From Gemmatimonadota bacterium (GTDB lineage: Bacteria > Gemmatimonadota > Gemmatimonadetes > Palauibacterales > Palauibacteraceae), in contig OZ220691.1 of assembly GCA_965116475.1 (NCBI GenBank), positions 3,168,001 through 3,232,000 on the forward strand: DNA of 64,000 nucleotides, read 5' to 3'. The first letter of the stretch is position 1. Each line of letters opens with the position of its first letter. The notes below the pieces were generated by a model. The model saw nothing but the letters and a program-made list of their open reading frames with translations, was not told the DNA's origin and did no database searches. The position numbers and the translations under genes were made by a program. Positions 1 through 64,000 of the stretch are shown in pieces.

Positions 1-1282
1 GATACCGGGGCCGGATCTCGGGCCGGTAGGTGTTCACGTAGTACGTGCCCGGGCGCGACCCATCCGGTGCCGGCTCGCGGTAGTAGGCGAGCACGCTCTG
101 CGGCGCTTCGTAGAGCGGGATCGGACGGATCACCATCTCCGTGCGCGGCGTGGTGCCGAACCAGTCGGGCATGACGAGGGCGGCCCGCGCGTACGCCTCC
201 TCGGCCATCTGCACGATCTCACCGGGCCAGCGGAAGAACATCTCGGGGTCCGACCGCAGCCGCTCTTGAATCTCCTTCAGCTCGGAGGCGCCGAGGACTT
301 CCCGTCCAAGCGTCCGCAGTTCGTCGTGGATCCTCTCCAGCTCCGCCAGACCCCGCGCGTGGATCTCGGCCGGGGTCAGCTCGAGCGTCGTGAAGTTGCG
401 GATCATCGCCTCGTAGCAGGCGGCGCCTCCCGGCAGACCGGAGAGTCCGATCTCCGCGCCGGTGCGCGAATGCGGATAGAGTTCGTCGCGCAGGAAATCG
501 CGGAGTCTCGCATACGCCGGCCGAATGCGCTCGGAGGCGGCCTCGCGGATGCCGGCCCGGAAGTCGTGGCGCGTCCCCTCGGGCCACGCATCGAGGCGCG
601 TCCCCGCCGGGGCGTAGATCGGCCATTCCTCCACCGGCCGTTCGAGGAGGGCGTCGAGCTGCACGATCGTCCGGTTCACCGACGCGCGCGCCGCGACCCG
701 CCCCGTCTCGAGGCCGGTACGGAGATTCGAGATGTAGTCGTCGATGTAGTCCGCGAACGCGTTCCAGCGCCGGATCATGCGCTCGCCGTCGACCGGCGTC
801 TCGAGCGGCTGGGCGCCCACGATGTTGAGGAAATCGAGCTGGAATCCCTCGCGGTGGTCCACCACCCACACCTCGAGATCGCACGTCTGCTCGGCGATTT
901 CCGCCGAAAGCTGGTGGTCGAGCGCGAGATAGGTGAGCCGGTGGTCGGGCGGCAGCGACGGGAGATCGATGGCCGCGAGGGCGTCCGAGAGGGCACGAAC
1001 CTCGCGGCGGCGGTTGTTGCGCCCCGACGGCGAGAGGTCGCGCACGCGGTCGCTGAGGCGGTGTTCCCCGAGATAGGTCGCCTGCAGCGGGTTCCAGGAG
1101 AGGTAGGCGTCCCAGAAGCGGTCGCTGAGCGCCGACAGGTCGCTGGGCGGGGCGGTGTCCGGGTCCGCCGTCTCGGCCGACCCCCGCTCGCAGGCCGCGA
1201 TCCCGCCCGCCATGAGGACCACGGCCACGATCCGGCCCGCCCCTGCGCCCGTACGTCGGCTCCTGTCGCGGGTTGACGTCAT
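1..1282 (-). CDS. DUF885 family lipoprotein (partial; 3' end runs off the window start)
   Basis: Not in the ORF track; translated by hand from ATG at 1282: MTSTRDRSRR...VAVVLMAGGIAAC (lipobox), LSDRFWDAYLSWNPLQATYLGEHR, ...AYYREPAPDGSRPGTYYVNTYRP, which are DUF885-type motifs. Confidence 0.85.
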   Translation of the reverse strand, partial: MTSTRDRSRRTGAGAGRIVAVVLMAGGIAACERGSAETADPDTAPPSDLSALSDRFWDAYLSWNPLQATYLGEHRLSDRVRDLSPSGRNNRRREVRALSDALAAIDLPSLPPDHRLTYLALDHQLSAEIAEQTCDLEVWVVDHREGFQLDFLNIVGAQPLETPVDGERMIRRWNAFADYIDDYISNLRTGLETGRVAARASVNRTIVQLDALLERPVEEWPIYAPAGTRLDAWPEGTRHDFRAGIREAASERIRPAYARLRDFLRDELYPHSRTGAEIGLSGLPGGAACYEAMIRNFTTLELTPAEIHARGLAELERIHDELRTLGREVLGASELKEIQERLRSDPEMFFRWPGEIVQMAEEAYARAALVMPDWFGTTPRTEMVIRPIPLYEAPQSVLAYYREPAPDGSRPGTYYVNTYRPEIRPRY

Positions 1283-1420
1283 GCTGGTTGCTCTTGATCG
1301 TTCCGTTTGCGCGTCACGCCCGAATCTCGCCGCCCGAAAATGCGGCAGGGAAGGCGGGTCCGTAAAGGAGAGTCCACGAAAGAGCCCACGAAGGGGAACC
1401 GGAAGACCAGGGGGAACGTC

Positions 1421-1891
1421 GTGTCCGAACCGTTTTATACAGCCCGCGCGCGTCTCGAGAAGGTCGAGGGCGTCCATCGCCGGGCCCACCTCGAAGAGGG
1501 GACCGAGATCGACTTCGGCGTCCACGGACCCATCAAGTCCCACTACCGGATCGACGCGAAGGACCTCCCGCTCCCCGTCGACTACCAGGTGGCCGCGACC
1601 GGCGCCTGAATGCTGGGCACGCTCAACGGCGCACTGGAAGTGCGCGGCATCCGCCTGGCCCCCGAAGACATCACCGCCGAAGCGGAGGGGATCAACCGCC
1701 TCCGCGACCGCATGCCCACGCTGGAGGAGATCATCGTCCACTACCGGCTCCGCATCCCCGCCGAAACCCGGGAGACGGTGGAGCGCGCGCTCGCCAGCCA
1801 CGGCGCGAAGTGCCCCACCGCCCGTTCGCTCGAGGGTGCGATCAAGGTGACGTGGACCGCCGACATCGAAGAGACACCGGCCCGGTCGTGA
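1421..1891 (+). CDS. OsmC/Ohr-family protein, probable selenoprotein (in-frame TGA at 1607-1609 read as Sec)
   Basis: ORFs 1307..1609 and 1610..1891 are in one frame separated only by TGA. The joined protein reads PVDYQVAATGA-U-MLGTLNGALEVRGI...HGAKCPTARSL, with TGA at the first catalytic Cys position of OsmC. GTG start at 1421 follows a purine-rich RBS. Confidence 0.85.
1610..1650 (+). promoter_or_regulatory. Bacterial SECIS-like hairpin
   Basis: GCGCAC(1629-1634)-TGGAA-GTGCGC(1640-1645) is a perfect stem with a G-containing loop starting 25 nt after the TGA. Lower stem ATGCT(1610-1614)/GGCAT(1646-1650). Confidence 0.7.
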
Positions 1892-1905
1892 CACGGGGCG
1901 ACGAC

Positions 1906-2115
1906 ATGGTCCGCGTGTTCGAGGCGTGGGACGAGAGCGAATTCCTCGCGGCGAGGCTCGCCCTCGAGGCCGGAGACATCCCCTTCAGGGTCGAAGGGGA
2001 GTTCGCACCCGTTTCCTGGGGCCCGACCGCGGCCGCGAAAGTCCTCCGCGTACCCGCGAGCCGGCACGAAGAAGCCAGGCAAGTGATCAGCGACTCTCTC
2101 GATAGAGACCCGTAA
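1906..2115 (+). CDS. DUF2007 / putative signal-transducing small protein
   Basis: MVRVFEAWDESEFLAARLALEAGDIPFRVEGE...LRVPASRHEEARQVI fits the DUF2007 pattern. An alternative in-frame GTG at 1888 overlaps the OsmC stop. Confidence 0.7.
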   Translation: MVRVFEAWDESEFLAARLALEAGDIPFRVEGEFAPVSWGPTAAAKVLRVPASRHEEARQVISDSLDRDP

Positions 2116-2133
2116 CGTTGACGCCGGGCGCTT

Positions 2134-2162
2134 TTGACCGTCGAACGGTCGCGGCATAGTCT
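2134..2162 (+). promoter_or_regulatory. Sigma70-type promoter
   Basis: TTGACC(2134-2139)-17 bp-TAGTCT(2157-2162). Confidence 0.55.
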
Positions 2163-2167
2163 GCGAG

Positions 2168-2315
2168 CCGCGTCACGGAATCTGCGGGAGGGGCACTGAA
2201 CAGGCACGAACGAAAGACGGAGAAAGCCGCCAAGCCGACTCTGAAGGAGTTGATCCTGGCGTCTGAAGCCCGAACGGATTCGCTGGTGCCCACGCGCCTC
2301 GGGATTCGACAGCGG
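2168..2315 (+). ncRNA. Rod-shaped structured RNA, 6S RNA-like
   Basis: Nested complementarity: CCGCGTC/GACAGCGG, GAATCT/GGATTC, GAGG/CCTC, GGGCACT/GGTGCCC, AGACG/CGTCT, CGACTC/GAGTTG. A purine-rich central bubble has a small CGAA-CGGA-TTCG hairpin on its 3' side. G-U pairs favour the + strand. Confidence 0.5.
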
Positions 2316-2365
2316 CCGACGCCGCAGTTCGACTCGCAGCCGGAGCACGGCCCGAACGGACGAAC

Positions 2366-3895
2366 GTGAGCTTTCGGCCCCTGGACGTTGCGGCGTTCGC
2401 GGGCTTTCTGTTGCTGGTCGTCGGGGTGTCGCTGTACGCGTCGCGGGGGCGGCGCGATGCGGCGGGGTACTTTCTCGCCGGGCGCAACCTGCCGTGGTGG
2501 CTGATCGGGTTTTCGCTCATCGCCTCGAACATCTCGACGGAGCACTTCGTGGGGATGGCGGGGCGGGGCTACGACATCGGCCTCGCGATCGCGAGCTACG
2601 AGTGGATGGCGGCCGTCACCCTCGTCCTCGTCGGACTCTTCTTCCTGCCCCGGTTCCTCGCGGCCGGGATCTACACCATCCCGGAGTACCTCGAGTTCCG
2701 CTACGACGTGGGCACGCGGACGCTGATGGCGGGCTTCATCCTCGCGGCGTACGTGCTCGTGGCCCTTGCGACCGTGCTGTACTCGGGCGCGCTCGCCCTG
2801 GAGTCGATCTTCGGGCTCGACGTGTCGGCCGGGATCTGGCTCATCGGCGTGCTCGCGGGCGGGTACACGATCTACGGCGGGCTCAAGGCGGTCGTGTGGT
2901 CGGACCTCCTCCAGGGCGTGGCGCTCCTCCTCGGCGGCGTGCTCGTCACCGTACTGGGGTTCCGGGCCCTGGGCGGCATCGGCCCCTTCCTCGAGGCGGC
3001 GGACGGGAAACTCCACACCGTCCTCCCCTGGAACCACCCGGAGATGCCGTGGCTTGCCGTGTTCATCGGCGGCCTGTGGATTCCCAACATCTTCTACTGG
3101 GGACTGAACCAGTTCATCACGCAGCGCACGCTGGCGGCGCGCAGCCTGGCGGACGGCCAGCGCGGGCTCTTCCTGGCGGGCTTCATCAAGCTGTTCATCC
3201 CGTTCATCATCATCTTTCCCGGGATCATGGCGGCGGAGCTGTTCGCCGATCAGGTGACGAACCCGGACCAGGCCTACCCGGTGATGATGCGGGAGCTCCT
3301 CCCGGCGGGGCTGACGGGGATCATGTTCGCGGCGCTGTTCGGGGCCGTGATGAGTTCGCTCGACTCGATGCTGAACTCGGCGGCGACGATCTTCAGCGTG
3401 GATCTCTACAGGCGGCACCTGCGGCCCGAGGCCTCTTCACGCCGGCTGATGGTGGTGGGACGGGTGACGACGGGCGTGCTCGTGGTGGTGGCGTGCCTGT
3501 GGGCGCCGGTCGTGGCGCGGGCGCCGAGCGTGTTCGAGTACATCCAGATGTTCTGGGGGTTCATCTCGCCGGGGATCGTGGCCGCGTTCCTGTTCGGTAT
3601 CTTCGCGCCGCGCACGCCGCCCGCCGCCGCCTTCGGGGGGATGGTGCTGGGGATCCCGGTCTACCTCCTCCTCCTGTGGCTGCTGCCGGAAGTCGCGTTC
3701 CTCCACCACATGGCGATCACCTTCCTCGCGATCAGCGCGTACATCGTGGTCGTGACCCGTGCGCGTCCGCTCGATGCTCCTCGCCGGCTGCCGCGCGCCG
3801 CGGACGGCGTGGATCTGACGCCCGCCCCGCGCGCCGGACTCCGGGCCGGAGGCGTGATCGCGGGAGCGGCCGTCCTCTACATCGTCTTCTGGTAA
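2366..3895 (+). CDS. Sodium:solute symporter (SSS/SLC5, sugar-type)
   Basis: YFLAGRNLPWWLIGFSLIASNISTEHFVG, GGLKAVVWSD, YWGLNQFITQR; many TM segments. Confidence 0.93.
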   Translation: MSFRPLDVAAFAGFLLLVVGVSLYASRGRRDAAGYFLAGRNLPWWLIGFSLIASNISTEHFVGMAGRGYDIGLAIASYEWMAAVTLVLVGLFFLPRFLAAGIYTIPEYLEFRYDVGTRTLMAGFILAAYVLVALATVLYSGALALESIFGLDVSAGIWLIGVLAGGYTIYGGLKAVVWSDLLQGVALLLGGVLVTVLGFRALGGIGPFLEAADGKLHTVLPWNHPEMPWLAVFIGGLWIPNIFYWGLNQFITQRTLAARSLADGQRGLFLAGFIKLFIPFIIIFPGIMAAELFADQVTNPDQAYPVMMRELLPAGLTGIMFAALFGAVMSSLDSMLNSAATIFSVDLYRRHLRPEASSRRLMVVGRVTTGVLVVVACLWAPVVARAPSVFEYIQMFWGFISPGIVAAFLFGIFAPRTPPAAAFGGMVLGIPVYLLLLWLLPEVAFLHHMAITFLAISAYIVVVTRARPLDAPRRLPRAADGVDLTPAPRAGLRAGGVIAGAAVLYIVFW

Positions 3896-3907
3896 GCCGC
3901 AGGAACG

Positions 3908-4873
3908 TCACCCCGCGGCGCCGTTGTGGGCGAGGAAGCGTTCGGCGTCGAGGGCGGCCATGCAGCCGGTGCCCGCCGCGGAGACGGCCTGCCGGTAGTA
4001 GTCGTCCATGACGTCGCCGGCCGCGAACACGCCGGGCACGTTCGTCTCCGTGCGCCACGGCGTGGGCATGTCGACGTAGCCGTTCTCCTTGAGGTCGACC
4101 TGGCCCTGCAGGAACGCCGTGTTGGGGATGTGGCCGATGGCCACGAACATCCCGCCCACCTCGACGTCCGACGCCTCGCCCGTCACCGTGTCCCGCAGGC
4201 GGAGGCTGGTGATCGCGTCGTCCCCGAACACCTCCTCCACGGTCCGGTTCCAGAGGAAGCGGATCTTGTCGCTGGCGAAGGCCCGTTCCTGCATGATCTG
4301 CGACGCCCGCAGTTCGTCGCGCCGGTGGATGAGGAGCACTTCGCTCGCGAACTTGGTGAGGTAGAGGGCCTCCTCCATCGCGCTGTCGCCGCCCCCCACG
4401 ACCGCGAGGACCTGGTCCCGGAAGACGGGCAGGGCGCCGTCGCACACCGCGCACGCGGACACCCCGCCGCCGCTCTGCGCGAGCCGCTCCTCACCCGGGA
4501 CGCCGAGCCAGCGCGCGTTGGCGCCCGTGGCCACGATCGCCGTCTCCGCGCGCACTTCCTGGTTCCCTGAAGAACGGAGCAGGAAGGGACGGCTCGAGAA
4601 GTCGACCTCGACGATGTCCTCGGTGAACACGCGCGTGTCGAAACGCAGCGCCTGCTTCTTGAAGTCCAGCATCATGTCGATGCCGCTAACCCCTTCGGGG
4701 AAACCGGGATAGTTCTCCACGTCCGTTGTGAACATGAGCTGTCCACCGGGGATCATGGTGCGGCTCCCGGCACCCTCGAACACGAGGGGATTCAGGCTCG
4801 CTCGGGCCGCGTAAATCGCCGCCGTCCACGCGGCGGGGCCCGAGCCAATGATGACGACGTTTTCTGTACTCAT
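3908..4873 (-). CDS. trxB: Thioredoxin-disulfide reductase
   Basis: [44 protein letters not shown]. Confidence 0.95.
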
Positions 4874-4882
4874 CGCTCCGTA

Positions 4883-5677
4883 TCAGTTCTCGGCGGTGGA
4901 TGACGCATTCTTGGCCCGCGCCGCCTCGGCTTCCCTTCGCCGAACGGCTTCCGCGCGTGCCAGCGCGTCGTCCCGCGCCTGTTTCAAGGCGATCATCACG
5001 TTCTTTATCGAGGGCTCTCCCTCCGGGAACCTGTCCGGAGCCTGTGTCTTTTCCTCCGTCATGGCGCTTCTCCTCGTGGGATCATCCGGGCGGTCGCGCC
5101 GGTCTGCGTCAGCCGCGGTGGGCAACTCTCGGATGCGCCATCCGCTGGGAAGGAGCGGCAGGATGTCATTACGCTCCGACGCGGCGACGAGGATCGGGGA
5201 CCGGCTCGAAGTGTCGTAGACCTGCCATTCGTCTGCAATGGGGCGGTACAACTCGATGAAGTTACCCCAGCTTCGTTCGAACCGACGGCGGGCGACCGGC
5301 TCGGGAATGTCGTGACCGCCCTCGCTGACGCGCTGGGCGACCCGCCTGACGACGTGGTTCGCCGATGGCAGCCGGAGGTAGATCAACCCGATCCGGTACC
5401 CGTGCTGGCGCCACGTATCGAGGCGGCGCGCGTACGATCGGCCGCTGAGGGTCGTCTCGAAGGCGAAGTCCGTCCGTCTCGCGACGTACGATTCCATCCG
5501 CTTCAGCGCGATCCTGCCCGCCCGTTGCGCGGCCTCGTCGGGCGCGTCCGGATTCAGGCGTGCGGCGATTTCGTCGCCGTTCACGAACGGTATCTCCGGT
5601 CCCGCGAACTGCAGATACCGTCGCGAAAACGTCGTCTTGCCGGCCCCGTTCGGACCCGCGATGACCAGCACCTTCAT
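4883..5677 (-). CDS. Zeta-toxin-like P-loop ATPase/kinase with in-frame C-terminal extension
   Basis: ATG at 5677 after GGAGG; MKVLVIAGPNGAGKTT (Walker A), FAFETTLSG, RVSEGGHDIPE. Confidence 0.85.
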   Translation of the reverse strand: MKVLVIAGPNGAGKTTFSRRYLQFAGPEIPFVNGDEIAARLNPDAPDEAAQRAGRIALKRMESYVARRTDFAFETTLSGRSYARRLDTWRQHGYRIGLIYLRLPSANHVVRRVAQRVSEGGHDIPEPVARRRFERSWGNFIELYRPIADEWQVYDTSSRSPILVAASERNDILPLLPSGWRIRELPTAADADRRDRPDDPTRRSAMTEEKTQAPDRFPEGEPSIKNVMIALKQARDDALARAEAVRRREAEAARAKNASSTAEN

Positions 5678-5788
5678 CGGTCCTCCCCAACACCTCATCC
5701 ATGACGACACTCCGTCGGCTGCAAGACAATCTATCGTGGCGGCCGGTCTTGGTTGCGCGGGCGGGGCGCTTGCGGTTTCGTTCGGGTC

Positions 5789-8700
5789 ATGAAAGGACGC
5801 GGACGGGAGACGGGGGACGGAGCGCCGCACGGAGCCCGCTCCGGTGCGGCCGGCGACGCCGGAGTGCAGGGGGGCTCGGGGGCGGACGCGCCGCGCGGGC
5901 GGCCGGTGCTGCGCTCCATCCTGGGGACGGGGCAGCGGCGCTGGCTGAGGTTCGGGCTCGGGGTCGCCGTGTTCATGCTCGCGAACACGCTCTACCTGCT
6001 CGCGAACCGGCTCGCTGACGGGCTGGGGCTGGATTTCTTCGCGGTGGGGGAGAACTCGCTCCCCCAGCTCTTCCAGGCGATGGTGCTCACGCACACCGGG
6101 GTCGGGCTCCTGCTGGCCGCGGTCATGTTCGGGTTCCTCGCGGCGCACCTCCCGACGGTGTGGAAGCGGAAGCACCGCGCGTCGATCCTGACGGGGATCG
6201 GGATGGGGCTCGTGGGCGGCGTCCTCGTCCTCACGGGACTCTTCATCCTCACCGCGGCGGCGAGCCGGGAGAACAGTTGGGCGTGGTGGGCGCACGTGGG
6301 GAGCGCCGTCCTCATCGTCTCCGCCTACGCCGGGCACCGGCTGGTGAGCTACGCGCGTCCGCCGGGCGTACGGGCCTGCCGCTTCGCGCTCGCCACCGGA
6401 GCCGTCCTCGTCGTCCTCGTCGCGTGGCACAGCCTCACGCATCGCGGGCTCCAGCTCACCCCGGAGGCGGAGGCCGCGCTCGCCCAGGGTCTGAACGAAG
6501 GGCCGGGGGGCCGCGACCGCGACGTGTCGCGCTTCGTCGACGTCGACTTCGTGCCGAAAGGCCTCGTGCCGCCTGAGAGTCCGTTCTTCCCGGCCGCGAC
6601 GACGACGAGTACGGGGACGTACCTCCCGTCCCGCATCATCACCCGCACGGAGGCGGGGGAACTCGCCGCACAGACGGCCCGTGAGCGCGCGGCGCGCGTC
6701 CGCTCCGAGGTGGAACGGCGGGGGTTCGCGGCGGACGAACTCATCGGCGCCACCCAGTGCGTGCGCTGCCACCCCGACGTGACGGCCCAGTGGGCGACCT
6801 CCGCGCACCGCTTCGCCTCCTTCAACAACCCCTTCTATACCGCGACGATCGAGGACATGCGGGAGGGGTCGCTGGAGGCCGGGCCGGAGGTCATCGCGCA
6901 CCTGCGGGAGTTCGGGCTCGAGCCGGACGCGGCGGGGCGCGTGAAGAGCAAGTGGTGCAGCGGGTGTCACGATCCGGCGCTCATGCTGGCCGGGGCGATG
7001 GACGCGCCCATCGACCCCGCCACCGTCGAGGCGCAGGCGGGGCTCACCTGTCTCGCCTGCCACGCGATCGACCGCATCCACGACAACACGGGGAACGGCA
7101 ACTACAACATCGCCGACGAGCAGGAGGACCCCTACCTGTTCGCCGACGCCGAGGCCGGCACGCTCGGCGCCTACCTGCACGACGCGGCGCTCAAGGCGAA
7201 GCCCTCCGTCCACATGGGGCAGCTCCTGAAGCCGGTCCATTCGACGTCGGAGTTCTGCGCCACCTGCCACAAGGTGAGCCTCACGGAGCCGGTGAATAAC
7301 TACCGCTGGCTGCGGGGACAGAACGAGTACGACGCGTGGCACGACAGCGGGGTGGCGCGCAACGCCTCGCGCACCTTCTACCTGCCCGCGGCCGCGCGCG
7401 TGTGCCAGGACTGTCACATGCCGTGGGAGGAGGCGCCGCTGGGCGATGTCTCGGCCGAGAACGGGCGCGTGCGCTCGCACCGGTTCCTCGCGGTGAATAC
7501 GGCGCTCCCCTTCCTGCGGGGGGACACGGCGACGATCCGCCGCATCGAGGAGTTCCTGCGGGACGAGAAGCTGCGGGTCGACATCTTCGCCATCCGGCGA
7601 GGTCCCGACGACGAACCCGAGATGGGGCTCGATCTCTCGCCTCCGAGCGTGTCTCCGGGGGAGACGGTGATGTTCGAGGTCGTGGTCCGGAACCAGGGCG
7701 TGGGCCACACCTTCCCCGGCGGAACGAACGACTCCAACGAGGGCTGGCTCGAATTCGAACTGGTGGACGCCGAGGGCCGGCGTATCGCGATCAGCGGCGA
7801 GATCGGCGCGGACGGGCACCTCGATCCCACGGCGCACTTCTTCAAGTCGGTGATCCTCGACCGCGAGGGGCGGCCGATCCGGAAGCGGAACGCGCAGGAC
7901 ATCCACGTGACGGCGGCGGTGAACCTGATCGGCCCCGGGAGCGCGGACGTGGCCCACTACCGGATCACGCTGCCGCCCGACCTGCCCGAGGGCTCGCTGA
8001 CGGCGCGGGCGCGCCTCCTGTGGCGCAAGTTCGACCGCGCCTACACGGAGTTCGCCTTCGGCGCCAACCCGCAGGGGTTCGCGGAGTTCGACGACGTTCC
8101 CGACCTGCCGATCACCGAGATCGCCAGCGACGAGGTCACGATCGGCGTCGGCGGCCGCGTGGATCCGGTCTCGGCCGAGGCGCAGGACGAGGCGCGGGAC
8201 GAGGAGATCTGGGTCCGCTACAACGACTACGGGATCGCCCTCCTCCAGGAGGGGAACGACCGGCTCGCGGAGCTCCCGTTCGCGCGGGTGGCCGAGTTCT
8301 TCCCGGACCGGGTGGACGGGCCGCTCAACCTGGCGCGCATGGCGCTCATCGCCGGCAACCTCGACGACGCCTTCGACAACCTCGAGCGGGCCGAAACCAT
8401 CGAACCGGGCAACCCGCGCGTGGCGTGGGTGTGGGGCGGCGCGCACCAGGAGGACGGCGCGTACGATGCCTCCGAGGCGGCGTACCTTGCGGTGCTCGAC
8501 GCCTTCCCGGAGGATCGCGAGGCTTGGTTCCAGTTGGGACGGACGCGATACCTTGATCGGCGCTACGAGGCGGCGGTCGAGGCGTTCGACCGGACGCTGG
8601 CCATCGATCCCGAACACCGGCAGGCGCACTACAGCCGCATGCTCAGCCTGCGGGCGCTGGGACGCGACGACGAGGCGGCGCTGGGCGAGGCGGCGTTCGA

Positions 8701-8872
8701 GCGTTACCGGATCGACGAGGCGGCGCAGGCGATCACGAGGGCCTACAGGGCGGAGAACCCCGGCGTGAACCTGATGGCACAGGACATCCACACGCACGAA
8801 CTGCGGCCGATCGCACCGGCGGGAGGCACGGTGTCTCCGGATGGCCCGGCGAGCGGCCCCGGAGGTCGATGA
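5789..8872 (+). CDS. Membrane-anchored multiheme cytochrome c (5 CxxCH) with C-terminal TPR repeats
   Basis: N-terminal TM helices; CVRCH, CSGCH, CLACH, CATCH, CQDCH; GHTFPGG motif; C-terminal TPR-like helices (AWFQLGRTRY, ALAIDPEH-type). Confidence 0.85.
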   Translation: MKGRGRETGDGAPHGARSGAAGDAGVQGGSGADAPRGRPVLRSILGTGQRRWLRFGLGVAVFMLANTLYLLANRLADGLGLDFFAVGENSLPQLFQAMVLTHTGVGLLLAAVMFGFLAAHLPTVWKRKHRASILTGIGMGLVGGVLVLTGLFILTAAASRENSWAWWAHVGSAVLIVSAYAGHRLVSYARPPGVRACRFALATGAVLVVLVAWHSLTHRGLQLTPEAEAALAQGLNEGPGGRDRDVSRFVDVDFVPKGLVPPESPFFPAATTTSTGTYLPSRIITRTEAGELAAQTARERAARVRSEVERRGFAADELIGATQCVRCHPDVTAQWATSAHRFASFNNPFYTATIEDMREGSLEAGPEVIAHLREFGLEPDAAGRVKSKWCSGCHDPALMLAGAMDAPIDPATVEAQAGLTCLACHAIDRIHDNTGNGNYNIADEQEDPYLFADAEAGTLGAYLHDAALKAKPSVHMGQLLKPVHSTSEFCATCHKVSLTEPVNNYRWLRGQNEYDAWHDSGVARNASRTFYLPAAARVCQDCHMPWEEAPLGDVSAENGRVRSHRFLAVNTALPFLRGDTATIRRIEEFLRDEKLRVDIFAIRRGPDDEPEMGLDLSPPSVSPGETVMFEVVVRNQGVGHTFPGGTNDSNEGWLEFELVDAEGRRIAISGEIGADGHLDPTAHFFKSVILDREGRPIRKRNAQDIHVTAAVNLIGPGSADVAHYRITLPPDLPEGSLTARARLLWRKFDRAYTEFAFGANPQGFAEFDDVPDLPITEIASDEVTIGVGGRVDPVSAEAQDEARDEEIWVRYNDYGIALLQEGNDRLAELPFARVAEFFPDRVDGPLNLARMALIAGNLDDAFDNLERAETIEPGNPRVAWVWGGAHQEDGAYDASEAAYLAVLDAFPEDREAWFQLGRTRYLDRRYEAAVEAFDRTLAIDPEHRQAHYSRMLSLRALGRDDEAALGEAAFERYRIDEAAQAITRAYRAENPGVNLMAQDIHTHELRPIAPAGGTVSPDGPASGPGGR

Positions 8873-10665
8873 ACGCTCGCCGCGCCGTACCCCTCTCGAT
8901 CTGCCTCCTCGCGGCGGCGACGGCCTGCGGCCCCGACGAACCGGCGGACGCGGAGGCGCCCTCGTACACCCAGACGCGCCCGAGCTTCACGGCGCGCCAG
9001 GGCAGCGACGCGACCACCTCGATCCGCTTCACCGACGTCACGGCGGCCGCGGGGATCGACTTCGTCCACGCCACGGGCGCCTTCGGAGAGAAGTGGATGC
9101 CCGAGACCATGGGCAGCGGCGTCGTCGTGCTCGATTACGACGGCGACCGGTGGCCCGACCTGTTCTTCGTGAACAGCACCGGCTGGGAGGGCCGCGCCGA
9201 GGATCGGGGCGCCCGGTCCATGCTGCTGCGGAACCTCGGGGACGGGACGTTTCGCGACGTCACGCGCGAGGCCGGCCTCGACCACCCCATCTACGGCATG
9301 GGAGCGGCGGCGGCCGACTACGACGCGGACGGGGACACGGACCTCTACGTGACGGCGGTCGGGAACAACCGGCTGTACCGGAACGATGGGGGGCGCTTCA
9401 CCGACGCGACCTCGGAGACGGGCACGGCGGGGAACGCGCCGGGCGCGGCCGATCCCGCCTGGTCCACGGCGGCGGCCTGGTTCGACGCGGACGGGGATGG
9501 ATGGCTCGACCTTCTCGCCTGCAACTACGTCGACTGGACGCCGGAGACCGACCTCTTCTTCACTCGCGACGGCGTGAATAAATCCTATGCGACCCCCGAA
9601 GAATACAACGGGGAGTCCTGCCGCCTCCTGCGGAACGAGCCGGCGGCCGGGGGCGCGGACACAGGCGCGTCCCCCGCGCGGCGCTTCCGGGATGTGACGG
9701 CCGAATCCGGTCTCGAGAATCCCGAGGGGAAGTCGCTCGGCATCGTCATCGACGACTTCACCGGGGACGGCCTTCCGGACGTCGCGATCGCGAACGACAC
9801 CTACCAGAACTTTCTCTACCGGAACGAGGGGGACGGGACGTTCGTCGATGTGGCGCTCGACGCGGGGGTCGCCTTCGACGAGTTCGGCCGGGCGCGGGCG
9901 GGGATGGGGGTCGACGTCGGGGACGTCCTCAACCGCGGACAGCTCTCGATCGCGATCGGCAACTTCTCGAACGAGCCGGTGTCGCTGTTCACGCAGATCC
10001 AGGCGGGGCTGTTCCAGGACCTGGCCGGGTCGGCGCGGCTCACGCGGTCGACGCTCCTGCCGCTGACGTTCGGGCTCCGCTTCGCGGATTTCGACCTCGA
10101 CCGCTACGTGGATCTCGTGCTCGGGAACGGCCACATCGAGCCGGAGATCGAGGCGATCCAGGGGGACGTGACCTTCGCGCAGCCGCCGCAATTGTTCCGG
10201 AACGACGGGCGCGGCGGGTTCATCGACGCCGGCGCGCTGGCGGGTGGGGGCTTCGATGAACCGATCGTGGCGCGGGGCGTGGCGACGCTCGACTTCGATC
10301 GGGACGGGGACCTCGACCTCGTGATCTCGACGAACGGCGGGCCGGCGAAGCTGTTCCGCAACGACCTCGAGGGCGGCCCCGGGTGGGTGCGGTTGCGCCT
10401 GGAGGGGGCGGCGCCGAATCTCGGCGCGGTCGGGGCGACGGTGCGGGTGTTCGTGGGAGACGCGGCGCAGCGGTTCACTGTCTCGACCGCCTCGTCCTAT
10501 CTATCGCAGTCCGAGGCGAACCCCGTGCTTGCCGGCCTGGGCGGGGCCGCGCGGGCGGACAGCGTCGTCGTGACGTGGCCGGGTGGCGATCGCACCGTGG
10601 TGGGTCCGGTGGAAGCCGGAGCGGAAGTCGTGATATCGAACGGAGAAGGAGAACGGGAGCCTTGA
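8869..10665 (+). CDS. CRTAC1-family FG-GAP repeat / ASPIC-UnbV lipoprotein
   Basis: Lipobox AATAC; FTDVTAAAGIDFVH, ETMGSG, repeated DxDxDGxxDL Ca-binding loops; C-terminal ASPIC/UnbV-like region (GATVRV...SSYLSQS...VTWPGG). Confidence 0.9.
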   Translation: MNARRAVPLSICLLAAATACGPDEPADAEAPSYTQTRPSFTARQGSDATTSIRFTDVTAAAGIDFVHATGAFGEKWMPETMGSGVVVLDYDGDRWPDLFFVNSTGWEGRAEDRGARSMLLRNLGDGTFRDVTREAGLDHPIYGMGAAAADYDADGDTDLYVTAVGNNRLYRNDGGRFTDATSETGTAGNAPGAADPAWSTAAAWFDADGDGWLDLLACNYVDWTPETDLFFTRDGVNKSYATPEEYNGESCRLLRNEPAAGGADTGASPARRFRDVTAESGLENPEGKSLGIVIDDFTGDGLPDVAIANDTYQNFLYRNEGDGTFVDVALDAGVAFDEFGRARAGMGVDVGDVLNRGQLSIAIGNFSNEPVSLFTQIQAGLFQDLAGSARLTRSTLLPLTFGLRFADFDLDRYVDLVLGNGHIEPEIEAIQGDVTFAQPPQLFRNDGRGGFIDAGALAGGGFDEPIVARGVATLDFDRDGDLDLVISTNGGPAKLFRNDLEGGPGWVRLRLEGAAPNLGAVGATVRVFVGDAAQRFTVSTASSYLSQSEANPVLAGLGGAARADSVVVTWPGGDRTVVGPVEAGAEVVISNGEGEREP

Positions 10666-10697
10666 GGAAATCCGAGTGGCGCCGCTGGAGCGGCGAG

Positions 10698-13600
10698 ATG
10701 TCGCGGCGACACGGCCTGCGGGCTGCGGCGTGTGTCGGAGCCCTCGCGCTGCTGGTCGCGTGCGGGGAGGCGGGAGCGCCGGTTCCGGAGGCGTCGCTGG
10801 CGGAGATCCTCGCCACGCGGGGCACGGCGGATGCGGCGCTCCAGCAGGACCGCCTGGAAGACGCGCGGGCCGACTACCAGCGCCTCGTCGAGATGGCGCC
10901 CGCGGAGGCCGCGGGGTACGCGGGGCTCGGCCTCACGGCGCTCAAGGCGGCGGACTACGAGACGGCCGAGGAGAACCTGCTCGAGGCGCGTGAGCGGGCG
11001 CCGGATGACCCGGAACTGGCGCTGGCGCTGGCGGCGCTGCGCACGGAGACCGGCGACTTCGGGGAGGCGCGGGCGCTGCTGGACGAGACGCTGGCGGCGG
11101 ACCCGGGCCACGCGCGCAGCCTGTGGGGGCTGGCCGAGGTGGAGGCCCGGGCGGCGGGCCCGGACGCCGATGCCCGCGCGGACGCCCTCGCGCGCTTGGC
11201 AGCGGCCGCGCCGGGCAACCTGGCCGCCCTCGCCGAACTCGCCGATGCGCAACTCGCGCGCGGCGAACTCGACGCCGCCCTCGGCACGATGGAGAGCCTG
11301 CGCCAGGTCGCCCCGGACTTCCGCCCCGGGCCGCGCGCGGCCTTCGAGGCCGCCGAAGATGCCCTCCTGGATGGCGACGCCCCGACGGCGATCGGCCAAT
11401 TCGCCGACTTCCGCGCCGCATTCGAGGTCACCTCGCCCTACCAGGCGAGCCTCGAAGAGCTGAGGCAGCCGGGCGGCCCCCTCGCCGGCGTCGCGCAACT
11501 CGACTTCAGCTTCCTCGTCACCCTCCGCGTCCAGGAGCCGGACGCCGTGCTCGCCGCGCTGCGCTACACGGAGGCGTCCGATCTGGCCGGGCTCGCGGCG
11601 CTCGCTTCCTCGTCCGAGGCGGGGGCCGGGGCGGAGACCCCGGTGGCCGCCGCGACGGCCATCGGCGATTTCGACGGCGACGGCGACGAAGACCTGCTGT
11701 GGAGCCGGGGCGGGGAAGGGCGCGCCCTGCGCGTCGACCTCGGCCGCTACGTGGACGCCTCCGATGAGGCCGGGGTTATCGACGCCGGCGATGCCGCGGT
11801 GGCGATCTGGTTCGACTTCGACGACGACCGCCGCCTCGACGCCTGGTTCGCCGGGAGCGCGCCGCGCGCCTACCGCAACGAGCCGGCCGGAGGTTTCAGC
11901 GAGATCGCGCTCCCGTCGCCGGCGGGTGCGGCCGGCGCGGCGACCTCCGCGGCGACCTCCGCCGCCCATGGCGTGTTCGCGGCCGATCTGGATCAGGACG
12001 GGGATCTCGACGTGTTCGAGGCCCACACGGGCGCAAACCGCCTCTTCCGCAACAACGGCGACCTCACCTTCTCGGAGATGGCCGCCGGCTTCGGCCTCGC
12101 GGGCCCGGCGGATGCCGACACCCGTGGCGCGGCCTTCGGCGATCTGGACGACGACCGCGATCTCGACATCGTGCTCGCCGAGGGCGCCGGCGGCCTCCGC
12201 CTCCTGGACAACGAGCGCGCCGCCACCTTCGCAGAGCGGACGGAGCGCCTCTCCGGCGCCGCGGCCGAGGCGGCGCAGGCGGTGGCGATCGGCGACGTGA
12301 ACGGAGACGGCCGGCTCGACATCGCGGCCGCCGGCGCCGACCGGGTCCGTCTGCTGCACGGCTCGCCTTCCGACGCCTTCACGCTCGCCGCCACCGCGCC
12401 GCTGAACGGTCTCGTCCCCACCGACCTGCTCTTCGTCGACTTCGACAACGACGGCCGGCTGGATCTCGCGGTGGCCGGCACGCCTCCGGATTCGGATGCG
12501 GGGACCGGCGCCGGGTCAGAGTCCGAGTCCGGCTCCGGGCTGCGGCTCTTCCGCAACGAAGGGGAAGGGCGGCTGGCGCCGGCCAACGACTTCCTCCCGG
12601 ATCTCCCCTTCGCGCTGCGCGCCGTTCGTTCGTTCGACTACAACGAGGACGGCGACGCCGATCTCCTCGTGCTCGGCGCCGACGGAAACCCGCGCCTCCT
12701 GCGCAACGACGGCGGGAACGCGAACCACTACTTCAGACTCGACCTCGCCGGGCTGGGCGAGGGCAGCCGCAAGAACAACCGCTTCGGGATCGGCGCCCGC
12801 GTCGAGGTGCGGGCCGGGGACCTCTTCCAGGTCCACACCGTCACGGACCCGACGACCCTCATCGGCCTCGATGGACGCCTCAAGGCCGACGTCGTCCGCG
12901 TCTACTGGCCGAACGGCGTCCCGCAGGACCTCTACTTCCCGGGCACCGACCAGGACCTCGTCGAGGAGCAGACGCTCAAGGGTTCCTGCCCCATGCTCTA
13001 CGTGTGGGACGGCGACGGGTTCGAGTTCGTGGGCGACATGATGTGGAAGAGCGCCCTCGGCATGCCCCTCGGCATCCTCGGCGGCGGCCAGCGCGCCTAC
13101 GCCCCCGCCTTCCCGTCGCAGGAGTACCGGCGCCTCCCGGACGGCGTGCTCCAGCCACTGGACGGCGAGTACGTGATGCAGATCACCGAGGAACTGTGGG
13201 AGACGATCTACGTGGACGGCGTGAACCTCGTCGCCGTCGACCATCCCTCCGAGATCGACGTGTACGTGAACGAGGCCTTCATCCCGCCCGCCCCGATCGA
13301 CCTCGAACTGTGGCGGGTCGGCGAGCGGCACGCCCCGGTCTCGGCCACGGATGAGGACGGGCGGGATCACCGCGAAGCGCTCGCCGAGCGCGACTTCGAC
13401 TACGTCTCATCCTTCCGCCCCGGCCGCTTCCAGGGCATCGCCGAGCCGCACGAACTCATCCTCGACCTCGGCCCCGAGGCCGCCTCCGGCGACGTCACCC
13501 TCTTCCTCACGGGGTGGATCTTCCCCACGGACGCGAGCATCAACGTGGCGATGGGACAGTCCGACGCGCTCGCGCCGCACTTCCCGGAACTCGACGTGAT

Positions 13601-14269
13601 GGGCCCCGGCGGCGAGTGGCAGCCCGCGATCCCCGGCCTCAGCTTCCCGTCGGGCAAGGACAAGACGGTCGTCGCCGATCTGCGCGGCCTCTTCCCGACC
13701 GACGACCGCCGGGTGCGGATCCGCACGAACCTCATGGTCTACTGGGACGAGGCCTTCTTCACGACCGGCCCCGCGCACCCGGGCGAGGACGAGGCGCGCG
13801 TGACGTCCCTCGCGCCGGAGAACGCGGACATCCATTACCGCGGGTTCGCGCGCGAGTTCAGAAAGGGCGGCCGCTACGGCCCCCACTGGTTCGACTACGA
13901 CTCCGTCACGGTCGAGCCCCGCTGGCACGACCTGTTCGGCCTCTACACGCGCTTCGGCGACGTGACCGACCTCGTGACCGAGGGCGACGACCGCTACGTG
14001 ATCCAGAACGCCGGCGACGAGATCACCCTCCGCTTCGACGCCGGGGCCTTCCCCGCGCTGTCGGACGGCTGGAAGCGGACCTTCCTCATCTACTCCGACG
14101 GCTGGGTGAAGGACGGCGACCTCAACACCGCCACCGGCGACCGCGTCGTGCCGCTCCCGGCCCGAACGCTGTCCGGCTATCCGCCGTCGCCGGAGGAGGG
14201 TCGCGCCGAAGCCCCCGATGCGGCACTCGCGGACTACCTCACCCGCGTCATCCCACCCCCGGAGGACCG

Positions 14270-14273
<4 letters not shown>
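10698..14273 (+). CDS. TPR + FG-GAP + ASPIC/UnbV lipoprotein with large C-terminal domain
   Basis: Lipobox LLVAC; TPR region; many DxDxDGD repeats; NRFGIGARVEV...WPNG; KGSCPMLYVWDG and EELWET motifs. Start may be the TTG at 10662. Confidence 0.85.
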
Positions 14274-14629
<356 letters not shown>

Positions 14630-14632
14630 GAC

Positions 14633-14661
14633 TGGCAATCCCGAACCGGGATACGTAGGTT
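14633..14661 (+). promoter_or_regulatory. higBA promoter with operator palindrome
   Basis: TGGCAA-17 bp-TAGGTT; palindrome ATCCCG-AAC-CGGGAT (14638-14652) lies in the spacer; ATG is 7 nt after the -10. Confidence 0.6.
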
Positions 14662-14668
14662 CGCGGCC

Positions 14669-14962
14669 ATGCGGATCTTCTCGAAGAGGACGCTGCGTGA
14701 ATTCTGGGAGAGGGAACCCGGGGCCGAACAGCCGCTGAAGGCGTGGCATGCCGTCGCGAGGAAAGCCGACTGGTCCTCCCCGGCGGATGTGAAGGCTCTC
14801 TACCGAAGCGCGAGTATCGTAGGGAACCACCGAATGGTGTTCAACATCGGGGGCAACAGGTATCGGCTGATCGTCCGCTTCGACTATTCGTACGGCTTCG
14901 CGTTCGTGCGGTTCGTGGGAACGCACGAGGAATACGACAAGATCGACGCAGCAGAGGTGTAG
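14669..14962 (+). CDS. higB: Type II toxin, HigB family
   Basis: MRIFSKRTLREFW...W..PADVKA...VFNIGGNRYRLI...FVGTHEEYDKIDA. Confidence 0.92.
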   Translation: MRIFSKRTLREFWEREPGAEQPLKAWHAVARKADWSSPADVKALYRSASIVGNHRMVFNIGGNRYRLIVRFDYSYGFAFVRFVGTHEEYDKIDAAEV

Positions 14963-14972
14963 GAGGCGTACC

Positions 14973-15344
14973 ATGACGATTCGACCAGTCCGGACCGAGG
15001 CCGATTACGATGCGGCCCTTGCCGAGATTGATCGGTTGATGGGCGCAGCGCCGGGCACGCCGGAGGGCGATGCGCTCGAGGTGCTCGTGACGCTTGTCGA
15101 ACGTTACGAAGCGGAGCATTGGGTGATCGGTGCACCGGACCCGCTCGCCCTCATTGAACATGTGATGGAGGCCCGTGGTCTACGTCAGAAGGATCTCGCG
15201 GCGGTGATCGGATCACAGCCGCACGCCTCGGAGGTGCTGCACCGTCGCCGTCCTCTCTCTTTGGCCATGATTCGCGCCCTCGCTGCAGAGTGGAGCCTGC
15301 CCGCCGACGTGCTCGTTCGCGAGTACGACCTCGCGACGCCCTGA
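14973..15344 (+). CDS. higA: Antitoxin HigA (HTH)
   Basis: IRPVRTEADYDAAL...LVERYE...PDP...GLRQKDLA...SEVL..RRPLSLAMIRAL; lies directly downstream of higB. Confidence 0.92.
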   Translation: MTIRPVRTEADYDAALAEIDRLMGAAPGTPEGDALEVLVTLVERYEAEHWVIGAPDPLALIEHVMEARGLRQKDLAAVIGSQPHASEVLHRRRPLSLAMIRALAAEWSLPADVLVREYDLATP

Positions 15345-15450
15345 CCCGAGGACCTTGCGGCTTTCGTCGCCGCCGCCATCCGGACGGACCCGGCGTGCGC
15401 CGGGGAACGGTTCGGGCGAGACGAGTAGAAGTCGCTCGACGTCGGGACGA

Positions 15451-15999
15451 TCAGATATCGGGCGTGAAGATGGCTTCCAGGTCGATTTCGCCGACCGATT
15501 CAGCTCCAAGCCTGACCGGGAGGGTCGTCGTGAAGCGCTCGTGCACGGGCTCTTCCCCGAACCGCCACATGTCGACCGTGTTCTCGTCCGGATCCACGAT
15601 CCAATACTCACGAACACCTTGACGCTCGTAGAGCCGGAGCTTGATGGTGCGGTCGCGGCCCGCTGTTGACGGGGAGAGGATCTCCACGACGAGGTCCGGG
15701 GCACCCACGATGCCTGCCTCCGCGATGATCTCGCGCCGCGCCCGGGACACGAAGATGATGTCGGGTTGGACGCCTTCCCCGGTGGCCGGGAACTCGACGC
15801 CGTACGGCGCGACGAAGATCTCGCCCAGGCCGGGCCGTTCCAGAATCCGGTCGAGGGCATACTGCAGCCGCTTGCTCACACGCGCATGGCGCGTGCCGGG
15901 TGCGGGGGTCACGTGGAGGTCGCCCTCGATCGCCTCGTAGCGATTGCCATCGTCCGGCATCTGCTGGACGTCTTGCCAGGTGATCGAGGGAAGCGGCAT
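15451..15999 (-). CDS. Uma2 (DUF820) family endonuclease-like protein, copy 1
   Basis: RYEAIEGDL..TPAP...H, QPD, APDLVVEILSPST..RD...KLRLYERQGVREYWIVDP. Confidence 0.92.
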   Translation of the reverse strand: MPLPSITWQDVQQMPDDGNRYEAIEGDLHVTPAPGTRHARVSKRLQYALDRILERPGLGEIFVAPYGVEFPATGEGVQPDIIFVSRARREIIAEAGIVGAPDLVVEILSPSTAGRDRTIKLRLYERQGVREYWIVDPDENTVDMWRFGEEPVHERFTTTLPVRLGAESVGEIDLEAIFTPDI

Positions 16000-16045
16000 G
16001 GTCGGCACATCATAGCTCCGGGCGGGAGTCGTCTCCAAGTCCGAC
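16000..16045 (-). repeat. 46-bp promoter-containing segment identical to 17461-17506
   Basis: ggtcggcacatcatagctccgggcgggagtcgtctccaagtccgac occurs upstream of Uma2 copies 1 and 3. The minus strand reads TTGGAG-18-TATGAT-9-ATG. Confidence 0.9.
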
Positions 16046-16121
16046 CCTACGGTCGCCCGAACTCTCAACCGGCTCTCAACGCCCGCTTGCGAACACCCTC
16101 AGGTCGTGCCCTTGTAAGGAC

Positions 16122-16355
16122 ATGGCCAGTCTTGCGTTGGATCTGCCCGAAGACCTGCTCGAGCGCCTCCGTCAGCGAGCGCGGGAAGACCGCGTCACGA
16201 TCCGCGAGGTGGTGCTCGCCGCCATCGAACGCGAGGTGGAGCGGTGGGAGTTTCGCGAGCACCTGGTTTCGCGCCCGACGGCCGATCTCGGTGTCAAAGC
16301 GGCCCGGTTGATCCGCGAAGAACGAGCCCGGCGCGAGGGCGGGGAGGAACCCTAA
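16122..16355 (+). CDS. Small ribbon-helix-helix antitoxin-like protein (orphan)
   Basis: MASLALDLPEDLLERLRQRARED...IREVVLAAIERE resembles FitA/VapB-type RHH proteins; C-terminal LIREERARR. Confidence 0.65.
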   Translation: MASLALDLPEDLLERLRQRAREDRVTIREVVLAAIEREVERWEFREHLVSRPTADLGVKAARLIREERARREGGEEP

Positions 16356-16900
16356 AGGTCGGAAGCGAACACCGCTTCAAGGTCGATCGAGCCGACTTCT
16401 TCCGTTTCGAGCCTAACCGGTAGAGTCGTGGTGAAACGCTCGCGTTCGGGCTCTCTTCCGAACCGCCACACGTCGACGGCGTGCTCGTCCGGGTCGACGA
16501 TCCAATACTCCCTCACGCCCTGCCGTTCGTAGAGGCGGAGCTTGAGGCCGCAGTCGCGCGCCGCGGTGGTTGGCGAGAGGATCTCGACTGCGAGGTCCGG
16601 CGCACCGGTAAGCCCCGCCTGCGTGATGATTCCACGGCGCTCGTTGGAGACAAACAGCAGGTCCGGCTGCACGCCCTCTCCGGTGGTCGGGAACTCGACC
16701 CCGACGGGAACCCCCACCACGACCCCGTGTCCCGGCTCCTCCAGCATCCGGTGGAGTCCGATGCCGAGCCGAAGGCTCACGCGCTGGTGACGGAAAGTCG
16801 GGGCGGGAGTCATATAGAGGTCGCCCTCGATCGCCTCGTAGCGATTGCCGTCGTCCGGCGTCTGCTGGACGTCCTGCCATGTGATCGAGGGAAGCGGCAT
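16352..16900 (-). CDS. Uma2 family protein, copy 2
   Basis: Same motifs as copy 1; near-identical N-terminus. Confidence 0.92.
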   Translation of the reverse strand: MPLPSITWQDVQQTPDDGNRYEAIEGDLYMTPAPTFRHQRVSLRLGIGLHRMLEEPGHGVVVGVPVGVEFPTTGEGVQPDLLFVSNERRGIITQAGLTGAPDLAVEILSPTTAARDCGLKLRLYERQGVREYWIVDPDEHAVDVWRFGREPERERFTTTLPVRLETEEVGSIDLEAVFASDL

Positions 16901-16914
16901 GGTCGGCGGGCGGC

Positions 16915-17460
16915 TCAGAAACCGGGAGCGAAGACCGCTCGCACGTCGATCTCACCGGCCCGTTCGGCTCCGAGCCTGACGGGGAGGGTCTCCGTGAAGC
17001 GCTCGTGCACGGACTCGCTTCCGAACCGCCAGACGTCGACAGCGCCCTCGGCAGGGTCGACGATCCAGTATTCCCTCACCCCCTGCCGCTCGTAGAGTTC
17101 GAGCTTGATGGTGCGGTCCCGGTGGGCCGTAGAGGGAGAGAGGATCTCGATGACCAGATCCGGGGCGCCTCTCAGCGACGCTTCCCCGATGATCCCGCGC
17201 CGTTCGCTGGACACGAACAGGAGGTCCGGCTGCACACCCTCGCGGGTATCCGGGAACTCGACGCCGACCGGGGCGACCAGTAGTACGCCGCGTGGCCTCG
17301 TGAGCAGTGGACGCAGGGCGTCGTACAGGCGCAGCAGAAGGATCTGATGGCGCGGCGTGGGGGCGGGCGTCACGTAAAGATCGCCCTCGATCGCCTCGTA
17401 GCGATTGCCGTCGTCCGGCATCTGCTGGACGTCCTGCCAGGTGATCGAGGGAAGCTGCAT
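16915..17460 (-). CDS. Uma2 family protein, copy 3
   Basis: Same motifs; ATG at 17460 by homology to the other copies. Confidence 0.92.
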   Translation of the reverse strand: MQLPSITWQDVQQMPDDGNRYEAIEGDLYVTPAPTPRHQILLLRLYDALRPLLTRPRGVLLVAPVGVEFPDTREGVQPDLLFVSSERRGIIGEASLRGAPDLVIEILSPSTAHRDRTIKLELYERQGVREYWIVDPAEGAVDVWRFGSESVHERFTETLPVRLGAERAGEIDVRAVFAPGF

Positions 17461-17506
17461 GGTCGGCACATCATAGCTCCGGGCGGGAGTCGTCTCCAAG
17501 TCCGAC
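17461..17506 (-). repeat. 46-bp promoter-containing segment identical to 16000-16045
   Basis: Direct sequence identity read by eye. Confidence 0.9.
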
Positions 17507-17648
17507 TCCACCATGCCGAGCGTCATCATCCCGCCCTCAACGCCGTCCCCGCGCGAGTCGGCGGTCTTGTCAGCCGGGCTTGCCCGGCGCACCGTGCGTT
17601 CCCGGCACATTTCCGGCATTCGTCCAGCTCAACCCGGCGAGGCACAAC

Positions 17649-20600
17649 ATGCGCGTCCGACCCTTCTGCGCGTTCTTCGCGCTTCTCATCCTCTCCCTTC
17701 CGGCGGTCGCCCCGCTGGCGGCGCAGTCGGCCCCCGATCCGGCGGCCTACGAGACGCTCCGCTGGCGGAACATCGGCCCGGAGGGGAACCGCTTCAGCGC
17801 GGCGGCGGGGATCCCCGGCCAGCCGTACACCTACTACGTGGGCGCGGCCTCCGGCGGGATCTACAAGACGACGGACGGAGGTGTGAACTGGGACGAAATG
17901 TTCGACGACCAGCCGGTGCAGTCGATCGGCTCGCTCGCCGTCTCTCCGACGGACCCCAACATCGTCTGGACGGGGACGGGGGAGGGGAAGATCCGCAGCC
18001 ACATCTCCATCGGGCAGGGGGTCTACAAGTCGACGGACGCGGGGGAGACGTGGACGCTCATGGGACTCGAACCCACCGGACGGATCCCGCGCCTCGTCAT
18101 CCATCCGACGAACCCGGACATCGTCTACGTGTGCGCGCTGGGCCACTCCTACGGGCCGCAGCCGGAGCGGGGCGTCTACCGCACCACCGACGGTGGGGAG
18201 AGCTGGGAGCACGTCCTCTTCATCGACGAGGACACAGGGTGCTCGGACATCGCGATGGACCCGTCGAACCCGCGCATCCTCTTCGCGGGCACGTGGCAGC
18301 TCGAGATCCACACGTGGGGGCGGACGAGCGGCGGTCCGGGCGGGGGCCTGCACGTGTCGCGCGACGGCGGGGACACGTGGGAGAAGCTGAACGGCCCGGA
18401 CAACACGATCGGCCTGCCGAAGAAGCCGGTCGGCAAGGTGGCCGTGGCGGTCGCGCCCTCCAACCCGCAGCGGGTCTATGCGATGCTGGAGACGGGGGAC
18501 GGGATCCCGTGGGACGGCGAACCCACGGAGGACGGCCAGTTGTGGCGCTCGGAGGACGGCGGCCGCACATGGGCGCTCATCACCCGCAACCGGAACGCGA
18601 TGGGACGGCCGCACTACTACTCGCGCGTCGTGATCTCGCCCGACGACGAGGACGAGGCCTACTTCCTCACCGCCTCCTTCACGGTGTCGACGGACGGGGG
18701 ACGCACGCTCGACGTGACGCCGCGCCCGCAGGCGCCCGGCGGCGACCACCACGACATGTGGATCGACCCCACGAACCCGGACCGCATGATCGTGGCGCAC
18801 GACCAGGGTCTCTCGATCTCGATCAACCGCACGAAGACGTGGTTCCGGCAGCGGCTCACGAACGCGCAGATGTACCACGTGACGGTGGACAACGCGGTCC
18901 CCTACAACGTGCTCGGCAACAAGCAGGATGAGCCGACCTACCGCGGCCCCAGCAACAGCCGGATCCTCGGCACCCGGCGCATCAACCACATCCCGCGCGG
19001 CATGTGGCACCACGTCGGGGGCGGCGAGAGCGGCTTCGCCACGCCGGATCCGACCGACCCCAACATCGTGTGGTCCTCGGCTTCGGGGTCGGGGATGGTG
19101 GGGGGCATCGTCGTCCGCTACGAGGAGGAGCGCCGGCAGTACCGGCCCGTCGAGGTGTGGCCGGAGCAGAGCCGCGGGCCGGCCTCCGGCGTCCGCTACC
19201 GCTTCATATGGGACGCGCCGGTCCACATCTCCCCGCACGACAACGAGACGGTCTACGTGGGGAGCCAGCACGTGCACCGCACCCGGAACCGCGGGCAGAG
19301 CTGGGAGGTGATCAGCCCGGACCTGACGCTGAACGACCGCAGCCGGATGGGCCTCTCGGGCGGGCTCACGGGCGACAACATCGGCGTGGAGTACGCCGGG
19401 ACCGTGTTCGGGATCGCGGAGTCGCCGATCGAGGCGGGGCTCATCTGGGCGGGCACGAACGACGGCAAGCTCCACATCACGCGGGACGGCGGCGAGAACT
19501 GGACGGACGTCACGGGCAACGTCGACGGGCTGCCCGAGTGGATTGCCGTGCGCAGCATCGCGCCCTCGCGCTACGACGCGGGCACCGCCTACATCGCGGC
19601 CGACGGCCACCAGGTGAACATCCGCGACCCGCACGTCTACCGGACGCGCGATTTCGGGGCCTCGTGGGAGAAGATCACCGACGGGATCCCGCCCAGCATG
19701 CTGAGCTACACGAAGATCATCGTCGAGGACCCGGTGCGGCCGGGGATGCTCTACGTGGGGACGGAGAACGCGATCTACGTCACCTTCAACGACGGGGACG
19801 ACTGGCAGCCGCTGCAGAACAACCTGCCGGCGGCGCCGGTGTCGGGGATCGTCGTCCAGGAGCACTTCAACGATCTCGTGGTCGGCACGTACGGGCGCGG
19901 GTTCTGGATTCTCGACGACCTGTCGCCGATCCAGCAGTTGACGCCGGAGGTGATGGCCTCGGCCTCGCACCTGTTCGAGCCGCGCGCCGCCTACCGCTTC
20001 CGGCCCATCACGCCGCCCTCGATCCCGTACGACGACCCCACGATCGGCGAGGACCCGGAGTACGGCGCCTCGCTCAACTACTGGCTCGCGGCGGAGGCCT
20101 CCGAAGCGCCGGCGATCGAGATCCTGGACGACGCGGGGGCGGTCGTGCGCACGCTGGAGGGGCCGAACCGGGCGGGCGTGAACCGGATCCACTGGGATCT
20201 GCGGGACGAGCCCAACGAGCCGATCCGCATGCTCACGCCGCCGAGGTACGCCGAGCACATCGAGGTCGGGGACGACGGACGGCCGGCGCCGGGAGGGCAG
20301 CAGATCTCGATTCTCATGCCGCCGGGACAGTACACGGTGCGGCTCACGGCGGACGGGGCGACGCACGAGCAGCCGCTGACGGTCCTCAAGGACCCGCATT
20401 CGGCGGGGACGGAAGCGGACATCGCCGAGCAACTCGCCTTCATCCGCGAGGTGCGGGAGGACGTGGTGCGGGCGGGCGAGGCCGTGCACCGCGTCGAGGC
20501 CATGCGCGTGCAGCTCCGGACGCTGTCGCGGTTTGCGGATGACGAGGATCTCGCGGCGTCGGTCGAGGAGCTGAGGCAGAAGCTGATCGATGTTCAGGAG

Positions 20601-20870
20601 ACGATGGTCGACCTGCGCCTCACGGGGCAGGGCCAGGATGGGGTGCGCTTCGAGGCCCGGCTCCTGCAGAAGCTCGGCTATCTCGTCGGCGCGCTCTCCA
20701 TCGCGGACTTCCGGCCCACAGACCAGGAGATGGAGGTGAAGGTCATCCTCCACGACGCACTCGAGGCGCACCTGGCGGAACTCGAAGAGTTGGTGCGGAC
20801 GGATGTCGCGGCGCTCAACGAGACGCTGCGCGGCCTCGGCATGCTCATCATCACCGACGACTCGCCATGA
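17649..20870 (+). CDS. Secreted BNR/Asp-box (VPS10/sortilin-like) repeat protein, glycosyl-hydrolase-like
   Basis: Signal peptide; WRNIGP; many S.DGG.TW Asp-boxes; DHHDMWIDP; C-terminal WDLR...PG.YTV.L domain and coiled coil. Confidence 0.88.
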   Translation: MRVRPFCAFFALLILSLPAVAPLAAQSAPDPAAYETLRWRNIGPEGNRFSAAAGIPGQPYTYYVGAASGGIYKTTDGGVNWDEMFDDQPVQSIGSLAVSPTDPNIVWTGTGEGKIRSHISIGQGVYKSTDAGETWTLMGLEPTGRIPRLVIHPTNPDIVYVCALGHSYGPQPERGVYRTTDGGESWEHVLFIDEDTGCSDIAMDPSNPRILFAGTWQLEIHTWGRTSGGPGGGLHVSRDGGDTWEKLNGPDNTIGLPKKPVGKVAVAVAPSNPQRVYAMLETGDGIPWDGEPTEDGQLWRSEDGGRTWALITRNRNAMGRPHYYSRVVISPDDEDEAYFLTASFTVSTDGGRTLDVTPRPQAPGGDHHDMWIDPTNPDRMIVAHDQGLSISINRTKTWFRQRLTNAQMYHVTVDNAVPYNVLGNKQDEPTYRGPSNSRILGTRRINHIPRGMWHHVGGGESGFATPDPTDPNIVWSSASGSGMVGGIVVRYEEERRQYRPVEVWPEQSRGPASGVRYRFIWDAPVHISPHDNETVYVGSQHVHRTRNRGQSWEVISPDLTLNDRSRMGLSGGLTGDNIGVEYAGTVFGIAESPIEAGLIWAGTNDGKLHITRDGGENWTDVTGNVDGLPEWIAVRSIAPSRYDAGTAYIAADGHQVNIRDPHVYRTRDFGASWEKITDGIPPSMLSYTKIIVEDPVRPGMLYVGTENAIYVTFNDGDDWQPLQNNLPAAPVSGIVVQEHFNDLVVGTYGRGFWILDDLSPIQQLTPEVMASASHLFEPRAAYRFRPITPPSIPYDDPTIGEDPEYGASLNYWLAAEASEAPAIEILDDAGAVVRTLEGPNRAGVNRIHWDLRDEPNEPIRMLTPPRYAEHIEVGDDGRPAPGGQQISILMPPGQYTVRLTADGATHEQPLTVLKDPHSAGTEADIAEQLAFIREVREDVVRAGEAVHRVEAMRVQLRTLSRFADDEDLAASVEELRQKLIDVQETMVDLRLTGQGQDGVRFEARLLQKLGYLVGALSIADFRPTDQEMEVKVILHDALEAHLAELEELVRTDVAALNETLRGLGMLIITDDSP

Positions 20871-22519
20871 TCGATCGACGAGGCTTCATTGGCGCGAGCG
20901 TCGCCGGGGGGCTAGGCGCCGTGGCCGCGGCCTCGGGGTGCGCGCCCGAGGGTGGATCCGACGATCCCGCCGCCGGCGCGGCTGGCGGCGACGCGGGCGG
21001 CGCGGCGGCGGTGCCTCCGTTCGAACTGGATGAGGTGACGGTCGACGAACTCCAGGCGAGCATGGCGTCGGGCGAGCGCACGGCCCGCTCGATCGCGGAG
21101 CTGTACCTCGCACGGATCGAAGCGCTGGACGGGCAGGGTCCGGAACTGCGTTCGATCATCGAGACGAACCCGGACGCGCTGGCCATCGCGGACGAACTCG
21201 ACGCCGAGCGGGCGGCGGGCAGCGTCCGCGGGCCGCTGCACGGCATTCCGGTCGCGCTCAAGGACAACATCGACACGCACGACCGGATGACGACGACGGC
21301 CGGTTCGCTGGCGCTGGAGGGTTCGATCCCGCTGCGGGATTCGTTCGTGGCCGCCCGGCTGCGGGAGGCGGGGGCCCTGATCCTGGGCAAAGCAAATCTC
21401 AGCGAGTGGGCCTATTTCCGCGGCGTGCGCGCGACGAGCGGTTGGTCGGCGCGCGGGGGCCAGTGCCGGAACCCCTACGCGCTCGACCGGAACCCGTGCG
21501 GTTCGAGTTCCGGCTCCGGCGTTGCGGCCTCGGCGAACCTCTGCGCGCTCACGGTGGGGACGGAGACGGGCGGCTCCATCATGTGCCCCTCCTCGAGCAA
21601 CGGCATCGTGGGCATCAAGCCCACCGTCGGACTCTGGAGCCGGGCCGGCGTCATCCCCATCTCCCATTCGCAGGACACGGCCGGACCCATGTGCCGGACG
21701 GTTCGCGACGCCGCCGCCCTGCTCGGCGCATGCACGGGCGTGGACCCGCGAGATTCCGCCACCGCCGCGAGCGCAGGCCGCGCGCACACCGACTACACGC
21801 AGTTCCTCGACGCGTCCGGGCTACAAGGCGCCCGTATCGGCGTCGTGCGCAGCTTCCCCGGCTTCGACCCGCGCGTGCTCGCGCTGTTCGACGAGGCGAT
21901 CGAGGCGATGCGGGCCGAGGGCGCGGTCATCATCGATCCCGCCAACATGGACGCCGCGGCCTGGAACGACCCGCTCTCACTCGTGCTGCTCGAATTCGAG
22001 TTCAAGGCCGATCTCAACGCCTACCTCGCCGGGCTGGGTCCGGACGCCCCGGTGAAGAGCCTGGCCGAGGTCATCGAGTTCAACGAGCGCAACGCCGACC
22101 GGGAGATGCCGCATTTTGGCCAGGAGCGCTTGATCGCGTCTCAGAGGAGGGGGCCGCTCACGGACCCCGAGTACCTGAACGCCGTCGCCACCATTCAGCG
22201 TGCGAACCGGGAGGATGGGATCGACCGCCTTGCGCGGGAGCACGACCTGGATGCAATCGTCGCGCCGACGCGCGACCTCCCGTGGCCGACCGACCACATC
22301 AAGGGGGACCGGCTCGACGGGGGATCGTCGGCCGCCCCCGCCGCGATCGCCGGCTATCCGGACATCACGGTGCCGATGGGGTTCGTGCGTGGACTCCCGG
22401 CGGGCGTCTCGTTCTTCGGCCCGGCCTGGACGGAGCCCACGCTGCTGCGCATCGCCTATGCCTACGAACAGGCCACCAACGAGCGCCGCGCCCCCACGTT
22501 CGCCTCAACCCTCGGCTGA
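20867..22519 (+). CDS. Amidase (amidase-signature family), Tat-exported lipoprotein
   Basis: IDRRGFIG Tat motif, ASGC lipobox; GPLHGIPVALKDN, GSSSGSG, GTETGGSI. Confidence 0.92.
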   Translation: MIDRRGFIGASVAGGLGAVAAASGCAPEGGSDDPAAGAAGGDAGGAAAVPPFELDEVTVDELQASMASGERTARSIAELYLARIEALDGQGPELRSIIETNPDALAIADELDAERAAGSVRGPLHGIPVALKDNIDTHDRMTTTAGSLALEGSIPLRDSFVAARLREAGALILGKANLSEWAYFRGVRATSGWSARGGQCRNPYALDRNPCGSSSGSGVAASANLCALTVGTETGGSIMCPSSSNGIVGIKPTVGLWSRAGVIPISHSQDTAGPMCRTVRDAAALLGACTGVDPRDSATAASAGRAHTDYTQFLDASGLQGARIGVVRSFPGFDPRVLALFDEAIEAMRAEGAVIIDPANMDAAAWNDPLSLVLLEFEFKADLNAYLAGLGPDAPVKSLAEVIEFNERNADREMPHFGQERLIASQRRGPLTDPEYLNAVATIQRANREDGIDRLAREHDLDAIVAPTRDLPWPTDHIKGDRLDGGSSAAPAAIAGYPDITVPMGFVRGLPAGVSFFGPAWTEPTLLRIAYAYEQATNERRAPTFASTLG

Positions 22520-22568
22520 CCCTGGCCCGAAGTTGCGCCGGGTGTCTGCCCGTCAGTAAGTTGCACCT

Positions 22569-22635
22569 ACGATACCCGCCGGCAGCGTGCTGTCGGTTCA
22601 AGGGCCGCTCCTTTTGGGGCGGCCCTTGCTTTTTT
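22569..22635 (+). ncRNA. Candidate small RNA (two hairpins)
   Basis: Upstream TTGCGC-18-TAAGTT (22533-22562); hairpin GCCGGCAG-CGTG-CTGTCGGT; then the terminator. Confidence 0.3.
22599..22635 (+). terminator. Rho-independent terminator
   Basis: CAAGGGCCGCTCC-TTTT-GGGGCGGCCCTTG followed by CTTTTTT, between convergent genes. Confidence 0.85.
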
Positions 22636-22640
22636 CGGCG

Positions 22641-23426
22641 TCAGCCGGCGCGGACGAGGGCGATGCTGCCGTTGACGGTGCTCACCTCGATTTCCGGTCC
22701 GCCGGCGCCGATCTCGCCGGAGGCGGACTTGGGGCCCCAGCGCCCGCGGATCGTGAGCGGGAAATCCGTGTCGATGGAGCCGTTGACCGTCCGGATGTCG
22801 AGGTCGGCATCGGTGCCGTTCGGGAGCACGAGGCGGATCCCTCCGTTGACCGTCTTGAAGCGGAGGTCTTCGGAGACGTCGCCCCCGAGCCACGCCTCGA
22901 TCTCCCCGTTCACGGTCTCCGCGGATACCGGGCCGTTGCCTGCCACGACGATGCCGCCGTTCACGGTCCGGGCCTCCACCTCATCGGCGATCCCCCGCGC
23001 CTCGATCTCCCCATTAACCGTTCGGGCTTCGAGTTCGACGCCGGCCGGGACCTCGACCGTGAAGTGCACCTGCACGTCGTTGTTGCGGACGCTCATCTCG
23101 TAGTCGTCGCCCCGCCCGCACCGGTTCGGGTCGCGCCCGCGCCTCGACGGGTAGACGGCACAGATCAGGACGCCCCGCGAGTCCTCGATCACTTCAATGC
23201 GGACCGAATCCGGATCGTCGTCGTCCCATTCCTTCGTCGCTCGAACCCGTACTTCGCTGCCGCTCGCCGCGCTCGCCGTGATGGAGCCGTTCACGCCCCT
23301 GATCGTGACCGCGTCTCCGCGATCCACGGCCCCCTGCCATTCGAAGTCCTGGGCCCGCGCTTCCGCCGCCCCCAGGCACACCAGTCCTGCCGCCGCCGCG
23401 GCGAGTCGTCGCGCTGTATTCCGCAT
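22641..23426 (-). CDS. DUF4097 beta-strand repeat protein (secreted)
   Basis: Signal peptide; repeated TVNG.I motifs. Confidence 0.88.
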   Translation of the reverse strand: MRNTARRLAAAAAGLVCLGAAEARAQDFEWQGAVDRGDAVTIRGVNGSITASAASGSEVRVRATKEWDDDDPDSVRIEVIEDSRGVLICAVYPSRRGRDPNRCGRGDDYEMSVRNNDVQVHFTVEVPAGVELEARTVNGEIEARGIADEVEARTVNGGIVVAGNGPVSAETVNGEIEAWLGGDVSEDLRFKTVNGGIRLVLPNGTDADLDIRTVNGSIDTDFPLTIRGRWGPKSASGEIGAGGPEIEVSTVNGSIALVRAG

Positions 23427-23456
23427 CGTGCTGCTCCCGGTTCTCGTGGGTACGGG

Positions 23457-24326
23457 CTATCTCGTGGGTTCCTGGCCATCGAGGTCGGGGGTGCGCTCCC
23501 CCGGCCGGACGAGGAGGATGTCCCCGTCGAACGACTTCAGCGTCACGGCGGCCGATCCGTCGCCGACCGTGAACTCCCCTCCGCGCACGCTGCCGCCCTG
23601 AAACTGGACGGGGAAGGAGGGGACGAGTTCTCCGTCGAAGGTGGACACGGAGATGCGGGCGCCGGCGCTCTCCGGGACGGCGAACGTCACATCGCCGTCG
23701 TGGGTGCTGAGCGAGTACGTGCCGTCGCCGTGAAGGGCGCCGTCGTACCAGACGTCGCCGTCCACCGTGGCGACCGAGATGGCGCGGGTGTCGGCGTTCG
23801 TGACGACGATGTCGGCGTCGATGCCGCTGATGCTCACGGCTCCCGCGACCTGATCGAGCCACACGTCGCCGTCGGTCACGCTGACCGTCGCGGATCCGGT
23901 GCTGGAAATCGTCACCGAGCCGTCCAGCGTGGCGACGCTGACGCTGGTGGCGCCGTCGATCTCCACGTCTCCGTCGGCCGTCCTCACGGCCACGGCGCCG
24001 CCGGCGATGCCGGCCACCGTGACATCGCCTTCGTGTCCGACCACGCTCACGTCGACATCCTCCGGAAGCCAGATGAGGAAGTCCGCGCCGTCGCCGCTCG
24101 GGCTTGAACCGAGCCGAATCGTGCCGCCCGAGGACTGCACGCGAATCGCGCCGTCATCGTCGTCGAGCACGACCCGCGCCTCGCGGCCGGACGCGCCCAT
24201 CACCCGGATATCTCCCTCGCGGTGTTCGATCTCGATGCGCGCGCCCTCGGGCACCACGAACGTCGTGTCGCGCGCGCCGGGGTTCGTCGCTGCGAGAGCG
24301 GCCAGGACAACCATCGCCGGGACCAT
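23457..24326 (-). CDS. DUF4097 beta-strand repeat protein
   Basis: Repeated T.DGDV motifs; translationally coupled to the anti-sigma gene. Confidence 0.85.
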   Translation of the reverse strand: MVPAMVVLAALAATNPGARDTTFVVPEGARIEIEHREGDIRVMGASGREARVVLDDDDGAIRVQSSGGTIRLGSSPSGDGADFLIWLPEDVDVSVVGHEGDVTVAGIAGGAVAVRTADGDVEIDGATSVSVATLDGSVTISSTGSATVSVTDGDVWLDQVAGAVSISGIDADIVVTNADTRAISVATVDGDVWYDGALHGDGTYSLSTHDGDVTFAVPESAGARISVSTFDGELVPSFPVQFQGGSVRGGEFTVGDGSAAVTLKSFDGDILLVRPGERTPDLDGQEPTR

Positions 24327-25078
24327 CAGTCGGTCGCCGCGAGTTGCACGGCCTGGGCAAGAAACTCCGACTTGCGTCGCATAGTGTTCTCCATGTGTTG
24401 CTGGATGTAGGGGTCATCGGGCAGTTCGAGCAGCGCCGCCCGCGCGTCCTCGATGGCCCGGTCGATCGTCACGAGCGCGCGGCGGATGCGCGCCACGGTC
24501 TCCGGCGGCAGGGGCCGCTCCGAGTCGAACAGCACGCGCTCGAGTTCGGCGATCAGCCGGGCGTATTCCTCGGCGCTCGATCCTTCGTCCTCGAGCGTCG
24601 AGACGCTGCGCGCGGCCGGCGGCAGGAGCGATGGCGCACCGAGCCCCGGAGAGGCACCCGCCGTGCCCGGATTCGCCGCCATGTCGTCCCGCGCCACGGC
24701 CGTCCACACGAGCGCCGCGGAGAGCCACGCCAGCGCGATGCCGGCCGCGAGTTGCGGCGCGAAACGCGCGATGAAGCGGGCGGGCGGCCTGCGTCGGGTC
24801 GGCGCTTCGGAGGTGTCGGGCGCCACGCCCGCGCCGCCGGCGGGCCGCACGCCGATCCGCACCGCGATGCCGGGCCACAGATCCTCGACCGGCTCGCGCG
24901 GCCCGAGGCTCGCGGCCCGGTCCACCACGGCTTCGAGTTCGGCGAGCGTCCGGGCGCAGTCCTCGCAACGCTCCAGGTGCCGCTCGACCAGGACCTCCTC
25001 CTCGGCGCCGAGGCTGCCGTCGAGGTACTCCGAAAGACGGTCCCGAAAGCGATCCTTCCGCTGTTCTCGATCTGTCAT
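24326..25078 (-). CDS. Zinc-finger (zf-HC2) anti-sigma factor, membrane-anchored
   Basis: LSEYLDGSL...ERHLERCEDC (HxxxCxxC), one TM helix, helical C-terminus. Confidence 0.88.
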   Translation of the reverse strand: MTDREQRKDRFRDRLSEYLDGSLGAEEEVLVERHLERCEDCARTLAELEAVVDRAASLGPREPVEDLWPGIAVRIGVRPAGGAGVAPDTSEAPTRRRPPARFIARFAPQLAAGIALAWLSAALVWTAVARDDMAANPGTAGASPGLGAPSLLPPAARSVSTLEDEGSSAEEYARLIAELERVLFDSERPLPPETVARIRRALVTIDRAIEDARAALLELPDDPYIQQHMENTMRRKSEFLAQAVQLAATD

Positions 25079-25101
25079 CGGCTCAACTACCTCTCCTGCC
25101 T

Positions 25102-25683
25102 CTACCTCTCCAGGTGCCGTCTCAGAATCATCCGTGCCCGGTGCAACTGGGACTTGGATGTGCCGGCCGTAATGTCCAACTGCTCCGCGATCTCGCGGTG
25201 CTTGTAGCCCTCGACGTCGTGCAGGACGAAGACCTCGCGCGCCCCATCCGGTAGCCGTTCGAGCGCGACCTCGAAGTCGAGGCGGATCTCGATGCTGTCG
25301 TGCCGCGCCCGGGCCACCGCCAGGGGGATCTCGTTCGCCATCTCCCGTTCCCGTTGCAGCTTCAGCGCCCGCAACCGGCTGCACATGAGGTTCACCGCCA
25401 ACCGGTACAGCCATGAACTGAAGGCCGATTCACCGCGGAACGTCCCGAGCTTCTCCCACGCCCGAACGAAGACATCCTGCGTGAGTTCGTCCGCCCGGTC
25501 GCTCCCGGCCATCCGGCACGCGAGCCCGTAGACCCGCGACACGTGGGCGCGGTAGAGGCGCTCGAACGCCTCGGCATCCCCGAACGTCGCCGCCCGCACG
25601 TCTGCCTCGACGCCGGCGGAAGGCTGCCCCTCCGTCCGCGCGTCCGGCCCGTGCTCCCGCGATTTGCCGTTCGGTTCGATCAC
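25102..25683 (-). CDS. ECF RNA polymerase sigma factor
   Basis: GD.EAFERLY, ELTQDVFVRAW, FRGESAFSSWLYRLAVN, LP...REVFVLHDVEGYKHREIA...GTSKSQLHRAR. Start placed at GTG 25683 because of the upstream ECF promoter. Confidence 0.92.
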   Translation of the reverse strand: MIEPNGKSREHGPDARTEGQPSAGVEADVRAATFGDAEAFERLYRAHVSRVYGLACRMAGSDRADELTQDVFVRAWEKLGTFRGESAFSSWLYRLAVNLMCSRLRALKLQREREMANEIPLAVARARHDSIEIRLDFEVALERLPDGAREVFVLHDVEGYKHREIAEQLDITAGTSKSQLHRARMILRRHLER

Positions 25684-25714
25684 GTCCTGGTCCGCGTTCC
25701 TGTTTCGATCTTGA

Positions 25715-25740
25715 GACGCGCCCTTTGTCCGAAAGGTTGG
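25715..25740 (-). promoter_or_regulatory. ECF-type autoregulatory promoter
   Basis: Minus strand CCAACC-16 bp-CGTC, the AAC/CGT signature of ECF promoters, about 30 nt upstream of the sigma start. Confidence 0.6.
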
Positions 25741-25762
25741 AGTGCCGCCGGGTGTGCCCGCA

Positions 25763-26647
25763 TCACGGGTGGCCATCGACGATGTCCGAACGCGGTTCCA
25801 GGCGAAGGGAGATGACGCCGGCGAGGATGAGCGCGGCGCCCAGCCACTGTCCGGCCGAGAGGCGGTCACCGAGCACGGCGGCGGCGAGCGCGAGCGTCAC
25901 GGCGGGCTCCATGGTGGCGGCGGTCGCCGCGCGGCCCGGGCCGATCCACTGGATGCCGATGAGAAACGCCGTGATGGGGATGGCGGTCGAGAAGAGGCCG
26001 ATCGCGCCCAGGAGGAGCAGCGGGGCGGGGGCGAGCGGCACGCCGATGCCCCCCGTGGCCAGCCCGGTGGCCGAGATCGCGATGGCCGTGACGGTGAGCG
26101 CCGTGGCCGTCGCCGAGATGGGCGGCAGTCCGGCGAAGACCCCGTGGCTCCGCACGATCCACGCCGCGAGGAACACGACCGCGAGCATGATGAGCCCCAC
26201 GCCCAGCGGATCGCCGCCTCCGAGTCCGGTGCCCACCGTCAGGGCGCACCCGATGGTCGTGAGCGCCAGCGCGGCGATGCGACGCGGCGTCAGCCGTTCG
26301 CCGACCCAGAACCGCGCCAGGAGCACGGTCATCGCCGGATAGCTGAACAGGACGAGCGTCGCGACCGAGGCCGGCAGCCGGTCGAGCCCGAGCATGTAGA
26401 ACGTCGAATTGAGCGCGTACAGCAGACCGAGCAGGACGAGGCCGGTCAGTCGCTCGCGCGGGGGCCGGGGCCGCCCCGTCGCGACCACGAAGATCCACAG
26501 CACCCCGCTCCCGACCAGGAAGCGCCAGGCCAGCAGCGGCAGCACGTCGACGCCCGCGGCAAGCGCGAGCTTGGCGAAGATCGGCAGGGCCCCATAGCCG
26601 AGGCAGGCAAGGAATACGACGAGGAGGCCGCGAGTGATTCTGCGCAT
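25763..26647 (-). CDS. EamA/DMT family transporter
   Basis: About 10 TM helices, two EamA repeats (LAWRF, FSYPAM, MEPAVT, QWLGAALIL). Confidence 0.9.
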   Translation of the reverse strand: MRRITRGLLVVFLACLGYGALPIFAKLALAAGVDVLPLLAWRFLVGSGVLWIFVVATGRPRPPRERLTGLVLLGLLYALNSTFYMLGLDRLPASVATLVLFSYPAMTVLLARFWVGERLTPRRIAALALTTIGCALTVGTGLGGGDPLGVGLIMLAVVFLAAWIVRSHGVFAGLPPISATATALTVTAIAISATGLATGGIGVPLAPAPLLLLGAIGLFSTAIPITAFLIGIQWIGPGRAATAATMEPAVTLALAAAVLGDRLSAGQWLGAALILAGVISLRLEPRSDIVDGHP

Positions 26648-26784
26648 GGGCGAATCTCGCTTCGCCAACGGAGAGTCGCCACTTTCAGGGTCCGGACGCC
26701 GCACCGGACGGTGCCCCGCACGATGCCCTGTACGGCTCACCGGCCGACGCCCCGGTACGTCCCGGGAGGAAAGGGAGAAGAGTC

Positions 26785-27654
26785 ATGGCGATTTCCGAGC
26801 TTTCGCGCGCGGCGGCAGCCGCCCTCGTCGCCTGCGCGGCGGCGGCCTGCTCGGTGTGGGTGGAGACGCCCGGCGACACGGCGGCCGCCGCGGAGGACGC
26901 GGATGGGGAAGCTCCGGGACCGCTCGACCTGGCGGGCTACGACCTCGTCGACCTCAGCCACGCCTTCGGCGACGAGACGGTCTACTGGCCGACGGACACG
27001 GCGGGGTTCGCGCTGGACGAACTGGCCTTCGGCGAGACCGAGGGCGGCTACTTCTACTCCGCCTACGCCCTGGCGACGGCCGAACACGGCGGCACCCACA
27101 TCGATGCCCCCATCCATTTCCGCGAGGGTGGGCCGGATGTGGCGTCGATCCCGCTCGGGCGGCTCATCGGCCCGGCGGTCGTGATCGACGTGACGGCGCA
27201 GGCGGCCGCGGACGCCGACTACCGGCTGACGGTGGCCGATGTGGAGGCGCACGAGGCGGAGCACGGTCCGGTCGAGGACGGGAGTATCGTTCTCCTTCGA
27301 ACGGGATGGAGCGCGCGCTGGCCCGACGCCCTCTCGTACCTGGGCGACGACACGCCCGGGGACGCGTCGCAACTCCACTTCCCGAGCTACGGAGAGGCCG
27401 CGGCGCGCCTCCTCGTCGAGGGGCGCGGGGCCGCCGCCCTCGGCGCCGACGTCGCGTCGATCGACTACGGGGCATCCACCGACTTCGTCGTCCACAGGAT
27501 CGTCGCCGCGGCGAACGCGCCCGGCCTCGAGAATCTCACCAACCTCGACCGCCTTCCGGCGCGCGGCGCGACCGTCATCGCCCTGCCGATGAAGATCTCG
27601 GGCGGATCGGGCGGTCCCCTGCGCGCGGTCGCGCTCGTACCGCCTTCGAATTGA
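26785..27654 (+). CDS. Cyclase-family (kynurenine formamidase-like) lipoprotein
   Basis: EHGGTHIDAPIHF, LLRTGW, GLENLTNL, GGSGGPLRAVA; lipobox AAAC. Confidence 0.9.
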   Translation: MAISELSRAAAAALVACAAAACSVWVETPGDTAAAAEDADGEAPGPLDLAGYDLVDLSHAFGDETVYWPTDTAGFALDELAFGETEGGYFYSAYALATAEHGGTHIDAPIHFREGGPDVASIPLGRLIGPAVVIDVTAQAAADADYRLTVADVEAHEAEHGPVEDGSIVLLRTGWSARWPDALSYLGDDTPGDASQLHFPSYGEAAARLLVEGRGAAALGADVASIDYGASTDFVVHRIVAAANAPGLENLTNLDRLPARGATVIALPMKISGGSGGPLRAVALVPPSN

Positions 27655-27754
27655 CCGTCCGCTCTTTCCGGCCGCGCGCAGCCGCCCGACATTGGGCGCG
27701 ATTGCCGCGACGTTGCCTCGATACGGCCTGCGAAACCCCTGGAGGAGGCGCCTG

Positions 27755-29497
27755 ATGCTCCGGAACCGCGCGTTCGCGTTTGCCGCCCGAACCCTCGCCC
27801 TGTGCTTGGTCAGCACGATGGTCGTCCTCGCGCCGCTCGCCGCCCAGTCGGGGCGCATGGCGGCGCCGTCGCGGGGCGGCATGGTCGTGAGCAGCCACTA
27901 CCTCGGCTCGGAAGCGGGCCAGGAGATCCTCGACAGGGGCGGGAACGCGGTCGATGCCGCCGTCGCCACGGCCTTCGCCCTCGCCGTGACCCTGCCCTCG
28001 GCCGGCAACGTCGGCGGCGGCGGGTTTCTCGTGTATCACGGGGCGGACGGGGAAGTGACGGCGTTCAACTTCCGCGAGAAGGCGGCGCTCGCGGCGACGG
28101 AGCGCATGTACCTGGGCCCGGACGGCGAAGTCCGGGACAACTCGAACCACATCGGCCTGCTCGCCGTCGGCGTGCCGGGCACCGTGGCCGGGATGTGGAA
28201 GGCGCACCAGCGCCTGGGCCGGCTGCCGTGGGCGGATCTCCTCGAGCCCGCGATCCGGCTCGCCGAGGATGGCATGCCCTCCACGTGGGCGATGCAGAAC
28301 TGGCTCCGCTCCCTGCCCGGCCGGGCGGGACCGCTCTATGACGCGACCCGCGCGGCCTTCCTCAAGGACGGGGTCCGCATGTACGAGCCGGGGGAGACCT
28401 TCCGCCAGCCGGACCTCGCCGAGACGCTGCGCCGCATCCGGAGCGACGGGCACGACGGCTTCTACCGCGGCACGACCGCGAAGCTGCTGGCCGATTTCAT
28501 GGCCGAGCACGGCGGGCTGATCACGGAGGAGGACCTGGCGCGCTACGAGGCGGACGAGCTGACCCCGATCCACGGGACGTACCGGGGCTACGACGTCTAC
28601 TCGATGCCGCCGCCGAGTTCGGGCGGCACGGGGCTCGTGGAGATGCTCAACATCCTCGAGGGGTACGACCTGGCGGAGATCGGACACAACTCGGCGCTCT
28701 ACCTGCACCTGCTCACCGAATCGATGCGGCGCTCGTACGCCGACCGGGCGCTCCATCTCGGCGACCCGAAGTTCAACCCCGACATGCCGATCGACCGCCT
28801 GACGTCGAAGGAATACGCCGGCCGCCTGCGGGCGAGCATCGACATGGAGCGGGCTTCCAGGAGCGACTCGGCGGCCTTCAACGGGGCCTTCCTCGAGGCG
28901 AGCGAGGAGACGACCCACTACTCCGTCGTGGACTCCGACGGGAACGCGGTCTCGGTCACCTACACGCTCGAGTTCGGCTACGGGTCCAGCATCGTCGTCC
29001 CCGGCGCGGGTTTCCTGCTGAACAACGAACTGGGCGACTTCAACGCGGTCCCGGGCCGCACGAATTCACGCGGCACGATCGGGACGCCGCCCAATCTCGT
29101 CGCGCCTGAGAAGCAGCCGCTGTCCAGCATGACGCCGACGATCGTCGCGCGCGACGGCCGCCCGGTGCTCGCGATCGGGAGTCCCGGGGGGCGGACGATC
29201 ATCAACACGACGCTGCAGGTCGTGCTCAACGTCATCGACCACGGGATGACCGGGTCGCAGTTCGGCCGGGCCATCGAGTCGCCCCGCATCCACCACCAGT
29301 GGCTGCCCGACGTGACCTCGTTCGAGGAGTGGGGCTTCTCGCCCGACACGAAGCGCCTCTACGAAGGCATGGGACACGCGACGCGGACCCGCGGCGGGCA
29401 GGGGCAGGCGATGGGTATCTACATCGACTGGGACACGGGGCTCCGCTGGGGCGCCTCCGACAGCCGCGCTTTCGACGGCGGCGCCCGCGGAAACTAG
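27755..29497 (+). CDS. ggt: Gamma-glutamyltransferase
   Basis: GGNAVDAAVA, GGGGF, ETTHYSVVD (catalytic Thr), PLSSMTP, GSPGG. Confidence 0.95.
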   Translation: MLRNRAFAFAARTLALCLVSTMVVLAPLAAQSGRMAAPSRGGMVVSSHYLGSEAGQEILDRGGNAVDAAVATAFALAVTLPSAGNVGGGGFLVYHGADGEVTAFNFREKAALAATERMYLGPDGEVRDNSNHIGLLAVGVPGTVAGMWKAHQRLGRLPWADLLEPAIRLAEDGMPSTWAMQNWLRSLPGRAGPLYDATRAAFLKDGVRMYEPGETFRQPDLAETLRRIRSDGHDGFYRGTTAKLLADFMAEHGGLITEEDLARYEADELTPIHGTYRGYDVYSMPPPSSGGTGLVEMLNILEGYDLAEIGHNSALYLHLLTESMRRSYADRALHLGDPKFNPDMPIDRLTSKEYAGRLRASIDMERASRSDSAAFNGAFLEASEETTHYSVVDSDGNAVSVTYTLEFGYGSSIVVPGAGFLLNNELGDFNAVPGRTNSRGTIGTPPNLVAPEKQPLSSMTPTIVARDGRPVLAIGSPGGRTIINTTLQVVLNVIDHGMTGSQFGRAIESPRIHHQWLPDVTSFEEWGFSPDTKRLYEGMGHATRTRGGQGQAMGIYIDWDTGLRWGASDSRAFDGGARGN

Positions 29498-31260
29498 CGG
29501 ACCCAGCCGGGGCCGCGGACCACGCGGCCGGGCGAGGCGCCCGTCGGCTCCTCGCCCGACAGGACCTGCACGCCGTTCACGAACACGTCGCGCACGCCCG
29601 TCGCCAACCGGTGGGGGTCCTCGAAGGTCGCGTGATCCGCGATCGTGGCGGGGTCGAAGATCACGACGTCGGCGAAGTACCCGGGCGCGAGCCGGCCGCG
29701 ACCTTCGAGCCGGAGGTTGGCGGCCGGCAGCGATGTGAGCTTCCGGACCGCCTCCTCCAGCGGGATGATGCCTTCGTCGCGCACGTAGCGGCCGAGGAGC
29801 CGCGCGAAGTTGCCGTAGGCGCGCGGGTGCGTGCTCGAGCGCACGAAGGGTTCCTCGGGGGTGAGCGATCCCGCGTCGGATCCGAAGCTCAGCCACGGAA
29901 TCGCGATCTGACGCCGCACGTTGTCCTCCGACATCATGAAGTAGACCGTCCCCACGCGGCTGTCGTCCTGCACGACGAGATCCATCGCGGTCTCCTCGAT
30001 GCCCGTGCCCCGCGACGCCGCCACGTCAGCCAGCGTGCGGCCGGTCAGGTACTTGAGGGAATCCTGGCGGAAGCCGACGAGGAGGGCGCGGTCGGGGGAG
30101 CCGGCGGCGAGCAGCAGGTTCTCCCACTCATCCGTGGGCGTCCGCATCTCCGCCGCGATCCGCGCGCGCGTCTCGCGGTCGCGGAGCCGCTCGATCATCG
30201 CCGCGTGCCCGCCCTCGTGGATCCACGGGGGCATCGCCGCGTCGAGCCCGGTCGAGCCGGCCGTGTAGGTGTACATGTCGGCCGTGATCTCGAGTCCCTC
30301 CTCCCGGGCCCGCTCCACGCGCTCGATGACCTCGTCAAGCTTCGCCCAGTTGTCGCTGCCGGCGGCCTTCAGGTGGTAGATCTCCGCCCGCACGCCGGCT
30401 TCCCGGGCGATCGCGAGCAGTTCGTCCACGGACTCGACGAGCCGGTTCCCCTCGCTCCGCAGGTGGGAGATGTAGCCGCCGCCGAACTCTCCGGCCGCGC
30501 TCGCGAGCGCGATGAGTTCATCGGTGTCGGCGTAGAAGGCCGGCGCGTAGATGAGCGACGATCCGACGCCCATGGCGCCCTCGCGCATCGCCTCCCGCAC
30601 GAGGTCCTGCATGCGCCCGAGCTCGTCGGGCGTCGGGGGCCGGTCCTCGTGGCCGATCACGTGCACGCGCACGGTCGTGGCCCCGACGTAGGAGGCCACG
30701 TTGGTCGCGACGCCGCGTTCCACGAGGTGGTCCAGGTACTCGCCGAGCGATGTCCACGGAACCTCGAAGCGCACGTCGCCCTGGCGGGCGAGCATGTCCG
30801 CCTTCATCTCCGGATTCAGCGGTCCCATGGAGTTGCCCTCGCCGAACACCTCGAGCGTGACGCCCTGGCGGATGTCGCTCAGCGAACGGCCATCCACGAT
30901 GAGCGATTCGGTCGCCCACGAGAGCATGTTGATGAAGCCGGGAGCCACCGCGAGCCCCGCCGCGTCGATCGTCACGCCGGCGGAGGCCGAGGCGAAGTCG
31001 CCGATGCCCGCGATCGTGTCGCCGGCGATCGCCACATCCGCCGTGCGCGGCGGGTCTCCGGAGCCGTCGTAGACGGTCCCTCCGCGGATGACGACATCGT
31101 AGTGGACGGCAGGGGCCGAGCAGGCCCACGCCGCGACTGGAGCTACCAGGGCCAGCCGCAGGGCCCGGCGCGGGGCCAGCCGCAGGGCCCGGCGCGGGGC
31201 CAGGCGCAACATCTGTCGAATCACGAATGATCCTCCCGCCAGCGGTGTAGGTTCGGTCAT
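29494..31260 (-). CDS. N-acyl-D-amino-acid deacylase (D-aminoacylase) family lipoprotein
   Basis: APGFINM, YISHLRSEG, DMYTYTAGST, GSD, HPRAYGNFAR, LEEAVRKLTSLPA. Confidence 0.9.
   Translation of the reverse strand: MTEPTPLAGGSFVIRQMLRLAPRRALRLAPRRALRLALVAPVAAWACSAPAVHYDVVIRGGTVYDGSGDPPRTADVAIAGDTIAGIGDFASASAGVTIDAAGLAVAPGFINMLSWATESLIVDGRSLSDIRQGVTLEVFGEGNSMGPLNPEMKADMLARQGDVRFEVPWTSLGEYLDHLVERGVATNVASYVGATTVRVHVIGHEDRPPTPDELGRMQDLVREAMREGAMGVGSSLIYAPAFYADTDELIALASAAGEFGGGYISHLRSEGNRLVESVDELLAIAREAGVRAEIYHLKAAGSDNWAKLDEVIERVERAREEGLEITADMYTYTAGSTGLDAAMPPWIHEGGHAAMIERLRDRETRARIAAEMRTPTDEWENLLLAAGSPDRALLVGFRQDSLKYLTGRTLADVAASRGTGIEETAMDLVVQDDSRVGTVYFMMSEDNVRRQIAIPWLSFGSDAGSLTPEEPFVRSSTHPRAYGNFARLLGRYVRDEGIIPLEEAVRKLTSLPAANLRLEGRGRLAPGYFADVVIFDPATIADHATFEDPHRLATGVRDVFVNGVQVLSGEEPTGASPGRVVRGPGWVR
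31149..31203. repeat. 24-bp tandem repeat (about 2.3 copies) in the signal-peptide region
   Basis: gggccagccgcagggcccggcgcg x2; encodes LRLAPRRA repeats. Confidence 0.85.
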
Positions 31261-31396
31261 GTGGCGCCGCCCGCGAGGTGGGATGGGCGCGACCGCGCGC
31301 TTATCTTGCTAGTGTCGACTGGAAACCCACGTACGATACCGTCCGCGCGGCCTCGCCGCCCGCGGGCACAGTCCAGAGTTTTTGGGGAGGACGAGA

Positions 31397-32242
31397 ATGG
31401 CTCAATCAGTGAAATCGCTTCGCATCGGCACCGTGGCCGCCGTGGCCGGGGTTCTCTTCGTACTCATCCTGTTCGTGTTCGGCTTCAACCGCGTCGACGA
31501 GTACGAGGTGGCGGTCAAGCGGAATCCGGTGACCGGCGCCGTGGCGCCACGCCCCTACACGCAGGGGCTGTACCACAACGTCCTGCGCTCGTGGACGAAC
31601 TACCCGCTGCGCGAGGTCCAGTATCCCGCCGGCGGGCAGGCGGAGCGCCTGGACGCCCTCACCTCGGACCAGCTCCAGATCGCCGTCGACGCGGCCTATC
31701 GCTACCGCATCAACCCGGACAGCGCCGTCCACCTCTATCTCACGGTGGGGAACGAGAACGCCGTCGCCTCGTTCGTCTACAACACGTACCGCTCGGCCAT
31801 CCGGGACGCGATCGCGGAGATCGAGGCTTCGGACATCCTGTCCACGAACCGCACGGGCATTTCCGGCCGCATCGAGGCGCTGATGACGAACCGCCTCAAT
31901 CCACGCGGCCTTGAGATCACCGATTTCTTCGTGCGCGAGGTCGTGCCGCCGGAGACGATCAGGGAGGCGATCGAGGCCAAGCTGTCCCGCGAGCAGCAGG
32001 TGCAGTCCGAGGAGTACCAGACCCAGGTCGTGGTCGAGCAGGCGAACCAGCAGCGCGCGGAGGCCGAGGGGATCCGGGATGCGCAGGACATCATCGCGGA
32101 GAGCCTCGCCGGCATCTCGGGCCAGCGCTACCTGTACTGGCGCTACCTGGAGATGCTCGGCCGGATTGGCGAGGGGAGCAACAACATGGTCATCGCGCCG
32201 ACCGAGGGAGGCATCCCCCTCTTCTTCGCCCCGGACCGCTAG
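31397..32242 (+). CDS. SPFH/Band 7/prohibitin family membrane protein
   Basis: N-terminal TM; LTSDQLQIAVD..YRYRI, RSAIRDAIA, PETIREAIEAK, coiled coil. Confidence 0.88.
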   Translation: MAQSVKSLRIGTVAAVAGVLFVLILFVFGFNRVDEYEVAVKRNPVTGAVAPRPYTQGLYHNVLRSWTNYPLREVQYPAGGQAERLDALTSDQLQIAVDAAYRYRINPDSAVHLYLTVGNENAVASFVYNTYRSAIRDAIAEIEASDILSTNRTGISGRIEALMTNRLNPRGLEITDFFVREVVPPETIREAIEAKLSREQQVQSEEYQTQVVVEQANQQRAEAEGIRDAQDIIAESLAGISGQRYLYWRYLEMLGRIGEGSNNMVIAPTEGGIPLFFAPDR

Positions 32243-32386
32243 CCGCGCGCAGCCGGGTTCTCGCTGCGGGCTGCCGAAGTCGGGCAACCGACGGCGCTCC
32301 CCGGAGTGTCCGACCCTTCAGGAAACGAAGGCCGGAACGAAGGCCGTGGTTCACCACTTGGGGGGAACGGTCCCGAGGGAGGATAC

Positions 32387-33361
32387 ATGAAGAACTGGAA
32401 GAATTCGCTCGCCGTCGGGCTTGCGGTGGCGCTGGTTGCGGGGTTCTACGCGGGGCTGGCGCCGGCCGCGGCCCAGGAGGAGGGTGAGGACGAGCGCCGC
32501 GAACGGATTCGGGTCGCCTTTTCCGGGGGTGGCGGATACCTCGGCGTGCAGATCCTCGATGTCGACGGGGAGCGCGCCTCGGAGCTCGGGATGTCCCGCC
32601 CGTACGGCGTCTACATCGACGGCGTCGTCGATGGCGAACCGGCGGCGGAAGCGGGCATCGAGGAGGGGGACGTGGTCGTGGCCTGGAACGGCGCGCGCGT
32701 CGAGAGCGTCGCGCAGTTGCGGCGCCTGGCCCAGGAGACGCCCGCGGGCCGGGTCGTGGATCTGACCGTGTTCCGGGCCGGAGCGGAGCGCGAAGTCTCC
32801 GTGGAACTCGCGGCACGGGTGGAACTCCCTGACCGCATGGGCGTCTTCTCGGGCGCCCGCGGCTTGACGTTCGTCTCTCCGCAGATCGACCTGTCGCGCC
32901 GCGTGGCCGAAGCTTCGCGAGAAGGGGTGCGCGCCGCGCAACTCGCGGAGCGGGCCCGCGAACTGGAGGTCCGTGTCCGGGAGGCGGAGCAAGGCATGGC
33001 CGAGGGGCTGAGTCGCGTCTTCTACCTGTCGGGTGGGTTGCGGCTCGGCGCGAGCACGCAGAGCCTGGGCGACCAGCTTGCGGAGTACTTCGGCGTGGAA
33101 GGCGGCGTGCTCGTCACGTCCGTCCACGAGGACACGCCGGCGGCGGGGGGCGGCCTGCGGGCCGGCGACGTGATCGTCGGACTCGGCGACGAGGACATCG
33201 ACGACCCCGGCGACCTGCGCCGGGCGCTAGCGGATCTCGAGGCGGGGGAGGTGTCGCTCCGCATCTTCCGCGACGGCGTGGCGCGGACGCTCACCGTCGA
33301 GTTGGAGGACCCGGAGCGTCCATTCAGGTGGCGCCGGGGCGTGGACGGCCACCACCACTAG
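32387..33361 (+). CDS. Secreted two-PDZ-domain protein
   Basis: GYLGVQI...PAAEAGIEEGDVV and RLG...GVLVTSV..DTPA..GGLRAGDVI; no protease domain seen. Confidence 0.85.
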   Translation: MKNWKNSLAVGLAVALVAGFYAGLAPAAAQEEGEDERRERIRVAFSGGGGYLGVQILDVDGERASELGMSRPYGVYIDGVVDGEPAAEAGIEEGDVVVAWNGARVESVAQLRRLAQETPAGRVVDLTVFRAGAEREVSVELAARVELPDRMGVFSGARGLTFVSPQIDLSRRVAEASREGVRAAQLAERARELEVRVREAEQGMAEGLSRVFYLSGGLRLGASTQSLGDQLAEYFGVEGGVLVTSVHEDTPAAGGGLRAGDVIVGLGDEDIDDPGDLRRALADLEAGEVSLRIFRDGVARTLTVELEDPERPFRWRRGVDGHHH

Positions 33362-34448
33362 CGCCGTCACCGCCGGACTGGTCGAACAGGCCCAGTTGGG
33401 GGCCGGCCCGCGGCGGCCGGAAGTGGTCCGCCGAGAGGTCGTAGTCGCGCGGCTCGATTCCGTGCTTCGCACGCGCGAGTGAGAAGAGCCGCGCGACCTG
33501 TTCGGCGAACGGGCCGCGCCCGCGCATGCGCTCCCCGTAGTTCGACGCATAGAGGCTCCCGCCTCTCAACTCCCGCATGCGGTTCAGTACCTTCCGCGCC
33601 CGGTCCGGGCAGTGGCGCCGCAGCCAGTCCTCGAACAGGGCGGCGACGCCGTACGGAAGGCGCAGCATGATGTAGATCGCCCGCCCCGCCCCCGCCTTCG
33701 CCGCCGCTTCGAGGATGTCCGGGATCTCATGGTCCGTGAGGCCGGGAATCACCGGCGCGACGTTCACGCCCACCGGGATCCCCGCCTCCGCCAGCCGCGC
33801 GATCGCGTCGAGCCGCCGCTCCGGGGTCGAGGCCCGCGGCTCCAGCTTGCGCTGCAGCGAGCGGTCCAGCGTCGTGATGGAGAGTTGGACCTGCACCGCG
33901 TCGTAACGCGCGAGTTCGCGCAGGAGGTCGATGTCCCTCGTCACCCGGTGGTGCTTGGTCACGATCCCGACCGGGTTCCGGGCTTCGGCCAGCACCTCGA
34001 GGCAGCGGCGGGTGATCCCGAGGCGGCGCTCCACCGGCTGATAGGGGTCCGTGACGCCGCTGAGCACGAGCACCTGCGGCTTCCACCGGGGCGAGGCCAG
34101 TTCGCGGCGGAGCAGCGCCGGGGCCTCCGGTTTCGCCAGAATCCGGCTCTCGAAGTCGAGTCCTGCGGAGAGCCCGAAGTACTCGTGGGTGGGTCGCGCG
34201 TAGCAGTACGAACACCCGGTCTCGCAGCCGCGGTACGGGTTCAGGCTGGCGTCGAACCCGAGGTCCGGGCTGTTGTTGTAGGAGATGATCGAGCGGGAGC
34301 GGTCCTCCAGAATCTCCGTCTGCGGGTCCGGATCGGACGCGAGCGTCCAGGCCTCCCGCTCGACTGCGAGAGGGAGAAAGCGGTTCGCCGGGTTGTGCGC
34401 GCTTCCGCGTCCCCGGACCGACCGTCGTGGCGCCAAACCTCCGCGCAT
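33324..34448 (-). CDS. PA0069/Rv2578c-family radical SAM protein (SPL-like, DNA-repair associated)
   Basis: SLNPYRGCETGCSYCYARPTHEY, TDPYQPVER, LEPRASTP, QLGLF tail. Confidence 0.92.
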   Translation of the reverse strand: MRGGLAPRRSVRGRGSAHNPANRFLPLAVEREAWTLASDPDPQTEILEDRSRSIISYNNSPDLGFDASLNPYRGCETGCSYCYARPTHEYFGLSAGLDFESRILAKPEAPALLRRELASPRWKPQVLVLSGVTDPYQPVERRLGITRRCLEVLAEARNPVGIVTKHHRVTRDIDLLRELARYDAVQVQLSITTLDRSLQRKLEPRASTPERRLDAIARLAEAGIPVGVNVAPVIPGLTDHEIPDILEAAAKAGAGRAIYIMLRLPYGVAALFEDWLRRHCPDRARKVLNRMRELRGGSLYASNYGERMRGRGPFAEQVARLFSLARAKHGIEPRDYDLSADHFRPPRAGPQLGLFDQSGGDGASGGGRPRPGAT

Positions 34449-34467
34449 CGTCTCCCGTCTGCCGTAT

Positions 34468-34487
34468 TTCGGTATTTATTCGGTATT
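34468..34487. promoter_or_regulatory. Direct-repeat operator, possible LexA box
   Basis: TTCGGTATT x2 with 11-bp period in an AT-rich patch just upstream of the radical SAM gene. Confidence 0.45.
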
Positions 34488-34528
34488 CGATCGTAGAATA
34501 ATGGCCTGCGGACGGTCGAACGGTCAAG

Positions 34529-35149
34529 TCAGAAGCTGATGCCCAGCCGGAGGGTCAGGGCGTCGTGCCGCGGTTCTCCCTCGCCCCGCAGGATCTGCGA
34601 TCCGATGGCGACGTCGGACTCCATCAGCGACCCGACCCCGAACCCGTAGCGCACCTCGGGCCAGAGCCGGAAGCCGAGGTCGAGTTCGAGCCCAACCCCG
34701 AACTCCGCGCGAACCGGGCGTGCCGCGAGGAGGTCGTCCACGCCGGAAAACGTGCTGGACGGGAAGGTCAGGACGGGCCCGCCGAACACGTAGGGCTGAA
34801 CGGCCGGCAGGGGGAGCCGGATGCGGAAGTCGAGCGGGATTTCCACCATGTCGATGTCGAACCGGACCTGTTCATCACCGGCCATCGCGACGAGTTCCGG
34901 GATGCGGTGGTAGATGAGGGCCGGCCGGATGGAGAAGGTCGCGAGATTGACGTTCAGGAACACCCCGACGTGGTACCCGTCGGTGATATCGGTGAGATCG
35001 AACCCGTTCTCCGGCAGGAACTCCGCCAGCGTGTCGCGGTTGTAGCCCGCGAGGATGCCGATCTGGGCCTCGGCGTCAGCCGGAAGGGCGCAGGCGAGAC
35101 CCAGCGCGAGGCCGACGCCCCACCTTCCGACCTTGCGGGTTTTTCCCAT
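34529..35149 (-). CDS. Outer-membrane beta-barrel (porin-family) protein
   Basis: Signal peptide, alternating beta strands, EIPL motif, C-terminal LGISF. Confidence 0.8.
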   Translation of the reverse strand: MGKTRKVGRWGVGLALGLACALPADAEAQIGILAGYNRDTLAEFLPENGFDLTDITDGYHVGVFLNVNLATFSIRPALIYHRIPELVAMAGDEQVRFDIDMVEIPLDFRIRLPLPAVQPYVFGGPVLTFPSSTFSGVDDLLAARPVRAEFGVGLELDLGFRLWPEVRYGFGVGSLMESDVAIGSQILRGEGEPRHDALTLRLGISF

Positions 35150-35171
35150 CGCGTCGGTCCTCCCTCACCTC

Positions 35172-35205
35172 GTTTGCGGAAGATCCGGGTTTGCGGAAGA
35201 TCCGG
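35172..35205. repeat. Perfect 17-bp tandem duplication in a divergent intergenic region
   Basis: gtttgcggaagatccgg x2. Confidence 0.85.
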
Positions 35206-35382
35206 GGGCGCCCCGGAGCCCGGCGGACTCCCGGCAAACGTACCCGCGCGGGCTCGGGCCGGATAGCTGAGCGGACGGCTCCCGCGGGGTAGCCCGGCGG
35301 GCGGCTCCCGCGCGAGTTCTGTGCGCCATCCGTGGCGTCCGGCTATGATGGGCGGAACGCTCACATCGAGGTCAGGCACACC

Positions 35383-37158
35383 ATGATTCGACAGCGCGAA
35401 GTACCGTCCGTTCTTGTCCGACCGTTCCTTCTTCTGGCCCTGACGGCCTGCGCCACCGACGCCGGGGATTCGGCGGCAACGGGTGGGGCGACGGCCGCGG
35501 ATCCGCCGCCGGGAGTGGCCGAACTCGTCCTCACCAACGGAAAAATCGCGACCCTGGCGGGCGAGGGCGGGGAAGTGGTCAGCGCCCTCGCCTCGCGGGA
35601 CGGGCGGATCGTTGCGCTCGGGGCGGACGACGACATCGCCGGATGGATCGGGGAAGGCACCGAGGTGATCGATCTCGGGGGCCGGCTCGCGATCCCGGGC
35701 TTCATCGAGGGCCACGGTCATTTCATGGGTCTGGGGAACGCGCGCATGATCCTCGACCTGACGACCGCCGACACCTGGAGCGATATCGTCAGCCTGGTCG
35801 GAGAGGCGGCCTCGACCGCGGAACCGGGCGCCTGGATCAGCGGCCGGGGATGGCACCAGGAGAAGTGGAGCGAGCCGCCCGACCCGATGGTCGAAGGGCA
35901 GCCGGTCCACGATGGCCTCAGCACGGTGAGCCCCGCCAATCCGGTCATTCTGACGCATGCGAGCGGACACGCCTCTTTCGTGAACGAGCGGGCGCTCGAG
36001 TTGGCCGGGATCGACGCGGACACGCCCAATCCTCCGGGCGGCGAGATCGTGCATGACGCGGCCGGGCGGCCCACCGGCGTCCTGAGGGAGACCGCGCAGC
36101 GCCTGGCGCGGGCGGCGTTCGCCGAGGAAGAGGCGAACCGCTCCGAGGCCGAGCGCGATGCGCGGGCGCGCGAACAGGTACGGCTCGCGAACGAGGAGCT
36201 GCTGCGGAAGGGAGTCACGAGCTTCCAGGACGCCGGTTCCGGCTTCGGGACGGTGGACCTGCTCAGGACGCTGGCGGACGAGGGCGCGCTGTCCGTGCGG
36301 CTCTACGTGATGCTGCAGGGCGGGATGGAGACGCTCGAGGGGCGGCTCGACGAGTACTACATGGTCGGATATGGAGACGACCGGCTGACCGTGCGGTCGA
36401 TCAAGCAGGTCGCGGATGGGGCGCTCGGGTCGCACGGCGCCTGGCTGCTCGAGCCCTACGAGGACATGCCGTCGTCGATCGGACTGCCGACGACGCCGCC
36501 CGAGGAGATCGAGCGCATCGCGCGGCTGGCGATCGAGCGGGGCTACCAGGTGAATACGCACGCGATCGGCGACCGCGCGAACCGCGAGGTGCTCGACCTG
36601 TACGAGCGCACCTTCGCCGACCACGCGGAGATGGGCGACCTGCGCTGGAGGGTCGAGCACGCGCAGCACGTCAATCCGGCGGATATCCCGCGCTTCGCCG
36701 AACTCGGGGTCATCGCCTCGATGCAGGGCGTCCACGCCTGCTCCGACGGGCCCTGGGTCATCCTCAGGCTCGGGCCGGGCCGGGCGCGCTCCGGCGCCTA
36801 CGTGTGGCGGGACTTCATGCGGGCCGGTGTGGTCGTGACGAACGGGACGGACGTCCCGGTCGAGGACGCGGACCCCCTGGCGAGCTTCCACTGCACGGTC
36901 ACGCGCGTGATCGAGGGTGGAGACACCTTCTTCGAGGGGCAGGCGATGACGCGGGAGGAGGCGCTGCGTTCCTATACGTGGGCCAACGCATACGCCGCGT
37001 TCGAGGAAGACCTCAAGGGGACGCTTGAAGTCGGGAAGCTGGCCGACATCACGGTCCTGTCCCGGGACATCCTCACGATTCCCGCGGACGAGATCCTGGA
37101 AACCTCGGTGGATTACACGATCATCGGTGGCCGGGCGGAGTACCGCCGGGGGAACTGA
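35383..37158 (+). CDS. Amidohydrolase (YtcJ-like, Amidohydro_3) lipoprotein
   Basis: PGFIEGHGH, DGALGSHGA, THAIGDRAN, RVEHAQ, GTDVPVE; lipobox LTAC. Confidence 0.92.
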   Translation: MIRQREVPSVLVRPFLLLALTACATDAGDSAATGGATAADPPPGVAELVLTNGKIATLAGEGGEVVSALASRDGRIVALGADDDIAGWIGEGTEVIDLGGRLAIPGFIEGHGHFMGLGNARMILDLTTADTWSDIVSLVGEAASTAEPGAWISGRGWHQEKWSEPPDPMVEGQPVHDGLSTVSPANPVILTHASGHASFVNERALELAGIDADTPNPPGGEIVHDAAGRPTGVLRETAQRLARAAFAEEEANRSEAERDARAREQVRLANEELLRKGVTSFQDAGSGFGTVDLLRTLADEGALSVRLYVMLQGGMETLEGRLDEYYMVGYGDDRLTVRSIKQVADGALGSHGAWLLEPYEDMPSSIGLPTTPPEEIERIARLAIERGYQVNTHAIGDRANREVLDLYERTFADHAEMGDLRWRVEHAQHVNPADIPRFAELGVIASMQGVHACSDGPWVILRLGPGRARSGAYVWRDFMRAGVVVTNGTDVPVEDADPLASFHCTVTRVIEGGDTFFEGQAMTREEALRSYTWANAYAAFEEDLKGTLEVGKLADITVLSRDILTIPADEILETSVDYTIIGGRAEYRRGN

Positions 37159-38242
37159 CGGCCCCGTGTTCGACCTGACTGCGGAGCACCCAGTCGTAGT
37201 CGGCGGAGAATAACGCCTCCCGGGGATCGGCGGCGGGCCAATCCTCCAGCGGGATGAAGGCGCCCGCGATCGAACCCATGCCGCCGTCCTCGATCACCGC
37301 GTCGAAGGGATTCCGGTACTCGACGGTGATGCGGTAGCGGTGCTCCGGGACGACGAGCGCGCCCACGCCGCGCCCCCGGTACGTGAGCGACGGGATGTCC
37401 ACGACGTGCCCGTCCTCGTCGAGCTTCGGCCGGATGTCGTACAGCACGTCGCCCGTCGACAGGTTCTCGAAACGGAGCCGGGAGGCGTGCGCGTGGAGGT
37501 GGCCGCCGAGACCGATGATGAGCCCGCGGATCGCGGGACTCGCCTCCCACGTCTTGATCGAATGTCCGGGCGGAAGGTCCCAGGCTTTCGTCGCGGAGAC
37601 CTCGGGGTACATCGCGTCGAGATGAAACGGCGCCACCGGGTAGACGGGGAGGGGGGCGAGGAGGGAGGCGAGGCGCTCGTACTCCAGCGTCAGGTGGACG
37701 GTGACGTCCTCGTAGTCCGTGGCCGTCGGATTGTGCAGCATGGTGAGGGCGAGGAATCGCGAGCCGCCCCTCATCGGGATGCCGAACAGCCATCCGGGGA
37801 AGCTCACGGGCCGCGTCTCGTGGCTCGCGGCCAGGACCCGCAGCATGATCGGCAGGAACAGCTCCCGCCGCCCCGGATCGAGCAGGTTCATGTGGTGCAG
37901 CACGACGCGCGGAACCGGCTCGCCGTCGCCGTCGATGATGTGCGTGCGATAGCCGCGGATCGTCAGGTCGAAGGGGATGACGCCTTCCTGCACGGGCAGC
38001 TGGGCCATGTGATGGGAGGAGCGGGCGGGGAGGTCGATCGGCCCCAAAATGACCGCGAGTTCCTTGCGTTCGGGGTCATCGACGATCCGGATGCTCGCCG
38101 TCGACGTGGTCGGCCGGCCGTCTCCGGGCGATGCGGCGTGGCCCGTGTGCATCGCCTGCGCGTACACGGCGGGGACGAGGCCCGCGAGCGAGGCTGCCGC
38201 CAGCATCCCGGCCGCCCCGGCCCGCCTGCCGCGGCGCGCCAT
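37121..38242 (-). CDS. Secreted hypothetical protein with copper type II monooxygenase (PHM-like) ligand pattern
   Basis: Signal peptide; VLHHM, MLHN, GGHLHAH, GGMG appear in the order of PHM CuH/CuM ligands. Confidence 0.55.
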   Translation of the reverse strand: MARRGRRAGAAGMLAAASLAGLVPAVYAQAMHTGHAASPGDGRPTTSTASIRIVDDPERKELAVILGPIDLPARSSHHMAQLPVQEGVIPFDLTIRGYRTHIIDGDGEPVPRVVLHHMNLLDPGRRELFLPIMLRVLAASHETRPVSFPGWLFGIPMRGGSRFLALTMLHNPTATDYEDVTVHLTLEYERLASLLAPLPVYPVAPFHLDAMYPEVSATKAWDLPPGHSIKTWEASPAIRGLIIGLGGHLHAHASRLRFENLSTGDVLYDIRPKLDEDGHVVDIPSLTYRGRGVGALVVPEHRYRITVEYRNPFDAVIEDGGMGSIAGAFIPLEDWPAADPREALFSADYDWVLRSQVEHGAVSSPGGTPPGHR

Positions 38243-38284
38243 GGGGTTCCGCGTCGTGTCCGCGTCGTGTCCGGGGTCCGCGCG

Positions 38285-39010
38285 CTACCGCCCGCCCTCG
38301 AACTTCTGCAGATCCTCCAGCAGATCGAGGAGCTTCTCGAGCCGCTCCTTGATCTTCTCGCGGTCGAGGCTGGCATCGACTTCCAACTGGACCTCCGCCT
38401 CGTTCAGCGCGGATCCCGCCTCCGCGGCCTTGAGAGAGAACGTCTCCCCGTGTCTCGCGGCGCGCAGCCTGACGTCCCCCGCGGAAGACCCGGCCGGAGC
38501 CTCCACGGTTCCGTCGATCCAGAGTCCTCCGTGTCGTGCCGGCGACGGACCTCGCGCGTCCATCCGCAGGGCGCCGAGTCGCTCGATCCGCACGATCCGC
38601 GCGTCGGCCACATCGGAGGTCGCGTCCAACCGAATCGTGATGTGGCCATTGTCGCTGACGGCCACCCGCGGACTCGGTTCGGCGACCCGCACGGCGGAGG
38701 CGACGCGGCGGTTCCGACCGTGGGCGGCGTCGTGCCCGAGGCGGTCCAGCCACGCCCCGACGGCGCGCTCGATGCCTCCGTTGACGCGCCCGGCCGTGTG
38801 CGCCGTGCGGCGCAACTGTTCCGCGGCGAACCGCGGCGTGCGAAGCGAGCCCGGCGGATCGGCCCGCTCGACAAGGCTCGCGATTCCCTCCAGGGTCGCC
38901 GTGCTCGCCTTCGCCGGCCCGGGCAGACTCGTGAGGTGGGAAAGGGCGGCCCAGACACAGATCGCGAGGGCCCAGAGGGTGAAGGCAGCGGCGACTCTTC
39001 GAATGAACAT
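38285..39010 (-). CDS. Hypothetical protein with N-terminal TM/signal and helical C-terminus
   Basis: Fills the gap between co-oriented genes; GGAG RBS before GTG/ATG; hydrophobic N-terminus. No family recognised. Confidence 0.45.
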   Translation of the reverse strand: MFIRRVAAAFTLWALAICVWAALSHLTSLPGPAKASTATLEGIASLVERADPPGSLRTPRFAAEQLRRTAHTAGRVNGGIERAVGAWLDRLGHDAAHGRNRRVASAVRVAEPSPRVAVSDNGHITIRLDATSDVADARIVRIERLGALRMDARGPSPARHGGLWIDGTVEAPAGSSAGDVRLRAARHGETFSLKAAEAGSALNEAEVQLEVDASLDREKIKERLEKLLDLLEDLQKFEGGR

Positions 39011-39141
39011 CACGTCGGCTCCAGGAGGGAAGATCGAGTGTCCGCGATCTTCTAACGTACGCTCAGGCGCGCGGTCAGGTTCCATCCCGTACGACCGCGC
39101 CCCCATCCGAAAGGTTGTCCGCCGCCGTCGACGGCGGATGG

Positions 39142-40998
39142 CTAGGGCGGGGAGTCGTCGCCGTCCTGCCCGCCGTCCTGGCCGTCCCCGCCGCGCGTGA
39201 GGAGCAGCGTGCCGGTGACGCGGGTGGGCCGCGGCTCCCCGTCGCCGTCGTAGAGCCGTAGCAGCGTGACCTGGATGCGAGCCGTCACGTCCGCCCCGGA
39301 GATGTCGAGCCGAAGCGAGTCCGGGGGCAGCTGCACTCTCCCGGGCGCGGTCGTGGTCCCGGAGCGCCCGGCGCGCGCGATGAGTTCGGCGAACGACACC
39401 GTGGCGAGTTCGACCCCGCCGAGCCGGACCGTGGTTCCGAGGCTGTCCGCGGTGGCCTCGAAGGTGAGGGAGTCGCCCTCGAACGGGTAGCGTCCCCCCA
39501 GGAGGTTCCGCTCGAACACGGCCCGGTCGAAGCCGGACACGGCGATGGCGGCGTGCCGCCCCTCCGGCACCGAGATGTCGACGAACCCGAAGGGGTCCGC
39601 GAGCAGTCCCTCGGAGGGCACGAGCCCGAAGTGATCCGCGATCAGCGTCGCCCGGCGTCCGGCCTCCGCGACCCTCAACGAGGCCGCCATTCCGTCTCCG
39701 ATCGTGTCCACGCTCGCCACGCCGTCCTCGAACCACTCGTCGATGGCGGACGTCCCGTGCCACGAAATCAGGTAGAGCAGGACGTCGTTGATCTGCTGCC
39801 AGTCCTGGGGGGGGATCTCGGCGGCGGCCGGCGAGATGCGGTCATCGGCGAGGACTCCGTGCGTCGACAGCAGATCCTCGATCCGGCCCACCTGGCTCCG
39901 TTCGGCCACCGCGTAGGCGGACCAGGGTCCGACGAAGGTGACGGCCCCGATGATGGCCAGCGTCAGCGGAATCCCCTTGATCTCGCGCGACCGCGTCACC
40001 GTGTAGAAGACCGCGGCGCCCGCGAGCCAGATGCCGAGGAGGAGAAGGAGATACCGGCGCTCGGTGATCCCGTACTGCTCGATGCGCTGCCCGATGGCGA
40101 GCAGGAGCATGACGATGGACGGGATGATGAGAATCCAGAAGATGCGGGCGTACGTGTCGATCCACGCGTGGCCTTCCTGTCCGCGCCGGGGATGGACGAG
40201 GAGGAGCGACAGGATGCCGAAGGCGGCGAGGGCCGAGACGAGAAGCCCGATCCACCCGCTGGGCCACGTCGTCGTGATGACGACCCGCCCGAGGTAGGCG
40301 GTGAGGATGATCAGATAGACGGCGACGAGCGGGAGCAGCACGTACTGGGCGAAGACGCGCAGGCCCGCCGGATAGTCGTCGCGGCGTTCCAGTCGCTCAA
40401 AATCGTCCGGCACGCCCGCGAGCACGAACCACGTCTGAAAGACGAAGCCGAGGAAGAAGAAGAGCCGGCCGTAGTTCTCATCGGCGATGTCGATGTTGAA
40501 CAGATTCTCGATGCCGAACATGGCGATCGAGAGCCCGGCGAAGAGGACGCCGGTGTAGATCGCCCCGAGGCCGAACCGGAAGAACAGCGTGCGGTTGAAG
40601 TGCCAGAAGCCGTTCGGCTCGCGGACGCCGAGGTAGGCGATGAAGGCGACGAGAAGATGCAGGGTCGCGGTCAGGTGAAAATGGCGGAGGCCGGCGATGT
40701 TCTCGCCCCAGTTCGGCCACTGCCAGTAGTAGAAAGCGAGCACGGCCACGCCGAGGCCGCGCAGCGCCCAGTGACGCGGCCAGGCGAGGCTCCACCGCTC
40801 CGCCAGCAGGGTGAGCCCCGTGAGCAGCGGGAGGCCGAGGCTGGCCGTGGCGACGAGGCGCAGTTCGAGCGCCGTCTCCGCGTTGATCGCCCGCATCGCC
40901 GCGATGGCGGCGACGACCGCGCAGACCAGGACGACGGGGAACCGGCGCGCCGTCGCCCACGCCCCCGCGGCGAGCCGCTCGACCGAGGGGAGCTTCAC
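39142..40998 (-). CDS. DUF4153 family membrane protein
   Basis: RRFP, FWHFN..LF, YVLLPL..VY..IL.AY, RIEQYGITERRY, GPWSA..V..RSQ; GTG overlaps the upstream stop. Confidence 0.8.
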   Translation of the reverse strand: MKLPSVERLAAGAWATARRFPVVLVCAVVAAIAAMRAINAETALELRLVATASLGLPLLTGLTLLAERWSLAWPRHWALRGLGVAVLAFYYWQWPNWGENIAGLRHFHLTATLHLLVAFIAYLGVREPNGFWHFNRTLFFRFGLGAIYTGVLFAGLSIAMFGIENLFNIDIADENYGRLFFFLGFVFQTWFVLAGVPDDFERLERRDDYPAGLRVFAQYVLLPLVAVYLIILTAYLGRVVITTTWPSGWIGLLVSALAAFGILSLLLVHPRRGQEGHAWIDTYARIFWILIIPSIVMLLLAIGQRIEQYGITERRYLLLLLGIWLAGAAVFYTVTRSREIKGIPLTLAIIGAVTFVGPWSAYAVAERSQVGRIEDLLSTHGVLADDRISPAAAEIPPQDWQQINDVLLYLISWHGTSAIDEWFEDGVASVDTIGDGMAASLRVAEAGRRATLIADHFGLVPSEGLLADPFGFVDISVPEGRHAAIAVSGFDRAVFERNLLGGRYPFEGDSLTFEATADSLGTTVRLGGVELATVSFAELIARAGRSGTTTAPGRVQLPPDSLRLDISGADVTARIQVTLLRLYDGDGEPRPTRVTGTLLLTRGGDGQDGGQDGDDSPP

Positions 40999-42161
40999 AC
41001 CCGGGCTCTGATCGTCACGAGGCGCTCGGCGGCCTGCTCGAGCAGCGCCTCCGTCTTGCAGAAGGCGAACCGCACGAGCTTGCGCCCATCCTCCGGGTTG
41101 TGGAAGAAGCTGGATCCCGGCACGGGAGCCACGCCGACGGTGCGCGTGAGCCAGAACGCGAACTCGTCGTCCGGCAGGTCGGAAAGGTCCGAGAAGTCGG
41201 CGAGAACGTAGTACGCGCCCTCCGGCTTGCGGCACTCGAACCCGGCCTCCACGAGCGCCGGATAGAAGAGGTCCCGCTTGGCACCGTACACGTCGGCGAG
41301 TCCCTCATAGTAGGACGGCGGCAGCATCTCGAGGCCGGTGGCCACGCCTTCCTGGAGAGGCGCCGCGGCCCCCACGGTGAGAAAGTCGTGGACCTTCCGG
41401 ATGGCGTCCGACAACTCCGGGTGCGCCACGATCGTCCCCATCCGCCAGCCCGTGACCGCGAACGTCTTCGAGGCGGCGCTGATCGTGATCGTCCGGTCCC
41501 GCATGCCGGGGAGCGTCGCCATCGGCATGTGCCGCGCGCCGTCGTAGAGGATGTGCTCGTAGACCTCGTCGGTGATCGCGTAGGCGTCGAACTCCTGGCA
41601 CAGGATGGCGATCTTCTCGAGTTCGTCGCGGCTGAACACGCGGCCCGTGGGGTTGTTCGGCGTGTTCACGATGATGGCGCGCGTCCGGTCGCTGAACGCC
41701 GCCCGCAGGCGGTCGAAGTCGATCTTCCACTCCGGGGTCAGCGGCACGAACACGGGAGTCGCGTCGCAGAGCGTCGTGTCCGGCCCGTAGTTCTCGTAGA
41801 AGGGCTCGAGGACGATGACTTCCTCGCCCGGGTCCACGACCGCCAGGAGCACCGCCATCATCGCCTCGGTCGCCCCGCAGGTGATCGTGAGGTGCGCCTC
41901 CGGATCGACGTCGAGCCCGTACCAGTCGTGATAGCGCGCGGCGAGCGCGTCGCGATACCGCTTCGCGCCCCACGTGATCGCGTACTGGTTCACGTCGTCG
42001 TAGATCGCGCGCGCGGCGCCGATCTTCAGCGTGTCGGGCGACTCGAAGTCGGGAAAACCCTGCGACAGGTTGATGGCCCCGTGCTCGTTCGAGAGCCGGG
42101 TCATCATCCGAATCACGGATTCCGTGAAGCCGTGCGTGCGGCGGGCGGTATGAATTTTCAT
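40995..42161 (-). CDS. PLP-dependent class I/II aminotransferase (YbdL-like)
   Basis: AINLSQGFPDF, NTPNNPTG, TDEVYEH, SKTFAVTGWRMG, RFAFCK. Confidence 0.93.
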   Translation of the reverse strand: MKIHTARRTHGFTESVIRMMTRLSNEHGAINLSQGFPDFESPDTLKIGAARAIYDDVNQYAITWGAKRYRDALAARYHDWYGLDVDPEAHLTITCGATEAMMAVLLAVVDPGEEVIVLEPFYENYGPDTTLCDATPVFVPLTPEWKIDFDRLRAAFSDRTRAIIVNTPNNPTGRVFSRDELEKIAILCQEFDAYAITDEVYEHILYDGARHMPMATLPGMRDRTITISAASKTFAVTGWRMGTIVAHPELSDAIRKVHDFLTVGAAAPLQEGVATGLEMLPPSYYEGLADVYGAKRDLFYPALVEAGFECRKPEGAYYVLADFSDLSDLPDDEFAFWLTRTVGVAPVPGSSFFHNPEDGRKLVRFAFCKTEALLEQAAERLVTIRARV

Positions 42162-44113
42162 CGCTCCGAATCTGGCCCGTCGGCCGGAAGCGTGCCACCG
42201 GAGCCGGGGGCATCCTTCTCCGCCGGCTCCCGGCCGCCCTCCGCCGGCCCGGCGTCCGGGCGGCGGAACCCGGCCCGTGCGAGCCGCGCCTCCACGAGTT
42301 CCGTCTGCCCGCGCAGCCAGCCGAACCAGACCGTGTCGCCCTGCTTCAGCGTCGTGCTGCTCGACACGGGCTGTTCGCGCCTCCCGCGGCGATGCACGAG
42401 GGCGAGGGTAGGGGACCGGCGGTCGGCCAGCGCTTCGATCTGCGAGATGCGCAGTCCGGCGAGGCCCTCGAACACGAGCGGTTCGATCTCCACGCGGTCC
42501 CGCCGGAACTCGTGCGCCCAGCGCTCGTGGTCGACGCCGAGCCCGAACAGCACGGAGGCGCCGCTCTCGTCGACCTGCTCGGGTCCGACGCCGGGCGTGA
42601 GCGGATCGATGGCCACGAGGCGGCCCACGCCCGGGCAGCTTTCCTCGACCCGCTTGGCGATGAGCAGGTTCACGCCCTCGTTCGGCGTGAGGGCGACGAG
42701 GGCGCGGCGCGATTCGACTCCCGCCTTCAGGAGCGCGCGCGGCTCGTTCGCGTTGCCGAGCACGACGCGGAAGCCATCGCTCTCCGCCGCCCCCGCCTCC
42801 GTCGGGTTCGTGTCGATGAGAACGATCGGGGCGTCCCCCGTGCGGGCGGCGCGCAGGGTGCGGGCGAGCGCGCGTCCGATCGGATTCGCCCCGACGACCG
42901 CGAACCCGTGGTTGGACGGTTTCCGTACCCCCAGCAGGCGCGCCACGAGCCCGCCCGTCCCGCCGAGGACGACGACGGTGACGGCGATGACGAGGAAGAC
43001 CATGGCTCGCAGCTGGCTGCCTTCCGCCTCCATCCCGCTGTGGGCGAGTTCCGCCGCGAACAGCGAGGAGACGGCGAAGGCGACGATCCCGCGCGGAGCC
43101 AGCCAGGCCAGGAACGCCTGCTCGTTACGGCTCAGGCCCGCGCCCCAGGTACAGAGGAGCACGCAGAGGGGACGGACAACGGCGACGAGGACGACCACGG
43201 TCACGATCCCGCCCGCGCCCAGCGCCCGTACCTCGCCGAGGTCCACCGCCGCCGACAGGAGAACGAAGAGGAGTCCCACGAGCAGAAACGTGAGTTGCTC
43301 CTTGAACTCGACGAGTTCGCGCGCGTGCCGCGGGCCCATGTTGCCGACGACGAGGCCGGCGATGGCCACCGTCATGATCCCGCTCTCGGGCAGGATGGCG
43401 TGTGAGCCCTGGTAGAGGGCGAGGACGCAGGCGAGCGTGAAGATGTTCCGGAGATCGGAGGGGACGGCGCGCCGCATCCGCAGCAGTCCGCCGATGACGA
43501 ATCCTCCCGCCACGCCGATGGCCGAGCCGAGGCCCAGGCGCGTGACGAGGCCGAGGAAGCCGGCCCCCACGTCCCCCGCCGTCGACGCGAGCGCCAACTC
43601 GAACGCGACGACCGCGAGGATCGCCCCGACAGGGTCGATGAGCACGCCTTCCGCCTCGAGGATCGTCCGCAGGTTGCTTCGCAGGCGGATCCGCCGCGTG
43701 AGCGGGTTGATCACCGTCGGACCGGTGACCGAGACGAGCGCCCCGAACAGCAACGCGATGCGGAGGCTCCAGCCCAGCGCGAGCATCGCCGTGACGGCGG
43801 CCCCGGCGATCGTGACCAGCGCGCCGAGCGTGATCAGCCGCCGGATCGTCAGCGCCTCGCGCCGCAGCCGGTCGAGGTTGAGCTGCAGCGCCCCCTCGAA
43901 GAGGATCACCGCGACCGCCAGCCCGACGATGGGATTGAGACCCTCGCCCAGCGTGTCGGGCCGCACGATGTTCGCGAACTCCGGCCCGAGGAGGATGCCG
44001 GTCGCGAGCAGGAAGAGGATTCCGGGAACGCGCGCGTGCCGCGCCAGCGACTGCGCCACGACGCCCGCGGTGATGGCCAGGGCGAAGGTGAGGGCCGGAT
44101 CCTGGAGGTTCAC
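42158..44113 (-). CDS. Cation:proton antiporter (CPA1/NhaP-like) with TrkA-N domain
   Basis: VILFEG, VTGPTVI, EGVLIDP.G, APRGIVA; C-terminal VVGAN NAD-binding-like domain. Confidence 0.92.
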   Translation of the reverse strand: MNLQDPALTFALAITAGVVAQSLARHARVPGILFLLATGILLGPEFANIVRPDTLGEGLNPIVGLAVAVILFEGALQLNLDRLRREALTIRRLITLGALVTIAGAAVTAMLALGWSLRIALLFGALVSVTGPTVINPLTRRIRLRSNLRTILEAEGVLIDPVGAILAVVAFELALASTAGDVGAGFLGLVTRLGLGSAIGVAGGFVIGGLLRMRRAVPSDLRNIFTLACVLALYQGSHAILPESGIMTVAIAGLVVGNMGPRHARELVEFKEQLTFLLVGLLFVLLSAAVDLGEVRALGAGGIVTVVVLVAVVRPLCVLLCTWGAGLSRNEQAFLAWLAPRGIVAFAVSSLFAAELAHSGMEAEGSQLRAMVFLVIAVTVVVLGGTGGLVARLLGVRKPSNHGFAVVGANPIGRALARTLRAARTGDAPIVLIDTNPTEAGAAESDGFRVVLGNANEPRALLKAGVESRRALVALTPNEGVNLLIAKRVEESCPGVGRLVAIDPLTPGVGPEQVDESGASVLFGLGVDHERWAHEFRRDRVEIEPLVFEGLAGLRISQIEALADRRSPTLALVHRRGRREQPVSSSTTLKQGDTVWFGWLRGQTELVEARLARAGFRRPDAGPAEGGREPAEKDAPGSGGTLPADGPDSER

Positions 44114-45021
44114 GAAGCGGCGGCTCGCTCCATCGCGAGGAGGAAGTTCGTGAAGCCCTCATCGTAATCGGAGAGGCCGTTCTGGCCCGTGAGCTTCATG
44201 CGCGCGTTGTAGGCATTCTTCATCATCGGACCCACGACGCCGCTGACCGGACCCTCCGCCGGGTGGCGCGCGGCGAACGCGTCCTTCAACTCCTCCCGGA
44301 GTCCGAGGTCGGCGAGGAGGCCGTTGTAGGCGGCGGCGTCCCGCTCCGCCAGCACCCAGAGGTGGCGGTCCAGGCGCTCGCAGTGCGCCGACTGCTCGAG
44401 CACCGGCTCACCCGAACGTACGAGCGCGAGGTAGCCGAGGACCTGCGCCTCGACTTCCTTCAGGTATCCCTTCCGGTGGCAGAACTCGTGCGCGATCACA
44501 TGGGGTTCGAAGATGCCCGTGCTCCTGAAGATCGCGACGTCGCCCGTCAGCGGGTCCGCCGCCCCGAGCGCGAACGGGAAGACGATCTGCGCGAGCATGA
44601 ACTCCCGGACCCGCGTACTCGTCTCCAGGCGCTGGCCGGTGAGTTCCGCCAGAAAATCGGTGAGGCAGAGATCGACCTGTTTCGCCAGTTCCTTCCGCGG
44701 CGTATCCATCGGCACGTAGTTTGCGTTCAGCCGCTCCACGAGCCCTTCGACATCGCGTCTCCGTTCTTCCTCCGACGCCGGGGGAGAGGAGAGCGGGTCG
44801 AAGCCGAACGCAGCCTCGAAATCCACGCGGCGCGCGTCCGCCCGAACCGCCCAGTCGATGAGCGCGCTGCCCGCGTACACGCCGAGCGCCGCGGCCTGCA
44901 CCGCCCGTCCGGCCGGGCTCAGACCGAAGAGCACCCGCGCCGCGACGGGGGCGGCGAGCAGCAGATCGGAAGGCGCGACCGGGAGGTACGTCGCCAGGTT
45001 GGGGATGCGGAGTCTTTCCAT
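44110..45021 (-). CDS. DUF3810-like zincin (HExxH) protein
   Basis: DPLTGDV, PHVIAHEFCHRKGYLKEVEAQVLGYLA. Confidence 0.65.
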   Translation of the reverse strand: MERLRIPNLATYLPVAPSDLLLAAPVAARVLFGLSPAGRAVQAAALGVYAGSALIDWAVRADARRVDFEAAFGFDPLSSPPASEEERRRDVEGLVERLNANYVPMDTPRKELAKQVDLCLTDFLAELTGQRLETSTRVREFMLAQIVFPFALGAADPLTGDVAIFRSTGIFEPHVIAHEFCHRKGYLKEVEAQVLGYLALVRSGEPVLEQSAHCERLDRHLWVLAERDAAAYNGLLADLGLREELKDAFAARHPAEGPVSGVVGPMMKNAYNARMKLTGQNGLSDYDEGFTNFLLAMERAAAS

Positions 45022-45121
45022 CGGTCCTCGTACGCGGGTCGGTGGACGAAAGTTCGGGATCGGCGGGCCGGGTGCAACCGTCCGGGCCCCGGCGGCGTCC
45101 CACTCCTGTCGGAGGGCGGGA

Positions 45122-45158
45122 GGAATCAAGACCGGAATCGAGACCGGGAATCGAGACC
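45122..45158. repeat. Three 12-bp direct repeats GGAATC(A/G)AGACC
   Basis: Copies at 45122, 45134 and 45147 in a divergent intergenic region. Confidence 0.85.
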
Positions 45159-45189
45159 CATGGCGAGAATGAGAGACGGAGGGAGTTAC

Positions 45190-45720
45190 ATGCGTGGAGG
45201 CGGGCCGGGATCGCTGGTCGTCCTGTTGGGGATCGTCCTGGGCGGGACGCCGCTCGCCGCGCAGGAAGTCAAGGTCGGGGGCCAGGTCACCTTCGGCGAC
45301 GACGCGGACTTCGGCATCGGCCCGCGCGCGCAGATGTCGCTGCCCTGGATCGCCCCCGGGATCCGGATCGCCGCTTCGTTCGACTACTTCTTCCCCGACT
45401 CGGGTCTCGGCGACCCCGGCGGCGACTACGACTACCGCGAACTCAACTTCAACGTGCTCGGGGATCTCTCGTTCCGCGACGTGACGAACCTCGTTCCCTA
45501 TGTCGGCGGCGGACTGAACGTGGCGTGGCAGTCGGTTCCGCCGGACGGGGCGGCGGATACCGGGGCGGATACAGCGGATACAGGGGAGCGGCTCTTCGGG
45601 ATGAACCTCGTCGCGGGCTTCCGGTTTCCGCTCGAGGGGTTCACGCCCTTCGTCGAGGCGAGGTACGAACTCGAGGGGGGACAGCAACTCCTCGTGGCCG
45701 GCGGCATCCTCCTACCCTAG
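45190..45720 (+). CDS. Small outer-membrane beta-barrel protein
   Basis: Signal peptide (PLAAQ), FDYFFP, PYVGGGLN, PFVEARY; RBS GGAGGGAG. Confidence 0.8.
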   Translation: MRGGGPGSLVVLLGIVLGGTPLAAQEVKVGGQVTFGDDADFGIGPRAQMSLPWIAPGIRIAASFDYFFPDSGLGDPGGDYDYRELNFNVLGDLSFRDVTNLVPYVGGGLNVAWQSVPPDGAADTGADTADTGERLFGMNLVAGFRFPLEGFTPFVEARYELEGGQQLLVAGGILLP

Positions 45721-45726
45721 CGGCGT

Positions 45727-45743
45727 CCTTCCACCCTGGAAGG
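45727..45743. terminator. Hairpin between convergent genes
   Basis: CCTTCCA-CCC-TGGAAGG; no U-tract. Confidence 0.4.
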
Positions 45744-45747
45744 TCAG

Positions 45748-47433
45748 CTAGAATCGTAACCCGCCGCCGGCGCTGAAGGCCCACCTCGATCTTTCGCTGT
45801 CACCGATTCCTCCGCCGAAGCGGTAGCCGATATTGAGGTTCGTGACCTGCGCGAAGGATGAGAGTGGCGATCCTCCGAACACGGTGACCCCGACGTTCCC
45901 GCCCAACCTCCGATCCTGATCCGGATACCAGGCGCCTCCATAGTCGACGAAGGCGCCTACGCCGAGCCCGAACAGGTTGTAGAAGTTGTCCACCAGGTAG
46001 GAGCGATGTTCCAGCGTGGCGCGTACGGTGCGGGTGCCCACGAATGCGTGCGGACCCCAGAGGCGCGGCAATACCTGGAAGCCGATGTCGTGCTCGGAGC
46101 CGGGGCGGGGCGACTCCTGAACCCCGGCGGACGCTTGCAGGAACGTCGTGTTCCGCTCCGTCTCCCGCAGCGCCGCCGTTCCCGTGCCGAATACGTAGCC
46201 CGAGTCGAGGCCCGCCGAGTTGAAGAGGCCGCCGCCGTCGAGCGCACCCTTGAGAATCGCGGGGCCCGCCCGCCTTCCGGACGACAGGCGCAGGCGTGCG
46301 CCGATGCCGGTCGACCGGTATCCCAGGCGTTCGTGCGCGAGCTTGACGGACACGAACACGCGGTCGCTGAGATCCTGGTCCTCCTCGGAGAATCCGTTGA
46401 AACGCTCCACGCGCTCGAAGCGGGCGCGTCGCCAATCGGCATACACGCCGATGAGTCCGTACACCGAGTCCGGCACCGTGGCGTCGAGGCTGTCCACGTC
46501 GATGCCGGGATGCTCCATCCGCAGGTGCTCCTCGTGTCGGATTTCGAGCGTCGCCCCGATTCGGAAGAACCCCTGTGGACTTGCGACCGGCGCCACCGCC
46601 CCGGTCAGGCGGTGGATCTGGGCTCGCCGCCGCCACTCGATCGTCTGCAGGTCGTCGGGATTGTGCCGCACGTACTGCGGGATCCGCCCCCGGAAGTCCC
46701 GTCCCTCGTAGTAGAAGGCCGAGCGGTCCGAGAGCGCGCGGAAGGGGTTCGACAGGTACCACGCGATGACGTCGCGGTCCGACAGGTTCAGCCACGTCGC
46801 GTTGGCCGCGAGCCGGGTGGAGGCCAGTCGGTTCGACGTCAGCCGGAGGTCCATTCCGTCGCGGTCGGTGTCGCGGACGTACCACACCCGCATGGCGTTT
46901 CCGCTGCCCGCGAGGTTGATTTCGGTGACTCCGAAGGTGCCGGTCAGCGTGCCGTCCGCCGCGAGCCGTCCGGTGAAGCGGGGCTGCAGGCTCCACGCAT
47001 CGCGCGTTCTCACGCTGAGCGCGAGTTTTCCGTCGACGCGCGCCGTATCCACCCGGACGCGGCGGAAGAGGCCGAGGCGGCGGAGGTTTCGTTCGCTCTC
47101 GGCGGCCAGAAGCGAGTCGTAGGGCGTCCCCGGCCCCAGGAGCAGTTCGCGGCGGATGACCCAGGGCTGCGTCGTCCCGTGCAATCCGTTGCCGAGCCGG
47201 TAGATGAAGTTTCCGGCGGCGGCGTCCTCCGGGAATACGTCCTGCCGGCTGATGACGATCGTGTCGATGGTCGCGGTCGCGTTCCCGTCCGTCGCCCCGG
47301 CGGGAGGGGATGCCTGAGCGTGCACCGCGGGCGCGGCGACAAGGCCCAGAAGAAGCAGGGTGTGGGCGACGTTCTTGCCCCGGACCGGGGCGCGGCGGGT
47401 CCCCCGGATCGGGGGCGCCGTGGACGGAATCAT
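45748..47433 (-). CDS. Omp85/BamA-TamA-like outer-membrane protein with POTRA domain
   Basis: T.PWVIRRELL..PG.PYD....ESERNLRRLGLF, TRDAWSL, EINLAGSG, AFVDYGGAW, C-terminal F. Start uncertain. Confidence 0.8.
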   Translation of the reverse strand: MIPSTAPPIRGTRRAPVRGKNVAHTLLLLGLVAAPAVHAQASPPAGATDGNATATIDTIVISRQDVFPEDAAAGNFIYRLGNGLHGTTQPWVIRRELLLGPGTPYDSLLAAESERNLRRLGLFRRVRVDTARVDGKLALSVRTRDAWSLQPRFTGRLAADGTLTGTFGVTEINLAGSGNAMRVWYVRDTDRDGMDLRLTSNRLASTRLAANATWLNLSDRDVIAWYLSNPFRALSDRSAFYYEGRDFRGRIPQYVRHNPDDLQTIEWRRRAQIHRLTGAVAPVASPQGFFRIGATLEIRHEEHLRMEHPGIDVDSLDATVPDSVYGLIGVYADWRRARFERVERFNGFSEEDQDLSDRVFVSVKLAHERLGYRSTGIGARLRLSSGRRAGPAILKGALDGGGLFNSAGLDSGYVFGTGTAALRETERNTTFLQASAGVQESPRPGSEHDIGFQVLPRLWGPHAFVGTRTVRATLEHRSYLVDNFYNLFGLGVGAFVDYGGAWYPDQDRRLGGNVGVTVFGGSPLSSFAQVTNLNIGYRFGGGIGDSERSRWAFSAGGGLRF

Positions 47434-47461
47434 GGGACGGGAAGGTACGGTTGCACCGCGT

Positions 47462-47971
47462 TCACGGCCACCGGACATCGTCGCGTCGCGCGAGCCCCGG
47501 CTCGTGGCGGAAGGGGGCCGCGATTTCGCCCAGGGTGATCCCGAGGTCGGGATGGCGGAACTCCGGCGCCACATCGGCCAGGGGCACCGCCAGATGGGCC
47601 CGCGTCGGGATCTCCGGGTCCGGGAGTTGCAGGTCGTCCTGATCGACGACCAGACCCTGCACCGCGGCGATGTCGATATCGATCGTGCGAGGGGCGTTGG
47701 GGTCGGCCGTCCGCACCCGTCCGAGGCGGCGCTCCAGCGGTCGGATGACCTCGAACTTCAGCTCCCCCGGGGAGAGGTCGGTCGTGATGCGCACGGCCGC
47801 GTTCAGGAAGCGCGGCATCCCGGGGTTCCCGACCGGGTCCGCTTCGTAGATGGGCGAGGCTCCCTCGATGCCCAGCAGTTCGTCGAGCGCCTCGAGGGCC
47901 GCGACGATGTGCCGCTCGGGGTCGATGTTCGAGCCCAGCGTGAGGAGAATGGTCCGGGGGAAGGCGTTCAC
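47462..47971 (-). CDS. folK: 2-amino-4-hydroxy-6-hydroxymethyldihydropteridine pyrophosphokinase
   Basis: LGSNI, FLNAAV, E..LGRVR...APRTIDIDI, PLADVAP. Confidence 0.93.
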   Translation of the reverse strand: MNAFPRTILLTLGSNIDPERHIVAALEALDELLGIEGASPIYEADPVGNPGMPRFLNAAVRITTDLSPGELKFEVIRPLERRLGRVRTADPNAPRTIDIDIAAVQGLVVDQDDLQLPDPEIPTRAHLAVPLADVAPEFRHPDLGITLGEIAAPFRHEPGLARRDDVRWP

Positions 47972-48336
47972 GCGTAGTCCGCCGCCGTCCGCTCGACTTC
48001 GACCCCCACCGAGCGCGCGTAGCGCAGTGCGCCGGGCTTCTCCACGCGGACCTTCGCCCGCGCCGCGCCGAAGTCGACGATCGCGATCCGCGCGATCTGG
48101 TGCGCGAGCGCTTCCACGAGATACGGCTGGGCGGTTTCGACGTGCGCGATGATGCGCTTCGTCAGCGTCCGGTAGTTGAGCACATCCGCGACGTCGTCGG
48201 ATTCACCCGCGGCCCGGGCATCCACCGAGAGCGACAGGTTGATCACGATGTCCTGCTTCTTCTCGCGTTCCCAGTCGTTGACTCCGATGATTCCCCGGAT
48301 GAGGAGGTCCCGGATGAGGACCGTATCAGACGCCAT
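47968..48336 (-). CDS. folB: Dihydroneopterin aldolase/epimerase (FolB/FolX family)
   Basis: IRDLLIRGIIGVNDWER..KQDIVIN, LNYR, LVEALA, VEKPGALR.A.SVGVE. Confidence 0.9.
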   Translation of the reverse strand: MASDTVLIRDLLIRGIIGVNDWEREKKQDIVINLSLSVDARAAGESDDVADVLNYRTLTKRIIAHVETAQPYLVEALAHQIARIAIVDFGAARAKVRVEKPGALRYARSVGVEVERTAADYA

Positions 48337-49121
48337 CAGCGCGCCCCTCCCGTCAGCAGATGTTCGCCGCCATCCACGTGGATCGTCGCTCCCGTCACAT
48401 AGTCGTTCTCGGCCAGGAACCGCGCCGCGTGCGCCACGTACGCCGGATCGCCCGTCCGCCCGAGCGGGGTCCTCCGGCCCTTCTCCCGCCAGGCCGCGTC
48501 CTCCTCCGTCTCGCCGGGAGGCGGAAGAATCGGGCCGGGAACGATCGCGTTCGCGCGCACCTCCGGCCCCAGTTCGCGGGCGGCCAGCGCCGTCAGGTGC
48601 AGCAGTCCGGCCTTGCTGACCCCGTGCGGCGCAAACCCCTTCCAGGCGGCGAGCGCCGACATGTCCGACATGTTGATTATGACGCCGGGCGCCAGAGGTT
48701 CCCCATGAGTTCCGCGCCGCTCGGTCACGGCGCGCATGCGGACGGCGGCCCGCTGCGTCATGAGGAAGGGAGCGCGCAGGTTGAGCGCCTGCGCGGCGTC
48801 CCACTCGGCGACCGTCGCTTCGCCGAAGGGCGTACGCTCGAAGCTCGCGGCGGAGTTGACGAGGACGTCGAGGCGCCCGAACGCCGCGTCTAACGCCGCG
48901 AACAGGTCGTCGATCTGCTCCGGGTGCGAGAGGTCCGCCGCAGCCGTCGCCGCGCGGCGCCCCAGGGCCTGCACGTCGCTCGCCGCCCGCCCGGCCGCCG
49001 CGGCCGAACTCCGGTAGTGGATGAAGAGGTCGCACCCGGCCTCGGCCAGGCCCAGCGACAGCGCCCGGCCCAGCCGGCGCGCGCCCCCGGTCACGAGCGC
49101 GACGGCGCCCTCGAGTCTCAC
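48336..49121 (-). CDS. SDR oxidoreductase, pteridine reductase/FolM-like
   Basis: VTGGARRLG, HYRSS, LVNSAASF, VSKAGL, VDGGEHL; operon with folB/folK. Confidence 0.88.
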   Translation of the reverse strand: MRLEGAVALVTGGARRLGRALSLGLAEAGCDLFIHYRSSAAAAGRAASDVQALGRRAATAAADLSHPEQIDDLFAALDAAFGRLDVLVNSAASFERTPFGEATVAEWDAAQALNLRAPFLMTQRAAVRMRAVTERRGTHGEPLAPGVIINMSDMSALAAWKGFAPHGVSKAGLLHLTALAARELGPEVRANAIVPGPILPPPGETEEDAAWREKGRRTPLGRTGDPAYVAHAARFLAENDYVTGATIHVDGGEHLLTGGAR

Positions 49122-49359
49122 GGCATCTCTCCGTTCACGAGCGTCTCCCGGCAGCCCCGAGGCCCCGCGGCGGGCGTCCCGGGCGTGTGCTCCCCCGGCG
49201 GTCCCGCGCCGGTGAAGCCGGGAATGTACAAGATTCGAGAGTGGATGGGGCGTTGCACGCGGAGGCGCCGCGTGCCCCATTGCGGCGCACCCGCGCGGTG
49301 GGGGCCTCATGGCGGTACCCCCGCGCGGCGGGCGCGGGAATGTTACCGGGAGGAGGGGC

Positions 49360-50346
49360 GTGAAAGCGATCTGGTACGAGCGGACCGGCCGCGCGCCGGA
49401 CGTGCTCCAATTCGGGGATCAGGATGCGCCCGTGCCGGCGGCGGGAGAGGTTCGCGTGCGGCTGGCCGCCTCGGGCGTGAATCCGTCGGACACCAAGCGG
49501 CGGGCCGGCTGGATCGGCCTCTCGATGCCTCACCCGCGCATCGTACCGCACTCCGACGGATCGGGAACGATCGACGCGGTGGGGCCGGAGGTGGACCGGG
49601 CCCGCGTCGGCGAACGCGTCTGGCTGTGGAACGCCCAGAGCGGCGGCCGCCCGTTCGGAACGGCGGCGGAGTACACGGCGGTGCCGGCGGTGCAGGCCGT
49701 GCCGTTGCCGGACAACGCGTCCTTCGCTGACGGGGCGGGTCTCGGCGTGCCGGGGAGCACCGCGCACTACGCCGTGTACGGGGACGGGCACGTGGGCGGG
49801 AAGCGTATCCTCGTGCAGGGAGGAGCCGGGGCCGTCGGCCACCTGGCGGTGCAACTCGCCACGCTGGGCGGCGCCGAAGTCATTGCCACGGTGAGCAGCG
49901 CCGCCAAGGCGGCGGTCGCGCTGGGCGGCGGCGCGAGGCACGCCATCGACTACCGGCGGGAGGACGTCGCCGGCCGGCTGCTGGACCTCACTGATGGGGA
50001 AGGGGTGGACCGCATCATCGAGGTGGACCTCGCCGCGAACCTCCAGACGGACGTCGCGGTCCTGCGGGAGAACGGGACGATCGCATCGTACTCGTCAACC
50101 TCCGGCCCGGAACTGCCGCTCGCCTACTATCCGCTCGCCTTCAAGGACCTGCGCATCCATTTCGTGCAGGGATACCTGCTGCCGCGCGCCGCCCGCCGCG
50201 CCGCGGTCCGGGATCTCACTACGTGGCTCGCGGCCGGACAACTCGACGTGCGGATCGCCGCCACCTTCCCGCTCGCGGAGACGGCGCCCGCACACGAGGC
50301 CCTCGAGTCAGGCCGCGCGGACGGAAAGATCCTTGTCGACTGCTAG
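49360..50346 (+). CDS. NADPH:quinone reductase (MDR/zeta-crystallin family)
   Basis: SGVNPSDTK.R, PHSDGSG, GTAAEY, GGAGAVG, AHEALESG..GK. Confidence 0.92.
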   Translation: MKAIWYERTGRAPDVLQFGDQDAPVPAAGEVRVRLAASGVNPSDTKRRAGWIGLSMPHPRIVPHSDGSGTIDAVGPEVDRARVGERVWLWNAQSGGRPFGTAAEYTAVPAVQAVPLPDNASFADGAGLGVPGSTAHYAVYGDGHVGGKRILVQGGAGAVGHLAVQLATLGGAEVIATVSSAAKAAVALGGGARHAIDYRREDVAGRLLDLTDGEGVDRIIEVDLAANLQTDVAVLRENGTIASYSSTSGPELPLAYYPLAFKDLRIHFVQGYLLPRAARRAAVRDLTTWLAAGQLDVRIAATFPLAETAPAHEALESGRADGKILVDC

Positions 50347-50382
50347 CAGCCCCGGCAGCGGCCCCGCGATGTCCGCGCCGCG

Positions 50383-52056
50383 CTACTGCACCCGTTCGAA
50401 GCGCAGGTCCCAGACGCGTCCCTGGCTCAGGCTTGCCTGCGTGACCCGGCCGGTGTCGTCGCGCCGGAAGATGAACGTGCTGCCTCCCTGCCTGAACGCG
50501 TCGGGATAGACCGGTGTCAGCGACGGCCCGTCCCCATACCGGTCCTTCAACACGAGCCCGCCGTCTTCGACCTCGACCCAGTACGTCACTTCCGCCTCGT
50601 CGCTGTGGTAGGCGCCCACGTAGGCGGCCAGATCCGACGCGCTGGGCTCGAACCCCTCCACCGGTTCGATCCTCACGTCGTCCGCGACGGGCGTGTCCAT
50701 GATCGCGCCGGGCCTCGCGCCGTCGCCGGCGGCGGCGTCGAAGACGATGGATACGCCCGCCGGCGAGGCGAACTCGGTCTCGCTCATGGCCGCGAGGGAC
50801 ATCCCGCCCGGCCCCGTGCCCAGCCGGAGCGCGGAGCCGTCCGCCGTCAACTGCATGAACTGACCCGTGCGGGTGTCGCGGTATCCGCCGGCGAACGCGG
50901 CGACGCGGGCCGGATCGACGTCCGCCCCCGCCGGATCCTCCGGCGCCTCCTCGTCGATGGCGTCGCCGAGGTAGAGTTCGGCCACCGCGCGGGCGAGCCC
51001 GCCGGGGTTGGCCTCGCCCACGTTGCACATCACGGACACCGCGAGACCGTGGTCGGGGAAGCGCGTGAGGAAGCCCCGGTACGCCGCGGTGCCTCCGGAA
51101 TGCTGCACCTCGCGCACGCCCTTGTAGTCGCCCACGAAGAGCCCGCCGGCGTAGCTGATCTGCCGCCCGGAGTCGAGCATCCCCTGCTCATGCATCAGTC
51201 GGATGAACTCGGGCCCGCCGACCTCGCCGGTGTCGAGGTTGCGGGTGAACCGGAGGAGGTCGCCGACCGTGGTGAGCAGGCCGCCGTTCCCGTGCACGTT
51301 CTCGAACGGCATCAGCATGTGCCATTCGCCGTCGTCGCCGCGCCGGTATCCGATCGAGCGCTCCTCGACGATCTCGGTGAAATCGTCGCGCCACTGCGTC
51401 TTCGTCATGCCGAGCGGGCGGAAGATCCGCTCCTGCGAGAACTCGTCGAAGGTCTGTCCGGTCACCCGCTCCACGAGCATCGCCTGGAGGTTGTAGCCGG
51501 TGTTCGTGTACGAGTAGTAGCGGCCCGGCTCGTAGTTGAGGGCGCGTTGGCGGCTCGCGATGTCGAGCGCGTGCTTGTGCGTGTGGATGCGGGTCGTCCG
51601 CGCCCAGCCGTGGATGCCGGCGACCGACCCCCAGTCGCGGAGCCCGCTCGTATGATGGATGAGCATCCGCACCGTGATGGGCTCGCCGTAGTCGGGCATC
51701 TCCGGGAAGTACTCCCGGATGTCGTCGTCGAGGTCGATGCGTCCGTCCAGCGCGAGCAGGATCGTGGCCGCCGCGGTGAACTGCTTCGAGACCGAGCCCG
51801 GCTCGAACACGGTCTCCGGCGTGTTCGGCAGGTCCCACTCGAGGTTCGCCAAGCCGTAAGCCCGGGCCATGACCTGCTGCCCATCCCGCGAGACCGCGAA
51901 GGCGCATCCGGGGCCGTCCGAAGCGCTGTAATCCGCGAATACGGCGTCGAGCGCCCCCAGTTCGACGGCTCCCGCGGACGCATCGTCCCGGCTCGCGTCC
52001 GCGCAGGCGAGTCCCGCGGCGAGGGGAAGGATGAGGGTCCAGAGTCGTGTCTTCAT
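50383..52056 (-). CDS. Serine hydrolase (beta-lactamase class C-like) lipoprotein
   Basis: GSVSKQF (SxxK), HHTSG, YSYTNTGY, HSGG; lipobox GLAC. Confidence 0.9.
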   Translation of the reverse strand: MKTRLWTLILPLAAGLACADASRDDASAGAVELGALDAVFADYSASDGPGCAFAVSRDGQQVMARAYGLANLEWDLPNTPETVFEPGSVSKQFTAAATILLALDGRIDLDDDIREYFPEMPDYGEPITVRMLIHHTSGLRDWGSVAGIHGWARTTRIHTHKHALDIASRQRALNYEPGRYYSYTNTGYNLQAMLVERVTGQTFDEFSQERIFRPLGMTKTQWRDDFTEIVEERSIGYRRGDDGEWHMLMPFENVHGNGGLLTTVGDLLRFTRNLDTGEVGGPEFIRLMHEQGMLDSGRQISYAGGLFVGDYKGVREVQHSGGTAAYRGFLTRFPDHGLAVSVMCNVGEANPGGLARAVAELYLGDAIDEEAPEDPAGADVDPARVAAFAGGYRDTRTGQFMQLTADGSALRLGTGPGGMSLAAMSETEFASPAGVSIVFDAAAGDGARPGAIMDTPVADDVRIEPVEGFEPSASDLAAYVGAYHSDEAEVTYWVEVEDGGLVLKDRYGDGPSLTPVYPDAFRQGGSTFIFRRDDTGRVTQASLSQGRVWDLRFERVQ

Positions 52057-52184
52057 CGTCTTCCTCCTGACTGGATTTTGCGGCACCCGCCGTCTCGTCA
52101 CCGGCCGAAGCCGTCCGCGCGGCCGGCAGTGCAATGTCGGTGCCCGGACCTGCCCCGTCGAGATCCGGCGCCGCTGGCCGGATT

Positions 52185-53414
52185 TCAGCGGGCGACTTCG
52201 ATGACTCCAGCGTCCCCTTCGATGCGCAGTGTGGTCCCCAACCCGGCCGAGCGCGCGCGGATGTCCTCGAGCAGGGAGCGGGCGGCTTCGCCATCGAGCA
52301 GATACGGCTGGGACAGGGCGTCTCCGCGCCCCGCGATGGGAAGAACATCCAGCCGGGTGACGCCATCCGCGCCCAGGTGCAGGCGGACCGCGATGTTGTC
52401 CATCCAGTAGTCGTGCCCATGCCCGAAGATGAAGTTCCCCAGCGAATAAACGATCGGCTTGCCGTCGCGAACCTCTATCCCGCGTGGAACGTGGGGATGG
52501 TGTCCCAGGATGGCGTCGGCGCCCGCGTCGAGGACGTCGTGCGCGAAGTCCCGCATGCCCGGATGCACGTCCTGGCTGTTCTCGATCCCCCAGTGGAAGC
52601 TCACCGCGACGAAATCCACGCGGTCGCGTACGCGGGCGATGTCTTCCCGAATCAGGAGCGGGTCCATGGGGACGACCCCCGACTGGCTCGGTGTCGCGAA
52701 CGAGGAGCCGCCGTCGTTCACGAACTGCGCGTAGGCGAGAAACGCGACCCGGAGCCCGCCGCGTTCGATGATGTAGGGGCGGCGGGCGTCGGCGAGGTCA
52801 CGTCCCGTGCCGGCATGGCCGACCCCGGCCCGGCGCAGGTGATGGATCGTGTCGAGGAGCCCTTCCCCTTCGGCGTCGAGCGAGTGGTTGTTGGCCGTCG
52901 CCACGACATCGATCCCTGCCCAGGCGAGGGCGTCGGCAAAGGCTGCGGGTGTGCGAAAGGCGCCGCTCCAGCGGGCGTCGTCCGAGAGCGGCGTCTCCAG
53001 GTTGGCGAAAGCGATGTCCGCGTCGCGCAGGAGATCGGCCGAGCCGTGAAACGGATAGCGCGCCTCCTCCTGCCCATCCTCAAAGGAGAGACCGTAGTGA
53101 TGGGCGCGGAGGTGGTGCGCGTCTTCCGTGATCAGCGTCGTGTCGAGCGCCGTTTCGAGAAGGTCGCGGGAGTCCGGCGTCGCGGCGTAGGGCACGCGGA
53201 TCCAGCCGTCGCCGCGGTGCCAGAGCACGTTGCTGCGGCCGGACTGGGCCGCGTCGTAGTACACGGTCGGGGGCTTCGTCGCCCGCGACCATTCGATGTC
53301 TCCGACGGCGACGATCGTAATCTCCTGACCGGGAAGAGGTTGGGGGACGACGGCCGCCACCGCGCAGCCCGCCGCAAGCAGCGTGTGGACGATGTATGCT
53401 CCATAGGCGGGCAT
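52185..53414 (-). CDS. CapA-family metallophosphatase
   Basis: AVGDI, NLETP, ANNHSLD, HWGIE, GHHPHV, YSLGNFIF. Confidence 0.9.
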   Translation of the reverse strand: MPAYGAYIVHTLLAAGCAVAAVVPQPLPGQEITIVAVGDIEWSRATKPPTVYYDAAQSGRSNVLWHRGDGWIRVPYAATPDSRDLLETALDTTLITEDAHHLRAHHYGLSFEDGQEEARYPFHGSADLLRDADIAFANLETPLSDDARWSGAFRTPAAFADALAWAGIDVVATANNHSLDAEGEGLLDTIHHLRRAGVGHAGTGRDLADARRPYIIERGGLRVAFLAYAQFVNDGGSSFATPSQSGVVPMDPLLIREDIARVRDRVDFVAVSFHWGIENSQDVHPGMRDFAHDVLDAGADAILGHHPHVPRGIEVRDGKPIVYSLGNFIFGHGHDYWMDNIAVRLHLGADGVTRLDVLPIAGRGDALSQPYLLDGEAARSLLEDIRARSAGLGTTLRIEGDAGVIEVAR

Positions 53415-53436
53415 GGGGCGTCTCCGGTTGCGGGGA

Positions 53437-54867
53437 TTACTCGGTCGGCGCCGCCGCCAGGATCCCGGCGGGGTCGAGGGCGCGTCCGGCGCGCACTACG
53501 GTCCGGATGCGCCTCGTGTTGCGGATGTCCTCGAGGGGGTCCGCTTCGAGGAGCACGAGATCGGCTTCCAGCCCGGCCTCGACGGCGCCGCGGTTCCCGT
53601 CCTCCTTCAGAATCCGCGCGTTCTCGAGCGTGGCGGCGGACAGGACTTCTCGGGCCGGCATGCCGGCTTCGACGAGAAACTCCATCTCGTGGTGCAGCGA
53701 GGCGCCCGGCGCGACCTGCGGCTCCGGGGCGTCGGTCCCCACGAGCAACTGCACGCCCGCTTCATGCAGCATGCCGGTGAGACGCAGGTATTTTTCCCAC
53801 GTCCCCTCGCGCACGGAGACCGGCGCCGCGCCCCAGTCCAGGCTCCTGCGCTCCCGGTCCCTGTCCCAGAACGTCTTGAGCCGGGTCGGCATGGGGTCGT
53901 GGTCGGGGTGTCCGTAGACCTCCGGGAGGTCCATGAAGAGGAGCGTGCCCCAGAAGACCATGAGAGTCGGATCGACGCGCGCTCCGTGCTCGGCGATGAC
54001 GTCGATGAGGCGGCGCGCCTCGTCCGAGTCGAGGTTGATCGAATGGCGGTCGTCGGGGTCGTCGAGGAGGAAGTTGGACACCGTGTAGATGTGCTCGACG
54101 CAGTCGAGCCCGTCGCGGACGGCGTCGGCCGTGTGATAGTCGAGAAGGTGTCCGCTCACGACGAGGCCGTGTTCATGGCCGGCCTCGATCACGCGGCGCC
54201 CCACGTCGCGCCCGGTCCCGACATAGATCTTGAGCGTCTTCACGCCCCACGCCGCCATGTCCGCCACGAAGGGGTCCACGTCGGCGGGAGAGGCCAGGTA
54301 CCAGCCGACGTCGGGGTGCCAGGGCGGGTTGCCGTCGATGAGGAAGCTGCAGCGGAACACGTTGGGAGAGATCTCCGGGTGGTCGTCGGCGTAGCGCTCG
54401 ATGAGGCGCTGTGCCGGGACGTTGTCTCCCGTGCTCCGGATGGACGTCACCCCGTGTCCGAGGTAGAAGGGCAGGACCTCGTCGCCGGTCATGTGCGACT
54501 GGTAGAGGATGTGGGTGACGTGAACGTGCGCGTCGATGAGTCCGGGGAGAACGAAGAGGCCGGCCCCGTCGATGCGCGTCGCGCCCTGGGCGGCGTCGGA
54601 GTCGGCGTTCAGTTCGGCCGCAGGGGCGACGGCTTCGATGCGGCTGTCCCGGACGAGCACGCTCGTGTCCGGGCGCATGGCGCCGTCGCGGACGTCGAAG
54701 ACGCTGGCCCGGTCGATGAGCAGCGGGCGATCCGGCGCCTCCCCGGCCGAGTCGCCGGTTGCCGGCGCCCGCTCCGCCTGCCGGGCATCCCCCGCGCAGC
54801 CGAGGGCGAGCCCGGCGCCGGTCAGCGCGGCGCCCCGCACGAAGTCGCGGCGGTCGATGGCGGCCAC
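53437..54867 (-). CDS. Tat-exported amidohydrolase lipoprotein
   Basis: IDRRDFVRG, LGC; PGLIDAHVH, EH, GTDA, G.VEAG.EADLVLL..DPL.DI. Confidence 0.9.
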   Translation of the reverse strand: MAAIDRRDFVRGAALTGAGLALGCAGDARQAERAPATGDSAGEAPDRPLLIDRASVFDVRDGAMRPDTSVLVRDSRIEAVAPAAELNADSDAAQGATRIDGAGLFVLPGLIDAHVHVTHILYQSHMTGDEVLPFYLGHGVTSIRSTGDNVPAQRLIERYADDHPEISPNVFRCSFLIDGNPPWHPDVGWYLASPADVDPFVADMAAWGVKTLKIYVGTGRDVGRRVIEAGHEHGLVVSGHLLDYHTADAVRDGLDCVEHIYTVSNFLLDDPDDRHSINLDSDEARRLIDVIAEHGARVDPTLMVFWGTLLFMDLPEVYGHPDHDPMPTRLKTFWDRDRERRSLDWGAAPVSVREGTWEKYLRLTGMLHEAGVQLLVGTDAPEPQVAPGASLHHEMEFLVEAGMPAREVLSAATLENARILKEDGNRGAVEAGLEADLVLLEADPLEDIRNTRRIRTVVRAGRALDPAGILAAAPTE

Positions 54868-55002
54868 GGGCGGCTACGCGGAGATGAGGCGGTGTGGGAG
54901 CGTCATTTCTGAGAATCGTCCGCGGCGCTTGGCGGCGTCAAGCAGGGCCCGGTCCGCGGGGTCGTTGATAGCGCGTTGCGGTCGCGGCGATAGGTTGGGG
55001 TC

Positions 55003-58000
55003 ATGCCCGCTCCTTCCGCCCGCTTCATCGTCTCCCCAACCGCCGCCGTGCGCTTCGACGCCGCGTGGGAATGGCTCGGGGAGCAACCGTGCGCGGAGGG
55101 TGTGACGGTCATCGGCGAGACGCTGTCCGGGCCGCACGAGCTGCTTTTGCGCCGGGTCCGGACCGCCGGGGCCGCGATGGGCTGGCGCCGCACGACGCTG
55201 CGCCGCCTGGCCCGCGAGGCCGCTCTCTCGCGGCTCGCGTCCGACGGACGGGCGATCGGAGATGCGGTGGCTCGCGACGCCATCGTGGCGCGGGCGCTGG
55301 CGGGGCTCGATCGGCGAAAGCTCGGCCGCCTGGCGGCCGTGTCGGACACGCCCGGCTTCGTGCGCGCCGTGGGGCGAGCGGTGGAGGCTCTCCGCATGGC
55401 GGGCATCGCGCCGTCCGGTGTCGCCCCCGTCGACGCGGACCTCGCCGCCTTCTTCGAAGCGGTCGAGACGGAATGGAGGGCGGCGGGGCTGGCGGATCGA
55501 GCCGGCGTGTTCAAGACCGCGCTATCGGCGCTCGGCGATGCGGACGCCCGGCCGCGCGGCGTGGACGACCGGTTCCTGATTCTGGACGCCCGGATCTGGA
55601 CGGAGCTGGAGGCGAGATTCGTCGCGGTGCTCATCGAGCGAGGCTGCGAGCTGCTTGCGACCGTGCCCGAGGGGGATGACCGCACGCTGCGGGCGCTGGA
55701 GGAGGCGGGTGCGCGCCCGTCCGATCCGGTCCGGGCCAATGGGGCCGCCAGCGGGGCGATCGGACGGCTTCACGCGCACCTTTTCGGCGCGGCGCCGTCC
55801 GCGTCCGCCACGGACGATGCGGTCACCGTGTTCTCCGCTCCCGGCGAGGGCCGGGAGGCCGTGGAGATCGCCCGCCGGCTCACCTCGCTCGCCGAGGCCG
55901 GAACCCCCTTCGACCGGTGCGCGATCCTCCTCCGGCAGCCCGAAGATTACCGACCATACCTGGAGGAAGCGCTCAATCGCGCGGGAATCCGCCCCTGGTT
56001 CGCGTCCGGCGTCCGGCGTCCGGACCCGGCGGGCCGGGCTTTTCTGGCCCTGCTTCGCTGCCGGGCCGAAGACTACTCGGCGCTTCGCTTTTCGGAGTAC
56101 GTCTCGATCGGCGAGGTGCCGGGCGGAGGAGATGACGCGGAGCGGGTGCCGCGACGCTGGGAGCCGCTGCTCGTCGACGCGGCCGTCGTCGGCGGCCTCG
56201 AGCGCTGGGAGCGGCGACTCGATGGCCTCGCCGCGGAACTCGGGTTCAAGCGTGCCGCGCTGGAGGCGGAGGACGCCGAAAACCCGCGTCTCGCGCGGAT
56301 CGATGGCATGCGCGCCAATCTCGCCTCCCTCCGGGAGTATGCGCTGCCGTTGCTGTCGGAGCTGTCCGAACTGCCCGCGGAGGCCCGCTGGGAGAGCTGG
56401 CTGGCCGCGCTGACCCGCCTCGCCACGCGCTCGCTGCGGCGGCCCGGCAACGTGCTCGCCGCGTTGTCCGAACTCGGGCCGATGGGGCCCCTGGGCCCGG
56501 TGAAGCTGGACGAGGTCCTGCGCGTTCTCACGCACCGGCTGTCGGAGGTCTCCGAGCCTCCGCCCGCGAACCGCTACGGCTGCGTGTTCATCGGTCCCAT
56601 CGACGCGGCACGGGGGCTCGTCTTCGATGTCGTGTTCGTCCCCGGCATGGCCGAACGCGTGTTCCCTCCCAAGATCGGGGAAGACCCGATCCTGCTCGAC
56701 GAGATGCGTCACCGGCTGGCTCCCGGGCGTCTCCCGACGAACGACGACCGCGTCCAGCAGGAGCGTCTCGCCTTCAGGCTCGCGGTCGGGGCGGCGCGGA
56801 AGCAGGTCGTGCTCTCGTACCCGCGCATCGACGCCATGAAGACCCGGCCCCGGGTCCCCTCCTTCTACGCACTCGAGGCGATTCAGGCCGCGGAGGGCCG
56901 GCTGCCCGGCTTCGAGGAGCTGACACAGCGGGCGGAGGAGGTCTCCGACGCGCGGATCGGCTGGCCCGCGCCGAAATCCCGCGCGCTGGCGATCGACGAG
57001 GCCGAGTACGACCTCGCGGTGCTCGACGAACTCGACCGGCACGATCTCCGCGGCGAACGCGCGGTGAAAGCCGCGGGTCATCTCCTTCATTCGAACCCCC
57101 ACCTTGCGCGCGCCCTCCGCTTCCGCGCCTACCGCTGGGAGGTGCCGCGCTGGACCTGGGCGGACGGACTCGTGCAGCTCTCCGAGCGGGCCGCGGGAGC
57201 GCTGGCGGAGCGGTCGCCCGACGCGCGTCCCTATTCGGCCACGGCGCTGCAGCATTTCGCGGCGTGTCCGTACCGCTTCTATCTGCAGGCGATCCAGGGC
57301 CTGCGTCCGCGGGAGGCGCCGGTCGGGATCGAGGCGCTCGACCCGCTGCAGCGCGGTTCGCTCGTCCACCAGGTTCAGTTCGAACTCCTGACCCGGCTTC
57401 AGGCCGAGAGCACGAAGGAGCGGCCTCTCCTTCCGGTGGGGCCGGAGAACGACGCGCGGGTATCCGAACTTCTCGAGGAGGTGCTCGACAAGGTGGCGGA
57501 GGATTTCCGCGACCGTCTCGTGCCGGCGATCGACCGGGTCTGGGACGACGGCATCGAAGCGATCCGGCAGGACCTGCGGGAGTGGCTGCAGCGCGAGAGC
57601 GACAGCGGGTCGCCGTTCGAGCCGTGGCGCTTCGAGCTTTCCTTCGGGCTCCCGCGGGACCCCAACCGCGACGCGCACTCCGTGGAGGATCCCGTCGACC
57701 TCGCCGTCGGGCTGAAGCTCCGCGGCGCCATCGACCTCATCGAACGGACCCCGGCCGGGGTTCTGCGGGTCACGGATCACAAGACCGGCCGGCACCGGGC
57801 GAAGGCGGGCGCGACGATCCAGGGAGGCGAACTCCTGCAGCCGGTCCTCTACGCGCTCGCCGCGCAGAAGCTGTTCCCGGAACAGCGCGTGGAATCGGGC
57901 CGGCTCTACTACTGCACGGCGGATGGCGAATTCCGGGACCACGTCGTGCCGCTCGACGACAGGGCGCTCGAAGCGGCGGGGGTTCTGAGCGAAATCGTGA

Positions 58001-58155
58001 GCGGAGCCTTCGAGGCCGGGAGTTTCCCGGCGCTCCCGCGGGAGGACGCCTGCCACTGGTGCGACTACCGGCGGATTTGCGGGCCCGACGAGGAACTCCG
58101 CACCCGGCGCAAGCCTCCACCGGTCGATCTGCGGCGCCTGCGGGAGTACCCGTGA
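55003..58155 (+). CDS. addB: AddB/RexB-like PD-(D/E)XK nuclease subunit
   Basis: Degenerate helicase domain; SATAL..FAACPYRF, RGAIDLIE, DHKTG, LQPVLY, CHWCDYRRIC (4-Cys Fe-S staple). Confidence 0.85.
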   Translation: MPAPSARFIVSPTAAVRFDAAWEWLGEQPCAEGVTVIGETLSGPHELLLRRVRTAGAAMGWRRTTLRRLAREAALSRLASDGRAIGDAVARDAIVARALAGLDRRKLGRLAAVSDTPGFVRAVGRAVEALRMAGIAPSGVAPVDADLAAFFEAVETEWRAAGLADRAGVFKTALSALGDADARPRGVDDRFLILDARIWTELEARFVAVLIERGCELLATVPEGDDRTLRALEEAGARPSDPVRANGAASGAIGRLHAHLFGAAPSASATDDAVTVFSAPGEGREAVEIARRLTSLAEAGTPFDRCAILLRQPEDYRPYLEEALNRAGIRPWFASGVRRPDPAGRAFLALLRCRAEDYSALRFSEYVSIGEVPGGGDDAERVPRRWEPLLVDAAVVGGLERWERRLDGLAAELGFKRAALEAEDAENPRLARIDGMRANLASLREYALPLLSELSELPAEARWESWLAALTRLATRSLRRPGNVLAALSELGPMGPLGPVKLDEVLRVLTHRLSEVSEPPPANRYGCVFIGPIDAARGLVFDVVFVPGMAERVFPPKIGEDPILLDEMRHRLAPGRLPTNDDRVQQERLAFRLAVGAARKQVVLSYPRIDAMKTRPRVPSFYALEAIQAAEGRLPGFEELTQRAEEVSDARIGWPAPKSRALAIDEAEYDLAVLDELDRHDLRGERAVKAAGHLLHSNPHLARALRFRAYRWEVPRWTWADGLVQLSERAAGALAERSPDARPYSATALQHFAACPYRFYLQAIQGLRPREAPVGIEALDPLQRGSLVHQVQFELLTRLQAESTKERPLLPVGPENDARVSELLEEVLDKVAEDFRDRLVPAIDRVWDDGIEAIRQDLREWLQRESDSGSPFEPWRFELSFGLPRDPNRDAHSVEDPVDLAVGLKLRGAIDLIERTPAGVLRVTDHKTGRHRAKAGATIQGGELLQPVLYALAAQKLFPEQRVESGRLYYCTADGEFRDHVVPLDDRALEAAGVLSEIVSGAFEAGSFPALPREDACHWCDYRRICGPDEELRTRRKPPPVDLRRLREYP

Positions 58156-61100
58156 CGCGGCCCGGCAGGCTCGCCGACCAGGAGGCCCGCGACGCGATCC
58201 GGCACGACCTGGACGACACGCTCTTCGTCGAGGCGGCGGCGGGGACGGGGAAGACGACCGCGCTCACGGGCCGGATCGTCGAGGTGCTGAGGCACGACAG
58301 GGGCACGCTGGAGAACATCGTCGCGGTCACCTTCACCGAGAAGGCGGCCGGCGAGATGAAGCTCCGGCTGCGGGCGGCGATCGAGAAGGCGCGGCTGGGC
58401 GAGGAGGACGGGGAAGCCCGTGACCGTCTGTCGCGTGCGCTCGGCCACCTGGAACTCGCTCACATCGGCACGATCCACGGCTTCTGTGCCGACCTCTTGC
58501 GCGAGCGGCCGATCGAGGCCGGCGTCGATCCGGCATTCCGGGTCGCCGCCGAGGACGAAGCCGGCCGTCTCCTTGACTGCGCCTTCGAGGGCTGGTTCGA
58601 GGGCGCTCTGGCGGACCCCGGTCCCGGCGTGAGACGGGCGTTGCGCCGGCATTATCCGCGGAATTCGGGCGGTCCACGCGCGGCCCTGCGGGCGGCGGCC
58701 GGCAGTCTCGTCGAGCAGCGCGACTTCGACGCGCCGTGGTCCAGACCCGAGTGGGACCGGGAGGCCGAACTCGACCGCGCCCTCGACCTCCTGCGGGAAC
58801 TCGCAGCCTTCGCCCCGCTGGCCTCCCGCCCGGACGACTTTCTCACGCAGAATCTGCGCAACATCGAACGCGGGGTGCGCGAGATTGAACGGCGGGAGCA
58901 GACGCGCGGACGCGACTACGACTACCTGGAAGCCTGGCTGCGGTCCTTCGTGGGGGCGCGCTGGCGCGGCTGGTTCTGGCGAGGGTTTCGGTCGCGGGAC
59001 TTCGGCGGCGGACTCGCCAAGGCCGATGTCGTCGCGCGCCGCGACGCGGTCCGGGGGGAGGTCCAGGAGATCCTGCAGACGGCGGACGCGGATCTGGCGG
59101 CGCATCTCCGGGACGAACTTTGGCCCGTGACGGAACGGTACGAGAGGGCCAAGCGGCGCGATGGGCGCCTCGACTTCGTGGATCTGCTGATCCGGGCGCG
59201 GGACCTCCTGCGCGACAATGCCGAGATCCGGGCGCACTACCGGCACCGCTTCACGCGGTTTTTCGTCGACGAGTTCCAGGACACCGATCCGCTGCAGGTC
59301 GAGATCCTCCTCCTCCTGTGCGGCGGGGACCCGGAGGAGACGCGGGCGGAGCACATCGTGCCCGCGAGCGGCAAGCTCTTCGTCGTCGGCGATCCGAAGC
59401 AGTCGATCTACCGCTTCCGCCGGGCGGACGTGATGCTGTACGAGAGGACCAAACGCCGCCTGCAGGACGCGAATGCCCGAGTGCTGCACCTGTCCACGAG
59501 CTTCCGGTCGCAGCCGCGGCTGCAGGACGCCGTGAACGGGGCGTTCGCGGCGCGCATGAAGGCGAGCGAGGACGGGAGCCAGGCGGCGTATGTGCCGCTC
59601 GCGCCCTTCCGCGCGGACACCGGGAACCAGCCCGCCATCATCGCCCTGCCGGTGCCGAAGCCGTACGGACGCTTCGGAAAGGTCCGGGGAATCGAGATCG
59701 AGGAATCGCTCGCCGTCGCGGTCGGGGAGATGGTGCGCTGGCTGGTCCGCGAGTCGGGATGGGTCGTGACGGAACGGGAGGGTCCGGAGGATCCGGTCCC
59801 GGTCGAAGCCCGCCACATCTGCCTACTCTTCCGCCGGTTCCAGAAGTGGGGGGAGGACGTCACGCGCCCCTACGTGCGGGCGCTCGAGGCCCGCGCCGTG
59901 CCGCATGTGCTGGTCGGCGGCCGCTCGTACCACGATCGCGAGGAGGTGCTTGCCGTCCGGAACGCGCTCACCGCCATCGAGTGGCCTGATGACCGGCTGG
60001 CGGTCTACGCCGCCCTCCGGGGCCCGCTCTTCTCGCTCGGCGATCGGGCGCTGTTCGAGTTCGGCGTCGATGCGGGTCCGCTGCACCCGCTCGCCGGATG
60101 GGAGCCGGACGGTGGAGACGGCGGATACGGGGGGCACGGCCGAAAGGACGACGGCGCGGCGCTGAAGCCCGAACTGCGGGACGTGGCGACGGTGCTCGGG
60201 CTCCTCGGGGACCTGCACCGGCACCGGAACCGGCGCCCGATCCCCGAAACGGTCCGGCGCCTGCTCTCGGCCGCGCGCGCCCACGCGGGCATCGCGATCT
60301 GGCCGACGGGCGAGCAGGCGCTGGCAAACGTCCTCCGGCTGGTCGACCGGGCGCGCGCGTTCGAGCGCCGGGGCAGCCCCTCCTTCCGGGCGTTTCTCGA
60401 CCACCTCGAGGATGAGGCCGAACGCGGGCAGTCCGAGGAGGCGCCGATCGTTGAAGAGGGGACCGAGGGCGTGCGGATGATGACGGTACACAAGGCCAAG
60501 GGTCTCGAGTTCCCCGTCGTCATCCTGGCGGACATGACCTGCGCGGCGGCCCACGATCCGCCGTCGCGCTACGTGGACCCGGCTCGGCGTCTCTGGGCCC
60601 AGCGCCTCTGCCGCGCGACCCCTCGCGACATCCTGGACAACGCCGAAGTCGAGCGGCGCCGGGAGATGGCCGAGGCGGACCGGCTCGCGTACGTGGCGGC
60701 CACGCGGGCGCGCGACCTGCTCGTCGTGCCGGCGCTCGGCGACGGCCGGGATGGCCGCGGGGGATTCCCGGTGGAAGACGGCGAGTGGTGGCTGGAGTCG
60801 CTGAATCCGGCGGTGTATCCGCCGCGCGGCGCCCGCCGTCAGCCGTCCTCCGCCGAGAGCCTGGGAGTCCCGGCGTTCCGCGATGAGTCGGTCCTCGATC
60901 GTCCGGATGGGAAGGGCGGTCAGCGCCCCGCCCCGCGCGACTCGGTCGCGCCGGGACTGCATGCCGCCGAAGCGGGGACGGATGTGGTGTGGTGGGATCC
61001 CGCCGCGCTCGATCTCGACCCGGATCCGCGCGCGGGCGATCGCCAGCGCCGCTTGCTCGAAGTCGAGCGGGAGGAACAGCCCACGCTGGATGTCGAGGCG

Positions 61101-61829
61101 GGACGCGGGGCGCACCGGGAGTGGCAGGCGGCTCGCGCGGCGAGGCTGGAGGCGGGGGGACGCCGGACGATGTCGGTTGCCACGGTCCGGGCGATCGCAC
61201 GACGGGCTGCCGAGGCGGCCGAAACCGGCGACGCGCCCCGCCTCGACTCCGGTGTCGCGTGGATCGACGTGCCACGGCCGGAAGCCGAGGGGCGGGAGGG
61301 GGCCGGGCGCCCGGGCGGCGAGCGATTCGGCGATCTCGTCCACCGCATACTCGCCGAGGTTCCTCTCGACGCCGACTCCGACGCGGTCGAAGCGCTGGCG
61401 GAAACGCTGGGCCGCACGCTGGGCAGCCCCGAGACCGAAATCGTCGCGGCCGCGGCGCTCGCGGCGCGCGCGCTGGCGCACGAAGTGCTCGACCGGGCGC
61501 GCGCCGCCCTGGCTTCCGGGCCCGGCGCGCTCCGGCGTGAGGTTCCGGTCTTCCATGTGCGCGAAGCCGCGGAGCCGGATGGGGAGCCGGATGGGGAGCC
61601 GGATGGGGAACCGGATCGGGAGCGGGGGGCGGTGATCGCGGAAGGAGTCGCGGACCTCGCCTTCCGCGAGGTCACCGGATCCGGCCCCCGGTGGACGGTC
61701 GTCGACTACAAGACGGACCGTCGCCCCGCCGCGGCGCGCACCGAATACGAGGTGCAGGTCGCCTGCTACGTCAAAGCCATCGAACGGGCCAGCGGAGAAC
61801 CGACCCGAGGGATCGTACTGGCCCTCTAG
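58152..61829 (+). CDS. addA: AddA-like UvrD helicase-nuclease
   Basis: EAAAGTGKT, VTFTEKAA.EM, VDEFQDT, VGDPKQSIYRFR, MTVHKAKGLEF, YVAATRAR, GVADL...VDYKT; GTG overlaps the addB stop. Confidence 0.9.
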   Translation: MTRPGRLADQEARDAIRHDLDDTLFVEAAAGTGKTTALTGRIVEVLRHDRGTLENIVAVTFTEKAAGEMKLRLRAAIEKARLGEEDGEARDRLSRALGHLELAHIGTIHGFCADLLRERPIEAGVDPAFRVAAEDEAGRLLDCAFEGWFEGALADPGPGVRRALRRHYPRNSGGPRAALRAAAGSLVEQRDFDAPWSRPEWDREAELDRALDLLRELAAFAPLASRPDDFLTQNLRNIERGVREIERREQTRGRDYDYLEAWLRSFVGARWRGWFWRGFRSRDFGGGLAKADVVARRDAVRGEVQEILQTADADLAAHLRDELWPVTERYERAKRRDGRLDFVDLLIRARDLLRDNAEIRAHYRHRFTRFFVDEFQDTDPLQVEILLLLCGGDPEETRAEHIVPASGKLFVVGDPKQSIYRFRRADVMLYERTKRRLQDANARVLHLSTSFRSQPRLQDAVNGAFAARMKASEDGSQAAYVPLAPFRADTGNQPAIIALPVPKPYGRFGKVRGIEIEESLAVAVGEMVRWLVRESGWVVTEREGPEDPVPVEARHICLLFRRFQKWGEDVTRPYVRALEARAVPHVLVGGRSYHDREEVLAVRNALTAIEWPDDRLAVYAALRGPLFSLGDRALFEFGVDAGPLHPLAGWEPDGGDGGYGGHGRKDDGAALKPELRDVATVLGLLGDLHRHRNRRPIPETVRRLLSAARAHAGIAIWPTGEQALANVLRLVDRARAFERRGSPSFRAFLDHLEDEAERGQSEEAPIVEEGTEGVRMMTVHKAKGLEFPVVILADMTCAAAHDPPSRYVDPARRLWAQRLCRATPRDILDNAEVERRREMAEADRLAYVAATRARDLLVVPALGDGRDGRGGFPVEDGEWWLESLNPAVYPPRGARRQPSSAESLGVPAFRDESVLDRPDGKGGQRPAPRDSVAPGLHAAEAGTDVVWWDPAALDLDPDPRAGDRQRRLLEVEREEQPTLDVEAGRGAHREWQAARAARLEAGGRRTMSVATVRAIARRAAEAAETGDAPRLDSGVAWIDVPRPEAEGREGAGRPGGERFGDLVHRILAEVPLDADSDAVEALAETLGRTLGSPETEIVAAAALAARALAHEVLDRARAALASGPGALRREVPVFHVREAAEPDGEPDGEPDGEPDRERGAVIAEGVADLAFREVTGSGPRWTVVDYKTDRRPAAARTEYEVQVACYVKAIERASGEPTRGIVLAL
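61572..61619 (+). repeat. 12-bp tandem repeat in addA (EPDG x3 + EPDR)
   Basis: gagccggatggg x3 plus gaaccggatcgg. Confidence 0.9.
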
Positions 61830-61850
61830 CGTTGCGCCGGGGCCCGGGAG

Positions 61851-62438
61851 CTAGGCGCCGTACTTCCGGCGATGGAGCTCGGCCGCCCGGTCGGACCACT
61901 CCTTGAGCCGGATCCGCGCGCCGAGCCCCTTGCCGAGCGCGTCGAGGTCTTCGGAGGTCCACCGGGCCAGGTCGAGGTACGTTCGGTAGCCCATTTGGTT
62001 GAGCCGCGCCTCGAACGTCGGGCCGATCCCCTTGATGCGCGTCAGATCGTCGCTCTCGCGCGATGCCCCGACACTCGCCGCTTCCGCCGACAGGGGACGC
62101 GCATTGCGCCTGCGGCCCGTTCGCGTCCGCGACAGGCCGGCGCTCCGCGCGGGAACCACCATCGCGCCCCCGTCGGGGTCCAGCTTCGAAAGACGGGTAT
62201 AGAGGCTGTCCCGCTCGGCCTCGACCTTGCGGCGCGCCGCCTCGGACTCGAGCCGCGCCCGCTCCAGCATCCGCCTGGCGTCCTCTTCGATGGCGGACAG
62301 GCGGTTGTCGAAGCGACGCTTGAGCGTCAGCTCTCTTCCGGCCATCTGTCGGCCGCGGATCCACCAGCCGACGCCAAAACCTGCCAGCGCGGCCAGCATC
62401 AGCCCCAGAACGACGATCGGGGTCGGGACATCCATCAT
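61851..62438 (-). CDS. Membrane-anchored protein with coiled coil and C-terminal helix-hairpin-helix domain
   Basis: N-terminal TM; DDLTRIKGIGP.FEARLNQMG..TY.DLA.W. Confidence 0.75.
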   Translation of the reverse strand: MMDVPTPIVVLGLMLAALAGFGVGWWIRGRQMAGRELTLKRRFDNRLSAIEEDARRMLERARLESEAARRKVEAERDSLYTRLSKLDPDGGAMVVPARSAGLSRTRTGRRRNARPLSAEAASVGASRESDDLTRIKGIGPTFEARLNQMGYRTYLDLARWTSEDLDALGKGLGARIRLKEWSDRAAELHRRKYGA

Positions 62439-62615
62439 CTTCGATCGGACTCCGGGTTCCGGCGTATCCCCGCCGCGAGGTGACGTGAGCGGGAACCCAA
62501 TGTAGGGTGACGGAGGACGCCGCCCAACCCCGGCGCGGTCGGAATCCGGACGGAGTCCGCCCACCCAAAGGAGAGTCGGATCGAGATCCCGCTGACAGGA
62601 CGGTTCGATCGGATC

Positions 62616-63629
62616 ATGGCTTCCCGGGACATTCCCGCGGGTTCCGGGTGCGTGCTCGGGTCGTCTCGCAAAGGGCGGCCGATCCCGGGTTTCCGCTTCG
62701 GACGGGGACCCGAGGCCGTGAGCCTGCTCGGCGGCTGCCACGCCGACGAACCGGTGGGCCCGCGCCTCCTGCGGCGTCTCGCCGGCTACCTGGCGGGACT
62801 CGACGCGGACGACCCGATGCTCACCCGCTACCAGTGGTGGATCATCCCGCACATCAACCCCGATGGCGAGATCCGGAACGCCGCGTGGCAGGACCCCGAC
62901 GCGAACGCGTACGATCTCGGGCGATACCTGGCGGGCAAGGTGCGGGAACTGCCGGGCGACGACGTGGAATTCGGCTTTCCGCGCGACGATGCAGATCCCG
63001 GAGCGCGGCCCGAGAATCGGGCGGCGTACGACTGGTGGCGCACCAGCGATCGACCGTTCGGGCTGCACGCCTCCCTGCACGGCATGGGGTTCGCCGCGGG
63101 TCCGTTCTTCCTCATCGATCGCGCATGGGAACACCGGTGCGAGGTGCTGAAGGCCTCATGCCGTCAACGCGCACGGGCGCTCGGCTACGCGCTGCACGAC
63201 GTCGAGCGTCACGGAGAGAAGGGTTTCTTCCGCTTCGAGCGCGGGTTCGCGTCGCGGCCCGACTCGAAGCGCATGGCGGCGCACTTCGAAGCCCTGGGCG
63301 ATTCCGCCACGGCGTCCCGCTTCTGGCCGAGTTCGATGGAGACGCTGCGCTCCTTCGGCCACGACACGCTCACTCTCGTCTCGGAGATGCCGCTCTTCAT
63401 CCTCCCGGGTGTGGGAGACCGGCTCGGCCCGCCCGATCCGGCCGCCGAACGCTGGAAGAGACGGCTGGACCGCTGGCGTGGCGAACTGCCCGCGGGGGCC
63501 GCGCCGGACGCCGTCTCCGCCGAAGCGAGGAGAAACGGGCTCGTCGCCATGCCGGTGCGCGACCAGATGGCGCTGCAATGGACGTTCATCACCGCGGGGT
63601 TGCGTCAAGCACGCCTTCCGCCGGCGTGA
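62616..63629 (+). CDS. M14 zinc carboxypeptidase-like protein
   Basis: GCHADEPVG (HxxE), PHINPDG, PENRA, SLHGM, VSEMP. Confidence 0.8.
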   Translation: MASRDIPAGSGCVLGSSRKGRPIPGFRFGRGPEAVSLLGGCHADEPVGPRLLRRLAGYLAGLDADDPMLTRYQWWIIPHINPDGEIRNAAWQDPDANAYDLGRYLAGKVRELPGDDVEFGFPRDDADPGARPENRAAYDWWRTSDRPFGLHASLHGMGFAAGPFFLIDRAWEHRCEVLKASCRQRARALGYALHDVERHGEKGFFRFERGFASRPDSKRMAAHFEALGDSATASRFWPSSMETLRSFGHDTLTLVSEMPLFILPGVGDRLGPPDPAAERWKRRLDRWRGELPAGAAPDAVSAEARRNGLVAMPVRDQMALQWTFITAGLRQARLPPA

Positions 63630-63682
63630 CTGTCGCGCGTCACCCTGCGTCCGGCTTGCCTGCGCTGCGGCGGACGAACAAG

Positions 63683-64000
63683 GTGAGCGGCGTGAACAGG
63701 CGATTCCTACTCGTGACCCTCGCGGCGGCCGGCTGCAGCGACCTGGCATCGCAACCCGAGCGGGTCCCGAGCAAGATCGAGCTTCTCCCCGCCGACGCCA
63801 TCGTCCTCGAAGGCGAGGCGGTCCAGTATCGCCTGCGGGTACTGGACGAGAGCGGCACGGCCTTCAGCAGGATCCCGGACTGGGCGCCCCCGCGCTGGTC
63901 CGCGAGCGATCCATCCGTCGCCGCCGTCGCCGCGGACGGGGAGGTCATCGGCCTCGAAGGCGGCCGCGAGACCCGGGTTGCCGCGGAGGTGGCGAGCCTG
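63683..64000 (+). CDS. Lipoprotein with Ig-like (Big_2-type) domain (partial)
   Basis: Hand translation: VSGVNRRFLLVTLAAAGCSDL...WSASDPSVAAVAADGEVIGL; open at the window end. Confidence 0.7.
   Translation, partial: MSGVNRRFLLVTLAAAGCSDLASQPERVPSKIELLPADAIVLEGEAVQYRLRVLDESGTAFSRIPDWAPPRWSASDPSVAAVAADGEVIGLEGGRETRVAAEVASL

Follow-up and report, generated by a model that had tools for sequence, protein, structure and literature searches.

What is a TGA codon doing in the middle of a reading frame that is open on both sides of it? The question is raised by positions 1421 to 1891 of a 64,000-nucleotide stretch of DNA that was analysed as a whole and is called the window here (C1:3168001-3232000); it belongs to the genome of a Gemmatimonadota bacterium, 3.62 Mb in a single contig with 69.4% GC. 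An earlier note on this DNA had seen two ORFs in one frame, split by a lone TGA, and had proposed that they encode one protein of the OsmC family in which the UGA is decoded as selenocysteine (Sec). The sequence is as described there: the TGA at 1607-1609 is the sole in-frame break before the terminal stop, itself a TGA (1889-1891), and the join gives 156 aa, the normal OsmC-like length that had been anticipated, with the second Cys intact.

The reading frame and its relatives

The elements of the gene that matter for what follows are these:

1421..1891, plus strand: predicted OsmC/Ohr-family selenoprotein gene, 156 codons, with a GTG start, an internal Sec codon and a terminal TGA
1607..1609, plus strand: UGA codon for the predicted Sec residue U63, in the column where OsmC/Ohr proteins have their first (peroxidatic) Cys
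1610..1614, plus strand: ATGCT, 5′ half of the lower stem proposed in the earlier note, its pairing to 1646-1650 being restricted to this genus
1629..1645, plus strand: putative SECIS apical hairpin, made of a 5′ arm (1629-1635), a GGA loop (1636-1638) and a 3′ arm (1639-1645)
1646..1650, plus strand: GGCAT, 3′ half of that lower stem, which the family as a whole does not conserve
1811..1813, plus strand: TGC, encoding the resolving (second) Cys C131 of an invariant KCP motif (AKCP here)

Because the match of the joined protein to the Pfam OsmC family (PF02566; 49 bits, cut-off 27.5; residues 49-145) crosses the TGA, and because the 62-aa N-terminal piece alone has no Pfam match, we consider that there is one protein here rather than two. 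Its N-terminus lines up with full-length homologs beginning MSEPFY, and an ATG, GTG or TTG start is found at the same position in 27 of 28 relatives. The residues around the predicted Sec read ATGA-U-MLGTLNGALEVR. Scanning the window for in-frame TGAs between high-GC3 flanks gave six sites, only one of which, 1607, appeared protein-like when judged by eye.

Which residue do the homologs have at this point? The 120 best database matches comprise 20 full-length proteins (152-161 aa) and 100 C-terminal fragments (89-123 aa), the latter starting right after the TGA. The check suggested by the earlier note, an alignment of homologs at the TGA column, gives Cys in 18 of the 20 full-length proteins, Gly in one and Trp in one.

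Is the TGA a peculiarity of this strain? It is not. Among 40 genomes of relatives, an orthologue with one in-frame TGA is present in 23 of the 24 that belong to the same genus and in 2 of the 16 from the other sampled family of the order, and the 28 copies that we extracted from relatives all align with their TGA at one column, inside GG-U-[M/L]LGTLNGALE. A scan with one genome per species gave the TGA at this column in 80 of 80 loci (the best 80 of 220 relatives), whose record titles name Gemmatimonadota, Longimicrobiales and Acidobacteriota MAGs. When a Cys-form query was run against 401 genomes of the phylum, 104 genomes were matched, with exactly one TGA in 142 of 142 match rows. Furthermore, 45 of 50 metagenome loci covering the column have TGA and three have TGC; the last two are out of register, one with the TGA one codon later and the other a weak partial match. 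The relatives that keep the TGA extend down to about 35% identity.

This conservation bears directly on the simplest alternative, namely that we are dealing with a pseudogene, produced by a strain-specific nonsense mutation or by a sequencing error. An indel error is indeed probable in at least one place of the assembly, namely selD (see below), but the same TGA recurs in every set of relatives just described, and its flanks are under purifying selection, with a GC3 of 0.94 and 0.92 and many invariant residues on both sides. We regard the pseudogene or error explanation as refuted by conservation, with next to no probability left to it.

UGA decoding and the downstream hairpin

A Sec-decoded gene implies, as the earlier note had pointed out, Sec machinery elsewhere in the genome. 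It was found at the following places:

C1:3481208-3482539: selA (491 bits)
C1:3523523-3525385: selB (373 bits)
C1:3530731-3530826: tRNA-Sec, anticodon tca (Rfam, 79.7 bits)
C1:176319-177246, minus strand: selD (236+118 bits), of the Sec-containing type, with a TGA of its own in SHGAG-U-ACK

In this assembly selD is split by a frameshift near C1:176969-176974. The selD genes of five of five relatives are intact, in one frame with one TGA, and in two public sequencing runs every contig that covers this site leaves out one base (35.4 of 35.4 depth in run X22, 4.93 of 4.93 in run X1), the omitted base being split over two adjacent placements. The frameshift is therefore likely, though not proven, to be an assembly indel, in which case other indel errors may exist elsewhere in the assembly.

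Could the UGA be read without selenium, by a near-cognate tRNA or through reassignment to Trp, Gly or Cys (code 4 or 25)? The Trp and the Gly found at the column in two database homologs would favor such a reading. However, both rows fall among Sec forms in a FastTree phylogeny, and they may each be a TGA that a gene caller translated under code 25 or 4, which would fit this position. TGA is the commonest stop of the genome, ending 700 of 1090 long high-GC3 ORFs, and it is also the terminal stop of the selenoprotein gene and of 23 of its 28 relatives; on these counts genetic code 4 or 25 was rejected for this genome. Nor does decoding without selenium account for the presence of a complete Sec pathway and of a SECIS-like hairpin, and we consider it very improbable.

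According to PMC1088965, a bacterial SECIS is a hairpin located shortly after the UGA, with a G in its small apical loop. The perfect hairpin announced by the earlier note, GCGCAC-TGGAA-GTGCGC, is present at 1629-1645, 19 nt past the TGA, and together with a flanking U-A pair it makes a 7-bp stem closed by a GGA loop, in agreement with this description. We aligned 71 sequences (70 distinct) from the TGA, columns being counted from there. The RNAalifold consensus is exactly this 7-bp stem (columns 23-29 with 33-39), and over the 70 distinct sequences 98.6% of the upper-stem cells are paired. At pair 27-35, 55 sequences have A-U and 13 have G-C, and pair 26-36 varies as well, with U-A and G-U forms. 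Double changes affect two pairs and 15 cells; in 500 shuffles, neither this number of double changes nor the covariation score was ever attained. Sliding the partner arm by 1-3 columns lowers the pairing to 25-62%. The metagenome loci add further compensated variants, such as GCGUGC/GCACGC. Finally, perfect hairpins with a 7-bp stem and a 3-nt loop occur at 136 per Mb of genome, so that about 0.003 would be expected in a 21-nt start window.

The codons that form the hairpin tell the same story. An Ala codon, GCA, supplies the A of pair 27-35 with its third base. GCA makes up only 3.1% of the Ala codons of the genome; rare as it is, it is retained in every sequence that has GUG as the partner codon, and it turns to GCG when the partner Val is replaced by Ala (GCG). 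A Leu CUG codon ends in the loop G (column 30), which is near-invariant in Sec forms even though CUC is commoner than CUG among the Leu codons of the genome (53% vs 39%). All three Cys-form metagenome loci have CUC at the loop Leu. In the DNA of these Cys forms (three only), the hairpin is absent from two, and the third, L165, still forms seven pairs using wobbles; with so few sequences the contrast with the Sec forms is not a firm one.

Single-sequence folding gave no such signal. The fold is not better than that of shuffled sequences for 1600-1670 (z +0.88) or for 1607-1663 (z -0.43), and most related sequences range from z -0.43 to +0.21. Because this test does not discriminate at 69% GC, we did not count folding energy as support; for both the TGA and the upper stem, it is the comparison of sequences that we take as decisive. 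An Rfam scan of 1300-2000, with E values up to 10, gave no SECIS family, its three matches being due to chance.

The earlier note had also drawn a lower stem, ATGCT/GGCAT, below the apical hairpin. Both halves are present and can pair, but the element is not conserved in the family: 67.1% of its cells are paired, with zero compensatory changes, and pair 6-42 is formed in 13 of the 70 distinct sequences. Column 4 is not A in 23 of these 70, which have a Leu codon (CTG or CTA) right after the Sec codon. The lower stem was thus rejected as a conserved element and is best described as a genus-level feature. Across the same 70 sequences, RNAalifold yielded no conserved lower stem, no bulged U and no pairing in the 19-nt spacer. 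The SECIS of the E. coli fdhF type is alike in being an in-coding hairpin soon after the UGA with a G in a small apical loop; it differs in that only a 7-bp stem and a 3-nt loop are conserved here.

One clade departs from this scheme. In four loci (L079, L085, L104 and L120) GALAVR replaces GALEVR and the standard hairpin is lost. L085, L104 and L120 have a longer hairpin beginning at the same start, and the Sec-form L079 has none at the usual place (about 20-50 nt after the TGA). SECIS turnover may be at work in this clade.

The codon that follows the TGA is also relevant to the possibility of a split gene, in which translation would terminate at the TGA and re-initiate at an ATG, a 62-aa and a 93-aa chain forming an OsmC-like fold jointly. 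In this genome an ATG (1610-1612) directly abuts the TGA, gene callers do predict the 93-aa ORF, and the 100 database fragments mentioned above have the corresponding size. Nevertheless, the Leu codon found there in 23 of the 70 sequences offers no such ATG, the residue lost at the break would be precisely the catalytic one, for which homologs have Cys, and neither the conserved hairpin nor the Sec machinery would have an explanation. A split gene is thus extremely improbable in our opinion.

The Sec/Cys column, the conservation of the TGA, the covarying hairpin and the Sec machinery support, at the level of sequence, the proposal that the gene is Sec-decoded: 1421-1891 very probably encodes a 156-residue thiol peroxidase of the OsmC/Ohr fold, in which Sec is predicted to replace the first catalytic Cys. 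Following the established bacterial pathway, SelB with Sec-tRNA(Sec) would bind the 7-bp, GGA-loop hairpin while the ribosome sits at UGA 1607-1609, and Sec would be put in at this codon instead of termination.

Predicted chemistry and genomic context

What would a Sec residue do at this position? An AlphaFold2 (AF2) model built from 20 homologs has a pLDDT of 95.8 and a pTM of 0.88. The top PDB matches of this model in Foldseek are Ohr and OsmC proteins, among them 6ebg (E 2.1e-9), 2onf (TM 0.78/0.86), 1qwi, 1n2f and 1ukk, with E values of about 1e-8 to 1e-9. In a sequence alignment with the OsmC of Thermus thermophilus (1ukk), U63 falls on the Cys of AAHAGCF and C131 on that of the CP motif; C131 and P132 are invariant in the homolog alignment. 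The first Cys of Ohr/OsmC enzymes is the peroxidatic one. The distance from U63 to C131 is 68 residues, and a catalytic Cys pair about 60 residues apart is given as the hallmark of the family in PMC5384416. As described there, oxidation turns the peroxidatic Cys into a sulfenic acid, which is then resolved by the second Cys, and the enzyme is reduced by lipoyl groups; a catalytic Glu and a catalytic Arg are conserved in Ohr/OsmC proper.

By analogy with this Ohr/OsmC chemistry (PMC5384416), the selenolate of U63 would attack an organic hydroperoxide; the resulting selenenic acid would be resolved by C131, giving a selenenylsulfide, and a dithiol donor, either a lipoyl protein or thioredoxin, would re-reduce the U63-C131 bond. 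We infer peroxidase activity without being assured of it, and with less certainty than Sec insertion, because Val or Ile occupies the column of the canonical catalytic Glu (that of PEEL), and an invariant Asp, D54, comes right after it. R20 is invariant and lies near the β1-β2 turn, where strand 2 begins, as it does in Ohr, and is at most a candidate catalytic Arg. The cut-offs of the subfamily models TIGR03562 (OsmC; 14.2 bits, cut-off 85.8) and TIGR03563 (17.4 bits, cut-off 166) are not reached. With respect to the Ohr/OsmC thiol (lipoyl-dependent) peroxidases 6ebg, 1n2f, 1qwi and 1ukk, the predicted protein thus shares the fold and the two redox positions, and differs by the predicted Sec in place of the first Cys, by the Val or Ile of the Glu column and by its failure to match TIGR03562.

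The genome carries a second OsmC-like selenoprotein paralog at G000:C1:1724156-1724620, on the plus strand (L052:1501-1965). It has 154 aa and about 34% identity, its U65 lies within GG-U-LAGTFGGALEARG, and its hairpin is the same, in the G-C form (GCGCGCUGGAAGCGCGC). A TGA-bearing counterpart of this paralog is found in most genomes of the genus, with one TGA each.

Around the selenoprotein gene, the window contains the following neighbours:

2..1282, minus strand: divergent DUF885 gene (PF05960, 249 bits), which runs off the window start
1906..2115, plus strand: small ORF of 69 aa, no Pfam family, 15 nt past the selenoprotein gene
2366-3895: sodium:solute symporter gene, conserved among close relatives only
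3908-4873, minus strand: thioredoxin-reductase-like flavoprotein gene (Pyr_redox_2, CAVC motif), 2 kb from the selenoprotein gene, likewise conserved among close relatives only

Among these neighbours only DUF885 recurs: it adjoins 25 of the 80 related loci (best 80 of 220), distant ones at 43-45% identity included. The 69-aa ORF is probably co-transcribed with the selenoprotein gene; it lies downstream, at 82-91% identity, in 11 of the 80 loci (best of 220), all of them close relatives. The thioredoxin-reductase-like gene was considered as a clue to the reductant and led to no conclusion, such a gene occurring in the 2-kb flanks of 4 of the 80 loci only, two of these being weak matches. Further on, a 1304-aa ORF on the minus strand (4883-8797) is largely a high-GC artefact, the C-terminal part of which resembles, by reading, a P-loop kinase or zeta-toxin-like protein (MKVLVIAGPNGAGKTT...).

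Relation to known OsmC-like selenoproteins

OsmC-like selenoproteins are known, as the earlier note stated, and their description in the literature goes back to 2005. Zhang, Fomenko and Gladyshev described one in the Sargasso Sea data, with 3 sequences, assigned to COG1765 and PF02566 and carrying the motif UxxT (PMC1088965); 5 sequences were reported in the GOS study of 2008 (PMC2398784), and the family is listed in a 2026 review (PMC13188914). Going by these descriptions only, the 2005 protein and ours are alike in having Sec at a redox Cys, Cys homologs and a hairpin just past the UGA with a loop G. They differ in the motif, which is U-[M/L]-L-G-T here (UxxGT), with the T four residues after the Sec. 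They also differ in abundance, since the 2005 and 2008 proteins were rare (3 and 5 sequences) and ours is found in 104 of 401 Gemmatimonadota genomes. The NCBIfam family NF041052, 'OsmC-related (seleno)protein', belongs to the same superfamily and its model permits Sec at the catalytic position, but neither the selenoprotein (21.1 bits) nor its paralog (14.6 bits) is a member (cut-off 95). The best match of this model in the whole genome (28.8 bits) is a different gene without a stop.

The protein may belong to a separate, mostly Sec-containing subfamily. A FastTree phylogeny of 142 distinct sequences contains 119 Sec, 21 Cys, 1 Gly and 1 Trp forms, and the Cys forms fall into two or three clusters nested among Sec forms; this quick tree, the root of which is not established, suggests that Sec is the ancestral state of the subfamily and that the Cys forms are later replacements. 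A broader reading, to which we give somewhat less than an even chance as a whole, is that of an undescribed branch of OsmC/Ohr, made of two paralogous clades, with GG-U-[M/L]-L-G-T, an Asp by the Glu column and a Sec that is ancestral and near-universal. Such a branch would be common in Gemmatimonadota, present in Acidobacteriota too and missed by the Sec-aware models, and because these models miss it, it would be stored publicly as hundreds of fragments of 89-100 aa. There is no new principle in this, since thiol peroxidases with Sec as the peroxidatic residue, and OsmC-like selenoproteins among them, are already established.

Standard pipelines do mis-call the gene, as had been predicted: public annotation holds truncations of about 93 aa, and for this gene, its paralog and their relatives alike the entries are 'OsmC family' or hypothetical fragments of 89-123 aa, which prevail among the best 120 database matches. 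The closest named relatives are MAGs titled Candidatus Palauibacter, Gemmatimonadota bacterium or Gemmatimonadetes bacterium, and the sequencing runs with near-identical DNA bear sponge, coral or marine metagenome labels. A search combining the phylum name with selenoprotein, judged by titles and the start of abstracts, gave no paper on Gemmatimonadota selenoproteins, and 'Gemmatimonad' is absent from the 2026 review (PMC13188914).

The mis-annotation conceals the catalytic residue of the predicted enzyme and leads to an undercount of selenium use in Gemmatimonadota, and a Sec-aware profile for the subfamily would mend it. If the branch is truly distinct, its minimal SECIS, with 7 bp, a GGA triloop and a 19-nt spacer, would be a natural test case for SelB recognition in Gemmatimonadota and Acidobacteriota. 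For the phylum itself, the result adds a widespread predicted peroxidase that nearly always contains Sec.
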